Positions 1 through 64,000 of a DNA stretch of 64,000 nt are shown piece after piece. The DNA lies in assembly GCA_963845565.1 (NCBI GenBank), contig CAWJSJ010000005.1:640001-704000 (forward strand), written 5' to 3'. Within the stretch, counting starts at the first letter, position 1, and each line of letters starts with the position of its first letter. The notes below the pieces were generated by a model. The model made no database searches, was not told the origin of the DNA, and saw only the letters and a list, made by a program, of their open reading frames with translations. The DNA comes from an uncultured Methylomirabilota bacterium (GTDB taxonomy: Bacteria > Methylomirabilota > Methylomirabilia > Methylomirabilales > 2-02-FULL-66-22). The position numbers and the translations under genes were made by a program.

Positions 1-43
1 CGTCGAAGTGCGCTGATCCGCAGTCCTGTTCCAAGGGCACCCC

Positions 44-874
44 ATGACCCTGATCGAAGCCTGCGCCCTGGGGATCGTCCAGGGCATCACGGAATTCCTC
101 CCCATCAGCAGCACGGCCCATCTGCGGGTGGTCCCCGCCCTGCTCGGCTGGGAGGACCCCGGGGCCGCGTTTACCGCGGTGGTGCAACTTGGCACGCTGC
201 TGGCCGTCCTGGTGTACTTCGCCGGCGACATGCGAACCATGGCTCGCGCCGCCCTCGCGGGGTTGATGGGCGGAAAGCCACTGGCGAGCCAGGAGGCCCG
301 CCTGGCATGGTTCATCATCATCGGTACCTTTCCGATCGGGCTATGCGGGCTGGCCTTCAAGAGACACATCGAAGGGGAGTGGCGCTCGCTGTATGTGATC
401 TCCGCCAGTTTGATCCTCCTGGGGATCGTGCTGTGGTGGGCCGAGCGGTCGGCGACGTTCCGGCGTGAGGTGGACCAGATCGGGTGGCTGGACAGCCAGT
501 TGATCGGGCTTGCGCAGGCGGTGGCCCTGATCCCCGGGGCGTCCCGGTCGGGCACGACGATGACTGCGGCGATGCTCCTGGGTCTCACCCGCGAGTCGGC
601 GGCGCGCTTCTCCTTCCTGCTAGGGATTCCGGCGATCGGCGCGGCCGGGCTCTTCGAGCTGCGGGACCTCCTGAAACACGGTGCGGGTGGGGTGGGGCTC
701 CCGGCCCTGGCGGCGGCCACGTTGACTTCGGCGGTGAGCGGGTATCTGGCGATTGACCTCTTGCTCCGGTATTTGCGCCGGAATACCACCTATCTGTTCG
801 TCTGGTATCGCATTGGGTTGGGGCTGCTGCTCCTCCTTCTGCTGTCTGCGGGCATCTTGAAGCCCCTGGGGTAA
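44..874 (+). CDS. uppP: Undecaprenyl-diphosphate phosphatase (BacA family)
   Basis: GIVQGITEFLPISSTAH and PGASRSGTT signature motifs; multi-pass hydrophobic, 276 aa. Confidence 0.97.
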   Translation: MTLIEACALGIVQGITEFLPISSTAHLRVVPALLGWEDPGAAFTAVVQLGTLLAVLVYFAGDMRTMARAALAGLMGGKPLASQEARLAWFIIIGTFPIGLCGLAFKRHIEGEWRSLYVISASLILLGIVLWWAERSATFRREVDQIGWLDSQLIGLAQAVALIPGASRSGTTMTAAMLLGLTRESAARFSFLLGIPAIGAAGLFELRDLLKHGAGGVGLPALAAATLTSAVSGYLAIDLLLRYLRRNTTYLFVWYRIGLGLLLLLLLSAGILKPLG

Positions 875-920
875 TCCATCTTCCATGTGTCCATGCGGAC
901 GCATGGCGCGAGGGCGAGAC

Positions 921-1754
921 ATGTTCAACGGCATTCATCATGTGGCGGTGGTGGTGCGAGATATCGAAAAGGCGTTGGGGTTCTACCGGGACGTCCTGGG
1001 CCTGCCGCTCGGGAAGCGGGCCACGGTCGCCGATCAGGGGGTCCACGCCGCGTTGCTGCCGGCCGGGCGGGACGAGATCGAGCTCCTGGAGCCGACCAAT
1101 CCGGCGGGCGGGGTGGCCCGGTTCCTGGAGAAGAAGGGCGAGGGGATCCACCACCTGTGCGTGGAGACGCCGGATGTCGCCGCCGCCCTCGATCGGATCA
1201 AGGCCGCCAACCTGCAGGTGATCGACCAGGCGCCGCGGAAGGGCCTGGCCGGGACGATCGCGTTCCTGCACCCGGCGGCGTGCCAGGGAATCTTGGTCGA
1301 GCTGGCCCAGCCGGCCGAGGCCGGCCATCCGCATCCGCCCTCGCCGGACGGCATCCGGGCGACGGGGATCGAGACGTTCTACCTGGGGACGAAGGATCTG
1401 CGGGCCGCCGGGGAACACTTCGCCCGGCATTTCGACGCGACGGTCCAGGGGCCGGACCGGGACGCGCGGCTCCTGGCGGACCGCATGACGGTCCGGATCG
1501 GCGGCAGCCGCCTGACGCTCCTCGACTGCGCCCAGTTGGCGGCGTCTCCCGAGGTCTCTCGATTCCTGGAGGGCCGCACCGAGGGGTTGCTTGGCCTGTG
1601 CCTTGCCGTCGCCGATTTCGACGGGGCCGTCGGGCATCTCACACGACACGGCGTACCGGTCGAGGTACGGAGAGCCGACGCCGGCGCCCCGCTGGCCAAG
1701 CTGCCGGTCGAGCGAACCCACGGCGTCGGCGTGTTTCTGACGCCGAGACTGTAG
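921..1754 (+). CDS. mce: Methylmalonyl-CoA epimerase (VOC family) with a second C-terminal VOC-like domain
   Basis: IHHVAVVV, IELLEP, FLEKKGEGIHHLC, AFLHP..GILVEL; second half contains FLEGRTEGLLGLCLAV. Confidence 0.8.
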   Translation: MFNGIHHVAVVVRDIEKALGFYRDVLGLPLGKRATVADQGVHAALLPAGRDEIELLEPTNPAGGVARFLEKKGEGIHHLCVETPDVAAALDRIKAANLQVIDQAPRKGLAGTIAFLHPAACQGILVELAQPAEAGHPHPPSPDGIRATGIETFYLGTKDLRAAGEHFARHFDATVQGPDRDARLLADRMTVRIGGSRLTLLDCAQLAASPEVSRFLEGRTEGLLGLCLAVADFDGAVGHLTRHGVPVEVRRADAGAPLAKLPVERTHGVGVFLTPRL

Positions 1755-1789
1755 CGGCCTGTGGGCCGAATAAGACGTTTCTGCCCTGT

Positions 1790-1885
1790 TTCCAAATCGC
1801 TCAATCGCCCGGGCGCCCAGTCTCCTGATTTCCCAGTCGCCTGTTCGCCGAATCGCCCACTTGCCCAATTGCCAAATTCCCACCT
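1790..1885. repeat. Degenerate 8-bp tandem array (CAATTGCC-type), solo arm
   Basis: Units such as AAATCGCT CAATCGCC ... GAATCGCC CACTTGCC CAATTGCC AAATTCCC. Confidence 0.75.
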
Positions 1886-2197
1886 TCCCTATTCAGGCTC
1901 TTCTGGGGTGGCGAAGCCGGAGCGTGTCGCGGGGCGACATTGGTCTGAAGGGCACCACATACCCATGGAGCGCTGATCCGCGTGGCGGTCAGCAGGCTTG
2001 TGGAGGCGACGTCACAGCGAGATCAAGAAGCAAGGGGATCGCTCTGAGAAATCTGATCGGCTGTCGAGCAAATTTCAAGGAAGAGGCACTCGACGGCCTG
2101 CGGCTCTCGAAGGAGGCCAGCGTGACGCTCGGGATCGGGTTCGCCGTGGGCAACGTCACGCTCGCCTCGGCGGCGGCCATCACGATCCTGAATCGCA

Positions 2198-2227
2198 TTG
2201 TATACACGGTGTTCGCGGTAGTATATT
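2198..2227 (+). promoter_or_regulatory. Putative sigma-70 promoter of activator 1
   Basis: TTGTAT-N18-TATATT; conserved in the paralogous leader at 4898-4927. Confidence 0.45.
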
Positions 2228-2332
2228 TCTTGACCGAGGTGCCGCCGCCGCTCGGCGTGGTGGCCGTCTTCCGCTGCTGCCGCACCCCAGCGGTGACGCA
2301 AGTGGACCCATCTCGCAACCCCCGGTGACCCG

Positions 2333-4676
2333 ATGACCCAATCGGAAGCCGCCCTGCGGAAAGAATTTGAAGAGCGGCTTCGGTTCGAAACGCTCCTGGC
2401 CGATCTGTCCACACGCTTTGTTTCGCTGCCCGCCGACCAGGTTGACCGCGAAATCGAAAACGCCCAGCGGCGGGTCTGCGAACTTCTCGGAATGGATCTG
2501 GCTGCTCTGTGGCAATGGTCCGATGAGGGGCCGCGGAACTTCACGATAACTCACCTGTATCGCCCGCTGGGAGGCCCGCCGCCTCCCGAACGGATCGTCG
2601 CCCAGGAGATGTTTCCGTGGTGCCTGCAGCATCTACTGGCGGGCACGATGATTCGCGTCTCCTCCGTGGATGCGCTGCCCCGCGGAGGCCGCGCGCGACA
2701 GGGAGACCTGGCGCCATTTTGGCATCAAGTCCATCGTGGCGTTTCCGCTGTCGCCCGGAGGGGGGCAGCTTTCGGCGCGCTGGTCTTCAATGCCATGCGG
2801 GAGGAGCGCACGTGGCCGGACGCGATCGTGAACCGACTGCACCTGGTCGCGCAGATCTTCGCCAACGCGCTTGCCCGGAAGCAGGCGGACCTGGCGTTGC
2901 GCGAAAGCGAGGCGCGCCTGAGCCTGGCGGCGACGTCTGCCGGGGTGGGGTTCTGGACGGTGGAGGACGAGTACCGGGCGTGTCTGGGCCACCGAGACGC
3001 TCCGGGAACTGTTCGGGTTCGCGCCGGATGTCGCGCTCACCCCCGAGAGCTTCTACCAGATTGCGCACCCCGAGGACCGTGAGCGGCTGCGCGAGGTGGT
3101 CGGACAGGCCATGCAGTCGGGGGAGGAATTCCTGGTCGAGTACCGCATCCTGTCTCCCGACGGGAGCCTGCGCTGGATCGCCTCTCGAGGACGCCGACCC
3201 CCGAACTCGACTCCAGGTTCGGAGGCCCTGTTGGGCATCTCCATGGACATCACCGAGCGCAAACACGGCGGAGGAGGCCCTCCACGGGCAGGCGAGGTAC
3301 AATCGGAGTCTGATCGAGGCCAGCCTCGACCCCCTGTGCGACCATCGGGCCCGGACGGCAAGATCGCCGACGTCAATGCAGCGACGGAGGCTCGCCACCG
3401 GCTGCTCGTGACAGGAACTTCGGGACGGACTTCTCCGACGTACTTCACCCGACCTGAGAAGGCGCGGGCCGGGTACGAGCACGGCGTTTCGCGAGGGGCA
3501 GGCTGCGCGATTACGCGCTCGACCGTGCGGCATCGGGATGGGCGGACGACCTCGGTGCTCTACAATGCCTCCGTGTACCGGGATGAGGACGGACGGGTGG
3601 CCGGCGTGTTCACCGCGGCGCGCGACGTCACCGAGCGGAGACGGCTGGAGGAGCAATTGCAGGTGCGGCTCCAGGAGATCGAGCGGCTCAAACAGCGGCT
3701 GGAGCATGAGAACATCTACCTGCGGGAAGAGGTGAAGCACCTGTCCGCATACGACGAGATCATCGGTCGGAGCGACCTGATGCGGGACGTCCTGGCGCAG
3801 GTCGACCGGGTGGCAGCGACGGATTCCACCGTCCTCATCACCGGGGAGACCGGCACGGGGAAGGAGTTGGTGGCTCGGGCCATCCACGGCGTCAGTAAGC
3901 GGAAGGACCGGGCGCTGGTGACGATTAACTGCGCCTCGCTCCCCCCGTCCCTCATCGAGAGTGAGCTGTTCGGCCGCGAGAAGGGTGCCTATACCGGTGC
4001 CTTGACCATGATGAAGGGCCGATTCGAGGTGGCCGATGGGTCCACCATCTTCCTCGACGAGATCGGCGAGCTGGGCCTCGAGGTGCAGGCGAAGCTTCTC
4101 CGCGTCCTGGAAGAGGGACGCTTCGAGCGGCTGGGATCTCCGAAGACCGTCCACGTGAACGTGCGGATCATCGCTGCCACCAACCGGGACCTGGCGCAGG
4201 ATGTTCAGGACGGCAAGTTCAGAAAGGACCTCTATTATCGCCTGAATGTGTTCCCGATCTGGATCCCGCCGCTCCGTGAGCGCTCCGAGGACATCCCGTT
4301 GCTGGTCTGGGCGCTTGTCAGGGAATTCGAGAGAAAGATGGGCAAGCGCGTCGAAAGCATCCCGAAGCGAAGCCTGGAGGCCCTGCAGCGTTATGCGTGG
4401 CCGGGCAACGTGCGCGAACTCCGCAACGTCATCGAGCGCGCCATGATCGTGAGCAGCGGGAAGAGCCTGGATCTGCACATCCCCGCAATTGCCTCCGCCG
4501 AGCCGGTGACGTCCCAAGCACTCGAGGACGTCGAGCGCACGCATATCCTGAGCGTGCTGGAGAAAACGCGGTGGCGCCTCATGGGTCACGGCGGCGCCGC
4601 CGAACGCCTCGGGCTCAAGCGAACCACGCTGCAGTCGCGGATGAAGAAGCTCGGAATCAAGCGGCCTCCATCCTGA
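2333..4676 (+). CDS. FhlA-like sigma-54-dependent transcriptional activator (GAF-PAS-PAS-AAA+-HTH), frameshifted in this sequence
   Basis: GETGTGKE Walker A, ESELFG, GAYTGA, FLDEIGE, DLYYRLNV, WPGNVREL, C-terminal GAAERLGLKRTTLQSRMKKLGI; pieces in ORFs 2333 and 3096. Confidence 0.93.
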
Positions 4677-4695
4677 CGCCAGACGCCCAAGGGGG

Positions 4696-4836
4696 GGCAA
4701 TTGGGCAGCGAGGCGACTCGGCAATTGGGTAATTGGGCAACTTGGTCCGAACCGAGCTGCCCTTCGCCTTTCCAATTCCCACGTCGCCCACTTCCCCAGC
4801 CGCCTGATTGCCTGATTGCCCAATCGCCAGATCGCC
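4696..4836. repeat. 8-bp-array inverted-repeat hairpin (both arms, empty)
   Basis: Six GGCAATTG-type units at 4696-4743 facing eight CAATTGCC-type units at 4773-4836. Confidence 0.85.
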
Positions 4837-4897
4837 GACCAAGAACGCCAAGAGACGCCCATCCGGTCGGCCATCGCCGTCACACTCCTGAATCACG

Positions 4898-4927
4898 TTG
4901 AATACGTCGTGTTTGCAGTAGTATATT
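4898..4927 (+). promoter_or_regulatory. Putative sigma-70 promoter of activator 2
   Basis: TTGAAT-N18-TATATT, exactly 2700 nt downstream of the first copy. Confidence 0.45.
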
Positions 4928-5032
4928 TCCTCACCGAGGTGCCGCTGCTGCTCGGTGTGGTGGCCGTCTTCCGTTGCTGCCGCAGACTGCCGGCGCCGCA
5001 GGTGGACCTATCTCGGAACCCCCGGTGACGCG

Positions 5033-6625
5033 ATGACCCAAACGGAAGCGAACCTCTACGCGAGTGCTCGAAGAGCGGCTTCGGTTCGAGACGCTCCTGG
5101 CCGATCTGTCGGCACGCTTTGTCGCGCTTGCCCGCCGACCAGGTTGACGGCGCGATCGAAGACGCCCAGCGCCGCATCGTGGACGCCCTTGCGCTGGACC
5201 GTAGTACGCTGTTCCAATACTCGGAGGAGAACAAGGAAGTAATCCTCACGCATTTCTGGGTCCGTCCCGGGCTATTGCCACATCCCCGGCGGACTTTCCG
5301 CGAAGGAGCACTATCCCTGGGCATTCGAGAAGATAGTGATGCAGCGCGAAATCATTCGGTTCTCGAGCGTCAACGATCTTCCACCCGAGGCCGCCCGGGA
5401 CGTGGAAACCATGCGGACGTACGGGCAGAAGTCGAACGTCACGTTTCCACTCATAGCCGAAGGGCGGGTGTTAGGCGGACTGGCGTTTGGAACGATGCGA
5501 GAGGAGCGGCACTGGACCGATGACCTGGTCGCCCGGCTGCGGTTGGTGGCGGACATCTTTGCGAATACGCTCGCGCGAAAGCGGAGCGAGGAAAGCCTCC
5601 GGCAGGCGCTCGACGAAGTGCAGCGGCTGAAGGACCAACTGCAGCGGGAGGTCACGTACCTCCAGGGGGAAGTCGAGGCGCTGCACGGCCACGACGACGT
5701 CACCGGCACGAGCCCGGCCCTCCGCGAGGTGCTGACCCAGGTGGATCGCGTCGCCCCGACGGATGCCACCGTCCTCCTGCGTGGGCGAGACCGGCACCGG
5801 CAAGGAGCTGCTGGCGGAGACGATCCACGCGCGGAGTCGCCGCAAGACCCGGGTGATGATCAAGGTCAACTGCGCGGCCCTGGCCCCGACGCTGATCGAG
5901 GCCGAGCTGTTCGGCCGGGAGAAGGGCGCCTATACGGGAGCCGTGACTCGGCAGGCGGGACGGTTCGAGCTGGCAGACGGCTCGACCCTCTTCCTCGATG
6001 AAGTGGCCGAAATCCCGCTCGACCTCCAGGCCAAGCTCCTGCGGGTCCTCGAGGCGGGCGAGTTCGAGCGGCTTGGCAGCACGAAGACGCTCCGGGTCAA
6101 TGTCCGCCTCATCGCCGCCTCCAACCGGGACCTGACCAAGGCGGTCGCCGCCGGGGCGTTCCGCGCGGACCTCTATTACCGATTGAACGCCTTCCCGCTC
6201 GCCGTTCCGCCGCTCCGCGAGCGCCCCGAGGATATTCCGCTGCTCGCCTGGACCTTCGCCAAGCGGTTTGGGGTCTTGCTCGGCAAGCCGGTCGAACGCA
6301 TCCCGCGCGAGGTGATGGAGGCGCTCCAGCGCTACCCGTGGCCCGGCAACGTCCGGGAGCTCCGCAACACGATCGAGCGCGCGATCATCCTGGCGGACTC
6401 CTCGACGCTCCGCCTGCCCGCCGGGCCAATCACCGATGGGCACTCGGGACCCGTCCCTGACCTTTGAAGAAGCCCACGGATCGCTGCGCGGGCCCATATC
6501 CAGAGTGTGCTGGAACGCACCGGTTGGCGCATTCGCGGGGCGGGGGCGCCGCGGAACGCCTCGGCCTCAAGCCGACCACGCTCGAAGCCCGGATGAAGAA
6601 GCTCGGGATCAGGCGGCCAGCCTGA
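5033..6625 (+). CDS. Second FhlA-like sigma-54-dependent activator (GAF-AAA+-HTH), frameshifted
   Basis: GETGTGKE, EAELFG, GAYTGA, FLDEVAE, WPGNVREL; HTH ends LGLKPTTLEARMKKLGIRRPA-stop at 6623-6625. Confidence 0.92.
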
Positions 6626-6627
6626 GC

Positions 6628-6664
6628 CTCCAATTACTTTGGAGTTTCTCCACTTTCTTTGGAG
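6628..6664. promoter_or_regulatory. Tandem palindromic upstream activator sequence
   Basis: CTCCA-N7-TGGAG twice (6628-6644 and 6648-6664), 20 bp apart, about 100-140 bp upstream of a -24/-12 site. Confidence 0.7.
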
Positions 6665-6711
6665 ATTTTCCCGCCACTCGCTCCTCCACTGTCAACGATC
6701 ATCATTCCTTG

Positions 6712-6724
6712 TAACTAACTGATT
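6712..6724 (-). promoter_or_regulatory. Putative IHF site
   Basis: TAACTAACTGATT, one mismatch to the reverse of WATCAANNNNTTR, lying between enhancer and promoter. Confidence 0.5.
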
Positions 6725-6764
6725 ATATTCTGCTGAAGCCTATCCTATGCGCCATCCTCATCTC

Positions 6765-6781
6765 CTGGCTCGGTGTTTGCT
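6765..6781 (+). promoter_or_regulatory. Sigma-54 -24/-12 promoter
   Basis: CTGGCTCGGTGTTTGCT, GG-N10-GC spacing. Confidence 0.8.
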
Positions 6782-6843
6782 CTTTGTACCGCCATCTGGT
6801 TTCCTTCCCTCGTGGGCCCTCGATTGAAAGAGGAGCTATCGCG

Positions 6844-7176
6844 ATGATCCGCTGCACGCTCCGGCTCCTCGTGTCCGAGGCCCATCGCCGCCAGGTCGTC
6901 GCTTCTCTCACCCCACTGATCGGGTGGACCCGGGTCGAACCGGGCTGCCGGGGGTGCCACCTGCTCGCTGACCTCGATGAGCCCCGGGCGATCGTCCTCA
7001 CGGAAGAGTGGGACTCCCAGGACGATTTGGACCGACACCTGCGCTCCGAGGAGTACCGGCGTGTCCTGGCCGCGATCGAGTTGTCCCAGGAGGCGCCGGA
7101 GATTCGTTTTGACACCGTGGAGAACCGAAGCGGGTTCGAGGTCGTAGAAGCCGCGCGGCTGCCCCAGACGGAATGA
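6844..7176 (+). CDS. Antibiotic biosynthesis monooxygenase (ABM) family protein
   Basis: TRVEPGCRGC, EEWDS..DLDRHLRSEEY; AGGAG RBS. Confidence 0.85.
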   Translation: MIRCTLRLLVSEAHRRQVVASLTPLIGWTRVEPGCRGCHLLADLDEPRAIVLTEEWDSQDDLDRHLRSEEYRRVLAAIELSQEAPEIRFDTVENRSGFEVVEAARLPQTE

Positions 7177-7379
7177 GGCGCTGCCCGTGGTGTTCGCGAT
7201 GAGTCCGGACGTTGAAATGGTCCGGGGGAGGCACGAGGGCTCCCTGGTGGGTTGGCCGCCGCCACGGGGCTGGCTCAAAACGAAACGCACCGTGGAGAGG
7301 AGATGGCAGACGTCCAAGACAGCCCTGGAGTCAAACGATGGGAGGCAGGACAAAAACACTTCGAACAGGAGGTCTCGCG

Positions 7380-8992
<1,613 letters not shown>

Positions 8993-9403
8993 CCGGAGTG
9001 AACTTGGCGGGGCGGCACGCAAGGGCTGCCCCGCCGCTGAATCTGAACAGACGACGGGTTCACGCGAACGATTCAGGGGCGAATCAAACCCCAGTCGATC
9101 CAAACACCACGGCCGAAACCGCACGCGAGGGGTCGAGGCTCAAGGTCTTTTCTCGAGTTGCGTTCCCCTGGGCACGCCGGCCGCGCGAATGCGCTGACCC
9201 ATGATGCCAATCGCGACAATCTCGTGGCAATGTGCTGTCAAGCAGCCATACGGCAGAGCGTCGAAGTGGCTCTTCAGCAGGGTGAGGTGATGCTTCCTGT
9301 CAGTTATCGTCCATGGGAAGCAGCCTCGCCTTGGGGCGAGGCCAGATTACCCCGTAACCTCCCGAGGAACGCTGACACCCCGGGACCGACCAAGGAGGAG
9401 ACC

Positions 9404-11049
9404 ATGAGGAAAGCGAGGAGGGCGATTCTGATGTTCGGGGCGATCCTGCTCTGCGCTGCGTGGATCGTCACGCCGGCGGTTGCCCAGCAGCAGAAACCCA
9501 ACATTATCCTGATCCTGTCCGACGACTTCGGCTACGGCGACTCGGGCCCCTACGGCGGCGGCGTCGGGCGCGGCATGCCCACGCCCAGCCTCGATCGACT
9601 GGCAGACGAAGGGCATGACCTTCTTCTCGTTCTATGCCCAGCCGAGCTGCACGCCGGGCCGCGCGGCGGTGCAGACCGGCCGCATCCCCAACCGCAGCGG
9701 CATGACCACCGTGGCCTTCCAGGGCCAGGGCGGCGGGCTGCCGGCCGCGGAGTGGACCCTGGCTTCGGTGCTGAAGACAGGCGGGCTACCAGACCTTCTT
9801 CACCGGCAAGTGGCACCTGGGCGAGGCCGATTATGCGCTGCCCACCGCCCAGGGCTACGACGAGATGAAGTACTGCGGCCTGTATCACCTCAATGCCTAC
9901 ACCTATGGCGACCCGACCTGGTTCCCCGACATGGACCCGAAGCTGCGCGCGATGTTCAACAAGGTGACCAAGGGGGCGCTGTCCGGCAAGGCGGGCGAGA
10001 AAGCCGATCGAAGAATTCAAGATCAACGGCCAGTACGTCAACACACCCGAAAAGGGCGTGGTCGGGATTCCCTTCTTCGACGAGTATGTCGAGAAGGCGT
10101 CGATCGAGTATCTCGACAAGGCGGCCAAATCCGACAAGCCGTTCTTCATGAGCGTCAACTTCATGAAGGTGCACCAGCCGAACATGCCGCACCCCGACTT
10201 CGACCACAAATCGATGTCCAAGAGCAAGTATGCCGATTCCATCGTCGAGAACGACACGCGGATCGGCAGGGTCATGGACAAGGTCCGCGCGCTCGGCCTC
10301 GACAAGAACACCTACGTCTTCTGGACCACGGACAACGGCGCCTGGCAGGATGTCTATCCCGACGCCGGCTACACGCCGTTCCGCGGCACCAAGGGCACCG
10401 TGCGCGAAGGCGGCAACCGCGTTCCGTCCATTGCCTGGGGGCCGAAGATCAAGGCCGGGTCCAAGAATCACGACATCGTCGGCGGCCTGGATTACATGGC
10501 CACCTTCGCATCTCTCGCCGGCGTGAAGCTGCCGGAGAAGGACCGCGAGGGCCAGCCGATCATCTTCGACAGCTATGACATGTCGCCGGTCCTCTTCGGC
10601 ACCGGCAAGTCGGCGCGCACCGAGTGGTTCTACTTCACCGAGAACGAACTGACCCCCGGTGCCGCCCGCGTCGGCAACTACAAAGCCGTGTTCAACCTGC
10701 GCGGCGACAATGGACAAGCGACCGGCGGCTTGGCCGTGGACACCAACCTCGGCTGGAAGGGTGCCGAGAAATATGTCGCCATCGTGCCCCAGGTCTTCGA
10801 CCTGTGGCAGGACCCGCAGGAGCGCTACGACATCTTCATGAACAACTACACCGAGCGCACCTGGACCATGGTGACCATCACCGAGGCGATCAAGGAGCTG
10901 ATGAAGACCTATGCGCAATATCCGCCGCGCAAGCTGCAGAGCATGGGATACGACGGTCCGGTCGAACTCTCCAAGTACCAGAAGTTCCAGTGGGTGCGGG
11001 AACAGCTCAGAAGGAAGGCATCCACATCTCCTTACCCACGGGCAACTGA
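9404..11049 (+). CDS. Secreted arylsulfatase 2 (CTPGR), frameshifted
   Basis: KPNIILILSDDFG, SCTPGRAA, GKWHLG, TTDNG, KGTVREGG. Confidence 0.93.
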
Positions 11050-11126
11050 TCACCTGTTGGCGGCCCCGGGAGCACCCCCGGGGCCGCCCCGTCCGGGCCA
11101 ACGCCTGGTTCAAGGGGGAAATCGCG

Positions 11127-12119
11127 ATGAGAAGGTTGCGTGTCCTTTTCGCCTGGACACTTTCGGTGGGCCTCGGCCTGCTCTCCGCCGTGGCCTGGGC
11201 GCAAGATCCCCTTCCCTCCTGGAACGACGGCCCGGCCCGGAAGGCCATCATCGCCTTCGTCGAGAAAGTGACCAAGGAGGGCTCGCCGGACTTCGTCCCG
11301 GTCCCCGAGCGCATCGCCACGTTCGACAACGACGGCACGCTGTGGGCCGAGCAGCCGATGTACTTCCAGTTCCTCTTCGCGCTCGACCGCGTGAAGGCGC
11401 TCGCGCCGCAGCATCCCGAGTGGAAGACCAAGGAGCCCTTCGCCTCGCTGCTCAAGGGCGACCTCAAGGGCGCCCTCGCGGGCGGCGAACGGGCGATGCT
11501 CGAGATCGTCATGGCGACCCACGCGGGCATGACCACCGCGGAGTTCGAGACGATCGTCCGGGACTGGATTGCCACCGCCAAGCACCCGAAGACCGGCCGG
11601 CTCTACACCGAGATGGTCTATCAGCCCATGCTCGAACTGCTCGCCTACCTGCGCGCGAACGGCTTCAAGACCTTCATCGTCTCCGGCGGCGGCATCGAGT
11701 TCATGCGCCCGTGGACGGAGAAGGTCTACGGCATCCCGCCCGAGCAGGTGATCGGCAGCAGCATCAAGACGAAGTTCGAGATGCGCGACGGCAAGCCCGT
11801 GCTGGTGCGCCTGCCGGAGGTCAACTTCATTGACGACAAGGCCGGCAAGCCGGTCGGCATCAACCAGCAGATCGGCCGCCGCCCGATCGCCGCCTTCGGC
11901 AACTCCGACGGCGACCTCCAGATGCTCCAGTGGACCGCCGCGGGTACCGGCCCCCGCTTCATGGGCCTCGTCCACCACACCGATGCCGCCCGCGAATGGG
12001 CCTACGACCGCAAGTCCGCCATCGGTCGCCTCGACAAGGCGCTCGACGAGGCGCAGGCCAAGGGCTGGACGGTGGTGGACATGAAGAACGACTGGAAGCG
12101 CATCTTCGCGTTCGAGTAA
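11127..12119 (+). CDS. Secreted HAD-family hydrolase (acid phosphatase-like)
   Basis: Signal peptide, FDNDGTLW, IVSGGG, FGNSDGD. Confidence 0.92.
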   Translation: MRRLRVLFAWTLSVGLGLLSAVAWAQDPLPSWNDGPARKAIIAFVEKVTKEGSPDFVPVPERIATFDNDGTLWAEQPMYFQFLFALDRVKALAPQHPEWKTKEPFASLLKGDLKGALAGGERAMLEIVMATHAGMTTAEFETIVRDWIATAKHPKTGRLYTEMVYQPMLELLAYLRANGFKTFIVSGGGIEFMRPWTEKVYGIPPEQVIGSSIKTKFEMRDGKPVLVRLPEVNFIDDKAGKPVGINQQIGRRPIAAFGNSDGDLQMLQWTAAGTGPRFMGLVHHTDAAREWAYDRKSAIGRLDKALDEAQAKGWTVVDMKNDWKRIFAFE

Positions 12120-12132
12120 CGAGGCGGGAGGA

Positions 12133-12310
12133 AAATCCGAAATCCGAAGCGCGAAATCCGAAGCAAATTCGAATGTTCAAAGGACACGACACTTTGAAAC
12201 AGTATGAGCGGGAAATACCCGCGGGGCGGTTCGCCGGTGCGGTGTTTTGAGCATTGTTCTCTTCGAGTTTCGGAATTGTTTCGGATTTCGAAATCCGGAT
12301 TTCGAGTTTT
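12133..12310. repeat. 7-bp-array inverted-repeat hairpin (empty copy 1)
   Basis: Left AAATCCG AAATCCG AAGCGCG AAATCCG AAGCAAA TTCGAATGTTCAAA; right ...TTGTTTCGGATTTCGAAATCCGGATTTCGAGTTT. Confidence 0.88.
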
Positions 12311-12335
12311 CGGCATATCATACGCGTGAAGACCA

Positions 12336-12490
12336 ATGGGTAATCAGACGATTTGGCAACTGGGCAATGGCAACTGGGCGATTTGGCGACTCGGGGCTGT
12401 GAACGGTGAAGGCTCGTTGGACCCACACCAAGTTGCCAGGTCGCCTAGTCGCCGAATTGCCCGATTGCCAAGTTGTCCGATTGCCAACCC
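12336..12490. repeat. 8-bp-array inverted-repeat hairpin (both arms, empty)
   Basis: GGCAACTG/GGCGATTT-type units facing AAGTTGCC/GAATTGCC/CGATTGCC-type units. Confidence 0.82.
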
Positions 12491-12532
12491 AGCGCTGAAC
12501 CAGGCAACGCAGCAGAACGAAGGAGGACCCGT

Positions 12533-13831
12533 ATGAAGACCTTGACCCCCGCGCGGTCATCCGCACGCATCCGGGCGCACGTGATCGCGGTGGCCGCCCT
12601 TTGCGCCGCGATGCTGGTGGCCGGCGGGCCGGCGGCCGATGCTCAGACGCGCTACGAGACGCCGGCGGTCCTGAGCGCCAAATCCCTGCTCCCGCCGGAC
12701 CAGCTCGCGGGGCCCCTCTTTCAGGTGGATGATCGGGTGCCGACCGACGGGTACCTGGCGCACTTCACACTGCGCTCGAGTCTGGGGACCTTCACAGTGC
12801 CGGGGCGCACGCTGCTCAAGATCCGCATCGAGGAGCTGCAGGCGATCCAGCAGCTCAACCAGACGAGCCAGACCCAGACGTTCGTCGATGGGTTGGGGAG
12901 GGCGGCGGCCCGGCCCGTCGAGGCGGTCGTGAACATCGTCTCTGATCCGGTGGGGACGGTGGAGAGCCTGCCCGCAGGGATTTCCCGCTTCTTCAGCCGG
13001 GTCGAGGCTGGTGCCCAGAGCGTCGCCGCCGCGGCCACGGATCCCAATAAGACCAGCCAGCAGGCGGCCCAAGACACGGCGCAGCGGGTCGGGGACGTCA
13101 CCATCACCGCCCTGGGTTTCGAACAGGTTCGACGGCAGATGGCGAAATCGCTGGGGGTGGATCCCTACACGACCAATCCGGTCCTGGCGCAAAAACTCAC
13201 CGACACGGCCTGGGTTGCGTTTTCGGCTCGATTGGGAGTGGATCTTCTGATGTCGGCAGTCGTGCCGGGCTCGACGTTCATCTCGCTCACTGCCATAACA
13301 AGCGATCTTATCTACGACACGCCAAAGGCCGACCTGATCCTCCTGAACCAGCAGAAGCTGATCCGCATGGGGGCGAGCGAGGCCCTGACTCAGGCGTTAC
13401 TCAAGAACCGCTGGTACTCCTTGTCGGTGCTGACCGCGCTGGTGGCCGACCTGGAGCGTCTGGCGGGTGCCAAGGGGCGGCCGGCCATCATCGCTCTGGC
13501 CACGACTGTCGTGAACGAGGAAGAGGCTCGGTTTCTCGCCGCGAGCGTCCAGTTGCTGGCCCGGCTGAACGTGACGGGCGTGCCCCTCCGGGAACTGGCG
13601 GCGCGGCAGACCGTGGTTGGGGTCATGCCCGGCGGCGGTATCGTGGTCCCCGCCCCGGTGGATTACCTCTCCTGGACCGAGCCCATCGCGCGGGTGGCGG
13701 ACCGGAGGGACCTCCGGGCTCCCCGGCGCGGCGTGTGGTTCAGCGGTCGAATGTCGGCGCTCGCCCACCGAGAACTGTCCCGGCTCGGGTGGGCGTTCCA
13801 TCCCGCGCCGTCGCTTTCCGGAGCACCGTAG
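12533..13831 (+). CDS. Conserved secreted hypothetical protein
   Basis: AGGAGG RBS, signal peptide, uninterrupted frame, GVDPYTTNPVL motif. Confidence 0.75.
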   Translation: MKTLTPARSSARIRAHVIAVAALCAAMLVAGGPAADAQTRYETPAVLSAKSLLPPDQLAGPLFQVDDRVPTDGYLAHFTLRSSLGTFTVPGRTLLKIRIEELQAIQQLNQTSQTQTFVDGLGRAAARPVEAVVNIVSDPVGTVESLPAGISRFFSRVEAGAQSVAAAATDPNKTSQQAAQDTAQRVGDVTITALGFEQVRRQMAKSLGVDPYTTNPVLAQKLTDTAWVAFSARLGVDLLMSAVVPGSTFISLTAITSDLIYDTPKADLILLNQQKLIRMGASEALTQALLKNRWYSLSVLTALVADLERLAGAKGRPAIIALATTVVNEEEARFLAASVQLLARLNVTGVPLRELAARQTVVGVMPGGGIVVPAPVDYLSWTEPIARVADRRDLRAPRRGVWFSGRMSALAHRELSRLGWAFHPAPSLSGAP

Positions 13832-13833
13832 AT

Positions 13834-13888
13834 GGCAATTGGGCGACCGGGCAAGCTGGCGATTCGGCAATCAGGCGACTGGGCAGCA
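13834..13888. repeat. 8-bp tandem array, solo arm
   Basis: GGCAATTG GGCGACCG GGCAAGCT GGCGATTC GGCAATCA GGCGACTG. Confidence 0.8.
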
Positions 13889-13975
13889 GAGAACGATCGA
13901 TCCGTGCGATCACGCCGTTGCCCGCACAGGGGTCTCCCATCGCGAGGAAGGTGGCGATGGAGTAGGGGGTGATCC

Positions 13976-15445
13976 ATGAGTCGAAGCGTGCGGGCTATTG
14001 GGGTCATGCTTGGTGCGGTGGTGTGCCTCCTCGTGCCTTCGGCCTCTGAGGGGCAGGAGCTGTCACCGCGCTTGCTTTCCGTCATTGCCAAGAAGTGGAC
14101 TGGCGACTTTGATGGGATGGTGAAGCGTCGCGTCATCCGCGTCCTGGTCGTGTACAGCAAGACCTTCTACTTCCTCGACAAGGGGACCGAGCGCGGGATC
14201 GCCTATGATGCGCTGAAGCTGTTCGAGGACGACATCAACAAGCAGCCCGCGGTGAAGAAGCAGCTTGCAGCAAAGCATCTTCGGGTGAACGTGGTGTTTC
14301 TTCCGGTCCATCGGGACGAGCTCATCCCCGCGCTGCTCGAAGGCCGCGGCGACCTCGCGGCCGCCTTTCTCACCGTCACGCCCGAGCGACAGAAGCTCGT
14401 GGAGTTCTCCGATCCCATCCTCGGCGGTGTGGATGAGATCGTGATTTCTGGCCCCGGCGCGCCACCGGTTGCGGACCGGGAGGATCTGGCAGGCAAGGAG
14501 GTATTCGTCCGGAAGTCGAGCAGCTATTACGAGAGCCTGCAGACGCTGAATGTGGAATTCGCCAAGGCAGGGAAGGCGCCCGTGCGGGTGAAGTCGGCAC
14601 CCGAGGAACTGGAGGACGAAGACCTGCTGGAGATGGTGAACGCCGGGCTGGTGCCGCTCACCGTTGTGGACAGCCAGAAGGCGCAGTTCTGGAAGCAGAT
14701 CTACCAGAAGATCGTCCTCCACCCCAACGTGGCCGTACGCACCGGTGGGGAGATTGCCTGGATGGTCCGCAAGGACAACCCGAAGCTCAAGGCGGCGGTG
14801 AACGACTTCATCCGGCGCCGCGACAAAGGCGAAAGAGAGGCGCAGATCCTGATCGCAGAGTACCTGAAGAACACGAAATGGGTGAAAGAGGCAACCTCGG
14901 ACGCCGAGATCAAGAAGTTTCAGCAGACCGTCGAACTCTTCAAGAAGTACGGCGAGACGTACGACATCGACGCTCTACTGATGATGGCGCAGGGCTACCA
15001 AGAGTCCACCCTCGACCAGAATGCGCGGAGTCCCGGGGGAGCGATCGGGATCATGCAGCTCTTGCCCGCTACCGGCACCGCCATGCAGGTCGGCGACATC
15101 ACCGAGATGGAGGCGAACATCCATGCCGGGGTGAAGTACGTCCGGTTCATGGTCGATCAGTATCTCAAGAATGAACCGATGGATCGGCTGAACAAGGCGT
15201 TGTTTGCCTTTGCCTCGTACAACGCGGGTCCCAACCGGATTGCCCAGCTACGGCGGGAGGCAACCCAGCAGGGGTTCGACCCCAACGTGTGGTTCAACAA
15301 CGTCGAGATCGTCGCCGCCAAGCGGATCGGAAGGCAGACGCCACAGTACGTCAGCAACATCTACAAATACTACATTGCCTACACGCTGATCACCGAGGCT
15401 CAGGAGGAGCGCGCCAAGGCGATCAAGGGCCTCAAGGGATCGTGA
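13976..15445 (+). CDS. MltF-like lytic transglycosylase (solute-binding domain + SLT domain)
   Basis: N-terminal family-3 SBP fold; YQESTLDQ catalytic Glu, GIMQLL, SYNAG. Confidence 0.9.
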   Translation: MSRSVRAIGVMLGAVVCLLVPSASEGQELSPRLLSVIAKKWTGDFDGMVKRRVIRVLVVYSKTFYFLDKGTERGIAYDALKLFEDDINKQPAVKKQLAAKHLRVNVVFLPVHRDELIPALLEGRGDLAAAFLTVTPERQKLVEFSDPILGGVDEIVISGPGAPPVADREDLAGKEVFVRKSSSYYESLQTLNVEFAKAGKAPVRVKSAPEELEDEDLLEMVNAGLVPLTVVDSQKAQFWKQIYQKIVLHPNVAVRTGGEIAWMVRKDNPKLKAAVNDFIRRRDKGEREAQILIAEYLKNTKWVKEATSDAEIKKFQQTVELFKKYGETYDIDALLMMAQGYQESTLDQNARSPGGAIGIMQLLPATGTAMQVGDITEMEANIHAGVKYVRFMVDQYLKNEPMDRLNKALFAFASYNAGPNRIAQLRREATQQGFDPNVWFNNVEIVAAKRIGRQTPQYVSNIYKYYIAYTLITEAQEERAKAIKGLKGS

Positions 15446-15521
15446 CGCACGCCCAGGTGGGCGAGGTATTTCGAATCAGCAATGGTCCGTCCTGCATAGT
15501 CCCGCGACACGTGGTGACACC

Positions 15522-17033
15522 ATGACGCCAGACGGTACGATCTCGCGAGAGGTGGCCGACGCCGCCTTTGTGGCAATTCGAATGGTGCTGGCCCTTGCCC
15601 TGGTCGTCGTCCTGGCCGTCTGCGTGCGTCGGGCGATCCTGACGTTTGCCGGCGACGGGTACCGGCACCTCGGCCGCCGGAAGTGGCGATTGGCGGGTGC
15701 GAATGTGCTGGCAGTCGTCCTCCTTGAGTTGGCGCGGGCGCCGGTTGAGCGGATGCTGACCGCCTTCGCGGGTGCGATCGGTCCCGTGGTCGTGATTCCG
15801 GACCCCCAGTGGCTGGGGGTCGCCTTGATCGGCCTGTATCATACGGGCGCGGCCGCACTCACACTGGTGCTGGCGATCCAGATCGTGGGCGCGCTGTACT
15901 GGGGCGTGGAGGCCCGGCGTGACATATGGCGCGCCCGGATCGGACCGTCACAAGCAGTGGGAACCGCTAGGGACTTTCGTGGTGAACTCCTTGATGCGGT
16001 TAGCTGGTTGAACCGGGCGGTCCGCGCAATTCTGCTCATCGGGCTCCTGGTCTCGTTCCTGACGGTGACCCTCCGGTTCTTCCCCCGGACGGCGCCCGTC
16101 GTGGATGCGGTGCGGCTGTACCTGGCCGATCCGGCCCGGACCATCGGCCTGGCCATCGCCCAGTACCTCCCCAACCTGGGCTATCTGACGGTGATCGGAT
16201 TCCTCGGATGGCTCGCCTTGCGGCTGCTGCGCCACACGTTCAGCGCGCTGGGTAACGGCAACCTGGTGATCCGGGGTTTCCTCCCCGAATGGGCCGAGCC
16301 GACCTACAAGCTGTCCCGAACGCTGCTGCTGCTGTTTCTCTTGATGGTGAGCTTTCCGTATCTGCCCGGGGCGGGGTCACAGTTCTTCCAAGGGTTCTCG
16401 GTGTTCGTCGGCGCTCTGTTGACGTTGGGCTCGGCGGGTGCCATCGGCAACATCGTCGCCGGAACCGTCCTCACCTACACGCGGGCCTTTCACGTCGGGG
16501 ACATGGTCCGGCTCGGCGAGACGACCGGTGTGGTGATCGAGAAGACCCTTTTGGTCACCCGCCTGCGCACCATCGAACATGAAAAGGTGACGATTCCCAA
16601 CGGCAGCGTCCTGGCGAGCTCGGTGGTGAACTTCAGCGCCGGCGCCGTGGCGGGAGGCTTTGTGCTGACGGTACGCGCCGGCATCGGGTACGACGTGGAT
16701 TGGCGGACGGTCCACCGGCTGATGCTCGAAGGCGCGGGCCAGACCCCGCAGATCCTGGCCGATCCCGCCCCCCAGGTCTGGCAGACAAGCCTGGGCGACT
16801 ACGCGGTCCACTACGAGCTGCGCGTCTGGACGGACCAGCCGGTCGCCATGTTCGAGACCCACTCCACCTTGCGCCGCAACGTGCTGGATGCCTTCAACCG
16901 GGCTGGCGTCGAGATCATGACCCCCAGTATCCTGGCGCACCGCGACGCGAGCGGGCTGGCGATTCCGCAGGACGCCTTCCCGCAACGGTCCGCACGGCGC
17001 GGAATCGCCGTGGAGGTGGACGGGCGCGGCTAG
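15522..17033 (+). CDS. mscS: Small-conductance mechanosensitive channel
   Basis: GNIVAG, FHVGDMV, TIPNG, GVEIMTP; multiple TM segments. Confidence 0.9.
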   Translation: MTPDGTISREVADAAFVAIRMVLALALVVVLAVCVRRAILTFAGDGYRHLGRRKWRLAGANVLAVVLLELARAPVERMLTAFAGAIGPVVVIPDPQWLGVALIGLYHTGAAALTLVLAIQIVGALYWGVEARRDIWRARIGPSQAVGTARDFRGELLDAVSWLNRAVRAILLIGLLVSFLTVTLRFFPRTAPVVDAVRLYLADPARTIGLAIAQYLPNLGYLTVIGFLGWLALRLLRHTFSALGNGNLVIRGFLPEWAEPTYKLSRTLLLLFLLMVSFPYLPGAGSQFFQGFSVFVGALLTLGSAGAIGNIVAGTVLTYTRAFHVGDMVRLGETTGVVIEKTLLVTRLRTIEHEKVTIPNGSVLASSVVNFSAGAVAGGFVLTVRAGIGYDVDWRTVHRLMLEGAGQTPQILADPAPQVWQTSLGDYAVHYELRVWTDQPVAMFETHSTLRRNVLDAFNRAGVEIMTPSILAHRDASGLAIPQDAFPQRSARRGIAVEVDGRG

Positions 17034-17122
17034 ATCAACCGGCTGCGGCCTGAAAGCGACGCGCTACGGGAAACCGGGAGAGGCCACGCTGAACACCCCA
17101 CGTCACCCTGGGGGGCCCAACG

Positions 17123-17900
17123 ATGTCTGACTTGCATTTTCGCTACGCCGAGCAACTCCCTATCGCGCTGCTCCTGACGAGCGTGACGGTGGTCATCCAC
17201 GGAATCGGGATGAGCGGGGTTCGGCGTTGCTTCGAGCGTTTCTGGTCGCCCGCAAAGGGTCGCCCGCGCTCCAGGTCGCACCTGGTATTCATGGTCGGCA
17301 TCGTGGCGATCATGATCGTGACTGTGGTTGCGGTGGGCGAGCCGACGGGATTCGGCATCACGGTGGAACTGCTGATGCTCGCCAGCGCGGCGGCGGTCGT
17401 CGGCGGCCTGTTCATCGGCACCGAGTCGGCGGGGAAGCGGCGCCGACCCTTCGTCCAGGATCGGCACCTGGAGCGGGGCGCTGGTGCTCGAGCTGCTGGC
17501 GGTGGTGCCTTTCTGTGCGCGGTGCCGCCGTTGTTCCACGAACTCGCGAACAGCACGCTGCTGCACGCGCAGGCGCCCGGCGCCGTCGATGTCACGCTGG
17601 GTGCCTCCGAACTGCTGCCAGCGATGGCGATCCTGCCGTTCATGCTCTACCAACTGGCCGGCTTCGGCACGCTGCACTTCGTCGTGCCGAAGCCGGTGAA
17701 CTGGGCGATCAACCTCGCCATCCTCGGCTTGATCATCGCCGCTCCGTCGCCAACCGCACGCGGCGCGTTCGGCTGGAGAAGGCGTTCGGCGGACTCCTGG
17801 TGCTGGGCATGGCCGGCACCGTGTTCTACGGCGTCCTCAAGCTCCGGCAGATGCAGGCGGACTACGCGCTGCGAGCGCGCCAAAGGAATCAAAGTGAGGC
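17123..17900 (+). pseudogene. Chimeric membrane-protein fragments (N-terminus resembling two-TM ion-channel proteins joined near 17320 to an unrelated membrane protein)
   Basis: LLLTSVTVVIHGIG start but no pore motif follows; downstream hydrophobic frames shift twice. Confidence 0.4.
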
Positions 17901-17936
17901 GACCGCACGACCGTTTCACCAGGGAGGAGACACACC

Positions 17937-19067
17937 GTGTGGTGGATCAGCTATCGAGGTGAAGGCAAGACCGGCGTCGACAACATCGGCGTCTTCGAGG
18001 ACGACGGCACGCCGCGCAAGACAGCATCCGCTGCTCCTCGACCCGTCGACCGATGCGCACCCGTTGCACATCGCCCGCGGCTTCGCGCTCGTGGGCGACG
18101 ATCTCTACATCGCCAACGCCTGGCGCAAGGACAGCCACGTCGCCCGTTACCGCCGCCACGGCGACACCTTCCATTTCGCCGAGGTGGTGGTGACCACCAA
18201 GCACGTTTCGGCGATGGTCCACCCCTTCGACGTGGAACTCGGCGACGACGGCCGGCTCTACGTGTCGTGCCAGGACACCAACACCGTCGTCGCCATTCTG
18301 CCGAAGACGCGCAAGCCGGCGCCCGTGGCGGCGCACCTGCGCAGGAACTTTCCCGACGGGAACTTCCTTCCCGGCACGCTCGTCGCCTCCAGCCAGGGCC
18401 GGCTCCCCGAAGTCGGCGACCGCGCGCCCTGGACGTGCCGTCGCCGCAGGGCCTCAAGGTGGTGCTCGACGTGCACGGCAAACCCCGGCACTCCGTGCGC
18501 GGGATCATCGTGCACCGCAAGCATCTCTACGTGGCGGACGAGGCGGGGGACGCGGTCAAGGTCTTCGAGGTGAACTCGGGGCGGCTCGTGGCGCGCATCA
18601 AGGGGAGCAAGCTCACGAAGCCCGTGCACCTCATCCTGCACGGCGACACACTCTACATCGGCGCCGCCGGCACCGGCAGCATCCTCGCCTTCGACATCCC
18701 CGCGAAGGCGCCGCGCGGCAAGCTCAAGGCGCGCACGGTCATCGACGGCAAGCTCAAGGCCCCGTCGGGCTTCGCGATCGGCCCGGACGGCGATCTCTAC
18801 GTGGCCGAGCGGTTCGACCAGCGGGTGCGGCGCTTCTCCGCGAAGGGGAAGAAGAAGGGGACGTTCATCGACGGGCTCCCGGACATGCCGGAGTTCCTGG
18901 TGCACGTGCCGGATCGGGCTCTGGCCGCACCTGGGCCATCGAGATCCTGCGTCGCGGTGCTGAGTCGATCAGGTCGCGTGCTGCGCGAACTCGTTCGCCT
19001 GATCGGCGCAGACGGGATGAAGGCGATGATTCTTCGGTCCCATCTGCCCGCCAGAAGGCCAGTATAG
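17937..19067 (+). CDS. NHL/beta-propeller repeat protein, frameshifted; natural end probably near 18915
   Basis: GGAGG RBS + GTG; HPFDVELGDDGRLYVS, LYVADE, PSGFAIGPDGDLYVAE. Confidence 0.7.
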   Translation: MWWISYRGEGKTGVDNIGVFEDDGTPRKTASAAPRPVDRCAPVAHRPRLRARGRRSLHRQRLAQGQPRRPLPPPRRHLPFRRGGGDHQARFGDGPPLRRGTRRRRPALRVVPGHQHRRRHSAEDAQAGARGGAPAQELSRRELPSRHARRLQPGPAPRSRRPRALDVPSPQGLKVVLDVHGKPRHSVRGIIVHRKHLYVADEAGDAVKVFEVNSGRLVARIKGSKLTKPVHLILHGDTLYIGAAGTGSILAFDIPAKAPRGKLKARTVIDGKLKAPSGFAIGPDGDLYVAERFDQRVRRFSAKGKKKGTFIDGLPDMPEFLVHVPDRALAAPGPSRSCVAVLSRSGRVLRELVRLIGADGMKAMILRSHLPARRPV

Positions 19068-19400
19068 CCCCGGCAGTGCCGGCCTGACCATTGGCTTGCA
19101 TGTTGAAATCAACCAGTACGTGGAAGTCGCGCTCGGTTGGAAATCCTCCGGACACTGAGCCAAAGAGTGCCGCCTTCGAATATGATGCTTCCGGCAAAAG
19201 GTTGGGACTCCACCTTCGGGATCTCATGCGCGCGCGGCTATTGGTCTTACCTCTCCGGTGATCCACGCGGGACGGCCCCGTTGGTCAGCAAGGCCGCGAG
19301 TTCGGGGATCCAGTCGCCCGAGATTCAACAGGGAATGGCTCAGAGGATTGGGCCACGAAGGCAACATCGCCACGCAAACCACCCAGAATAGTGGAATTCG

Positions 19401-19480
19401 GGGCACCATACGGATTTGAGAAACGGATCGGGGGGGGTAGGGGAACCGACGGCACGGCGGCGGAAATGAGTATGGTCTCC
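19401..19480. repeat. Imperfect 17-bp inverted repeat
   Basis: GGGCACCATACGGATTT ... AAATGAGTATGGTCTCC. Confidence 0.5.
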
Positions 19481-19579
19481 ACTCTGTGGGAAAGGAGCGG
19501 CGATTGTGGTATGGTGCATCGGCCATTCCGCAGGCAGCGATTCGTCATCCATCAGTGCCCCTCTGTGGAGACATTACCG

Positions 19580-19805
19580 GTGACCATCGCCGAGTTCATC
19601 GCCAAATGGAAGAAAGCCGAGCGGAAGGAGCGGCCGCGGCTCAAGAGCATTTCTTGAACCTCTGGTACCTGGTGCAGGTGGACGCTCCAGTCTTTGCGGC
19701 CTACGGGTGGGGGGTTCACGCGTCGGCAACGAAGAGAATGTGCGCGAACTGCTCTCGGAGAATGCGTTGCGCTCTATCCCCGTTTCTCCAGCGGCGGCGG
19801 AGTAG
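19580..19805 (+). pseudogene. Internally deleted MmeI-like (type IIL/IIG) restriction-methyltransferase relic
   Basis: N-terminal TIAEFIAKWKKAERKERAAAQEHFLNL joined to C-terminal DAPVFAAYGW...NEENVRELLSENALR. Confidence 0.7.
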
Positions 19806-19894
19806 GCGCACACACTGTTTCGGGGGTCGGCCCAGCGGGCCGCCCCGGGAGCGCCGGCGCGCTGAGCGCGCGACCCGGTGCGGAGGGGGACGCG

Positions 19895-20152
19895 ATGGTA
19901 CCCGAGGAAATGGTCCGGGAGGCCTGGCTGCGGGCGGAAGCCCTGTGCGAATGTCGGAAGGAATCCCACGGCCACCCGGGCCGCTGCAACCAGTTCTTGA
20001 TTTGGGCGGAGCGCGGGGAGACGGGCCGGGGCGCCTGGGAGGCGCGGCAGCGCGACGATCCCCGGCTGCCTCGCTGTGAGATCCTGTGCGCGGCGTGCTA
20101 CGCGAAGGCCACGGGGCGGGTGCCGATGGCGGAAAACCACCTTCCGCGATGA
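19895..20152 (+). CDS. Small Cys-rich HNH-like (zinc-binding) protein
   Basis: GGAGG RBS; CEC..H.H..RC and CEILCAAC; 85 aa. Confidence 0.65.
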   Translation: MVPEEMVREAWLRAEALCECRKESHGHPGRCNQFLIWAERGETGRGAWEARQRDDPRLPRCEILCAACYAKATGRVPMAENHLPR

Positions 20153-20260
20153 CGGGCGGGGTTGTAAGAGGGAACGGTGGTGAGGGGAGACCGTGATGGC
20201 CAAGAGGCCACTCGCTCCCCTGTGCAGGAGCGCGACAGAGGCGTGCAGGACAGCGACTCC

Positions 20261-21259
20261 ATGAGACGTCGGTCAGGCGCGAATGCCGTGTGCGTACACA
20301 CTGTCGGTCCAGAGCGCGGGGTCGCCCGGCCGTCCCTGGTTTCGTGGGCGGTCCTGTGCGTCGTGCTGCTGGCGTGGATCGCCGGCAGCGGCTGCTCGCT
20401 GCTGCGTCGTTATGCGGTCGACCAGTTTGCCGACGCCGTCGCCCACAGCGACACGACCTTGTCCAGCGAGGAGGACCCGGAACTGGTCAGGGCCGCCGCC
20501 CCCTTCAATCTCAAACTCGTGGAGAGCTTGCTGGCGGAAAGCCCGCAGCACCGGGGCCTGCTGTCCGCCGCGGCGAGCGGCTTTACTCAGTATGCCTTTG
20601 CCTTCGTGCAACAGGACGCCGACGAACTGGAGGCGCGCGATCTGGCCGCCGCCGAGGCGTTGCGGACCCGGGCCAGGCGCCTCTACCTGCGCGCCCGTAA
20701 CTACGGTCTTCGCGGACTGGCCGTGAATCACCCCGGCTTTCCCGATGCCTTGCTGGCCGATCCCAGAACCGCGGTGCGCGCCACGACGCCCGCTGATGTG
20801 TCGCTCCTGTATTGGACCGCAGCCGGATGGGCAGCGGCCATTTCCCTCTCCCAAGACAACCCTGGGCTCGTCGCGCAGATCCCGGCCATGGAAGCCTTGA
20901 TGGATCGAGCGCTGGAACTGGACGACGGTTACGGTCGCGGGGCGATTCACACGTTTCTGATCACCTACGAAATGAGCCGCCAGGGGGCGGCCGGCGATCC
21001 CGCAGTGCGCGCCCGCGCACATTTCGAGCGGGCGATGGCGCTTGCGCAGGGAACCAGCGCCGCGCCGCTGGTGGCTCTGGCCGAAGCGGTGACGATACGG
21101 CAACAGGACGTGAAGGAATTCGAGTCGCTGCTGAACCGGGCGCTGGCCATAGATCCTGACGCCAACCCGGACACGCGGCTCCTGAATCTGGTCATGCAGC
21201 GCCGAGCGCGCTGGCTCCTGTCGCGGAAAGCGGACTTGTTCTTGATTGAGGAAGAGTGA
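20261..21259 (+). CDS. TRAP transporter TatT component (lipoprotein)
   Basis: AGSGC lipobox-like; EEDPELVRAAAPFNLK, YAFAFV, ARAHFERAM; adjacent to dctP; start uncertain. Confidence 0.88.
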   Translation: MRRRSGANAVCVHTVGPERGVARPSLVSWAVLCVVLLAWIAGSGCSLLRRYAVDQFADAVAHSDTTLSSEEDPELVRAAAPFNLKLVESLLAESPQHRGLLSAAASGFTQYAFAFVQQDADELEARDLAAAEALRTRARRLYLRARNYGLRGLAVNHPGFPDALLADPRTAVRATTPADVSLLYWTAAGWAAAISLSQDNPGLVAQIPAMEALMDRALELDDGYGRGAIHTFLITYEMSRQGAAGDPAVRARAHFERAMALAQGTSAAPLVALAEAVTIRQQDVKEFESLLNRALAIDPDANPDTRLLNLVMQRRARWLLSRKADLFLIEEE

Positions 21260-21269
21260 GGCACGCCCG

Positions 21270-22416
21270 ATGGAAAACCATAGCGTGGTGACGTCACCGC
21301 CGCAGGGGCCGATCCCGCCTGTGGCGCCCGGTGCAAGAAAATGGGCGCCGCAGAGCGCGCGGAAACTGAACGGACTCACGCGCAGAAGATTCTTGGCCGT
21401 CGTGCTGGCCGTGGGACTGGGTGGCCTGTGGGGCTCCCTCGACCGCGTCTTCGGTGCCGGCAGCCCGGTGAAGGTGCGGCTGGGTACGCTCGCCCCGAGA
21501 GGCTCCTCGTACAGCAAGCACTTGGTGGCCATGGGCGAACAATGGCGGCAAGCGCCGGGCGGGGGCGTGCTGCTGACCGTCTATCCCGACGGCGTGATGG
21601 GCAACGAGGCCGACATGGTTCGCCGCATGAGATTGGGCCAACTGCAGGCCGGGATGCTGACCGCGACGGGCCTGGCGCAGATCGAGCCGGCTGTCACCGG
21701 CCTCCAACTCATGCCGATGATGTTCCGCTCGCTCGAGGAGGTGGATTACATCGGCGCGAGGCTGCAGCCCATGCTGGAGAAGCGACTGGAGGAGAAGGGG
21801 TTCGTCGTGCTGTTCTGGGGGGATACCGGCTGGGTACGGTTCTTCTCCAAGCAGCCCGTGATCCGCCCCGACGACTTGCGGAAGACCAAGTTGTTCGTCT
21901 GGGCGGGGAGCGTGAACGAAATAGAGGCGTACCGCTCGATCGGCTTCAATCCTGTCCCCCTGGAGACGGTGGACATTCTGCCCAATCTGCAAACCGGTTT
22001 GATCAACGCGGTTCCGTTGCCGCCGAGCATTGCCCTGGCCGGCCAGGTGGATACCGTGGCGCCCCACATGCTCGATCTCGCCTGGGTACCACTGGTCGGT
22101 GCGGCGGTCATGACCAAGAAGGCCTGGGACACCATCCCGCCGGAGGGGCGGGACACCGTGCGCAAAACAGCCGCGGCGACCGGCACGCTCCTGAAGGCCG
22201 ATGGCCGACGCGAGAGCGCGGAATCGATCGAGGCGATGCGGAAACGCGGGTTGCAGGTTCACACGCTCACCCCGGACGTCGAGGCCGAGTGGCGGCGCGA
22301 GGCGGAGGCGGCATATCCCAGGATCCGCGGGGCGGTTGTCCCGGCGGACATCTTCGACGAAGTGGTCACCGCAGTTGAAAACCTTCCGCGCCGCGCGAGG
22401 CGAGGGCAAGAAATGA
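21270..22416 (+). CDS. dctP: TRAP substrate-binding protein DctP
   Basis: LGTLAPRGS, YPDGVMGNEADMVRRMRLGQL; true stop at 22414-22416 after correcting one indel near 22372. Confidence 0.9.
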
Positions 22417-24248
22417 GCGACGGGGGCTGGCGGCGCTGGCTGCGGGACGCCGAGGATCTCCTCGTCGCGCTCGCGCTGGCCGCCTTGGTGCTCGTGCCGC
22501 TTGGGGAGATTGTCCTGCGCAGAGTGTTCCACACCGGCATCGCCGGCGCGACCGCCTTCCAACAACACCTCACGTTGCTCATCGGGCTGCTGGGCGGGGC
22601 GCTGGCGGCGCGCGAAGGCCGCCTGCTCACGCTCTCGACCTTGATAGATTTTCTAAAAGGAAAGGGCCAGCGATGGGCGCGCATCTTCAGTAGCGCTCTG
22701 GCGGCGGGCATCAGCGTCTTTCTCTGCATGGCAGCGGCGCAGCTCGTGCAGACGGAACGAGAAGCCGGCAAGATTCTGGCCTACGGGATTCCGGTGTGGA
22801 CCATCCAGGCGATCATGCCTGTGAGTTTCGGCGTGATTGCGCTCCGGGTGTTGTGGCGTGCCGCGGAAGGCTGGCGCGGGCGGCTGGTCGCCGTGTTGCT
22901 GGCCGGTGGGATCGTGTGGACGGGCCTCCAGCCGCCGATCGCGCCCGACCTGCTGGTCCTGCCTGCCCTGGTGACCCTGCTGCTGGCCGTCGTGTTCGGT
23001 GCGCCGATTTTCGTGCTGCTCGGGGGTGCGGCGCTGATCTTGTTCTGGGGGCAGGACCTGCCCATTGCCTCCGTTGCGCTCACCCACTATTCGATGGTGA
23101 CCAACCCCACCCTGCCGACCGTCCCGCTGTTCACCCTGGCCGGCTATTTCCTGGCGGAGGGCGGCGCGTCGAAACGCCTGATCCGGGTCTTTCAGGCCGT
23201 GTTCGGACAATTCCGCGGCGGGGCGGCGATTGTCACGGTGCTGGTGTGCGCATTCTTCACCTCCTTTACCGGGGCGTCAGGCGTGACGATTCTCGCGTTA
23301 GGAGGGCTGCTGATGCCGGTGCTGATGGGTGCGGGATACTCCGAGCGGTCCACGCTGGGATTGGTCACCGGTTCTGGCGGGCTCGGGCTGCTGTTCCCGC
23401 CTTCACTCCCGTTGATTCTCTACGCCATTGTGGCCGGCCTCAACGCCAAGACTGGCGGAGTGACCATCGAAAAGATGTTTCTCGGCGCCCTCGGCCCGGG
23501 GTTGCTGTTGGTTGCCATGGCGGCCGGGGTGGGCATTCTTCTGGGTCCGAAGGACACAGCCGAGCGGCCCGTGTTTGACCGAGTCGAAGTGGGCCAGGCC
23601 ATTTGGGGCGCCAAATGGGAACTGCTCTTACCCGTCGTGGCTCTGGTCGCATTGTTTGGCGGACTCGCCACACCGGTGGAAGCGGCGGCGGTCACGGCAC
23701 TGTATGCGTTCGTCGTGGAAGCCGTCGTCTATCACGATTTCAAGCGCGCGCGCGAGATTCCGCGCGTCATGGCGGATTGTGGTCTCCTGGTGGGTGGCGT
23801 GCTGCTCATCTTGGGTGTGGCGCTCGGCTTCAGCAATTACCTGATCGACGCGCAGATCCCCGCCCTTGCGGCCGAATGGGTCACGGGCGCGGTGAAATCC
23901 AAGTACGCGTTCCTGCTCGCGGTGAACCTGTGCCTACTCGTTGTGGGCTGCGTGATGGACGTGTATTCCGCCATCGTGGTGGTGGTGCCGCTCATTGTCC
24001 CGCTTGGTCTGGCCTACGGCATTGATCCCATCCACCTGGGCATCATTTTTCTCGCCAACATGGAGCTGGGACTCCTGACCCCGACGGTCGGCATCAACGT
24101 TTTTCTCTCCTCGTATCGGTTCGACAAGCCGGTGCTTCAGGTCTCTCGCGCGGTCATCCCGATGCAATGCATGCTGGTGATCGGGGTGCTGTTGATCACC
24201 TATCTGCCGCCGCTCACGACCTTCCTGCCGCGCTGGTTGGGGCGGTGA
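22413..24248 (+). CDS. dctM: TRAP fused small/large permease DctQM
   Basis: PLFTLAG, FTGASGVTI, LGLLFPPS, LLTPTVGIN; ATGA overlap with dctP stop. Confidence 0.92.
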   Translation: MSDGGWRRWLRDAEDLLVALALAALVLVPLGEIVLRRVFHTGIAGATAFQQHLTLLIGLLGGALAAREGRLLTLSTLIDFLKGKGQRWARIFSSALAAGISVFLCMAAAQLVQTEREAGKILAYGIPVWTIQAIMPVSFGVIALRVLWRAAEGWRGRLVAVLLAGGIVWTGLQPPIAPDLLVLPALVTLLLAVVFGAPIFVLLGGAALILFWGQDLPIASVALTHYSMVTNPTLPTVPLFTLAGYFLAEGGASKRLIRVFQAVFGQFRGGAAIVTVLVCAFFTSFTGASGVTILALGGLLMPVLMGAGYSERSTLGLVTGSGGLGLLFPPSLPLILYAIVAGLNAKTGGVTIEKMFLGALGPGLLLVAMAAGVGILLGPKDTAERPVFDRVEVGQAIWGAKWELLLPVVALVALFGGLATPVEAAAVTALYAFVVEAVVYHDFKRAREIPRVMADCGLLVGGVLLILGVALGFSNYLIDAQIPALAAEWVTGAVKSKYAFLLAVNLCLLVVGCVMDVYSAIVVVVPLIVPLGLAYGIDPIHLGIIFLANMELGLLTPTVGINVFLSSYRFDKPVLQVSRAVIPMQCMLVIGVLLITYLPPLTTFLPRWLGR

Positions 24249-24271
24249 ACGAGGTGCGAGGTCTGTTCCGC

Positions 24272-24337
24272 TTTCTCAAGACCATCATCCCGAGTCGAAA
24301 GGCGACGCGGGAATACGGAATCCGGGGGAAGCCATGA
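24272..24337 (+). pseudogene. C-terminal remnant of a BrnT-like toxin
   Basis: FLKTIIPSRKATREYG ending in an ATGA overlap with the antitoxin start. Confidence 0.65.
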
Positions 24338-24798
24338 AGACACTGAATCGGGAAGAGCAGCAGCTTCTTGCTGCATTCGAACGCGGGGCGTTGCGGTCGG
24401 TTATCACCTCGGAAGAAGCCCTGCGACGTTACCAGGAATACGCGCGGACAACGCTCGGCAAACCGCAGCGGGTGAACATCCGTCTCTCAGCCCAAACGCT
24501 GGCGGGCATTCGATCGCGCGCCGCCGAGGAGGGCATGCCATATCAGACGTTGATGGCCACCGTGTTGCATAAGCCGTTGTCAAAGAATTAGTTGAGCGGA
24601 GACATTCCGAAACGGCATAAGGAGCCGTAACGAAATAGAAAGAGATGTATAGGTTATTTCGTAACGGCTCCTAAGTACACGGCGGGCCGGCTGGTCGAGA
24701 AGCGGGCGGCACGATCCGCGCGGCCGAGCCGAGCACCTCGCAAGCGCGTCGCAGCGTGGGAATCATCTCTTCAGGCCGGAATCGCGTTTTGGGCATGA
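24334..24798 (+). pseudogene. BrnA/CopG-like RHH antitoxin interrupted by a MITE
   Basis: RVNIRLS...AAEEGMPYQTLM..VLHK; removing 24573-24674 restores HK-YTAGRLVEK in frame. Confidence 0.82.
24573..24671 (+). mobile_element. 99-bp composite MITE, copy 1
   Basis: TAA direct repeats at 24570-72 and 24672-74; internal GGAGCCGTAACGAAATA...TATTTCGTAACGGCTCC hairpin. Confidence 0.9.
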
Positions 24799-24942
24799 CC
24801 TACCTCCTTCCGAAAACCAGGTGGTTTTTCTTTGGCCTTATAGTGCTTGGCAACATAGGATCAGTCAGGTATCGGTAACACCCGCGCCGCTTCCTTGGCC
24901 GCAGATTTCCGAAACGAAACATTACAAAAAGGAGGGGACCTC

Positions 24943-26550
24943 ATGAGGTTCGTGCGGATCGCGCTGGTGTCCCTGGTCATGGCAGCGGCTGCTCTGCTGC
25001 CGACGGGGAAGGCCGCGCACGCGCAGCAGAAACAACCCAACATCGTCATCATCTGGGGCGACGACATCGGCCAGTCCAATGTCAGCGCCTACTCGCACGG
25101 CCTGATGGGCTACAAGACGCCCAACATCGACCGCGTCGCCAAGGAAGGCATGATGTTCACCGACTACTACGCCGAGCAGAGCTGCACCGCCGGCCGGGCG
25201 TCGTTCATCACCGGCCAGTCGGGCTTGCGCACCGGCCTGACCAAGGTCGGCTTGCCGGGCGCGACGCTCGGGCTGCAGAAGGAAGACCCGACGATTGCCG
25301 AGCTGCTCAAGGCGCAAGGCTATGCGACCGGCCAGTTCGGCAAGAACCACCTGGGCGACCGCAACGAGTTCCTGCCCACCGTGCACGGCTTCGACGAGTT
25401 CTACGGCAACCTCTACCACCTGAACGCCGAGGAAGAGCCGGAACTGCCGGACTACCCGAAAGATCCCGGCGTTCCGCGCCAAGTTCGGACCGCGCGGCGT
25501 GATGGACTGCAAGGCCTCGGCCACGGACGACCCGACGGTGGACCCGCGCTTCGGCAAGGTCGGCAAGCAGGTCTGCAAGGACACCGGCCCGCTGACCAAG
25601 AAGCGGATGGAGACGATCGACGACGACATCGCCAACCGGGCCGTGGACTTCATCCAGCGGCAGAACAAGGCCGGCAAGCCGGCTTCGTCTGGGTGAACTT
25701 CACCCACATGCACTTCCGCACCCACACCAAGCCGGAGAGCATCGGCCAGTCGGGGCGCTGGCAGAGCCCGTACCACGACACCATGATCGACCACGACAAG
25801 AACGTCGGCAAGGTCCTCAAGGCGCTGGACGACCTGGGCATCGCGGACAACACCTTCGTCATGTACCGCACCGACAACGGCCCGCACATGAACACCTGGC
25901 CGGATGGCGCGATGACGCCGTTCCGCAACGAGAAGAACTCGAACTGGGAAGGCGCCTACCGGGTGCCGGCCATGGTCCGCTGGCCGGGCAAGATCAAGCC
26001 GGGCCAGGTGTCCAACGAGATGGTCGCCCACCTCGACTGGCTGCCGACCCTTCTGGCCGATCGCCGGCGACACGCAGGTGAAGGACAAGCTGCTCAAGGG
26101 CTACAAGGTCGGCGACATGACCTACAAGGTCCATCTCGACGGCGACAACCTCGTCCCCTACCTGACCGGGCAAGCCGCGAAGAGCCCGCGGGAATCGTTC
26201 CTGTACATCAACGACGACCAGCAATTGACCGGTCTGCGCTACGACAACTGGAAGCTCGTGTTCATGGAGCAGCGGGCCCAGGGAACGCTGCGCATCTGGG
26301 CGGAGCCGTTCACCACCTTGCGGGTTCCGAAGATCTTCAATCTCCGGACCGATCCGTACGAGCGCGCGGACATCACCTCGAACACCTACTACGACTGGCT
26401 GCTGGATCATGCCTTCATGCTCGTGCCCGCGCAGGACTACGTGGGCCAGTTCCTGATGACGTTCAAGGACTATCCGCAGCGGCAGAAGGCGGCCAGCTTC
26501 AACCTGGATGAAGTGATGGAGAAGCTGAAGGAAAGCGGGGGTCGAAGTAG
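24943..26550 (+). CDS. Secreted arylsulfatase 3 (CTAGR), frameshifted
   Basis: QPNIVIIWGDDIG, QSCTAGRA, GKNHLG; probable stop 26548-50 (as read the frame runs to 26635). Confidence 0.92.
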
Positions 26551-26678
26551 GACGGACGCTGTCGAGGCGCTGTCGGCTGAAGCGTCCGCGGCCGACCACG
26601 TACCTGACGCTCATCGCTGCGCACGCCACTTGTGAAGGCGCATCGGGTGAAACACCTGATCACACTGAAGAGTTCGCG

Positions 26679-28336
26679 ATGATGAAGACCGCCTGCACGC
26701 GGAGCCTCCTCGCCGCCGCGCTCGTCGTGCTGCTGGCGTTCACCGCCACTGATGCCCGCGCCGCCGACCCGCTGCCCTCGTGGAACGACGGCCCGGCGAA
26801 ACAGTCCATCATCGACTTCGTCGCGAAGGTCACGAAGGCCGGCTCGCCGGATTTCGTGCCGGTGCCGGAACGCATCGCCACGTTCGACAACGACGGCACG
26901 CTCTGGTGCGAGCAGCCGATGCCCGTTCAATTCTACTTCGCGCTCGACCGCGTGAAGGCGCTCGCGCCGCAGCATCCCGAATGGAAGACCAAGGAACCGT
27001 TCGCCTCGCTGCTCAAGGGCGATTTGAAAACCGCGCTCGCCGGCGGCGACCACGCGCTCCTCGAACTCATCATGGCCACGCACGCGGGCATGACCACGGT
27101 GGAATTCGAGCAGATCGTCAAGGACTGGATCGCGACCGCGAAGCATCCGAAGACCGGCAAGCTCTACACCGAAATGGTCTATCAGCCGATGCTCGAACTG
27201 CTCGCCTACCTGCGGGCGAACGGCTTCAAGAACTTCATCGTCTCCGGCGGCGGCATCGAGTTCATGCGCCCGTGGACGGAGCAGGTTTACGGCATCCCGC
27301 CGGAACAGGTCATCGGCAGCAGCATCAAGACGAAGTTTGAAATGCGCGACGGCAAGCCGGTGCTCGTGCGTCTGCCGGAGCTGAACTTCAATGATGACAA
27401 GGCCGACAAGCCCGTCGGCATCAACCAGCACATCGGCCGCCGGCCCATCGCCGCGTTCGGCAATTCCCGTGGCGACAAAGAAATGTTGGAATACACGCAG
27501 GGCGGCAGCGGCGCGCGGTTCGATGCTGCTGGTGCTGCACGATGATGCGGCGCGCGAATACGCCTACGGTCCGGCCCTGGGATTGCCGGACGTCAAACTG
27601 GGTGCGTTCACGCAGGCGGTTTACGACCAAGCGAAGAAGGATGGCTGGACCGTGGTCAGCATGAAGGACGATTGGAAACAGGTCTTCCCGTTCGGGCAGG
27701 CCCCGGTCACGGCCATTGACATCCTGCTGGAGCCGGACGCCACGATGCTCCAGCATTCCGCAGCCAACAACGCCCGCCTGCTCGCGGTCTTCCCGAAAGG
27801 TTTCGCCCTGGATGCGACGCACCGTCCGCACATCACGATGATCCAGCGTTTCGTCCGCACGGCGGACCTCGACCAGGTCTATGCCGCCGCCGGCAAGGTG
27901 CTCGCCCGCGCCAAGGTGACCGGCATGAAGCTGGAAGCCTTCAAATACTACTACATCCCGAGCAAGGACCATTGGCCTGGCGGGCATTGTCGCGAAGCCG
28001 ACCCCGGAATTGCTCAAGCTGCAAGCGGACCTGATTGCCGCCGTGGCCCCGTTCACGGTGGAAACCGGCGACTCGTCCGCGTTCGTCACCACGCCCGATG
28101 ATCCGATCATTGACCCGCTCTTGATCGAATACGTTTCGACGTTTGTTCCGAAGGCTTCCGGCGAGCATTTCAATCCGCACGTCACCACCGGCGTCGCCCT
28201 CCGGGAATACCTCGACCAAATGCTGGCCGAACCGTTTGAGCCGTTCACCTTCTCGCCCGCGGGCGCGGCCGTTTACCAGCTAGGCCAGTTCGGCACGGCG
28301 GCGAAGAAACTCAAAGAATGGGACTTGAAGCCTTGA
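26679..28336 (+). CDS. Secreted HAD hydrolase fused to a C-terminal 2H phosphoesterase domain, frameshifted
   Basis: FDNDGTLW, FGNSRGD; then PHITM and PHVTT (two HxT motifs). Confidence 0.85.
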
Positions 28337-28419
28337 GGCGCTCGAAGGCGAGTGGAAACAGCCGCCGATGCAGCGGGTCACATAGGCGAAGTCGCCTTGA
28401 GCGCTGACGTGATCTGGCC

Positions 28420-28478
28420 AGCTAACTCCCGCGTCCAGCGAACGGGGAGGTGCTGCCGCTGCCCGCTGAACGTTACGC
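28420..28478 (+). other. Degenerate attC-like site
   Basis: AGCTAAC...CGCGTCCAGCG...CGCTGCCCG...GTTACGC. Confidence 0.35.
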
Positions 28479-28849
28479 CTTCACGCCGCCGAAAGCCTTT
28501 CCATCCAGCGCCCAGATGCGGCCTTCCCAGGGAGCCAAGGGGGTCTCGTCTCGCACCCCCGGCACCCTACCCAGTGCCGATCACCTTCCATTACCTGCCG
28601 GTCGAGGAGGGAATGTTTTGCACAAGTAGGGACCCGTTCCCCCGGACTCAATCATCATGCTGTCGTCAATCATGGCGTGATTGATACGCAAAACCAATCG
28701 AGGAATCTTGGTGGGGAGGAGAGTGGGGCGACGCGCAGCGCTCGCCTGACACCAGTGGGGGATTCTGAGGTTTGCGCTCGGGCAGCGTGATGGTAAGATG
28801 CGCCCCTGATCGGCACGAGCCACGCGCCAAAAGAGGCGAGTCAGCTATC

Positions 28850-30279
28850 ATGGGACGGAAGAAGCAAGCCGACCGAAAGGGTGGGCGCTCCACGGACCTG
28901 TCACCACCGCCCGGCCCGACACAGGGTCCGGCGGCTCTGCAGCCGGGAACGTCCGAGGCCCCGCCCCCTCCGCCGAAAGAGAAGAAGCCCTCCGGCTTCA
29001 GCATGCTCCTGCTCCACGTTCACCCCAGGATGGTGCCGGAAGAGGCGCTCGCGTTCATGCGCACCTGTGGGCTCGGGGGCATGGCTGTGGTGCTCCTCGT
29101 TCTTCTCGCCGGCACGGGAGCGCTGCTCTTGCTGGCGTACGAGCCCTCCGCGGAGCGGGCGTACGGGTCGGTCCTGGGCCTGCGGGACGACACGGCCATC
29201 GGCGGCTTCGTGCGGAACATCCACTTCTGGGCGGCCAATAGCCTCGTCCTGGTGGCCGTTCCTGCATCTCCTGCGGGTCTTCTACACCGGGGCCTTTCAC
29301 GCGCCGCGACGATTCAACTGGGTCATCGGGCTGCTCCTGCTCAAACTGGTCCTGGCGTCCAACTTCACGGGCTACCTGCTCCCCTGGGACCAGCTCGCTT
29401 TCTGGGCCGTGACCATCGGCACGGGGATGCTGGAGTACGTCCCGCTGGTCGGCCCCACGCTGGAAACGGCGCTGCGGGGCGGGCCCGAGGTCGGGCCCAA
29501 GACCCTGTCCATCTTCTTCGTCCTGCACATCGCGATCCTGCCGATCCTGGGGGCCATCCTCGCCGCCTTTCACTTCTGGCTCGTCCGGAAGGCGGGTGGC
29601 GTCATCCTCCCGAGGCCCCCGGGGCCGGAACCCGCGCCTCGGCCCACGATGGTCCCCACCTCGCCGAATCTGGTGTTCCGCGAAATGGTGGTGGCCCTCG
29701 TTCTGGTGGCGGGTGTGCTCCTCACCGCCGCGGTCTTCGATGCGCCGCTCCTGGCGCAGGCGAATCCGGGCATGAGCCCGAACCCGGCCAAGGCCCCGTG
29801 GTATTTCATGGGGATCCAGGAGCTTCTGGTCCATCTGCACCCGGCTTTCGCCGTCCTGGCGGTGCCGATGCTGGTGGTGGCCTTCCTGGTGTTTCTACCC
29901 TACCTGAACTACGGCGAGACCCCCTCGGGCCTCTGGTTCCACTCGGCCAATGGGCGGCGCACGGCCCTGGTGGCCGCGGGGACGGCCCTGGTGGCAGTGC
30001 CCGCCGGCATCCTCACTACCGAGTATGTGCTGAGCCTCCCGAAGCTGCTTGCCGTTCCTGCCCCCGGCCGTGAGCACCGGCCTGCTTCCCACGGGGGTGC
30101 TGGCGCTCCTGGTGGTGGGGTTCTTCGGACTGAACCGGTGGCGGTTCACGGCCTCCCGGATCGAGGCGATCCAGGCGGTGTTCACGCTGTTGACGGTGGG
30201 GTTCGTGGTGCTCACGGTGACCGGGGTGTTCTTCCGAGGCACGGCCATGCGGCTCACCTGGCCGTGGCTGGCAAAATGA
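28850..30279 (+). CDS. Cytochrome b (b6 + subunit IV-like, fused), frameshifted
   Basis: [51 protein letters not shown]. Confidence 0.92.
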
Positions 30280-30368
30280 CCAATTGCCAATGTTCAAAAT
30301 GTTCTTGTTCCTCAGGGTAAAGACTGTGCGCGGCATGGCCACACATTCATTCACAATCAGACGGGCAT

Positions 30369-30506
30369 AAATCCGAAGCACGAAAATCGAAATTCGAAAC
30401 AATCTCAAATGGCCAAATGCCAACTGTCCTAAACGGGTGAGTTGAGAGATTGTGAATTCTGAAAATTTGAATTTGTCTCGGATTTCGATATTCGAATTTC
30501 GGATTT
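30369..30506. repeat. 7-bp-array inverted-repeat hairpin (empty copy 2)
   Basis: AAATCCG AAGCACG AAAATCG AAATTCG AAACAA ... TTGTCTCGGATTTCGATATTCGAATTTCGGATTT. Confidence 0.88.
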
Positions 30507-30516
30507 CTGAGGAGTC

Positions 30517-31029
30517 ATGGATAGCGAAAAGGCTGCAGCAGTGGAAACGAAGGCCGGGGCCTCGCGGCGGGATTATCTGAGGACCGCGTGGAAGGTTCTC
30601 GGCCTGGTGGCCGCCGCCGAGTTCGCGACCGTGCTGGTGGCCTACCTCTGGCCCCGCGCCAAGGGGGAGGGCGATACACGGGTGGCGGTGGTTGAGGCCG
30701 GCCCCGTCGCCGAGTTCACGCCGGCCTCGGTGACGGCCTTCCCCAAGGGGCGTTTCTACCTGGTCCGGCTCGCCGACGGGGGGTTCCTGGCGCTCTCCAG
30801 CCGATGTTCGCACCTGGGCTGTTCGGTCCCCTGGAATGAGAAGACCCAGACGTTTCCGTGTCCGTGCCACGCGTCCGTGTTCGACATGACCGGCAACGTC
30901 GACAGTCCGCCGGCGCCCCGCGCCCTGGACCTCTTCCCTGTGCGCATCGAGAGCGGCGTCGTGAAAGTGGACACGCGGAACCGGGTCCAGCGGCAGCGCT
31001 TCGAGCGCTCCCAGGTGACGTATCTGTGA
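30517..31029 (+). CDS. Rieske iron-sulfur protein
   Basis: SRRDYL Tat-like anchor, CSHLGC, CPCHAS. Confidence 0.95.
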   Translation: MDSEKAAAVETKAGASRRDYLRTAWKVLGLVAAAEFATVLVAYLWPRAKGEGDTRVAVVEAGPVAEFTPASVTAFPKGRFYLVRLADGGFLALSSRCSHLGCSVPWNEKTQTFPCPCHASVFDMTGNVDSPPAPRALDLFPVRIESGVVKVDTRNRVQRQRFERSQVTYL

Positions 31030-31042
31030 GAACCCGGGGGGA

Positions 31043-31543
31043 AAACTCGAAATTCGAATATCGAAACCCGAAATTCGAAGCAAGCATCAATGTCCAAAAG
31101 AACTGAAGGATCGAAACGGTACGACTTGGAAGAGCGTACCTTGCAGTTTGCGAAGGACGTCCGGGCGTTTGTAAAGGCGTTGCCGCGGACGATCGCGAAT
31201 GAGCAGGATATTCAGGCAGCTCGTGAGAGCATCGGGCTCGGTGGGGGCGAACTACATCGAAGCAAACGAGTCCCTCAGCAAGAAAGACTTTGTGATGCGC
31301 ATCAAGATCTCTCGGAAGGAAGCGAAAGAAAGTCGGTACTGGCTTCGGCTGCTCGACACAGGGGAAAATGATTCGATCGACAAGACTCGGGACGCACTGA
31401 TCCAGGAAGCGACCGAGTTGATGAACATCTTCGGCGCAATCGTGCGTAAGAGCGAATGACCCGTTTCACCGATTGCCGTTTTCGAATCTCGCACTTCGAG
31501 CTTCGAATTTGTTTCGAGTTTCGAAATTCGAGTTTCGGATTTG
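31043..31543. mobile_element. 7-bp-array inverted-repeat element carrying a four-helix-bundle gene
   Basis: Left arm 31043-31095 and right arm 31478-31543, same units as the four empty copies. Confidence 0.8.
31090..31459 (+). CDS. Four-helix-bundle protein (23S rRNA IVP / Avd-like family), one indel near 31210
   Basis: YDLEERTLQFA, QLVRASGSVGANYIEA, KEAKESRYWLRLL, EATELMNIF. Confidence 0.93.
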
Positions 31544-31550
31544 GGTTCTC

Positions 31551-33983
31551 ATGACTGACGCCGGACCTGCGAAGACCGGGAACGACACCACGCAAAGCCC
31601 CCTGCGTCGCTGGGAGGTCGTGGGGGTGCTGGCGACCCTGGCCATCGTCCTCACCGTGCCGCTCCGCCTGGCCGTGGTGGCCGCCCGCGGCCCGCAGCAG
31701 CCCGGCCGCACCGCGGCGCTCTACGTCGGCAGCGACGCGTGCAAGTCTTGCCACCAGGGGGCATACGAGAAGTGGCGCGGCTCGAACCACGCCCTGGCGA
31801 TGGCTCCGGCCCGCGAGGACACCGTCCTGGGCGACTTCAACAATGCCACCTTCACGGAGAAGGGGAAGACGACCCGGTTCTCACGAAGAGACGGGAAGTA
31901 CCTCGTCAACACCGAGGGCCCCGACGGCAAGCCTGGGGAGTTCGAGGTGGCTTACACCTTCGGGTGGTTCCCGCTCCAGCAATACCTCATCCCATTTCCC
32001 GGCGGGCGGCTGCAGTCCCTCACCATCGCCTGGGACGTCCAGAAGAAGCGCTGGTACTCGCTGTACCCCGACCAGGTCGTTCCCCCGACGGACTGGCTCC
32101 ACTGGACCCGGCCGGCCCAGAACTGGAACGTGATGTGCTCGGAGTGCCACTCCACGGGAGTCCGCAAGCGGTACGATCCGGAGCACGACACCTACCAGAC
32201 CACCTGGAGCGAGATCTCCGTGGGTTGCGAGGCCTGCCATGGGCCGGGCTCTCTGCACGTGGAATGGGCCAAGGCGCCGCCCATGGCCCGGCTGTCGGTG
32301 GAGAACTTCGCGCTCCCGGTGAAGACGTCCGGACTGGTCAACCGGGACCTGGTAAACCTGTGCGGCCCCTTGTGCCACGCGCGACGCAGCGGGCTCCGGG
32401 ACCAAGAGCGGCCGGGCGGGGAGCCGCTCGACGTCGTCCTCCCCGTTCTCCTCAGCCCGGGGTTGTTCTATCCCGACGGGCAGATTCTGGAGGAGGATTA
32501 CGAGTATCACTCGTTCCTCCAGAGCAAGATGTATGCGAACGCGGTGAAGTGCAGCGACTGCCACGACGTCCACACGGCCAAGCGGCACAAGGAAGGGAAC
32601 GACCTGTGCGTCCGCTGCCACCGGGCGGACACCTACGACACGGATACGCACCACTTCCACAAGAAGGTCGTCAAGGGACGGCCCAGCGAAGGGGCGTCCT
32701 GCCCTGCCTGCCACATGCCCGGGCGCAACTACATGGGGATCCATTTCCGGCGGGACCACAGCCTGCGGGTACCGCGCCCGGACCTCTCCGTCCAGATCGG
32801 GACGCCCAACGCGTGCAGCTCGTCCGGCTGTCACGCCGACAAGCCGCTGCGCTGGGTCGTGGAGGCGTACAACAAGTGGTACGGCGTCAAGCGCAAGCCC
32901 CACTACGGGACGGTCCTGGCCGCCGCCCGCGAGCGGAAGCCCGAGGCCAGAGGAGATCTGCTGGAGCTGGCCGCTGACCGCCTGCGGCCCGCCATCGTCC
33001 GTGCCACGGCCCTGGACCTCCTCTGGGTCTATCCCGGCGAAGACAGCACGCGCCTGCTCCAGCAGGCCCTGGCGGACGAGGATTCCCTGATCCGCCGCAC
33101 GGCGGCACACCATGTCCGGTTCGCGGATCCGAAGCCGTTGGTCAACGTCCTGGCCCCGCTGCTCAAGGATCCCACGCTGGCCGTCCGGATTGAGGCGGTC
33201 TCGCGGCTGGCCGAGGTGCCGCAGACGTTCTTCACGGAGGCTCAGGCGCGAGATTTCAAGAGCGGCCTGGAGGAATACCGGAAGGTCCTGGCGTACACCG
33301 CGGACATGCCCTCCGGTCGCTACAACTGGGCGATCCTGGAGCAGAATCTGGCCCGGCCGGACCTGGCGGAGCAGCAGTACCGCAAGGCCCTGGCCATTGA
33401 CGATCAGTTCTTCCCGGCTCAGGCGAATCTCGCCTTGCTCCTGAACCGGCAGGGCAAGAACGCCGAGGCGGAGCAGCTTCTGAAGGCGGCCCTCAAAGCG
33501 AACCCCAGGAACGCCGGCGTGGCCTTCAACCTGGGGCTGCTCTTGGCAGAGGAGGGGAAGACGGCCGAGGCGGAAACCGCCCTCCGGACCGCCCTGAAGG
33601 CCGATCCCCAGATGGCGCCGGCCGCCTACAACCTGGCGGTCCTCGTCGCCCCCAAGAATCTCGCGGAAGCGCTGGAGCTGAGCCGGAGGGCGGCGGCGCT
33701 TCGCCCCGAGGAGCCTCGATACGCCTTCACGCTTGCCTTCTACCAGCGCCAGCGGGGCGACGCGCCGGCAGCCATGACGACGCTGCAGGCGCTCCTCGCA
33801 CGCCACCCCGCCTACGGGGAGGCCTACCTGCTCCTCGGTGAGCTCTACGTCAAGGCGAGCAAGGTGCCGGAAGCCCGACAGCTCTTCGCGCGGGCCCTGG
33901 AGGTGAAAGAGCTACCCGATGCGTACCGGACCCGGATCGCGTCGCTGCAGCAGAACCTCGCGGGGTCGGATGCGAAGCAGTGA
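31551..33983 (+). CDS. Membrane-anchored multiheme cytochrome c with HEAT and TPR repeats
   Basis: Six CxxCH (CKSCH, CSECH, CEACH, CSDCH, CVRCH, CPACH) plus CGPLCH and CSSSGCH; C-terminal TPRs. Confidence 0.92.
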   Translation: MTDAGPAKTGNDTTQSPLRRWEVVGVLATLAIVLTVPLRLAVVAARGPQQPGRTAALYVGSDACKSCHQGAYEKWRGSNHALAMAPAREDTVLGDFNNATFTEKGKTTRFSRRDGKYLVNTEGPDGKPGEFEVAYTFGWFPLQQYLIPFPGGRLQSLTIAWDVQKKRWYSLYPDQVVPPTDWLHWTRPAQNWNVMCSECHSTGVRKRYDPEHDTYQTTWSEISVGCEACHGPGSLHVEWAKAPPMARLSVENFALPVKTSGLVNRDLVNLCGPLCHARRSGLRDQERPGGEPLDVVLPVLLSPGLFYPDGQILEEDYEYHSFLQSKMYANAVKCSDCHDVHTAKRHKEGNDLCVRCHRADTYDTDTHHFHKKVVKGRPSEGASCPACHMPGRNYMGIHFRRDHSLRVPRPDLSVQIGTPNACSSSGCHADKPLRWVVEAYNKWYGVKRKPHYGTVLAAARERKPEARGDLLELAADRLRPAIVRATALDLLWVYPGEDSTRLLQQALADEDSLIRRTAAHHVRFADPKPLVNVLAPLLKDPTLAVRIEAVSRLAEVPQTFFTEAQARDFKSGLEEYRKVLAYTADMPSGRYNWAILEQNLARPDLAEQQYRKALAIDDQFFPAQANLALLLNRQGKNAEAEQLLKAALKANPRNAGVAFNLGLLLAEEGKTAEAETALRTALKADPQMAPAAYNLAVLVAPKNLAEALELSRRAAALRPEEPRYAFTLAFYQRQRGDAPAAMTTLQALLARHPAYGEAYLLLGELYVKASKVPEARQLFARALEVKELPDAYRTRIASLQQNLAGSDAKQ

Positions 33984-33986
33984 TCG

Positions 33987-34026
33987 GGCGAATTGGCAAT
34001 TCGGCAATTGGGCAACTTGGCGATCG
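33987..34026. repeat. 8-bp array, left arm of cargo-bearing element
   Basis: GGCGAATT GGCAATTC GGCAATTG GGCAACTT GGCGATCG. Confidence 0.85.
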
Positions 34027-34032
34027 GGTCAG

Positions 34033-34593
34033 CTATTGGCGATTGAGGATTTGACGGAGCCGCGGTCCCGTCTGATCGTCCTCCTTGAGCTCCAGGAGCG
34101 GCGTCAGTTCCTGCCAGACGAGTCCCTCATCGAGCCGGCCGTGTTGCCGGACGGTGATTCCCTCGATGTCGATCCAATCCTGAGCACGGCCTGCGAAAGC
34201 CTTGAAGACGATGAGATCTTCGGCGCCGCAGGTCAGTAGGGAGACGCCTTCCGCCACGAAGAAGGGCGAGGACCGACGCACCGACCGCTCCTCGAAGGGC
34301 ATGGCACCCAGGGCCACGTCGAGAGGGATCCCGTCCCGGCCAAGTAGAAGGAGGACCCGATGCTGCAGCCCGAACGCGCGGGCATCGGGAATGCGGGGCG
34401 CGAAGGCGGACAAGAAGTGGTCCGCGTATTCGGCTTCCCGTCCGAATCCGCTGATGACGGTGAGGTCGACGTCTTGCGTGAGGCGGGGCTCACCCCAGCG
34501 CTGAAGGGCCAAGCCACCAATGAAACAGAAGTCAAACCCCCGGGCTTGGCAAAACGCCTGGACCTCCAAGGCGGCGACGAAGATCGGGTTCAC
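34033..34593 (-). CDS. Nucleotidyltransferase (AbiEii/DUF6036-like) putative toxin
   Basis: IGGLAL..WGEPRLTQDVDL, EDLIVFKAFAGR.QDWIDI; GTG start overlapping upstream stop. Confidence 0.85.
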   Translation of the reverse strand: MNPIFVAALEVQAFCQARGFDFCFIGGLALQRWGEPRLTQDVDLTVISGFGREAEYADHFLSAFAPRIPDARAFGLQHRVLLLLGRDGIPLDVALGAMPFEERSVRRSSPFFVAEGVSLLTCGAEDLIVFKAFAGRAQDWIDIEGITVRQHGRLDEGLVWQELTPLLELKEDDQTGPRLRQILNRQ

Positions 34594-34823
34594 AGGGAAG
34601 GGCGGCGGTGGAAGAGGGCCTGCTGCTCGACGAGCCCGGACCAGCAGACGCGCCCAGGGTTGAGGGTTACCGTCGTCACCAGGGAAAGGAGAGCCTCGCT
34701 GGCGGCCAGGGCACGTTCTTCGGAGAGGTGCAGGAGTTCCTCGCGGCGTTTCGCCGCGAGGGCGGGTCCGGCCTCGTTCCACTGTCGCACCCATTCGCGG
34801 TGGGTGGCGGCCTCAAGGGTCAT
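34590..34823 (-). CDS. Small partner protein (putative antitoxin)
   Basis: 77 aa, GGAGG RBS, WVRQW..AGPAL...RREEL, SGLVEQQALF; translationally coupled to the NTase. Confidence 0.75.
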   Translation of the reverse strand: MTLEAATHREWVRQWNEAGPALAAKRREELLHLSEERALAASEALLSLVTTVTLNPGRVCWSGLVEQQALFHRRPSL

Positions 34824-34892
34824 ACCCGTCCTCCGGGCTACTTCGACTGTTGACAGGAATCATGATATACGACCGCTGGCGATTCATCAACC

Positions 34893-34948
34893 GCTTTGCC
34901 CAGGCGCCTGATTGCCGAATTGCCCAATCGCCAACCTCCCCAATTGCC
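34893..34948. repeat. 8-bp array, right arm of cargo-bearing element
   Basis: GCTTTGCC CAGGCGCC TGATTGCC GAATTGCC CAATCGCC AACCTCCC CAATTGCC. Confidence 0.85.
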
Positions 34949-35000
34949 GGCGTGTGGTCGTGAGGGTGGGGGAGAACCCGTCAAAAGAGCGACTATCCGT

Positions 35001-35039
35001 ACCATGAAAAACGAATACTGTAGTTTCGAATTTCATGGT
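35001..35039. promoter_or_regulatory. Palindrome TGAAA-N21-TTTCA overlapping ATG
   Basis: ACCATGAAAAACGAA / TTCGAATTTCATGGT, 13 of 15 complementary. Confidence 0.6.
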
Positions 35040-35538
35040 TCGACAGCTTCCACCGTGGCACGAGAATCTGCAGAAGCGACAGGTCAAGGCGCCGAAAGTC
35101 TACCTCCGGGACACCGGGCTCCTCCATCAACTCCTCGGCCTTCGGACCGGACAAGAACTGGTGGCGCATCCCAAGTGCGGCGCGTCCTGGGAAGGGTATG
35201 CGATCGAAGAGACGCTAAAGCTGCTGCAGCCGGACGACGCGTACTTCTGGGCGACGCACAACGGTGCGGAGTTGGACCTGCTGCTCTTCACGCGCGGGCG
35301 GAGGCTTGGTGTAGAGGTCAAGCGAGCGGATGCGCCCACGCTGACACCGTCGATGCGAATCGCCCTCACTGATCTCCGTCTCGACCACCTTACGGTGCTC
35401 TACCCGGGTACGAAACCGTACTCGCTCGCCGACCGCGTCAGTGTGATGCCCCTCACAGCGCTGGCGGAAGGGCGAATAGAGACCCTCTTTCCGTCCCGCG
35501 GCGGCGGTCGGATGCCACGGAAAGCAACGCCTCCGTAA
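35035..35538 (+). pseudogene. C-terminal fragment of AAA_14 + DUF4143 ATP-binding protein
   Basis: KRQVKAPKVYLRDTGLLH, GASWEG, ELDLL..GVEVK; ATPase domain absent. Confidence 0.85.
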
Positions 35539-35629
35539 TCCGCACCACAACGCCTTTCGTACGCATCGTCACCAGCGACGAATCGGAGGTGGCGTATTCT
35601 TTAATCCTGACCTCGCCCCGCTCACCACC

Positions 35630-35728
35630 TCTCACTTACCCAGTTGCGGCCTTCTCCAGTTGTCCCCCCAATTACCACTCACCCGCTTGTCAAATTGCCA
35701 ACTCTCCAGCCTTCCCAATCTACTAATT
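35630..35728. repeat. Highly degenerate 8-bp array
   Basis: CACTTACC CAGTTGCG ... CAATTACC ... AAATTGCC. Confidence 0.55.
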
Positions 35729-35732
35729 GTGA

Positions 35733-35766
35733 TGCCGGCATTACGGCACGTTGCCGAAATATCGGC
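35733..35766. promoter_or_regulatory. Tandem palindromic upstream activator sequence
   Basis: GCCG-N6-CGGC twice (35734-47 and 35753-66). Confidence 0.6.
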
Positions 35767-35865
35767 GTTTCAAGTAAGCTAGATCATGCCTAAAGAATCA
35801 AAAGAATCATTGGATAGTCCTTCATTTAAAAAGAGTTACGGCCACGAAATCTGAACACAGATCTC

Positions 35866-35882
35866 CTGGAATGGATATTGCC
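35866..35882 (+). promoter_or_regulatory. Sigma-54 -24/-12 promoter
   Basis: CTGGAATGGATATTGCC, GG-N10-GC; preceded by ATCTCC as at 6760. Confidence 0.72.
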
Positions 35883-35966
35883 AACTAGACTTGTGTTGTT
35901 CCAGTTTTCTCCGTGGTTCCACGCGTCATCCTTCACCGAATGGCGCAGGCAGAAGGCGAGGCGGTG

Positions 35967-36288
35967 ATGATTCATGCGATGGTCAGGATGGTGCTGCCCG
36001 CCGAGCGGTTGAGTGAAGTCATGACGATCCTTAGCCCGATGGTCGAGCGGACCAGGGCAGAACGCGGGTGCCTCGATTGCCATCTCTACCGGGACGCCAT
36101 GGAAGAGGCCGTTCTCACCTTTGAGGGCACGTGGGCGAGCGAGGCCGACCTGGAACGGCATCTCCGTTCTGAGGAATACCGGCAATTGCTCCTGGTCATG
36201 GAGCTGGCGAAGGTGCCGCCTGAGGTTACGGTTCGACAGGGTGTCGCACTCGACCGGCCTCGAAACCATCCAGGCCGTCAGGGGCTGA
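35967..36288 (+). CDS. ABM-family protein, paralog of 6844-7176, one indel near 36228
   Basis: TRAERGCLDC, DLERHLRSEEY, PEVRFD after correction. Confidence 0.82.
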
Positions 36289-36397
36289 GTCGAGGATGGG
36301 GATTCCCACCATCGGCCGTCAAGAGTCGCTGGGCCGCGGACCAGGCACGGACAAAGATAGGCAGGATCAAACACCAGGAAGATCGAGGATCGAACCG

Positions 36398-36799
36398 ATG
36401 ACACCTTATGCGAGGCCGATTGTTCTCCTTGTGTCCTGTCTCGCCCTGTCGCTCTTGACCGGTTGCAGCAGTGTGGCCGTCAGGACGGTCCGATTCACGG
36501 AGGTGCCATCGTATCCGCCGACGTACGCGGACATCGTCCAAGTGCTGCGGGCCGAGCCGGCCCGGCCGCACGCCAGGCTTGGCGAGGTCTATGTCGAGCC
36601 GGAAGGCGACGCATCGGTGGAGGCGATCGAGGCGGGACTCCAGAAGGGCGCCGCGCCGCTCGGGGCCGACGCGGTGGTGATCGTGGCGGATCGGACGCTG
36701 AAGATGGGCGCCCTCGTCGAGACGTCGTGGGTGAAGCGCGAGGCGTTACCGACCCCCGACCGGGTGGTCGTGGGTGTGGCCATCCGGTATCTTCAGTGA
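36398..36799 (+). CDS. Lipoprotein of unknown function
   Basis: LLTGC lipobox; AAPLGADAVVIV. Confidence 0.75.
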   Translation: MTPYARPIVLLVSCLALSLLTGCSSVAVRTVRFTEVPSYPPTYADIVQVLRAEPARPHARLGEVYVEPEGDASVEAIEAGLQKGAAPLGADAVVIVADRTLKMGALVETSWVKREALPTPDRVVVGVAIRYLQ

Positions 36800-36977
36800 G
36801 GAGGATGCGACGAGAGTGTCTGAAGCGAAAAGTGTCAACAGAAGCACAAATGCACAGGTGTTTCGATCGCTAGCTGCCGGAAAGGCAGCGCGAGTAGAAG
36901 AATGGGCCTTGATCGTTGGACCGTGAGACGATGAGTTCGAGTCAGGGAGAACGTCGGAGGAGTGTCCAGGTCATGCT

Positions 36978-37067
36978 TCAGCCATACTTGCCGCCCCGAA
37001 GCAGCGCCTTCACTTCATCGTGGCTGCCCAGGAATGCAACAAAGAGAATGGAGAGAGGCCTAGCCAA
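36978..37067 (-). pseudogene. Internally deleted RelE-like toxin (29 aa)
   Basis: TTG start overlapping the antitoxin end; MARPLSI joined to LFVAFLGSHDEVKALL. Confidence 0.6.
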
Positions 37068-37338
37068 TCAGCTTCCTCAGCTCTTCGGCTGTGACGGTGA
37101 CCAGCTTTCCGGAACGCTTGAGTCTGCGGTAATAGCCGTCGGTGGCTTCTTCGACGGCGGCGACTTGGTCCGCTGTGGCCCCATATTCGCGCTGCGCGTA
37201 ATCCGTGGATTCAACTTCCACTTTGCGCAGGGCGATGATGTCCGCGCCGCAGACAATACCGATATCTTCGCCGCGAGAAGCAGCAGCCAGCCACCGACTC
37301 AGGTTCTTCTTGGCGTCCGTGATCGTCAGAGTCTTCAT
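37060..37338 (-). CDS. Phd/YefM-like antitoxin
   Basis: MKTLTITDAKKNLSRWLAAASRGEDIGI. Confidence 0.82.
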   Translation of the reverse strand: MKTLTITDAKKNLSRWLAAASRGEDIGIVCGADIIALRKVEVESTDYAQREYGATADQVAAVEEATDGYYRRLKRSGKLVTVTAEELRKLIG

Positions 37339-37361
37339 AAGGACTCTGTACAGCCTCCAAT

Positions 37362-37381
37362 AAGTCCTTGTCAAGGAACTT
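37362..37381 (-). promoter_or_regulatory. Palindromic operator overlapping a TTGACA -35 box of the TA operon
   Basis: AAGTCCTTG-T-CAAGGAACTT; TTGACA on minus strand at 37374-37369. Confidence 0.5.
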
Positions 37382-37591
37382 GTCCGGCGGGCAAGCGAGA
37401 ACGGATCAGGGGGGAGGACAGCGGGAGGGGGGAGACGGGTCGGACACAAATCAGCGTCGTTCCGCGCCCAGTCTCCCGCATCGGTATGCACCTGGACGGC
37501 AAGAGGGCGGCCAGAGCGAAAAACGATGAATTTCACGTAAGGGGTCGGAAAGGGCTTTCGGGAAGTGTATTGCAATGAAGGGAGAAAAGAG

Positions 37592-40093
37592 ATGAGGTAC
37601 ACCACGAAAGTCTGTTCCCTGTTGTTTGCGGTAATTGCGTGTGCTGGCGCTCGTGGCCGGGCCGGTCGCGGCGCAGCAGGTCACGGGCGAGTTGGGTTCG
37701 CCCAGCGCCACGACCACGCTCGACGGGAAACAGCTTCCGCCGCCCGATCCGCAATTCGGCGGGGTGATCAAGGAGAAGGCCGCGGAGTCGAAAGCCTGGT
37801 GGGCGCCACGCGTCGTGCCGCCGAAGGGCGCGCCCAACGTGCTGCTCATCATGACGGACGATGCGGCTTCGGCGCGCCGGGCACGTTCGGCGGCGTCGTT
37901 CCGACACCGGCACTGGATCGCATCGCGAAGAGCGGGCTGCGCTACACGAATTTCCATTCCACGTCGCTCTGCTCGCCGACGCGCGCGGCCTTGATCACCG
38001 GGCGCAACCACCACGTGGCCGGCTTCGGCGTCGTGGGCGAAATCGCGACCGGATTCCCGGGCTACGACTCGGTCATCCGGAAGGAGAACGGCACCATCGG
38101 CACCATCCTGAAGGAGAACGGGTACGCGACCTCGTGGTTCGGCAAGAATCACAACACGCCCTTCTACCAGGCGACCCAGGCCGGGCCCTTCGACCAGTGG
38201 CCGAACGGCATGGGCTTCGAGTATTTCTACGGCTTCGTCGGCGGCGACGCCAGCCAGTGGCAGCCAAACCTGTACCGCAATACGACGGCCATCTACCCCT
38301 TCGAGGGCAAGCCCGGCTGGAACCTGACCACGGCCATGGCCGACGAGGCGATCCAGTACATGAAGGAGATCAAGGAGATCGCGCCCGACAAGCCGTTCCT
38401 CGTCTATTACGTGCCGGGCGGCACGCACGCCCCGCATCATCCGACGCCGGAGTGGATCAAGAAGATCAGCGACATGCATCTCTTCGACGCGGGCTGGAAC
38501 AAGGTGCGCGAAACCATCTTCGCCAACCAGAAGCGGCTGGGCATCATGCCCGCCAACGCCCAGCTGACCCCCTGGCCGAAGGAACTGCCCGAGTGGGATT
38601 CCCTCGGGTTGGGAGGAGAAGAAGCTCTTCATCAAGCAAGCCGACGTGTACGGGGCATACCTCGCGTACACCGACCACGAGATCGGCCGCGTCATCCAGG
38701 CGGTCGAAGACCTGGGCCAGCTCGACAACACCCTGATCATCTACATCAGCGGCGACAACGGCGCGAGCCCCGAAGGGATGCTCAACGGCACGCCGAACGA
38801 GTTCACCTACCTTCAATGGCGTTCCCGTGCCGGTCAAGGACCAGTTCCTCTGGTACGAGTTCTGGGGGTCGGAGCGGACCTTCCCGCACTTTGCGGCACC
38901 CTGGGCGTGGGCGATGGACACGCCGTTCAAGTGGATCGAAGCAGGTGGCGTCGCATTACGGCGGGACGGCCCAGGGCGTGGCCATGTCGTGGCCCGGCCA
39001 CATCAACGACGTGGGCGGCATCCGCCGCCAGTTTCACCATGTCATCGACATCGTGCCGACCATCCTCGAAGCGACCGGCATCCCGGCGCCGGAGACGCTC
39101 AACGGCATCAAGCAGCGCCCCATGGACGGCGTGAGCATGGCCTACACCTGGGACAAGGCGAATGCCAACGCGCCCACCCGGCACACCACGCAGTATTTCG
39201 AGATGCTCGGCAACCGCGCCATCTACCACGACGGCTGGGTGGCGTGCACGACCCCGGCGACGCTCCCGTGGGAACTGAGCACCGCCGCGCCGCCCGACGT
39301 GATCACCGGGTACAAGTGGGAACTCTACAACGTCGCGGAGGATCCCACCGAGTTCAACGACCTGGCGGCCCAAATGCCGGACAAGCTCAAGCAGTTGCAG
39401 GACATCTTCTACGCCGAGGCGAAGAAGCATGACGTGCTGCCGCTCGACAACTCGACGCTGGCAGCGCTGGAACGCGCCGAAGCCGAGCCTCACGGCGGGA
39501 CGAACGGTCTTCACCTACTCCGGGAGTGCTGACCGGCGTCCCCAACAGCGGCGCTCCGAGCATCCTGAACAAGTCGTACACCATTACCGCCGAGGTCACG
39601 ATCCCCGAAGGGCGGCGCGGAAGGCATGATCGTCACCGACGGCGGCCGCTTCGGCGGCTACGGCCTGTTCTTGAGCAAGGGCGTGTTGGGATTCGGCCGG
39701 GGCAAGCCGGTGTTTCTCTACAACCTGCTCGACCTCAAGCGCACGACGTGGGAAGGGCCGGCGCTGAGCCCGGGCAAGCACACCATCGTCTTCGACTTCA
39801 AGTCCGATGGCCCGGGCCTGGGCAAGGGCGGGACGGGCGTGCTCTCCGTGGACGGCAAGGAAGTGGCCAGAAATTCCATGGAACACACCACCCCGATCAC
39901 GTTCCCGGAGGACGAGACCTTCGACATCGGCCAGGACACGCGCACCGGCGTCGCGATGATCGAGTATCGCTACGATGTTCCGTTCAAGTTCACCGGCACG
40001 ATCAACAAGCTCACCTTCAACCTCGGCCCGCAGCAGTTGACGGCCGAGGAACGCGAGGAGATGCAAAAGACCGTCGCCAAGGCACGCGACTAG
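37592..40093 (+). CDS. Large secreted arylsulfatase 4 (CSPTR, AtsA-like with C-terminal beta-sandwich), frameshifted
   Basis: APNVLLIMTDD, LCSPTRAAL, GKNHNT, SGDNG, QYFEMLGNRAIY. Confidence 0.93.
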
Positions 40094-40146
40094 CGGCGGA
40101 TGCGCAACATCCGGTGTAGAGCGCGGAAGGAGCAGAGGTAGGCGCG

Positions 40147-40525
40147 ATGAGAAGGGTGCTTGTTCTCGCTGCCGTCGGCGAAGCCGCGACCGGGGTGGCG
40201 TTGCTGATTGTTCCGTCGCTCGTCGGGCGGTTGTTGTTGGGTGAGGAACTTGACCGGCGTCGCCATCCCGGTCGCGCGGGTGGCCGGCATTGCCCTGATC
40301 GCCCTGGGCCTGGCCTGCTGGCCGGGTAGCGATGCGGACAGTAGTCCTTCCCGGGCGTTTCGGGCAATGCTGTTTTATAGCCTGCTCGCCACACTGTACC
40401 TCGCCTATCTGGGCATCGGTGGCGAGTGGGTCGGGCGCCTGTTGTGGCCGGCGGTGGCGATCCACGCCATATTGACGATTCTTCTGGTTCGCGCATGGCT
40501 GAAAGAGCATCGTGCCAGCCAGTAG
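40147..40525 (+). CDS. Small four-TM membrane protein, one indel
   Basis: EAATGVALL, GIALIALGLACW, LWPAVAIH. Confidence 0.7.
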
Positions 40526-40705
40526 AAACCCCGGGAACAGCGCCGGGGAATTTAGCCCTGATCGGGCGAAACCGTTTCACCGCCAGGACGCCACCGGTGG
40601 CCACCAAGGTACACACCCTGAACGCGCCGCAGGGCGCACGCCGGAAGAATGAAAAAGAGAGAGTCACGAGTGAGCCGACCGATGACTGAAGAGAGGAGGC
40701 AACCC

Positions 40706-41266
40706 ATGAAGAATTCCAGTGAGCTTTACAGGAGCCTGAGCCGAGTCTGCCTGGTGCTTCTCCTGGTCGTGGCCCCGCTATCGTTGGCGGCGTGTGCGAC
40801 GACTTCGACGACTTCGTCCGACACGCCCCAGCTCATGTTCGTGCAGAGCGCGGAGGATCTCAGGGTCGATGCCGCCAAGAGTACTCTCCGGCTGGTGAAG
40901 GTCAGCCAGCAGACCCTGTACTTCTCGGATCGGCCGCAGCGCCTCGCCGGGCACCTGAAAATGGCCGACTACCTCAAGGAATGGACGGCAGCCGCCGGCA
41001 AGGACAATTTTGGCGCGGACCCGCCCAACGCGGCGCTCTCCGTCTATGAGCCGGGACAACCCAACAACACGCTGGTCATCGTGAAGATCACCAACCCGGT
41101 GGTCGACGGTGCGGACCTGATCTACACCTATAAGATTCTCAAAGGCACGATGCCCCCCGGGGGCGGGGCGGCGTCCCTGTTCATCGATTGGATCGGGGTC
41201 GGCGGCGGCGTCGGCCGCGGCTTCCACGGCGTCGGCGTGGGCCTCCGCGGTCCCGGTGTCTTCTAG
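40706..41266 (+). CDS. Lipoprotein of unknown function
   Basis: LAAC lipobox; LMFVQSA, LYFSDRP, DPPNA, SLFID. Confidence 0.8.
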   Translation: MKNSSELYRSLSRVCLVLLLVVAPLSLAACATTSTTSSDTPQLMFVQSAEDLRVDAAKSTLRLVKVSQQTLYFSDRPQRLAGHLKMADYLKEWTAAAGKDNFGADPPNAALSVYEPGQPNNTLVIVKITNPVVDGADLIYTYKILKGTMPPGGGAASLFIDWIGVGGGVGRGFHGVGVGLRGPGVF

Positions 41267-41307
41267 CCGTGAGCCGAGATTCTTCAACCGCCAAAAAGGA
41301 GACCAGG

Positions 41308-42090
41308 ATGAGTACGTTGAAGGTCAGAACGCTCGCAGTATTGGTCGCCTTCGGGGCGCTCGCGCTGTCGGCGATTCTCGCCGCAGAGGTCCGGGCACAG
41401 ACACCGGCGGTGGATCCGGCCGCCACGCAGATCCTGAAGCGGATGACCGACTACGTCGGCAGCCTGAAGCAGTTCAGCGTGCACACGCAGAACACGCTGG
41501 AGGATGCCCTCGACTCGGGGAACCGGATCGATCTCGACGTCTCGGCGAACGTGATCATCAGCCGGCCGAACAAGCTCCGCGCCGAGCGCAAGGGCGATCT
41601 CGTCAGCCAGATCTTCGTCTACAACGGCAAGACGCTGACGCTCTACAACCCGGCCGACAAGGTCTACGCGACGGAGCCGGCGCCGGGGACGATTGAAGGG
41701 GTGCTCGACTTCACGCGCGAGTCGCTCGGGCTACTCGTCCCGGTCGCCGATTTGGTCTACCGAAATGCGTACGAGTTGCTGATGCAGGAGGTGACCTTCG
41801 CGGCAGTGATCGGCAAGTCCGCGATCAATGGGGTCAAGTGCGATCACCTGCTCTTCAGCCGCCCCGGGGTCGACTTTCAGGTCTGGGTCACCGCGGGTGG
41901 CCGGCCGCTCCCACGCAAGTACGTGGTCACGGACACCGCCACGGCCGCGCGGCTGAGCGTCGTATCGGTCATGAGCAACTGGAACGTGGCTCCCGCCGTG
42001 GCCGATGACCGGTTCGCCTTCGTACCGCCCAAGGGGGCCAAGCCGATCACGTTCATGCGACTGGACAAGCCCAGCGGCGCGGGCCGCTGA
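41308..42090 (+). CDS. DUF2092 periplasmic protein (copy 1)
   Basis: RPNKLRA, YNGKTLTLY, CDHLLF, DFQVW, PRKYVVT. Confidence 0.85.
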   Translation: MSTLKVRTLAVLVAFGALALSAILAAEVRAQTPAVDPAATQILKRMTDYVGSLKQFSVHTQNTLEDALDSGNRIDLDVSANVIISRPNKLRAERKGDLVSQIFVYNGKTLTLYNPADKVYATEPAPGTIEGVLDFTRESLGLLVPVADLVYRNAYELLMQEVTFAAVIGKSAINGVKCDHLLFSRPGVDFQVWVTAGGRPLPRKYVVTDTATAARLSVVSVMSNWNVAPAVADDRFAFVPPKGAKPITFMRLDKPSGAGR

Positions 42091-42109
42091 CACGCACGGG
42101 AGGATTCAC

Positions 42110-42607
42110 ATGAAGACGATGCTCAAGGTCACAGCAATCGCCACTACCCTCGTCGTGTTGCTCCTCGCCGACCTCGCGCTCCTGGTGCCGGATACGCACG
42201 CGATCCTCGGCGTCTGGCGCCGGCACGCGCGCCGGTGGGCCGTCGTCGGGACCGCCGCCGTCGCGAGCACTGCGGCCGTGGCGGCGGCCGGCGCAACCGC
42301 CGCGGCCGCCAGCGAGAGCGCCGCCGCGCAACAGCAGGCCGCCGCCGCGCAACAGCAAGCAGCCGCGGCACAGCACCAGGCCGCCGCCGCGCAACAGCAG
42401 GCCGCGAGGGCCCAACAGCAAACCGCGACCGCCTCGCCGCCTGCCGCCGCCGGGAAGGAGTTGCCGCTGGGCACCGTCGTGTCCATGCTCCCCGCGGGGT
42501 GCGTCACCACCCCGGTGGGCGGCGTGGAGTACTACTACTGCGGCGGGAACTTCTATCGCGCGGTGTTCCAGGGAAACAGCCTGGTGTATGTCACCGCGCG
42601 GCCCTGA
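42110..42607 (+). CDS. Exported Ala/Gln heptad-repeat protein with small Cys-containing C-terminal domain (copy 1)
   Basis: AAAQQQA repeats; LPAGC...YYYCGGNFYR. Confidence 0.8.
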   Translation: MKTMLKVTAIATTLVVLLLADLALLVPDTHAILGVWRRHARRWAVVGTAAVASTAAVAAAGATAAAASESAAAQQQAAAAQQQAAAAQHQAAAAQQQAARAQQQTATASPPAAAGKELPLGTVVSMLPAGCVTTPVGGVEYYYCGGNFYRAVFQGNSLVYVTARP

Positions 42608-42700
42608 TGACTGCTGGCGTGCGGTTGGCGAGCGTGCCTTCGTTGGAATAGGTCGAGCGCTTCACGAGTGGGGCACCCGACCCAAAGGAGGAAACGGTAA

Positions 42701-43477
42701 ATGAACGTCTCGCACTTGCAAGCGGCCGTAAAGATGTTCCTGATCGTGGCCCTTGTGGTTGTCGCGGCCCCGACGGCCCAGGTGCAAGGGGCCGGCGTGG
42801 ACCCGGGGGCCGAACGCCTCCTGCGGCGGATGACCGATCACATGGCGGGTCTGCAGCAGTTCAGCGTCGAAACCCAGAACACGCTGGAGGCGGTACTGGC
42901 CTCCGGTCAGAAGATTCAATTCGCTGTGAACGCCTCCGTCATGCTGCGGCGGCCGAACAAGCTACGCGCCGATCGCATTGGCGACCTGGTCAGCCAAGAG
43001 TTTTACTACGACGGCAAGGCCCTGACGTTGTACAACCCCGCGGACAAGGTCTACGCCACGGTTGCAGCGCCTGACACGGTCGAGGGCATGTTGGATTTCG
43101 CGCGCGACCAGCTCGACATCATCGTGCCCGCCGGTGACTTCCTCTACCGGAACGCATTTGACCTGCTCATGCAGGTCACAACCTCGGGATTCGTGGTGGG
43201 CAAGGCGATGATCGGTGGGGTGAAGTGCGACCACCTTGCCTTCGGCGGCCCGGAGGTCGACTGGCAGGTGTGGATCTCCGAAGGCGACCAGCCACTACCA
43301 CGCAGGTATGTCGTCACGACCCGAGACCCCGCATCGCATCCCGCGTTCACGGCGGTGATGACCAACTGGAACGTTGCGCCTAACCTGACTGACGCCCAAT
43401 TCAGCCTTGCGCCGCCCGCGGGCGCGAAGCCGATCGACTTCCTCACGCGCGAGGCGGGCAGCGCGCCCACCCGCTGA
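42701..43477 (+). CDS. DUF2092 periplasmic protein (copy 2)
   Basis: RPNKLRA, YDGKALTLY, CDHLAF, DWQVW. Confidence 0.85.
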   Translation: MNVSHLQAAVKMFLIVALVVVAAPTAQVQGAGVDPGAERLLRRMTDHMAGLQQFSVETQNTLEAVLASGQKIQFAVNASVMLRRPNKLRADRIGDLVSQEFYYDGKALTLYNPADKVYATVAAPDTVEGMLDFARDQLDIIVPAGDFLYRNAFDLLMQVTTSGFVVGKAMIGGVKCDHLAFGGPEVDWQVWISEGDQPLPRRYVVTTRDPASHPAFTAVMTNWNVAPNLTDAQFSLAPPAGAKPIDFLTREAGSAPTR

Positions 43478-43495
43478 GGGAGAAAGGAGGAACAG

Positions 43496-44014
43496 GTGAA
43501 GACGATCCTCAAGAGTGTTGTCATCGGCAGTACGCTTGCGGTGATATTATTTGGCGCGATCGAGACACAGGCGCCCCTCGGCATCCGACTCGTCCCCGAC
43601 GCGCATGCCATCATCGGTTTGCCGTTCACGCCGCTGAGCTTCGCCGGCGTCGCGCGCCGCACCGCGTTCAGGACCATGATGTGGAGCGGCGCGGCGGCGA
43701 GTGCCAGTGCGGCCACTGCGGCACAGCACCAGGCGGCGGCTGCGCAACAGCAAGCAGCGGCGGCGCAACAGCAAGCGGCGGCCGCGCAACAGCAAGCCGC
43801 CGCGGCACAGCACCAGGCCGCGGCCGCCGCGGCCCCAGGCCACCCGCCGCAGCGGGACATATCTTGCCGCTCGGTACGGTGGTGCAGCAGTCTGCCAGCC
43901 GGCTGCATCTCGACACCGGTCGGCGGCCGGGACTACTTTTACTGCGGCGGCAATTTCTATCGGGCCGCCTTCCAGGGGAACAACCTGGTGTATGTGACGG
44001 CAAAGCCAGACTGA
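43496..44014 (+). CDS. Exported Ala/Gln heptad-repeat protein (copy 2)
   Basis: SFAGVARRT, five AAAQ(Q/H)QA units, LPAGC...YFYCGGNFYR. Confidence 0.8.
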   Translation: MKTILKSVVIGSTLAVILFGAIETQAPLGIRLVPDAHAIIGLPFTPLSFAGVARRTAFRTMMWSGAAASASAATAAQHQAAAAQQQAAAAQQQAAAAQQQAAAAQHQAAAAAAPGHPPQRDISCRSVRWCSSLPAGCISTPVGGRDYFYCGGNFYRAAFQGNNLVYVTAKPD

Positions 44015-44038
44015 CGCCGGATCCGAAAAGAGCCCGTC

Positions 44039-44205
44039 TCTCGCGAAGCCGCCAAGGCGCCACCGGGGGCCGCCAAAGGAAGAGTTGAGTGGGAGACGGG
44101 GTGATCGGGAAATTGGGTGATTGGGAGAGGGGAAACATTAGCAACACGGTGTCGGGTCCGTCTCTCCCTCCCCTTGTCACCCACTCCCTCGATCATCTTT
44201 CGCGT
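44039..44205. repeat. Degenerate 8-bp-array hairpin nested in TCTCGC-type inverted ends
   Basis: GGAGACGG GGTGATCG GGAAATTG GGTGATTG facing CCGTCTCT CCCTCCCC TTGTCACC. Confidence 0.6.
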
Positions 44206-44329
44206 GGCGCGCCGGGGGTTCAACGTTGACGCGTGGTGAGCGTGGCGAGAGGGCGGTCGTCGGAACATTGTAACGGATGAATGGTTCACGGATTTGGTTA
44301 TCTTGGGGGTTTCGCTGAACTTGCATTCT

Positions 44330-44364
44330 ATTGAAAACTCGGAGTGTCAATCCGAGTTTTCAAT
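44330..44364. promoter_or_regulatory. Perfect 14-bp inverted repeat (TGAAA-N21-TTTCA)
   Basis: ATTGAAAACTCGGA-GTGTCAA-TCCGAGTTTTCAAT. Confidence 0.7.
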
Positions 44365-44441
44365 GGAGACGATCGAAAGTCCCTGCGGGCCATGACCACC
44401 TCGTCGGCCCGTTAGGGAGCCAACGGGAGGAAGGTGACGGG

Positions 44442-44895
44442 ATGAGCGCTACGTGGAGAATGCTACGGTACGGGGTCTGTCGGCAGGGCATGCGCGCGCT
44501 GGGCGTGGTCGCGGTGGTGGCGGTACTCGGCATCGCCGGGCAGGTCGCCGACGCCGGGCAGCCCACCGCGCAGTCCGCTGAGCAATCCGATCCCCAGCGC
44601 CTGGTCGGGCGCTGGGTCCGGCCCGACGGGGGCTACGTCCTGGACGCTGCGGGAGGTCACGAAGGAAGGCAGCGTGAAGGCTTCCTATTTCAATCCCCGG
44701 CCGATCAACGTGGCCCGGGCGGAGGTGCGCCGCGTCGCCGGCGCGCTCACGGTGGTCGTCGAGCTGCGCGACGTCAACTATCCGGGCTCGACCTACACGC
44801 TACAGTACGACCCGGCGTCCGACCGGCTCAAAGGGGCCTACTTTCAAGCGGTAGAGAAGCAGACATTTGTCGTCGAGTTTGTACGAGCCAAGTGA
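44442..44895 (+). CDS. Exported hypothetical protein, one indel
   Basis: LVGRWVRPDGGYV, YFNPRPINV, LRDVNYPGSTY. Confidence 0.75.
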
Positions 44896-44940
44896 GGTAG
44901 GTCCCCGTGGACGCGCCGGTCAGGTATGGTCGGGGCGACA

Positions 44941-45010
44941 TCTCGCAGAGATCGCCCAATTGCCGAGTCGCGTGGTTGCCAAATTGCCGCCCCTTGGCAT
45001 TTTTGCGAGA
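44941..45010. repeat. 8-bp solo arm inside TCTCGCA...TGCGAGA inverted ends
   Basis: TCTCGCAG AGATCGCC CAATTGCC GAGTCGCG TGGTTGCC AAATTGCC ... TTTTTGCGAGA. Confidence 0.65.
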
Positions 45011-45061
45011 GACAGTTTTCGTAGGATTGGAGGTATGACGCTGTCGAGAGGAGGTAGTGCC

Positions 45062-45634
45062 ATGATTGCCCGCGTATTGTTCACACTGCTTGCCGTCGTC
45101 GCGTTGTTGTCGAGTGGTCCGGCCTTCGCCCAGGACGAATCCGCGGTGATCCAGCGTCGCAACGAGGTCCGCGAGATCGTGCATGAAAGTCTTGCGGCCC
45201 TCTACGAGACCGCCCCTGGCGCAAGGGTGACCATCGAGCGCGCCGCAGGCTACGGGGTGTTCAGCACCTTCGGACTGAAGATCTTCTACGGTGGCGGGAC
45301 GACCGGGAAGGGGGTCGTGATCAACAATGCCACCCACCGCAACACCTTCATGAAGATGGTGCAGGTGCAAGCGGGTTTCGGGTTCGGGGTCAGCAAGAAT
45401 CGGCTCATCTTTGTTTTCGAGACGCAGAAGGCGCTGCGCGATTTCATCAATCAGGGGTGGGAGTTCGGCGGGCAGATGTCGGCCGCCGCCATGGTCGCCG
45501 ACCAGGGTGGGATGTTTGCCGGCGCGGCCTCGGTCTCCCCCGGGGTCTATCTCTACCAGCTCACCGAGACGGGGCTCTCGGCCTCGATCACGGTCAGCGG
45601 GACGAAATACTTCAAGGACGACGAGCTGAACTGA
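45062..45634 (+). CDS. Ysc84/SYLF-like secreted lipid-binding protein
   Basis: AAGYGVF, GKGVV, GWEFGG, YQLTETGL, GTKYFKD. Confidence 0.85.
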   Translation: MIARVLFTLLAVVALLSSGPAFAQDESAVIQRRNEVREIVHESLAALYETAPGARVTIERAAGYGVFSTFGLKIFYGGGTTGKGVVINNATHRNTFMKMVQVQAGFGFGVSKNRLIFVFETQKALRDFINQGWEFGGQMSAAAMVADQGGMFAGAASVSPGVYLYQLTETGLSASITVSGTKYFKDDELN

Positions 45635-45657
45635 GACGTCTCGGCTGAGACGCACCC

Positions 45658-45780
45658 ATGGAAACCATCGCGTGCTCCGACTGCGATCTGTTGCAGCGCC
45701 TTCCGGCACTCCCGTCCGGCGGTAAAGCGCGCTGTCTGCGGTGCGGCAGTACGCTCGCGACCCAGCCGGGCGATCCGCCG
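45658..45780 (+). pseudogene. pqiA: N-terminal stub of paraquat-inducible protein A
   Basis: IACSDCDLLQ...ARCLRCG..L; membrane domain absent. Confidence 0.7.
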
Positions 45781-45943
45781 CGCACAGTCGCGCCATCGCG
45801 CGGCTCAGCCGGGACATTGCGGACGCGGTGCGAGCGCTCGATCGCGCCGGGCCGTAGCTGGCGCGGGGACGTTGAAGGACCGGTCATAGTTTGCAGAGAC
45901 GATGCAGGAGACCCCAATGAACCGAGACCAAAGGAGGGAGCCG

Positions 45944-48465
45944 ATGCGAACGTTCAGACACGGGCTTTTCCGCTGCGTGACAGTCACCGCCGTTGCCGTT
46001 TTCCTACTGGCGGGCTGCGCATCGCAGCCCGGGCCCACGCAGGTCACCGGGACGCTGGGCTCGCCCAGCGCCACCACCACCATTGACGGGAGGCAACTCC
46101 CGGCACCCGACCCGAGTTTCGGCGGCGTGATCAAGGACGGCGCCCTGCAATCCACACCCTGGTGGGCGCCGCGCGTCGTGCCGCCCAAGGGGGCGCCCAA
46201 CGTGCTGCTGATCATCACCGACGATGCCGGCTTCGGCGTGCCCAGCACCTTTGGCGGCGTCATTCCGACGCCGACGATGGACCGCATCGCGAAGGAGGGC
46301 CTGCGCTACAACCGCATGTTCTCCACGGCGTTGTGCTCGCCCACGCGCGCCGGGCTGATCACCGGGCGGAACCACCACTCGGCCGGCTTCGGCGTGGTGT
46401 CCGAGCAGTCCACCGGTTTCCCCGGCTACAACAGCATCATCGGCAAGGACAAGGCGACGATCGGGCGCATCCTGCTCGACAACGGCTACGCCACGTCCTG
46501 GTTCGGCAAGAACCACAACACGCCGGCCTTCGCGGCCAGCCAGGTCGGGCCGTTCGACCAGTGGCCGGTCGGCATGGGCTTCGAGTACTTCTACGGCTTC
46601 GTCGGCGGCGACGCCAACCAGTGGCAGCCGAACCTGTTCCGCAACACGACGCAGATCTATCCGTTCGAGGGCAAGCCGGGGTGGAACCTCGTCACCGGCA
46701 TGGCCGACGACGCCATCGACTACATGACGCGGATTCACCAGATCGACCCATCCAAGCCGATCTTCATCAAGTACGCGCCCGGCGCCACGCACGCGCCGCA
46801 CCACCCGACCAAGGAGTGGGTGGACAAGATCAGCAAGATGAAGCTCTTCGACGAGGGCTGGAACAAGGTGCGCGAGCGCATCTTCGAGAACCAGAAGCGG
46901 CTCGGCGTGATCCCGCAGGACGCCAAGCTGCCGCCCTGGCCGAAGGACGTGCTGAAGGAGTGGGACCAGTTGACGGCGGAGGAAAAGAAGCTGTACATCC
47001 GCCAGGTCGAGGTCTTCGCCGCCTACGCCGCCTACAACGACCACGAGATCGGGCGCGTGGTCCAGGCCTTCGAGGATCTGGGCAAGCTCGACAACACGCT
47101 GATCATCTACATCAACGGCGACAACGGCACCAGCGCCGAGGGCGGGCCGATGGGCACGCCCAACGAGGTCGCATGGTTCAACGGCCTCAATCAACTGCCC
47201 GTCGAGGTGCAGATGAAGTTCTACGACGTGTGGGGCACCGAGCAGACCTACAACCACATGTCGGCCGGCTGGTCGTGGATGTTCGACGCACCGTTCAACT
47301 GGTTCAAGCAGAACGCCTCGCAGCTCGGCGGCGTCAACCAGAACATGGTGGTGTCGTGGCCGGCGCGCATCAAGGACAAGGGCGGCCTGCGCGAGCAGTT
47401 CGTGCACGTGATCGACGTCGTGCCGACGATCCTCGAGGCCGCCGGCATCCGTGCGCCCGAGATGGTCGACGGCATCAGGCAGGCGCCGATCGAGGGGACG
47501 AGCTTCGCCTACACCTTCGACGCGGCCAACGCGAAGATGGCGTCGCGCCACAGGACCCAATACTTCGAGATGATGGGCCAGTGGGCGCTCTATCACGACG
47601 GCTGGTTCCTGAGCACGAAGGTCAATCGTGCGCCGTGGGAAGCCTTCGGCCCGGCCAACCCGGATCCGCTGAACAACCAGGTGCTCGAGCTCTTCGACCT
47701 GAACACCGACTTCAGCCAGAGCGAGAACGTCGCGGCGAAGTACCCGCAGAAGGTCAAGGATCTGAAGGAGATGTTCATCGCCGAGGCCAAGAAGTACCAG
47801 GTCTTCCCGCTGGACGCGTCGGTGGCGGCGCGCATCGTCGCGCCGCGGCCGAACATCACCGCCGGGCGCACCGAGTTCGTCTACACGCGGCCGATGGTCG
47901 GTCTGCCGCAGGGCGATTCGCCGCATGCTGCTGAACGCCTCGTACACCATCACCGCCGACATCGAGGTGCCGCAGGGCGGCGCCGAGGGCATGATCCTGA
48001 CCTCGGGCGGGCGCTTCGCGGGCTACGGCTTCTACCTGCTCAAGGGCAAGCCGGTGTTCCTGTGGAACCTGGTCGACCTCGAGCGCCTGAAGTGGGAAGG
48101 CCCCGAGGCGCTGCCGCCGGGCCGGCACACGGTCGAGTTCGACTTCAAGTACGAGGGGTCTGGGCGCGGGCACGCTTGCGTTCAACAACTTCAGCGGCCT
48201 GGGCCGACCCGGCACGGGCACGCTGAAGGTGGACGGCAAGGTGGTCGCCACGAAGCGGATGGAGAAGACGCTGCCGATGATCCTGCAATGGGACGAGAGC
48301 TTCGACATCGGCTCCGACACCCTGACGGGCGTGAACGACGCGGATTACAAGCCGCCGTTCGCCCTGACGGCCAAGCTCAACAAATTGACGATCAAGGTCG
48401 ACCGCCCGCAGTTGTCGCCGGAGGACATCAAGAAACTCGAGGCGGCGATGCAGAAGAAGGACTAG
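45944..48465 (+). CDS. Large lipoprotein arylsulfatase 5 (CSPTR), frameshifted near C-terminus
   Basis: LLAGC lipobox, NVLLIITDD, LCSPTRAGL, NGDNG. Confidence 0.94.
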
Positions 48466-48675
48466 CACAACAGCGGCAACACGTGGTTCCAGCCGTCTTG
48501 CGGCGCGAACGGCGTCTTCTGCCGGGTGGCGCCTACGCCCTGAAGCGGCTCACGCGTGCGCCGCCCGTCCACACCACGAGCGACGCGGCCAACGTTGTAC
48601 CGAGAGGATCGGCGGCGAGCAGCTTCCGCCGCCGATTGCCCGGGCCATGACAGCATTAAGGAGAAGGAGGACGAC

Positions 48676-49508
48676 ATGCGGCACCACGCAAACCAGGGTC
48701 GCATGCGAATGGCATACGCGGCCTTACCGATCCTGCTGACGCTCCTGCTCGCCGCCCCGCTGTGGGGGGCAGACGATGCCACGGAACTGGCCAAGAAGAC
48801 CCAGAACCCGGTGGCGGACCTGATCAGCATCCCGCTCCAGAACAACTTCAACTTCGGGGTGGGGCCGAACAACGTGACGCAGTATGTTGGTAATCTCCAG
48901 CCAGTGATCCCGATCAAACTGACCGAGGAGTGGAATCTGATCACGCGGACGATCCTGCCCATCATCAACCAGCCATCGCCGGCGCCGGGTGTCTCCAGCA
49001 ACTTCGGCCTGGGCGACCTCAATCCAACGCTGTTCCTCTCCCCGGCCAAACCGGGCGCGCTCATCTGGGGCGTCGGCCCGACGTTCACCTTCCCGACGGC
49101 GACCGACACCGCGCTCGGGAGCGGGAAATGGAGCATGGGGCCGGCGGCCGTCGTGCTCACCATGCACGGCCCCTGGGTGCTCGGGGCGCTGGCGAACCAG
49201 CAGTGGTCGGTCGCCGGGGATTCGGCCCGCCGCAGCGTCAGCCAGTTACTGATCCAGCCGTTCGTGAACTATAACTTGCCGGACGGCTGGTATCTCACGA
49301 GTTCGCCCATCATCACGGCCAACTGGATGGCGGACAGTGGGGATCAGTGGACGGTGCCCCTCGGGGGCGGGTTCGGCAAGCTCTGGCGGGTCGGCAAGGT
49401 CGGACTGCCGGTGAACACCAACTCGCGGCGTATTACAACCTCGAGAAACCGCAAGGGGCGGCGGATTGGCAGTTGCGTTTCCAGGTCCAGCTCCTGCTCC
49501 CGAAATGA
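48676..49508 (+). CDS. Outer-membrane beta-barrel protein (often annotated neuromedin U-like)
   Basis: LAKKTQNPVADLIS, LQPVIP, GLGD, WTVPLGGG; ends WQLRFQVQLLLPK after one indel. Confidence 0.82.
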
Positions 49509-49558
49509 GCGGGAGAGGGGAACGACGATAACGACGATATGGACAGGGAGTCAGAGAA

Positions 49559-50059
49559 ATGACAAAGATGCACATCTCGCAAAGGCATTGTCGCATGCTC
49601 ATGATCGTGTTATGCGTCGCCGCTCTTACTGCCTGCGGGTTAGCCAAACCGATGCCTCCTCTTGACAGCTTTGCGCATCGGAGCGCGGACGGGACGGTGG
49701 CCCTCTACTGGAATTGCAGCCGCCCCGGTGCGGGAGTCGTGCGCGTAGAGGGGTGGGCGAACAACCCCTACTACCCGAACGCCATCCAGGACCTGGAGGT
49801 CATCCTGTACGGGGTGAACGCCCAGGGCAGCACTGTCTCGCAGGCCAAGGGAAGCGCCCAGAACTACCAGATTCAAACCAATGAACCCTCGCCGTTTTCG
49901 GTCGATCTCAAGACCGTGGGCGGGGAGGTGCGGTATGACATGGTGTACCAGTATTGGGGCGGTGGGGATGACGGGATGGGACGGCGGGGTGGTGGTGGTT
50001 TTGGCGGTGAGCGCCAGCAGAACATGGCCCGCGACGTCTGCGTCGGCCTAGCCCCGTAA
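49559..50059 (+). CDS. Lipoprotein of unknown function
   Basis: LTAC lipobox, intact 166-aa frame. Confidence 0.7.
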   Translation: MTKMHISQRHCRMLMIVLCVAALTACGLAKPMPPLDSFAHRSADGTVALYWNCSRPGAGVVRVEGWANNPYYPNAIQDLEVILYGVNAQGSTVSQAKGSAQNYQIQTNEPSPFSVDLKTVGGEVRYDMVYQYWGGGDDGMGRRGGGGFGGERQQNMARDVCVGLAP

Positions 50060-50067
50060 CGAAAAAT

Positions 50068-50228
50068 GAAGCACGAAATCCGAAGCTCGAAACTCGAAAC
50101 AAAAGGCAATGTTCAAAAGGGCTGAAGGTTTTAAACGGAGGGCCAACGCGGAGGGGGTTTCGGTTTTCGGCTATTTCCACGGTCGGATTGAATGCGTTTC
50201 GAATTTCGACATTCGAGTTTCGAATTTT
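50068..50228. repeat. 7-bp-array inverted-repeat hairpin (empty copy 3)
   Basis: AAGCACG AAATCCG AAGCTCG AAACTCG AAACAAA..AATGTTCAAA; right GTTTCGAATTTCGACATTCGAGTTTCGAATTT. Confidence 0.88.
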
Positions 50229-50249
50229 GGGGGTGAGAGAGGACCAACC

Positions 50250-52890
50250 ATGGTGCGTCGGAGAGGTGCCACAGCGATCGCGTTCATTTTCATCGGCTGG
50301 CTAATGGGGATCGGTGCCGCCCGGGTGCACACCGCCACGGGGGCCACCCCGGTTGGGGACCAATGGCCGCGGGAGTTCAAGCTCACCAATGCCACGCTGC
50401 TCGTGTACCAGCCGCAGGTCAACTCGCGGGAAGGGAACCTGCTCGACTTCGGGCGGCGGTGGGTGTCAAGCCGGCCGGATCTGAGGCCGGGAGATGTTCG
50501 GCGTGATCTGGGCGAACGGCGCGGACACAGGTGGACAAAGTCGCGCGGATGGTGACCCTGGAAGACGTCACCCTGAGCAAGAGCCAGTTCCCCATGCTTC
50601 CCGACAACGGAGTCCGCGTACACGAGCGCGTTGCGGAAGCAGATGGCAAGCCACCGCCGCAGCGGACCATCGCGTTGGACCGCCTGGAGGCGTCGTTGGC
50701 CGCCTCCGGCACCGCGACGCCTGCGGGCGTCCCGGTGAACACCACGCCGACCGCGGATCCTCGTCAGCTACGCGCCGGCGCTCCTCGTGCATATTGACGG
50801 CCCTCCCGTCCTGCGGCCGATCCCCGGTACGCGGTTCGAGCGGGTCATCAACACCCAGGCGCTCATCCTGCGCGAGCAGGGCAGCACAACCTATCTATCC
50901 TCCACGTCTACGACGGCTGGCTCTACGCCGGCGCGATCGACGGGGCCTTGGTGCCAGCCGATGGTCATTCCGCCGGGCATCGATCAGGTCGCCGGCGAGC
51001 TGGCCGAAGGCGGGATGGTGGACCTGATAGACGGCGGGGACGCGCAGCCCAAACCGTCGCTCGCGCACGGGCGTGCCGACGATCTACGTGAGCGAGACCC
51101 CGACGGAGCTCATCGTCGTTCAAGGGGCAGCCCGAACTTTGCGGCCATCGCGGGGACGAGCCTGCACTGGGCGTCGAACACGGCGACGACGTGATCTTCG
51201 AACGCGCGGACAAGAGCTACTATGTCCTCGTATCCGGCCGCTGGTACCGCAGTCGCGGCCCTCGGCGGCCCGTGGGACTATGTGGCGAGCCCGAGCCTCC
51301 CGGCCGACTTCGGCCGGATCCCGGCGACCTCGCCGGCCGGCGTGGTGCTCGCGGCCGTGGCCGGGACCCCGCAGGCCCAGGAGGCCGTCATCGCCAACTC
51401 GATTCCCCAGACGGCGACGGTGCCACGCGTGAACGGACCGAAGTTCACTCCGGTCTTTGACGGCGACCCCGCAGCTCCAGGCCGATCGAGGGCACGCCGC
51501 TCGAGTACGTCGTCAACGTCCCCGACGCCGGTCATCCGAGTGGACGCCGGGACGTACTACTCGCTCCAGGCCGGCGTCTGGTTCTACGCGATCTCGCTCA
51601 GCGGCCCGTGGTACGTGGCGCCGGCCGTGCCCGCGGTGATCTACACCATCCCCGTCACCTCGCCGCTGCACTACGTGACGTACGTGCACGGTGTACGGGT
51701 CGACGACGCAGGTGGTCTATGTCGGCTATACGCCCGGGTACCTGGGCACGGTGGTCGCGCCGGGCGGCGTGGTCGTGTACGGCACGGGGTACGTCTATCA
51801 GCCGTGGATCGGCACCGTCATGGTATCCTCCGCCGGTCACCTACGGCGTGATGGCGCAGCCCGTCTACAATCCCGGCGGTGGGGATGACCTTCGGTTTCG
51901 CCATGGGCGTTGCCACGGCGTCGGCGGTGTACGGCATGGGGCGCCGTCCCCTATTACCACCCGGCCTACTACGGGGGCTATCCCTGCTGCGGCTCGGCCA
52001 GCGCCAACGTGTACGGGCAGTACGGCAGCACGGCGTATTCGGGGACCCGGAGCGTACTACAGCAACGGCCGGCGGGACGGTACGGGACCACGGCCAGCGG
52101 GACCTATCACAATTACGCCACCGGCACGAGCGGCAGCTATGCGGCCGGGCGGAGCTACAATCCGTACACGGGGCAGGCGGTCGGCGGGCTACGGGCGCAC
52201 GTTCAATACTCCCAGTGGCGTTTCGACGGGGGCGGTCGCGCGCGGTGCCACGTATAACCCGCAGACCGGCACCGCCACGACCGGCACCGCCGGCACGGCC
52301 ACCGGACCGGGCGGTCGTTCCACGACCTCGGCGGAAGCGACGCGCTCGGCCAACGTCTACGGGCAACAATCGGCCCAGGCCGAGCATGCGACCACGAACC
52401 CGAACACGGGGACCACGCGGACCGGCGAGACCACGGCAGCCGCCGGCCCTGGAGGGGCGGCGCGCCCAGCACACGACCACGGTCGTCCGACTCGAACACC
52501 GGCCAGTCGAAGACGTTCTCGCTCCGGCGCGGGCGTCATGCCGGCAACACGGCATACGCAGACCACAACGGCAACGTCTACACGAGCAGCAGTAGCGGTT
52601 GGGAGCAGCATTCCTCCGGCGGCTGGCAGAGCGCCAGCAAGCCGCCCGAGTCGGTTCAGAACGAGTGCCGCGGCCCGCAGCCAGGGCGAAGAGAGATTTC
52701 AATAACTTCAAGCAGAGCGGCGGTGGAGTGCGTGGAGCTGGGCCAGTCGGGCGGGGGAGGAGCGACTGGGCCAGCCGATCCGGCGGCAGCAGTTGGCAGG
52801 TTCGGTGGCGGCGGAGGCGGGGGCGGGTCGACCGGTGGTGGGCTGGGGCGGCCGCTTGGTGGTGGCGGGAGGTTTGGTGGCCGACGGTGA
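50250..52890 (+). CDS. Large secreted protein with Tyr/Gly/Thr-rich and Gly/Arg-rich C-terminal regions, heavily frameshifted
   Basis: WPREF..LLVYQPQ, LVHIDGPP, YYVLVSGRWY, IYTIPVTSPLHYVTYV, VGYTPGYLG. Confidence 0.75.
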
Positions 52891-52921
52891 ACAGCTGGAA
52901 ACCGCGAAACGAGGAAATATA

Positions 52922-53047
52922 CATCCGAAATCCGAATCTCGAAATCCGAAGCAAGTATCAATGTTCACAGTTCGAAAGGAGCGAATGATCCGTTTTGCAC
53001 ATTGCCGCTTTCGGATTTGAATTTGGATTTCGTTTTCGAATTTGTGC
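52922..53047. repeat. 7-bp-array hairpin (copy 4), deletion derivative of the four-helix-bundle element
   Basis: GAAGCAAGTATCAATGT...GAGCGAATGATCCGTTT..ATTGCCGCTTTCG matches both gene boundaries at 31077-31093 and 31450-31484. Confidence 0.88.
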
Positions 53048-53096
53048 TTTGCGTTGGACTGGATATTCGGCATCAGGGCGGCAAATGGAGCCAACC

Positions 53097-53785
53097 ATGA
53101 GATTGCAACCCTTCATCCTGGCGGCCTGCTGGTCATCGGCTTTTCGCAGCACGCCTCGGCCCAGGGTGCCCCGTCCGGTAACATGCAGATGGCGGCCCAG
53201 ATCACCGAGGCGCGCAGGGCGCAACGCCACCCTGATGCGCCAGTACACCTGGAACAGCCGCACGGAGGTGATCGAGAATAACGAAGTCAAGGATACGCGC
53301 ATCGAACTGGTCAATTACACTCCCGACGGCATGCTGGTGCGGAGCGTCCTCAACGACCAGAGCGCGTCCTTACCGCGCGGCTTCCTGCGCCGTGCCATCG
53401 CCGAGGACCAGAGGAAAAATTGGAGGACTATCTGACCGACTTGCGGGGTCTCCTCGAGCAGTACGCGAATCCGACGGAAGGGAAGATTCTCGACTTCTTG
53501 AATCAGGCCACGACCTCCGGCCCGGATGCTGCTGGGCTCTTCGAGATGACCGGGCGAAATGCCATGGTCCCGGGCGACACCCTCTCCATGTGGACGGACG
53601 CACGAACCAGGCACACGCGCAAGATTCAGGTCAGCACCAACTATAAAGGCGATGCGGCGAACGTCACGGCCACGTTCCAGACCCTCGCCAGCGGGCTGAC
53701 CTACATGGCCTATGCCGAGATCGCCGTCCCTTCCAGGCAGGTGAGTGTGCAGGTCCAGAACTTCAACTATACGCGCCCAAACTGA
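53097..53785 (+). CDS. Secreted hypothetical protein, frameshifted
   Basis: ANATLMRQYTWNSRTE-like, PGDTLSMW, TFQTLASGLTY, VQNFNY. Confidence 0.7.
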
Positions 53786-53849
53786 TCCTGACGAGCGCGT
53801 GGCCTGGCCGGAACTGCGCCAAGTACAATGCGTGAAAGGAGAGCGTGAC

Positions 53850-55137
53850 ATGAAACGACGCAGAATCGTTCGCGTGCTGAGCATTCTGCTGGCCGTGGCC
53901 GTGCTCGTCCACGGCTTCGCCCCGGCGGCGTGGGCCGGCGGCCTCTGGATGTACGAGCGCGGCACGCCCGAAGTCGGCACGGCGAACGCCGGCGTCGCGG
54001 CCCGCGCCGAGGACGCCTCCATCGCGGCCAGCAACCCCGCCGGCATGTCGCGATTGGACAAGGCGGAGATCATGCTCGGACTCCAGCCGGTCATCACCGA
54101 CGTGAAATTCGCGCCGGGCCCCGGGACGACGACGACCGGGCCGACCGGTGACGGCAGTGTGGTGCTCCCGGTAACGGGCTTCTACTACGTGCAGCCGCTG
54201 GGAAAGGACTGGCGGGTCGGGCTCTCGTTGGGTAGCTACATGGGCCTGGGGGTGAAATACGAGGACGACTGGGTCGGCCGCTACTACGTGCAGGAGAGTG
54301 CCCTCATCACTTTGGACGTCGCGCCGACCATCTCGTATCGCGTGAACGACTGGTTGTCGATCGGGGCCGGGCCGGTGTTCCAGTACGCCTACCTGAAGAC
54401 CACGGCGGCGGTCAACAACGTCGTGCCGCTGGGTGTGCCGGACGGCCAACTGGAGTACAAGGCGGACTCGTTCGGGTTCGGCGGCGCGGGAGGGATTCTG
54501 GTGGAGCCGTGGAAGGGGACGCGCTTCGGGCTCACCTACATGTCGCCCATTAAGCAAGAGTTCAAGGACGCGCCAGCCTTTTCGAACCTCGGCCCCATTA
54601 ATGCCAACCTGGCCGCTCGGCTGGGCGAGGTGAAGATCAAGATGACCATGCCCCAGTCCGTCATGTTCAGCGCCTTTTCTCAGGTCACCGAGAACTGGGC
54701 GGTGATGGGCAACCTGGGGTGGCAGAACTGGTCCCAGTTCGGCTTCACGCCGATCAGCCATCAGCAACACCGCGGGCGCGCACGGTGAGCGCGACCAAGG
54801 ATGCGCAGTTTGACGACACCTTCCACGTCGCCGTGGGGGCGCATTACCGCTTTCACCCACAGTGGCGCGTGACCGCCGGATTCGCGTATGATAGCTCGCC
54901 GGTCTCGCGACGCGAACCGGACGGTGGCGATCCCCCTGGATCGGCACCCTCCGGTATTCGGCAGGGCTGATTTACGAGTTGAACGAGCGGATCACCGCTG
55001 GGCTTGGCCTACACGTTCATCGATGCGGGCAGCGCCAGCGTCAACGAGACACGCGGCCGCTGTCCGGGACGGTCCAAGGCGACTATCTCGTCGAACTACA
55101 TCAACGTGATCGCGTTGAACGTGCGGCGCGCTTCTGA
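53850..55137 (+). CDS. FadL/TodX-family outer-membrane transporter, frameshifted
   Basis: GTANAG, DASI..SNPAGM, GRYY, WQNWSQF, GFAYDSSPV, C-terminal Phe. Confidence 0.9.
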
Positions 55138-55207
55138 GCGTCGCCGGCCGATCGCGGCCGCGGAGGGGCTGACGTCTGCGGGGTGGGCCACGGGGGTCGC
55201 CGCCGGC

Positions 55208-57782
55208 ATGTCTTCAGGGGCGCGTGTCGGATGTGCGCGTGCCTGTCGTGGCGCCAGGGGCTGTGGAGCGTTGCGGTGTGCGGACACTGCCGCGGACCTG
55301 TTCATGGTACATCGGCACCCGGCGGGTCGGCCGCTCGAGCGGCGCCGGCTGAGACGCCGGCGCCGCATACCTGCGCACGCCGCCCCCGGTCACCGAGATC
55401 TGCTGCTGCCGAGGCGGCGGCACGACGCCGGACGTGTTCTCCGTCGCCGTCTCGACATCGCAGCCGAGCAATCGGCCGTCGGAGGTCTGACGCTGATCCA
55501 GCGGGCAGCTCTCCCGACAGGCCATCGAGCAGCTTCTCGAGATCGGACGGGCGCATCGACTGGCCGACATCCTGCAGGGGCAGCCATCCCTGGGCGATGA
55601 TCGCCGCGCAGCAGGAACTGTGGAAGGAGAGACAGGTCCGCACGACCAGGTGGCTGACCTCCTCACCCAGCGGGCCACGCACCTGCAAGAGACGCTGAAC
55701 CGGCTGGCGGATCTGCAGACGACGTGGCGCCAGACAGAGGCGGCCGCGCGCGCCGCGAACGCGCCGGTGGAGATCCTCCAGCAGATCGGCGTGGTGCTGG
55801 CAGGCGCTGCGCAGCACCGAGGCGCCCTTCCACGCCCAGCGCGCCACGGCGCTCGGCCTCCAGAGCCGTGTGGCGCAGGAAGTGGCGCGGTGCGGGACCG
55901 CGCTGGCGTTGTACGCGCAGGCCCAACAGCGGGCGATGAGCGGGATCCTGACGCGGGACAGCCTGCCGATCTGGAGTGCCGAGCAGTGGACGCAGGCACG
56001 CACCACGCTGCCTGCCCTCGTCCGCCAGGTCAACGCCAGCCTCCGGAACGAGCTGGTCCAGTACGTCCGGGATTCCTCCGGGGGACTGCCGTTGTACGTC
56101 TTGGCCTTCGTGGTGCTGGCGGTGGCGATGTGCATGGTGCGTCGGCGGGTTCGCCAATGGACCGTGGCGGGCGAGGATGTCCCGCCGGCCACCACGGTGT
56201 TCAGCGCCCCTTTGCCGCGGCGCTGATGTTCCCCTTGTATTACATCTCCTCGCCCTATTCGGCGATCCCCGCCTCGCTGCGGCAACTGTGCGAGGTCCTC
56301 GCTCTCGCGCCGGGCATCCGCGTGGCGCTGCCGGCGGTGGATCGACGGGTGGCCTCGGGACTCTACACGCTGACGGCCCTGTTCGCCCTCGATGCCGTCC
56401 GGCAATCCTACGCCGGTTCCCTGGGACTCGAGCAAGCCCTTCTGGCGCTGGAGATCTTCGCGGGGATGGCGGTGCTGGGGTACTCGCTGGCCTTCGGGGA
56501 TCTCCATCGAACCTCCGCGGACCCATGGGTGCTGGAGCGGCGCGCCCTCCGGGTGGGCGCCGGCATCGTCCTTATCGTCCTGGTCGTCGGGCTGGCGGCG
56601 GGGCTCCTGGGTTACATGCGGCTGGCGCGCCTGCTCGCGTCCATCGTGCTCGGCAGCGGCGCGCTGGCGGTGATGTTGTACGCCAGTTTCCGCGTCCTGG
56701 TCGGGGTGGTCGCCTTTGCCCTCCGCGTCTCACCGTTTCGGCGCCTCCAGATGGTTCACCATCATCGGGACCTCTTGGAACGCCGGATCCATGCCGCGCT
56801 CCGCTGGCTCGTGATCGCCGGGTGGACGTTCCGCGTACTGGACTTCGTCGGCGTCTTCCAGCCGGCGCTCGCCTTCGGATCCGCGGTGCTGTCTGCCAGG
56901 CTGCAACGGGGTTCGATGAGCATTTCCTTGGGCGACGTTCTCGACTTCGTCCTGACGGTGTGGGTGGCGTACCTGGTGTCCGCCTTCATCCGGTTCGCGC
57001 TGGAAGAGGATGTGTATCCGCGCATCCATCTGCCGCGCGGCATCTCGTACGCTGTGTCGAGCCTCCTGAATTACGTCATCGTCGCCGTCGGATTCGTCCT
57101 GGCCTTGGGGGCGCTGGGGGTGGACCTCGGCAAGTTGACCATCCTGGCCGGGGCGTTCGGCGTCGGCATCGGCTTCGGGTTGCAGAGCGTGGTGAACAAC
57201 TTCGTCTCCGGGCTGATCCTGCTCTTCGAGCGGCCGATTCACGTGGGCGATGCCGTCGAGGTCGGCGATCTGTCGGGACAGGTGCGCCGGATCGGGATCC
57301 GCGCCAGTCTGGTGCGCACCTGGCAAGGGGCCGACATGATCGTCCCCAACGCCCAGCTCATCACGGAGCGATTGATCAACTGGACGCTCAGCGATCGTCT
57401 GCGGCGCATCGACTTGCCCGTGGGCGTAAATTACGGCGCCCATCCCCGGAACGTCATCGCGACACTGGAGGCGGTGGCACAGGCGCACCCGCATGTGTTG
57501 CGGCAGCCGGCGCCCCGGGCCTTCTTCACCAGCTTCGGCGACAGCGCGGTCAATTTCGAGCTTCGGGCCTGGACGGATCATTTCGAGCAGTGGTTTCAGA
57601 TCCGGAGCGAGCTGGCCATAGCCGTGTACGACGCGAGCCATGCGGCGGGAATGTCGTTTCCCCTTCCCCAGCGCGAGGTGCGGCTTATCCGCGATGGTCC
57701 GGTCGAGTTAGCGGCGACGCCCCCGGTGTCCCAGCCTGCACCGGGGCGGTCCGGAGGAAGCATCGAGCCCGGAACCGGCTAG
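55208..57782 (+). CDS. Large MscS/MscK-like mechanosensitive channel, frameshifted; start uncertain
   Basis: GAFGVGIGFGLQSVVNNFVSGLILLFERP, IVPNAQL, NWTLSD. Confidence 0.88.
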
Positions 57783-57949
57783 CCGGGTGGGACCGGCCGA
57801 CCGAGTGCCGGCGATCGAGGAAGATTCCGCCGGTCGGCCGGGTCTTTATGGCAGCGGTCAGGCGACTGGGGTGAGGCGACGAGGCGCATCGGGGTCGAGC
57901 GGTCGGTGGTTGATCGCAAACACTTGACGTCAATCGGAGGAGAGATGGC

Positions 57950-58777
57950 ATGCGAACAGTGAGAGGTCTTGTGGTCTGCTTGGTAGCTGTCGTATTCGCG
58001 GGTGGCTTCCTTGGCGCGGCACTTGCCGCCGACGCCGCGCGCGTGGCGCCCGTGATGGATCGGATTCTGGCCAAGAAAGAGCTGGTGGTCGGGACGGCGG
58101 CCGACATGCCGCCACTGAACATGACGCTGAAGGATGGGAAGATTGTCGGCATGGAGATGGACATCGCCACCCAGATGGCAAGCAGTATCGAGGTGAAACT
58201 CACCCTGAAGCCCATGCGCTTCAGCGACCTCCTGCCCGCGCTGGAGGCCGGCCAGATAGATCTGATCCTGTCCGGGATGACGATGACCCCGCTCCGGAAC
58301 ACGAAGGTGGCGTTCGCGGGGCCATACTTCGGCTCCGGGAAGTCTGTCCTGATCAAGCAGGAGAACGTGGCGTCGCTGCAGAGCACGCAGATGATGAACA
58401 ACGCCGACGTGACGCTGGCGACCCTCAAGGGCTCGACCAGCCAGACGTTTGTCGAGCGCGTTGCCCCGAAGGCGAAGCTGGTCTTGACGGACGATTACGA
58501 CCAGGCGGTTGCGATGGTCCTGGACGGCAAGGTGCGGGCCATGGTCGCGGATTACACCATCTGCAACGTGTCGGTCTTGCGGTATCGAGACAAGGGGCTC
58601 ACCACCTTGAAGAGTCCGCTGAACTATGAGCCGATCGGGATCGCGCTGCCCGCAAACGATCCGCTGCTCCTGAACTGGGCTCAGAACTTCGTGAGTTTCT
58701 TGGTGAACAGCGGCGAGCTTGTGCTGCTTCAGCAGAAGTGGTTCGACGACCCGTCCTGGCTGCCACAGCTCAAGTAA
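57950..58777 (+). CDS. Polar amino-acid ABC-type substrate-binding protein (orphan)
   Basis: LVVGT..DMPPL, GMEMDIA, IDLILSGMTMTP.R, KWF. Confidence 0.92.
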   Translation: MRTVRGLVVCLVAVVFAGGFLGAALAADAARVAPVMDRILAKKELVVGTAADMPPLNMTLKDGKIVGMEMDIATQMASSIEVKLTLKPMRFSDLLPALEAGQIDLILSGMTMTPLRNTKVAFAGPYFGSGKSVLIKQENVASLQSTQMMNNADVTLATLKGSTSQTFVERVAPKAKLVLTDDYDQAVAMVLDGKVRAMVADYTICNVSVLRYRDKGLTTLKSPLNYEPIGIALPANDPLLLNWAQNFVSFLVNSGELVLLQQKWFDDPSWLPQLK

Positions 58778-58811
58778 TCGCAGCGACCCGCGCTCGCGGG
58801 GCACTCGACTG

Positions 58812-59192
58812 ATGGGTGATTCGGCGACCGGGCAACTTGGCAATTTGGCGCCCGGGCGCCTCGGCAATGCGGCGGCGATCTGCCTCGCGGCACGCGTGGC
58901 GGCTGCCGACCCCTCGGCGGACTGCCGGAACCTCGCATCGTGGTTCGGGTCGAGGCCGGAGACGCTCGACGTGCAATCCCTGGCGGCGCTGAGCACCTGC
59001 GTGACAGGGGAAATCCAAGTGCGCGCGGCATCCCCCGGGCAGGGGCCCGCTGCCGACCCGCAGACCAACGATTCGTCCTCGGGGGGGCAATCCTCGCCGC
59101 AAACTGAGGGGACGTGGGGAACGTGGCCAACGACTCCGGCGTGGAAGGATCAGGCGATTGACTCGAAACCGTGGGACAGTTGGGGAAAATAG
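58812..59192 (+). CDS. Hypothetical protein whose 5' end overlaps an 8-bp array
   Basis: Open frame with two Cys and Trp/Pro-rich tail; GGCAACTT GGCAATTT GGCGCCCG units at 58815-58870. Confidence 0.4.
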   Translation: MGDSATGQLGNLAPGRLGNAAAICLAARVAAADPSADCRNLASWFGSRPETLDVQSLAALSTCVTGEIQVRAASPGQGPAADPQTNDSSSGGQSSPQTEGTWGTWPTTPAWKDQAIDSKPWDSWGK

Positions 59193-59205
59193 AAGGAATC
59201 TTGCG

Positions 59206-60438
59206 ATGACGCGATGGCTGCGGTTGTGTGTGTATGCATTCGGCATGAGCGGCGTGTTGCTTCCGGGGTTCGCCGCGGCGGGGCAGCGGGTTCTCGACGA
59301 ACGAAACGCCGAACGGGTGGAGGCCATGATTCTCCGCGTCAGACCGGGCGTGGTGGGCATCCTCACGGATGTCCGGGCCGAGGTGACGATCCGCTGCGGC
59401 AAGAATGACACCTATGTCGTCACGCCGGACCCGGACACCGAGAATGGCACCGGCTTCATCATCCACCCCGATGGTTGGATCGCCACCAACGGCCACGTGG
59501 TGAAGCCGGTGTACAAGGACGATGCGGAGCACGTTGCGAATTTCCTGCAGCAGGCGGCCGAGACGGCCTGTGGTCCGCGGTTGGCCAAGCTGCCGGCAGC
59601 GCAGCGGAAGGCCCGGATGGCGAAGATCGTGCAGGACCCCCAGAATCGCCAAGGGGTCAAGCTGACCAAGCGGCTCGAGGTGTTCTTCTCGAAGCGGGTG
59701 GCAGCCGGGACGCGGTTCCCCCCGGGCGTCCCCGCCGTGGTCAAGGCCTACAGCCCGCCGATCGATCCTGACTCCCTGCCCAAGGGGGGCGGGGTTCCGG
59801 CGAAAGAGAAGCAGATGCTGGACGCCGCCATCATCAAGATCGAGATGACCGATCTTCCCACGGTCGACTTGGCGGGGCGCACCACGCACCTCCACCTCGG
59901 CGAGGACCTCTTCATCATCGGGTTCCCCGGGGCGGTCCTCTGGCACGACTTCCTCAGCACCGAGAGCCGAGCCGCCTCCTCGATCACCTTTGGACATGTC
60001 TCCGCGTTCAAGCTGGACGTCAACGAGCGCTGGGTCATCCAGACCGATGCCTCGATCTCCTGGGGCAACAGCGGGGGGCCGGCGTTCAATCGGAGCGGGG
60101 ACGTGGTCGGCGCGGCCACGTTCATCACCACGTCGCTGGAGGGCGACCAGGCGATCCAGGGGTTCAACTTCCTGATTCCGGTGCAGACCATCCAGCAGAT
60201 GGCCAGGGACATCGGCCTGACGCCGAAGGCCGACGACGCGTTCATGGATGAATGGGAGCGGGCGATCACGGCGTATTTCGAGGGGAAGCATGGCGAGGCG
60301 TTGGGGTACGTGGAGGGCGCCGAAAAACTCTTTCCTGGCCTCTGGGACGTCCAGCGGCTGCGGGTCCTCCTCAAGGACATATTGGCGCTCAAGCAAGAGA
60401 TCACGCCAACCCGAGAGATATTGGAGTTCAAGAAATAG
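59206..60438 (+). CDS. Secreted trypsin-like serine protease
   Basis: GTGFII, ATNGHV, DAAIIKI, SWGNSGGP. Confidence 0.92.
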   Translation: MTRWLRLCVYAFGMSGVLLPGFAAAGQRVLDERNAERVEAMILRVRPGVVGILTDVRAEVTIRCGKNDTYVVTPDPDTENGTGFIIHPDGWIATNGHVVKPVYKDDAEHVANFLQQAAETACGPRLAKLPAAQRKARMAKIVQDPQNRQGVKLTKRLEVFFSKRVAAGTRFPPGVPAVVKAYSPPIDPDSLPKGGGVPAKEKQMLDAAIIKIEMTDLPTVDLAGRTTHLHLGEDLFIIGFPGAVLWHDFLSTESRAASSITFGHVSAFKLDVNERWVIQTDASISWGNSGGPAFNRSGDVVGAATFITTSLEGDQAIQGFNFLIPVQTIQQMARDIGLTPKADDAFMDEWERAITAYFEGKHGEALGYVEGAEKLFPGLWDVQRLRVLLKDILALKQEITPTREILEFKK

Positions 60439-60669
60439 ATCGCGCGCGGGTATCGGGCTGTGGGGCTCGAAGGCCACGAAGATCGAAAAGCGACCCCGGC
60501 GCGAGGCGGGCTGTTGGGAAAACCTCGCCAGCGTCGTGGACAAACGGGCGTGGACAAACGGGCGTTGATGAACGGCCGTTACCAGAGTAACATCAATGAC
60601 TGTGATTTGGTGGGGCGGCCGGCGTCCGCCGCACCTGGGATGACGGAGACACTCTTGGAGGAAAAGCCG

Positions 60670-61185
60670 ATGCGAATGTGGAAAGGTTGTGGACTCGTCG
60701 CGGTCGGGGTGCTGTGGCTGGGTCTCACGGGTGGGGTTGCGCTTGCGCAGCAGCCGGCGGCACCCGCACCGGATCCGGCCAAGGCAGAGGCCATGGAGGA
60801 GATCCAGTTCACGCGGGCGGAGCTTGCCAGCGCCCGGCAAGCCCTCGTCACCCAGGCAATGGACCTCACCCCCGAAGAGATGCAGGGGTTCTGGCCGCTC
60901 TACCGGGACTACCGGCGCGAGGCCACCAAGGTGGGCGACCGTATCGTCGCTCTCATCGCCGCCTACGCCGACCATTACGACAATCTTACGGACCCGGCGG
61001 CGGACAAGTTGCTCGCGGAGTTTGTGGGTATCGAAAAAGCCCGAGCGAGCCTCAAGGCGAAATACCTCCCCAAGTTCAAGAAGGTGCTCCCCGCCAGAAA
61101 GGTGGCGCGCTTCTATCAACTCGAGAACAAGCTGGACGTTCTGATCTTCGCCGAGATGGCCGAGCAGATTCCGCTGGCCCGGTAG
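60670..61185 (+). CDS. Secreted helical protein of unknown function
   Basis: Signal peptide; MDLTPEE..FWPLYRDY, KVARFYQLENK. Confidence 0.8.
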   Translation: MRMWKGCGLVAVGVLWLGLTGGVALAQQPAAPAPDPAKAEAMEEIQFTRAELASARQALVTQAMDLTPEEMQGFWPLYRDYRREATKVGDRIVALIAAYADHYDNLTDPAADKLLAEFVGIEKARASLKAKYLPKFKKVLPARKVARFYQLENKLDVLIFAEMAEQIPLAR

Positions 61186-61192
61186 GGCGGCA

Positions 61193-61293
61193 GATTGCAG
61201 ATTGACGATTGTCGATTGACGATTGACGATTGCGGAGTGGGGCCAGGGGTTAACCGCGAACCGACAACCGACAACCGCGAACCGAGAACGGAA
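61193..61293. repeat. Two different degenerate 7-bp arrays back to back
   Basis: Six GATTGAC-type units 61193-61234; six AACCGAC-type units 61252-61293. Confidence 0.85.
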
Positions 61294-61358
61294 AACACCA
61301 CCGCGGCCTGTGGGATGGGCCGCGAAGAATGGCATGATGCCGCAGATCTCTTTATCAC

Positions 61359-61506
61359 CCAGGCCGGTCAAAAAGGCCCAGATGCCAGGCGGCGCGCCGG
61401 GTACCCATCCGGAGGATGGGTGCAGGTGCGAGGCGTACTTGGTATGTACGCCGCAGCGCCGCGCGAGCGCGCCAACGCCGCAGATGGGCGTTTTTCAGCA
61501 GCCGGT
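61359..61506. mobile_element. About 150-bp MITE/REP-like structured repeat
   Basis: Terminal imperfect IR CAGGCCGGTCAAAAAGGCCCAGATGC / GCAGATGGGCGTTTTTCAGCAGCCGG; internal hairpins CCCATCC-GGA-GGATGGG and GGCGTAC..GTACGCC. Confidence 0.7.
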
Positions 61507-61522
61507 TAAAGGAGGATTGGGC

Positions 61523-61993
61523 ATGTCGAAGGCGTGGATGATGGCGGTGATCGTTGGTCTCGGGCTGGTCATCGGCGGCGGGCCTGCCTGGGCCGAGGTG
61601 ATCGCCTACCCCAAGAAGGGGCAGAGCCAGGAGCAGTTCGAAAAGGACCAGTTCGACTGCCACAAGTGGGCCAAGGGCCAGACAGGTGTGGACCCGACCC
61701 AGCCGCAGCAAAGTGCGGCCGCCCCTCCCCCGCAGCAAGGGGGGGCCGTCCGTGGGGCGGCGCGCGGCGCCGCCGTGGGAGCCGTCGGGGGTGCCATCGC
61801 CGGGGATGCCGGCAAGGGCGCGGCGATCGGGGCCGGCGTGGGGGCTGTGGGGGGGCGCATGCGCCAGAACCAGCAGAATCAGCAGGCCGGCCAGGCCCAG
61901 CAGCAGGCCCAGGCGCAACAGCAGGCGGCCCGGGGCCAGTACGACAAGGCCTATGCCGTGTGCCTGGAGGGGAAAGGGTACGCGGTGAAGTAG
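61523..61993 (+). CDS. Glycine-zipper (YMGG-like) exported protein
   Basis: YPKKGQS.EQ..KDQFDC, GAARGAAVGAVGGAIAG, CLEGKGY. Confidence 0.9.
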   Translation: MSKAWMMAVIVGLGLVIGGGPAWAEVIAYPKKGQSQEQFEKDQFDCHKWAKGQTGVDPTQPQQSAAAPPPQQGGAVRGAARGAAVGAVGGAIAGDAGKGAAIGAGVGAVGGRMRQNQQNQQAGQAQQQAQAQQQAARGQYDKAYAVCLEGKGYAVK

Positions 61994-62050
61994 AAGGGGT
62001 GGACGAACAGCGTCGGGTTTCGGACCCGACAAAGGAAAAAGGAGGGACTC

Positions 62051-62317
62051 GTGAAGAACGCACTGTTGGTCGCATTGCTCGCGGTACTCGTGGTGGCCGG
62101 GGCGGCCTGTTCCGCCCGGACCCAGCTGGCCATGGAAGAAACCAAGAAGAACGGCGCGCACTTCGCGACGTGGAACCACATGGGCTACTCGGTGAACCGG
62201 GGTACGCCCGAGTCGACCACGAAGCGGGACGTCGAGGTGTCCAAGGCCGACCAGTGCCTGCCGTCGCAGACCTGCGCCTGGTGGGGTGAGCCGGTGCGGG
62301 TGCAGCCGATCCAGTAA
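62051..62317 (+). CDS. Small lipoprotein
   Basis: GGAGG RBS + GTG, AGAAC lipobox, HFATWNHMGYS, WWGEP. Confidence 0.75.
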   Translation: MKNALLVALLAVLVVAGAACSARTQLAMEETKKNGAHFATWNHMGYSVNRGTPESTTKRDVEVSKADQCLPSQTCAWWGEPVRVQPIQ

Positions 62318-62538
62318 CGGCTGAGCACGCACGTCCTCGCGGCGTTCTCTGGCTAGCCCGGCGGACCCGGTGTGATATGGGCACCGATAAGCCGTCGAGG
62401 TTTCGCCCTGAATGCCCGGATCGTTAACTCACGTTATTCGTGAACACGACTCGCGAATCCTGTTTCGCGTTTGGTCATTGCTCATTCGACCCATGACATT
62501 CACGAATCCTTCGTGAATTTTGTGGGTCAGGTCCGTTA

Positions 62539-62634
62539 GGAGCCGTTACGAAATAACCTATACATCTTCTATTTCGTTACGGCTCCTTATGCCGTTTCGG
62601 AATGTCTCCGCTCAACTAATTCTTTGACAATGGC
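62539..62634 (-). mobile_element. Composite MITE, copy 2 (inverted)
   Basis: Reverse complement of 24573-24671 with a 3-bp deletion and one substitution; TTA direct repeats at 62536-38 and 62635-37. Confidence 0.9.
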
Positions 62635-62651
62635 TTAGAAGGAGGAGTCTG

Positions 62652-63272
62652 ATGCGAAAACATTTGAACATGCCGCTGTTCTTCGCAGTGGCGATCCTGA
62701 TCGGGTCGTTCGTCCTCGCCGGCTGCCCAAAGCGGCCTGAAGTGATCGTGGCGCCCCCGGCCCCCGTGGGCCCCGCCGCGGCAGTTGCCCCGGCCCCGCC
62801 GCCTCCCGCTCCAGCCCCAGCCCCCGCGCCGGCGCCCGCGCCGGTGGTCGTGACGCCCGTCGCGCCCCCACCCCCCGCCCCGGTAGAGGCCCCGGTGACC
62901 CCGCCTCCACCGCCCCCCGCCGCCGTTCCCGCGCCGTCCCCCCTCAAGGACGTCTTCTTTAACTTCGACAAGTCCAACATCCGCGACGACCAGAAGGCCG
63001 CTCTCAATGACAACGTGGGCTGGCTGAAGGGCAATACGGGCGCCAAGCTCCTCATCGAGGGCCATACCGACGAGCGCGGCACCGCCGAGTACAACCTCGC
63101 CCTGGGCGAGCGCCGCGCCAAGGCGGTGAAGGATTACCTGGTGGGCGCCGGCATCGCCGCCGATCGGATCTCGACCATCTCCTACGGCAAGGAGCGCCCC
63201 TTCGTCCTCGGCCACGACGAGAGCGCCTGGAAGTGGAATCGTCGGGCGCACTTCGTGCTCCAGGGGCGGTGA
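62652..63272 (+). CDS. pal: Peptidoglycan-associated lipoprotein (OmpA-like domain) with Pro-rich linker
   Basis: LAGC lipobox, FNFDKS, IEGHTDERGTAEYNLALGERRA, SYGKERP, NRRA. Confidence 0.95.
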   Translation: MRKHLNMPLFFAVAILIGSFVLAGCPKRPEVIVAPPAPVGPAAAVAPAPPPPAPAPAPAPAPAPVVVTPVAPPPPAPVEAPVTPPPPPPAAVPAPSPLKDVFFNFDKSNIRDDQKAALNDNVGWLKGNTGAKLLIEGHTDERGTAEYNLALGERRAKAVKDYLVGAGIAADRISTISYGKERPFVLGHDESAWKWNRRAHFVLQGR

Positions 63273-63434
63273 GGAGCGTCGGGCCGACCGCTGACGGGTA
63301 AAGCGATCGCTCTGGTCCGCGGTCGCCACGTCGCCTAGCCCCGGAGGATTCGCGAAGGAACGCGTGAATTCTCCGGGGCAAATGGCCAATGACCAATTGC
63401 CAAATCCCAATGACGGGGACATAGGAGACGGAGG

Positions 63435-63656
63435 ATGATCGGTTCTCTGAGTCGAAACCTCGTGCTGTTTGCGGTGTGTTGCTTCCTCCTGCTCGGCGCC
63501 GCGGCCTGCGGCGGCGGCGGGGCCGAGGTGCGGAGCGAGGTCACGACGACCACCACCGGACAGCAACTCATGGACCTCAAGAAAGCGCTGGATTCCGGCG
63601 CCATGACCCAGCAGGAGTACGAGAAAGAGCGCAAGAAGGTCCTGGAGCGGCAATAA
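63435..63656 (+). CDS. SHOCT-domain lipoprotein
   Basis: AAAC lipobox; TGQQLMDLKKALDSGAMTQQEYEK. Confidence 0.88.
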   Translation: MIGSLSRNLVLFAVCCFLLLGAAACGGGGAEVRSEVTTTTTGQQLMDLKKALDSGAMTQQEYEKERKKVLERQ

Positions 63657-63718
63657 GCCGTTGTCAGGGAGCCGTAACGAAATTAACAAAATCAGACCAG
63701 TGATTTCGTCGAGGCTCC
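63657..63718 (+). mobile_element. Composite MITE, copy 3 (short variant)
   Basis: GCCGTTGTCA + GGAGCCGTAACGAAAT...ATTTCGTCGAGGCTCC, flanked by TAA at 63654-56 (stop codon) and 63719-21. Confidence 0.82.
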
Positions 63719-63773
63719 TAATCTGCGGGGTCCCGCTCTGATGGGAAGCACCTTCTCCCTCGTGCATTGCCGT

Positions 63774-64000
63774 ATGAGTCCGACGTCTTCCCCGGGCCGG
63801 TACCGGATGGCCCGGGGATGGATTGGTCTGTTCGCCATGGCGCTGACGTTCAGCGCGTGCGCCACGCCCATCAGTGTCATCCAGGTGGATTCCCAGACCG
63901 CTCAGCGGGCGCTGACGCGGAACGTGCTCTCCGCCGGCGAACCGAGCCCATTCTCGCAGATCGTCCTCAACCGGGCCAATTTGTACGAGCAATTCGCCGA
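63774..64000 (+). CDS. Lipoprotein, N-terminal part (possibly alpha/beta hydrolase), truncated by window end
   Basis: FSAC-ATPI lipobox, LTRNVLSAGEPS; open to the end. Confidence 0.65.
   Translation, partial: MSPTSSPGRYRMARGWIGLFAMALTFSACATPISVIQVDSQTAQRALTRNVLSAGEPSPFSQIVLNRANLYEQFA

Follow-up and report, generated by a model that had tools for sequence, protein, structure and literature searches.

What brings a small gene, wrapped in inverted arrays of seven-base repeats, between two genes of a respiratory operon, and does it belong to that operon at all? The locus that raises this question lies in the window, by which is meant the whole 64,000-nucleotide stretch of DNA from an uncultured Methylomirabilota bacterium that was analysed. 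The gene order there, all on the + strand, is cytochrome b, Rieske, the feature itself and a multihaem cytochrome c gene that also encodes a TPR/HEAT tail (Table 1). On balance, we find it probable that the feature is one copy of a widespread cassette, consisting of a PF05635 gene within inverted arrays of CGAAATY heptamers and set between the Rieske stop and the cytochrome c start, and that this cassette is likely selfish, transcribed with the operon and equipped with arms predicted to pair. A selfish insertable cassette is the likely reading because the same gene-plus-arms unit is found in many bacterial phyla.

Table 1. Coordinates of the cassette, its host operon and the related gene-less elements (positions are those of the window).
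Feature	Position	Strand	Details
Element A, gene-less remnant with arms and an ATG-proximal piece	12122..12320	+	alignment with the cassette; RNA fold z -3.7
Cytochrome b gene, first of the operon	28881..30279	+	PF13631 E 2.7e-37; read in three frames in the assembly
Element B, gene-less hairpin in the cytochrome b-Rieske spacer	30366..30509	+	inner AATG box kept; RNA fold z -4.9
Rieske [2Fe-2S] gene	30517..31029	+	PF00355 E 5.3e-11; TGA 31027-31029 in the predicted stem base
Left arm	31042..31081	+	five 7/8-nt CGAAATY-type units (31042-31077), then the inner box ending just 5' of the ATG
Four-helix-bundle gene, PF05635/TIGR02436	31090..31459	+	a 123-aa product when the extra base near 31214 is left out of the reading; pieces of 93 aa and 86 aa, in two frames, in the sequence as assembled
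3' spacer, stop codon to right arm, 17 nt	31460..31476	+	often mirrors the ATG and first codons in relatives
Right arm	31477..31543	+	about nine RATTTCG-type units, complement of the left arm; end 7 nt 5' of the cytochrome c ATG
Multihaem cytochrome c gene, TPR/HEAT C-terminal half	31551..33983	+	Pfam Cytochrome_C554, Cytochrom_c3_2 and TPR families; ATG in the predicted stem base
Element D, remnant with about 30 nt of the gene's 5' coding end	50062..50250	+	alignment; RNA fold z -1.9
Element E, remnant in which the ATG box, the 3' spacer and the final three codons plus stop survive	52920..53060	+	alignment; RNA fold z -1.3

The position of the four-helix gene between the Rieske and cytochrome c genes, given in a preliminary description of this DNA, is confirmed by Pfam matches on both sides. 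The gaps at the cassette are short, 12 nt on the Rieske-stop side and 7 nt on the cytochrome c-start side, and the spacer between the cytochrome b and Rieske genes is AT-rich and 237 nt long. The GC content of the four-helix gene is 53.5%, against 68% in the flanking genes. No promoter-like site was found in a scan of 28500-32000, and hence none within 31030-31550, where terminator-like sites are also absent from the + strand, the cassette's own. The three terminator-like sites in 28500-32000 compare with 3.2 expected by chance; two are upstream, near 29.0 kb, and the third lies inside the four-helix gene on the - strand (31289-31269). A search of Rfam over 30200-31650 with E values up to 1 returned only three matches to microRNA models, all far below threshold. 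The earlier statement that the window contains no mobility enzyme stands for 35 of 59 selected ORFs, among which a Pfam scan found no transposase, integrase or reverse-transcriptase domain. Comparators for the operon are few because a Rieske protein at E 1e-25 or better occurs in only 4 of the 66 genomes of the order, and none of the distant cytochrome c homologues (G015, G026, G033, G036 and G027) has an upstream Rieske gene within its locus.

The two arms are complementary. An inverted-repeat search paired 31043-31073 with 31512-31542 (31 nt, 84% complementary) and 31071-31081 with 31500-31510 (11 of 11). When the 150 nt upstream were compared with the reverse complement of the 150 nt downstream, the cassette reached an arm score of 30, a value attained by none of 1170 control positions with matching geometry across the window (median 11, maximum 24); the gene is thus bracketed by complementary 7-bp arrays, as had been described.

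The product of the gene belongs to a well-defined family. The frame-2 piece at 31199-31459 matches PF05635 with E 9.5e-12 and 45.5 bits (cut-off 33.8) and TIGR02436 with E 2.5e-17 and 63.1 bits (cut-off 24), and the whole ORF of the orthologue on contig C34 of genome G009 (G009:C34) matches TIGR02436 with 53.7 bits. PF05635 is the only Pfam family matched by the protein and the window gene is the only PF05635 match in this genome, while PADLOC and PHROGs gave no match for the protein. With the G009:C34 orthologue as target and an alignment of 73 sequences, AlphaFold2 produced a model with a mean pLDDT of 86.6 and a pTM of 0.80, for which the top Foldseek matches are 2RLD, 2GSC, 4DWL (Avd) and 8UB7; the model and these matches bear out the Avd/IVP-like four-helix bundle of the preliminary description. 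The structure 2RLD, which is also matched by sequence (E 8.2e-9), comprises five chains, and a family protein from Xanthomonas is called a homopentamer in the accessible text of PMC4990558.

As assembled, the gene is split, a point that went unnoticed in the preliminary description. From the ATG at 31090 onwards, 41 codons are read in frame 1 before the gene passes into frame 2, the split amounting to one extra base near 31214. This base is absent from near-identical contigs of two other metagenomes, namely the one contig of X1 (with 2 other differences in 157 nt) and one of X5 (one of the two contig depths there, 2.3 of 4.4), and when it is left out the reading is continuous and agrees with the conserved motif of G009:C46 and with the family consensus. 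Frame switches are frequent here: no fewer than five appear on the GC3 track between 26.5 and 31.5 kb, the cytochrome b gene switches near 29.2 and 30.0 kb, and its base 30045 is also left out in the one X5 contig there. Since other contigs lack the extra base and neighbouring genes switch frame as well, the frameshift is probably an assembly error or a very recent lesion and not a feature of the element. On the same evidence a programmed frameshift was rejected as the cause of the split.

Across bacteria, the gene and its arms travel together. With the whole G009:C34 ORF as query, tblastn confirmed 582 stretches in species-representative genomes as relatives. The best 80 of these, 56-72% identical, were analysed, and they come from more than 10 phyla: Planctomycetota, Thermodesulfobacteriota, Pseudomonadota, Verrucomicrobiota, Acidobacteriota, Nitrospirota, Chlorobiota, Bacteroidota, Chloroflexota, Omnitrophota, several Patescibacteria and others. 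Among viral contigs there were 26 pattern matches and no tblastn relative, the search having used a single-sequence query that reaches close relatives only. For the arm test, the ORF could be placed in 76 of the 80 loci, 71 of which had both flanks, and 891 control positions were drawn from those loci. Arms scored above the 99th percentile of the controls in 59 of the 71 loci and above the 95th in 63, leaving eight with no arms above the 95th percentile. The preliminary description had named arms around homologues as a check on its proposal that gene and arms are the 'loaded' form of one unit, and their presence in 59 of the 71 testable relatives upholds that proposal.

The relatives' arms have CGAAATY units in common, together with an inner ...CGAAACAAAT... 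box, and the unit has sharp outer ends, AAATYCGAA... on the left and ...TTCGRATTT on the right. Variants of the arm units, such as CTAAA and ACAAA, appear on both arms of a locus. Moreover, when the type of arm unit was placed on the protein tree it required 9 changes, compared with 14.3 for shuffled labels (none of 200 shuffles was as low), on a tree that is itself poorly resolved, with 54 of 74 forks open. Hosts are mixed on this tree, and it includes a Desulfobacteraceae/Dehalococcoidales pair with common CTAAA arms. Other PF05635 subfamilies of the same order have heptamers of their own, GGTCAGC, CGTAAGG or CGATGAC. Arms pair with their own partner at 24.4 of 28 positions, against 15.0 with swapped partners, a test that is partly circular because the arms were chosen by their pairing. 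As judged by this comparison of sequences, the four-helix gene and its arms are one unit, in which the arm type follows the protein tree and not the host.

Further, the units sit at gene junctions in a regular manner. Where both flanks are readable, by crude ORF calling, the gene is co-oriented with both neighbours in 44 of 65 loci and opposed to both in 5. Among 36 loci whose termini are well defined, the median unit length is about 500 bp, and the four-helix gene is alone inside the unit. The distance from the upstream stop codon to the left terminus has a median of 0 nt (at most 20 nt in 25 of 27 loci, with a 2-nt overlap in 9), and that from the right terminus to the next start codon a median of 14 nt (at most 20 nt in 23 of 33). 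The window cassette also obeys this rule of placement. Such placement could reflect selection on the survivors instead of targeting. In 38 loci no target motif was seen at the termini and no direct repeat outside them, although the A/T-rich ends could hide a duplication of 1-2 nt; nor was there a target-site duplication when an empty and a filled site of the Brocadia type, described below, were compared. Since no event was caught, and neither a target-site duplication nor a target motif was seen, it is from its distribution, and from that only, that the cassette would be called mobile.

What becomes of such cassettes can be followed within this genome. A blastn search with the element ends found five related elements, all in the window between 12 and 53 kb, and one short array elsewhere. 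The arms of element B (30366-30410 and 30465-30509) are 45 nt long and 80% complementary, and the element aligns with the left half of the cassette. The fold z of element E does not by itself set it apart from shuffled sequences. The AATG box is kept in all four gene-less copies (A, B, D and E), and in an alignment of five left halves with G009:C46 the letters A-A-T-G are invariant, in line with the inner AATG motif that the preliminary description had reported as retained. That description had regarded the nearby copies as empty forms of the element; they are indeed gene-less relatives of the cassette, but not empty sites, since pieces of the gene's ends are kept.

The orthologous junctions between Rieske and cytochrome c genes show the same course. 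The cassette is found there twice in G009. On contig C34, an indel of +1 followed by one of +2 leaves a whole ORF of 123 aa with about nine scrambled residues, and on contig C46 the cassette gene is broken into pieces. At G022:C380, where the flanks are 83-86% identical, all that is left of the cassette is its arms and some 25 nt from the 5' end of the gene. The gene is therefore not a conserved member of the operon, a possibility that the preliminary description had set against its own reading. No less variable is the spacer between the cytochrome b and Rieske genes: element B occupies it in this genome, another repeat does so in G009:C34 and G022, and G009:C46 has neither. For element A, the matches in G009 and G008 stop at the element or diverge before it, and for element D the left arm and ATG box are kept in G009:C46, where the next 3.7 kb are missing. 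Because pieces of the gene's ends are kept, the four gene-less hairpins and the gutted G022 site are best read as deletion remnants of loaded cassettes and not as empty acceptor sites. This genome has a single gene, whose integrity is in doubt, alongside four remnants within 41 kb; the cassette family appears to be dying out in it, and the window copy is probably an ordinary, decaying member of its class. Joints that skip the gene were also seen in DNA contigs, at 31066>31512 (X4), 31083>31502 and 31275>31430 (X5); they have short sides and 85% likeness and may stem from other loci or organisms.

A second site offers a view of turnover. It is a junction between a membrane-fusion-type gene and an RND-pump gene, and was compared between L083 (titled Candidatus Brocadia carolinensis) and 30 related genomes. 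A whole cassette of the query type is present in G066, G071 and G084, and its decay stages are present in G079, G072, G075 (with a further 3-kb insert), G082 (last codons and right arm), G081 (arms only), G085 (start and last eight codons) and G073. A cassette of a different PF05635 subfamily (PF05635 E 1e-26) occupies the junction in G083, G076, G078 and G092; it has AGTTGKM arms and no BLASTP similarity to the first. Other repeats are found in G086 and G088, and G087 has a bare spacer of 8 nt. The flanks of G083 and G076 are 90-92% identical to those of L083, and the flanks of G084, which has L083's cassette type, are 77% identical. The type of cassette thus does not track flank similarity, G083 and G076 being closer to L083 than G084 is, as measured by identity and not by a tree of the flanks. 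The pattern at this junction is taken as evidence of a turnover of cassettes, as far as the sequences compared can tell.

How the cassette might be tolerated within an operon, and how it might move, can be framed as a proposal. In a predicted RNA fold of 31020-31560 the arms pair as one terminal stem reaching from the Rieske stop to the cytochrome c start (MFE -192.8 kcal/mol, z -2.9, none of 100 shuffles as good), and the centroid structure has the same stem. The cassette would be transcribed together with the operon, and the stem of about 55 bp in the transcript would set the upstream stop beside the downstream start; with the two brought together, the host genes could stay expressed. By analogy with the intervening sequences of rRNA, the stem is a candidate substrate of RNase III, a gene for which was found in this genome. 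In 27 of 73 relatives the spacer 3' of the gene is a mirror of the ATG and the codons that follow, in that the 45 nt past the stop, reverse-complemented, match the first 24 coding nt better than the 95th percentile of controls from internal coding sequence; with such a spacer, the gene's own start would lie inside the stem as well. The mismatches in the arms count against selection on the RNA stem itself, as transitions of the G-U type number 100 and those of the A-C type 109 in 55 loci, with no sense-strand bias towards G-U. The unit may instead move as DNA, with no need for a reverse transcriptase, and the four-helix protein may be a specific recogniser of the heptamer arrays, since every protein subfamily has its own heptamer; cutting and joining would be done by some other activity. 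Such a DNA-level cassette is our best guess because the route through a reverse transcriptase lacks support.

That route develops the suggestion of the preliminary description, which saw an mRNA intervening-sequence-like or RNA-mobilised element and related its protein family to Avd, an RNA-binding partner of reverse transcriptase. Under it, an Avd-like protein and a reverse transcriptase acting in trans would have the excised hairpin RNA copied into new sites, and we consider this unlikely. The protein's fold does match Avd of the diversity-generating retroelement (DGR) of Bordetella phage BPP-1 in the DGR ribonucleoprotein structures 4DWL and 8UB7 (a four-helix bundle in both, Foldseek probability 1.00, TM 0.63-0.70). 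In the accessible part of PMC10053308, PF05635 is likened to Avd as the same Pfam family and is the commonest Pfam neighbour of DGR reverse transcriptases. The cassettes are co-oriented with host transcription, and RVT_1 is found in 17 of 32 PF05635-bearing relatives as against 2 of 9 without, a weak difference in which genome size and kinship are uncontrolled. On the other hand, RVT_1 has no match in this whole genome, which is 98.7% complete, and none in 15 of the 32 carriers, including G011 with 10 copies at 93% completeness, and RNA mobilisation is for this reason unsupported. The cassette differs from a DGR in that its gene is solitary and arm-wrapped and no pair of template and variable repeats was noticed in the repeat listing of 30250-31600, and its arms show none of the sense-strand G-U bias mentioned above. 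It could also be asked whether the host has domesticated the element, with the stem as a regulatory or processing signal for the proportion of Rieske to cytochrome c and the small protein as an accessory factor of the respiratory operon. The Rieske stop and cytochrome c start do fall within the predicted stem, three of the four orthologous copies still have the locus, and in G009:C34 the second indel compensates the first and restores the reading frame. Yet the same cassette occurs in unrelated gene contexts in more than 10 phyla and has a foreign base composition, its gene is largely lost in G022 and in pieces in G009:C46, and the distant operon of cytochrome b, Rieske and cytochrome c in G052 does with a plain spacer of about 130 nt; a role in the operon therefore seems quite improbable.

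A further view would separate the two components, taking the heptamer hairpins for a MITE-like family into one of which a four-helix gene happened to land. The hairpins do resemble MITE and REP elements in being short inverted-repeat elements at gene junctions, in having gene-less copies by internal deletion and in that no duplication was seen at their ends. This genome has four gene-less hairpins to its one gene, with solo arrays at about 20 other places, and in metagenome contigs the summed depths of the arms are 10-500 times those of the flanking genes. The parent cassette, however, has no transposase, only a helical protein of 120 aa, and its arms are tandem heptamer arrays; the gene is flanked by arms in 59 of 71 loci across phyla, the arm type tracks both the protein tree and the protein subfamily, and the gene-less copies retain coding ends of the gene, all of which leaves a chance landing very hard to credit. 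That the locus is nothing but chance low-complexity sequence or an artefact of assembly can be set aside as next to impossible. Although five or more frame switches fall within 5 kb of the assembly here, none of the 1170 control positions reaches the arm score and the locus recurs on two contigs of G009, in G022 and on contigs of four independent metagenome studies; for practical purposes these controls, loci and contigs refute it.

Returning to the selfish cassette, its closest known system is, by analogy of architecture, the ORF-bearing intervening sequence (IVS) of 23S rRNA. The IVS in helix 45 of the Coxiella burnetii 23S rRNA has a terminal stem of 28 bp and tandem GACAGAT heptamers before the S23p start; it is excised by RNase III, its ORF is decaying, and the old idea that an IVS is a mobile element is quoted in the same source (PMC4990558, accessible text), where an ORF-bearing IVS of Leptospira is also cited (Ralph & McClelland 1993, as cited in PMC4990558). 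As far as that text goes, the likeness covers an ORF of the same family in the loop, a terminal inverted-repeat stem, a decay-prone ORF, no enzyme of its own and tandem heptamers right before the ATG (GACAGAT in Coxiella, CGAAATY here). Arms, heptamers and an ORF of the S23p family together sustain the IVS-like character proposed at the outset. The present cassette differs in lying between the protein genes of an operon and not in a helix of 23S rRNA, and in having arms that are heptamer arrays throughout; moreover, RNase III excision, reported for the IVS in the part of the source available, is only predicted here.

Other known systems are less close in design. Cassettes of integrons are likewise promoterless single-gene units, co-oriented with the host, and different cassettes may occupy one site, as at the Brocadia-type junction; the cassette described here, in contrast, has no attC-type site, integrase or platform, is bounded by two inverted arms and sits at ordinary operon junctions. 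TAACTGA heptamer repeats of Beggiatoaceae, Cyanobacteria and Bacteroidetes, intergenic and described as direct repeats (PMC4679880, accessible part), also form heptamer arrays at operon-internal junctions near start codons and are common to distant phyla. No link to the four-helix family is made for them, the terms 'helix bundle', 'intervening sequence' and '23S' being absent from the accessible part of PMC4679880. An excess of heptameric repeats is noted in the available portion of PMC4692102. In the literature within the scope of the search, outside which most subscription journals fell, nothing was found on PF05635 genes in heptamer arms outside rRNA. The cassette class is widespread, mechanistically unexplained and apparently undescribed outside rRNA. 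A bolder reading, which we put forward tentatively as the less likely side of an open wager, is that it would be a new class of transposase-less mobile cassettes that home to the stop-start junctions of operons, where their subfamilies are interchangeable and the stem keeps the host genes adjacent, and that the intervening sequences of rRNA and much of the heptamer-repeat load would be its by-products and corpses.

Finally, PF05635 accounts for some of the most common small bacterial proteins that still lack an explanation, and the origin of rRNA intervening sequences and the excess of 7-base repeats in bacterial genomes have been puzzles for decades. Should gene and heptamer arms form a single insertable unit, the three puzzles would merge into one testable problem, namely whether the protein recognises its own array and which activity carries out the cutting and joining, and for this problem the placement rule and the junction common to two unrelated subfamilies provide concrete experimental handles. 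Genome annotation would be affected as well, as many 'intergenic hairpins' and mini-ORFs would, if so, be the remnants of such cassettes.

The stretch of the window between 7700 and 48300 has the look of an accessory region. ORFs with a sulfatase domain number at least six there, alongside one fused DctP-Q-M transporter and two each of MscS-type channels and DUF2092 genes. The cytochrome b-Rieske-cytochrome c operon that hosts the four-helix-bundle (4HB) cassette was itself detected in only 4 of the 66 genomes of the order.

The GC3 frame track between 26500 and 31500 of the window reveals at least five intragenic frame switches, with cytochrome b spread over three reading frames and the 4HB gene over two, a pattern that suggests frequent single-base indel errors in the assembly. 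Further downstream (32360-32380), a haem-binding motif of the cytochrome c reads C-G-P-L-C-H as against C-A-P-C-H in contig C46 of the related genome G009, which reflects either a three-base insertion in the motif or another assembly problem.

Comparison of window positions 50134-53830 with locus L111 on the same G009 contig reveals that the left arm and ATG box of the gene-less remnant D are present there. After the ATG box, this contig lacks 3.7 kb, comprising a Pro/Gly/Thr-rich ORF, the gene-less remnant E and one further gene, and continues directly into a FadL/TodX-type gene. At the Brocadia-type site, the cassette gene of locus L123 (G075:C1, about 1647241-1650255) is split by a 3-kb insertion.

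Other small repeats were also observed. A further MITE-like family, with ends GCTGAAAAAGGCCC... and ...CCTTTTTGAGCAGCCTGC, occupies the cytochrome b-Rieske spacers of L012 (G009:C34) and L013 (G022:C380), and its copies in GCA_963845565.1 contain a TTCGAAA-type array in their interior. Solo arrays of this TTCGAAA type lie in the latter genome at C2:128313 and C2:129332, each immediately 3' of the stop codon of a substrate-binding-protein gene; the two genes are tandem paralogues.

Coordinates of the features (window positions unless a contig is named)
Feature	Position	Remark
HAD-like gene	26679-28336	three reading frames
Small palindromic repeat, GGAGCCGTTACGAAAT-type arms, three copies	24600-24690, 62520-62600, 63650-63720	both orientations
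MITE-like family, copies in GCA_963845565.1	C2:2204100, C5:748880	
Short TTGGCAA/TTGCCAA-type array	30280-30300	after cytochrome b stop codon
Short TTGGCAA/TTGCCAA-type array	33985-34012	after cytochrome c stop codon

Finally, positions 12340-12500, directly adjoining the gene-less remnant A, hold a hairpin of a second family, with arms built from TTGGCAA/TTGCCAA-type heptamer arrays. Together with the short arrays of the same type, this hairpin may represent the remnants of another cassette subfamily, the gene of which is gone from this genome.
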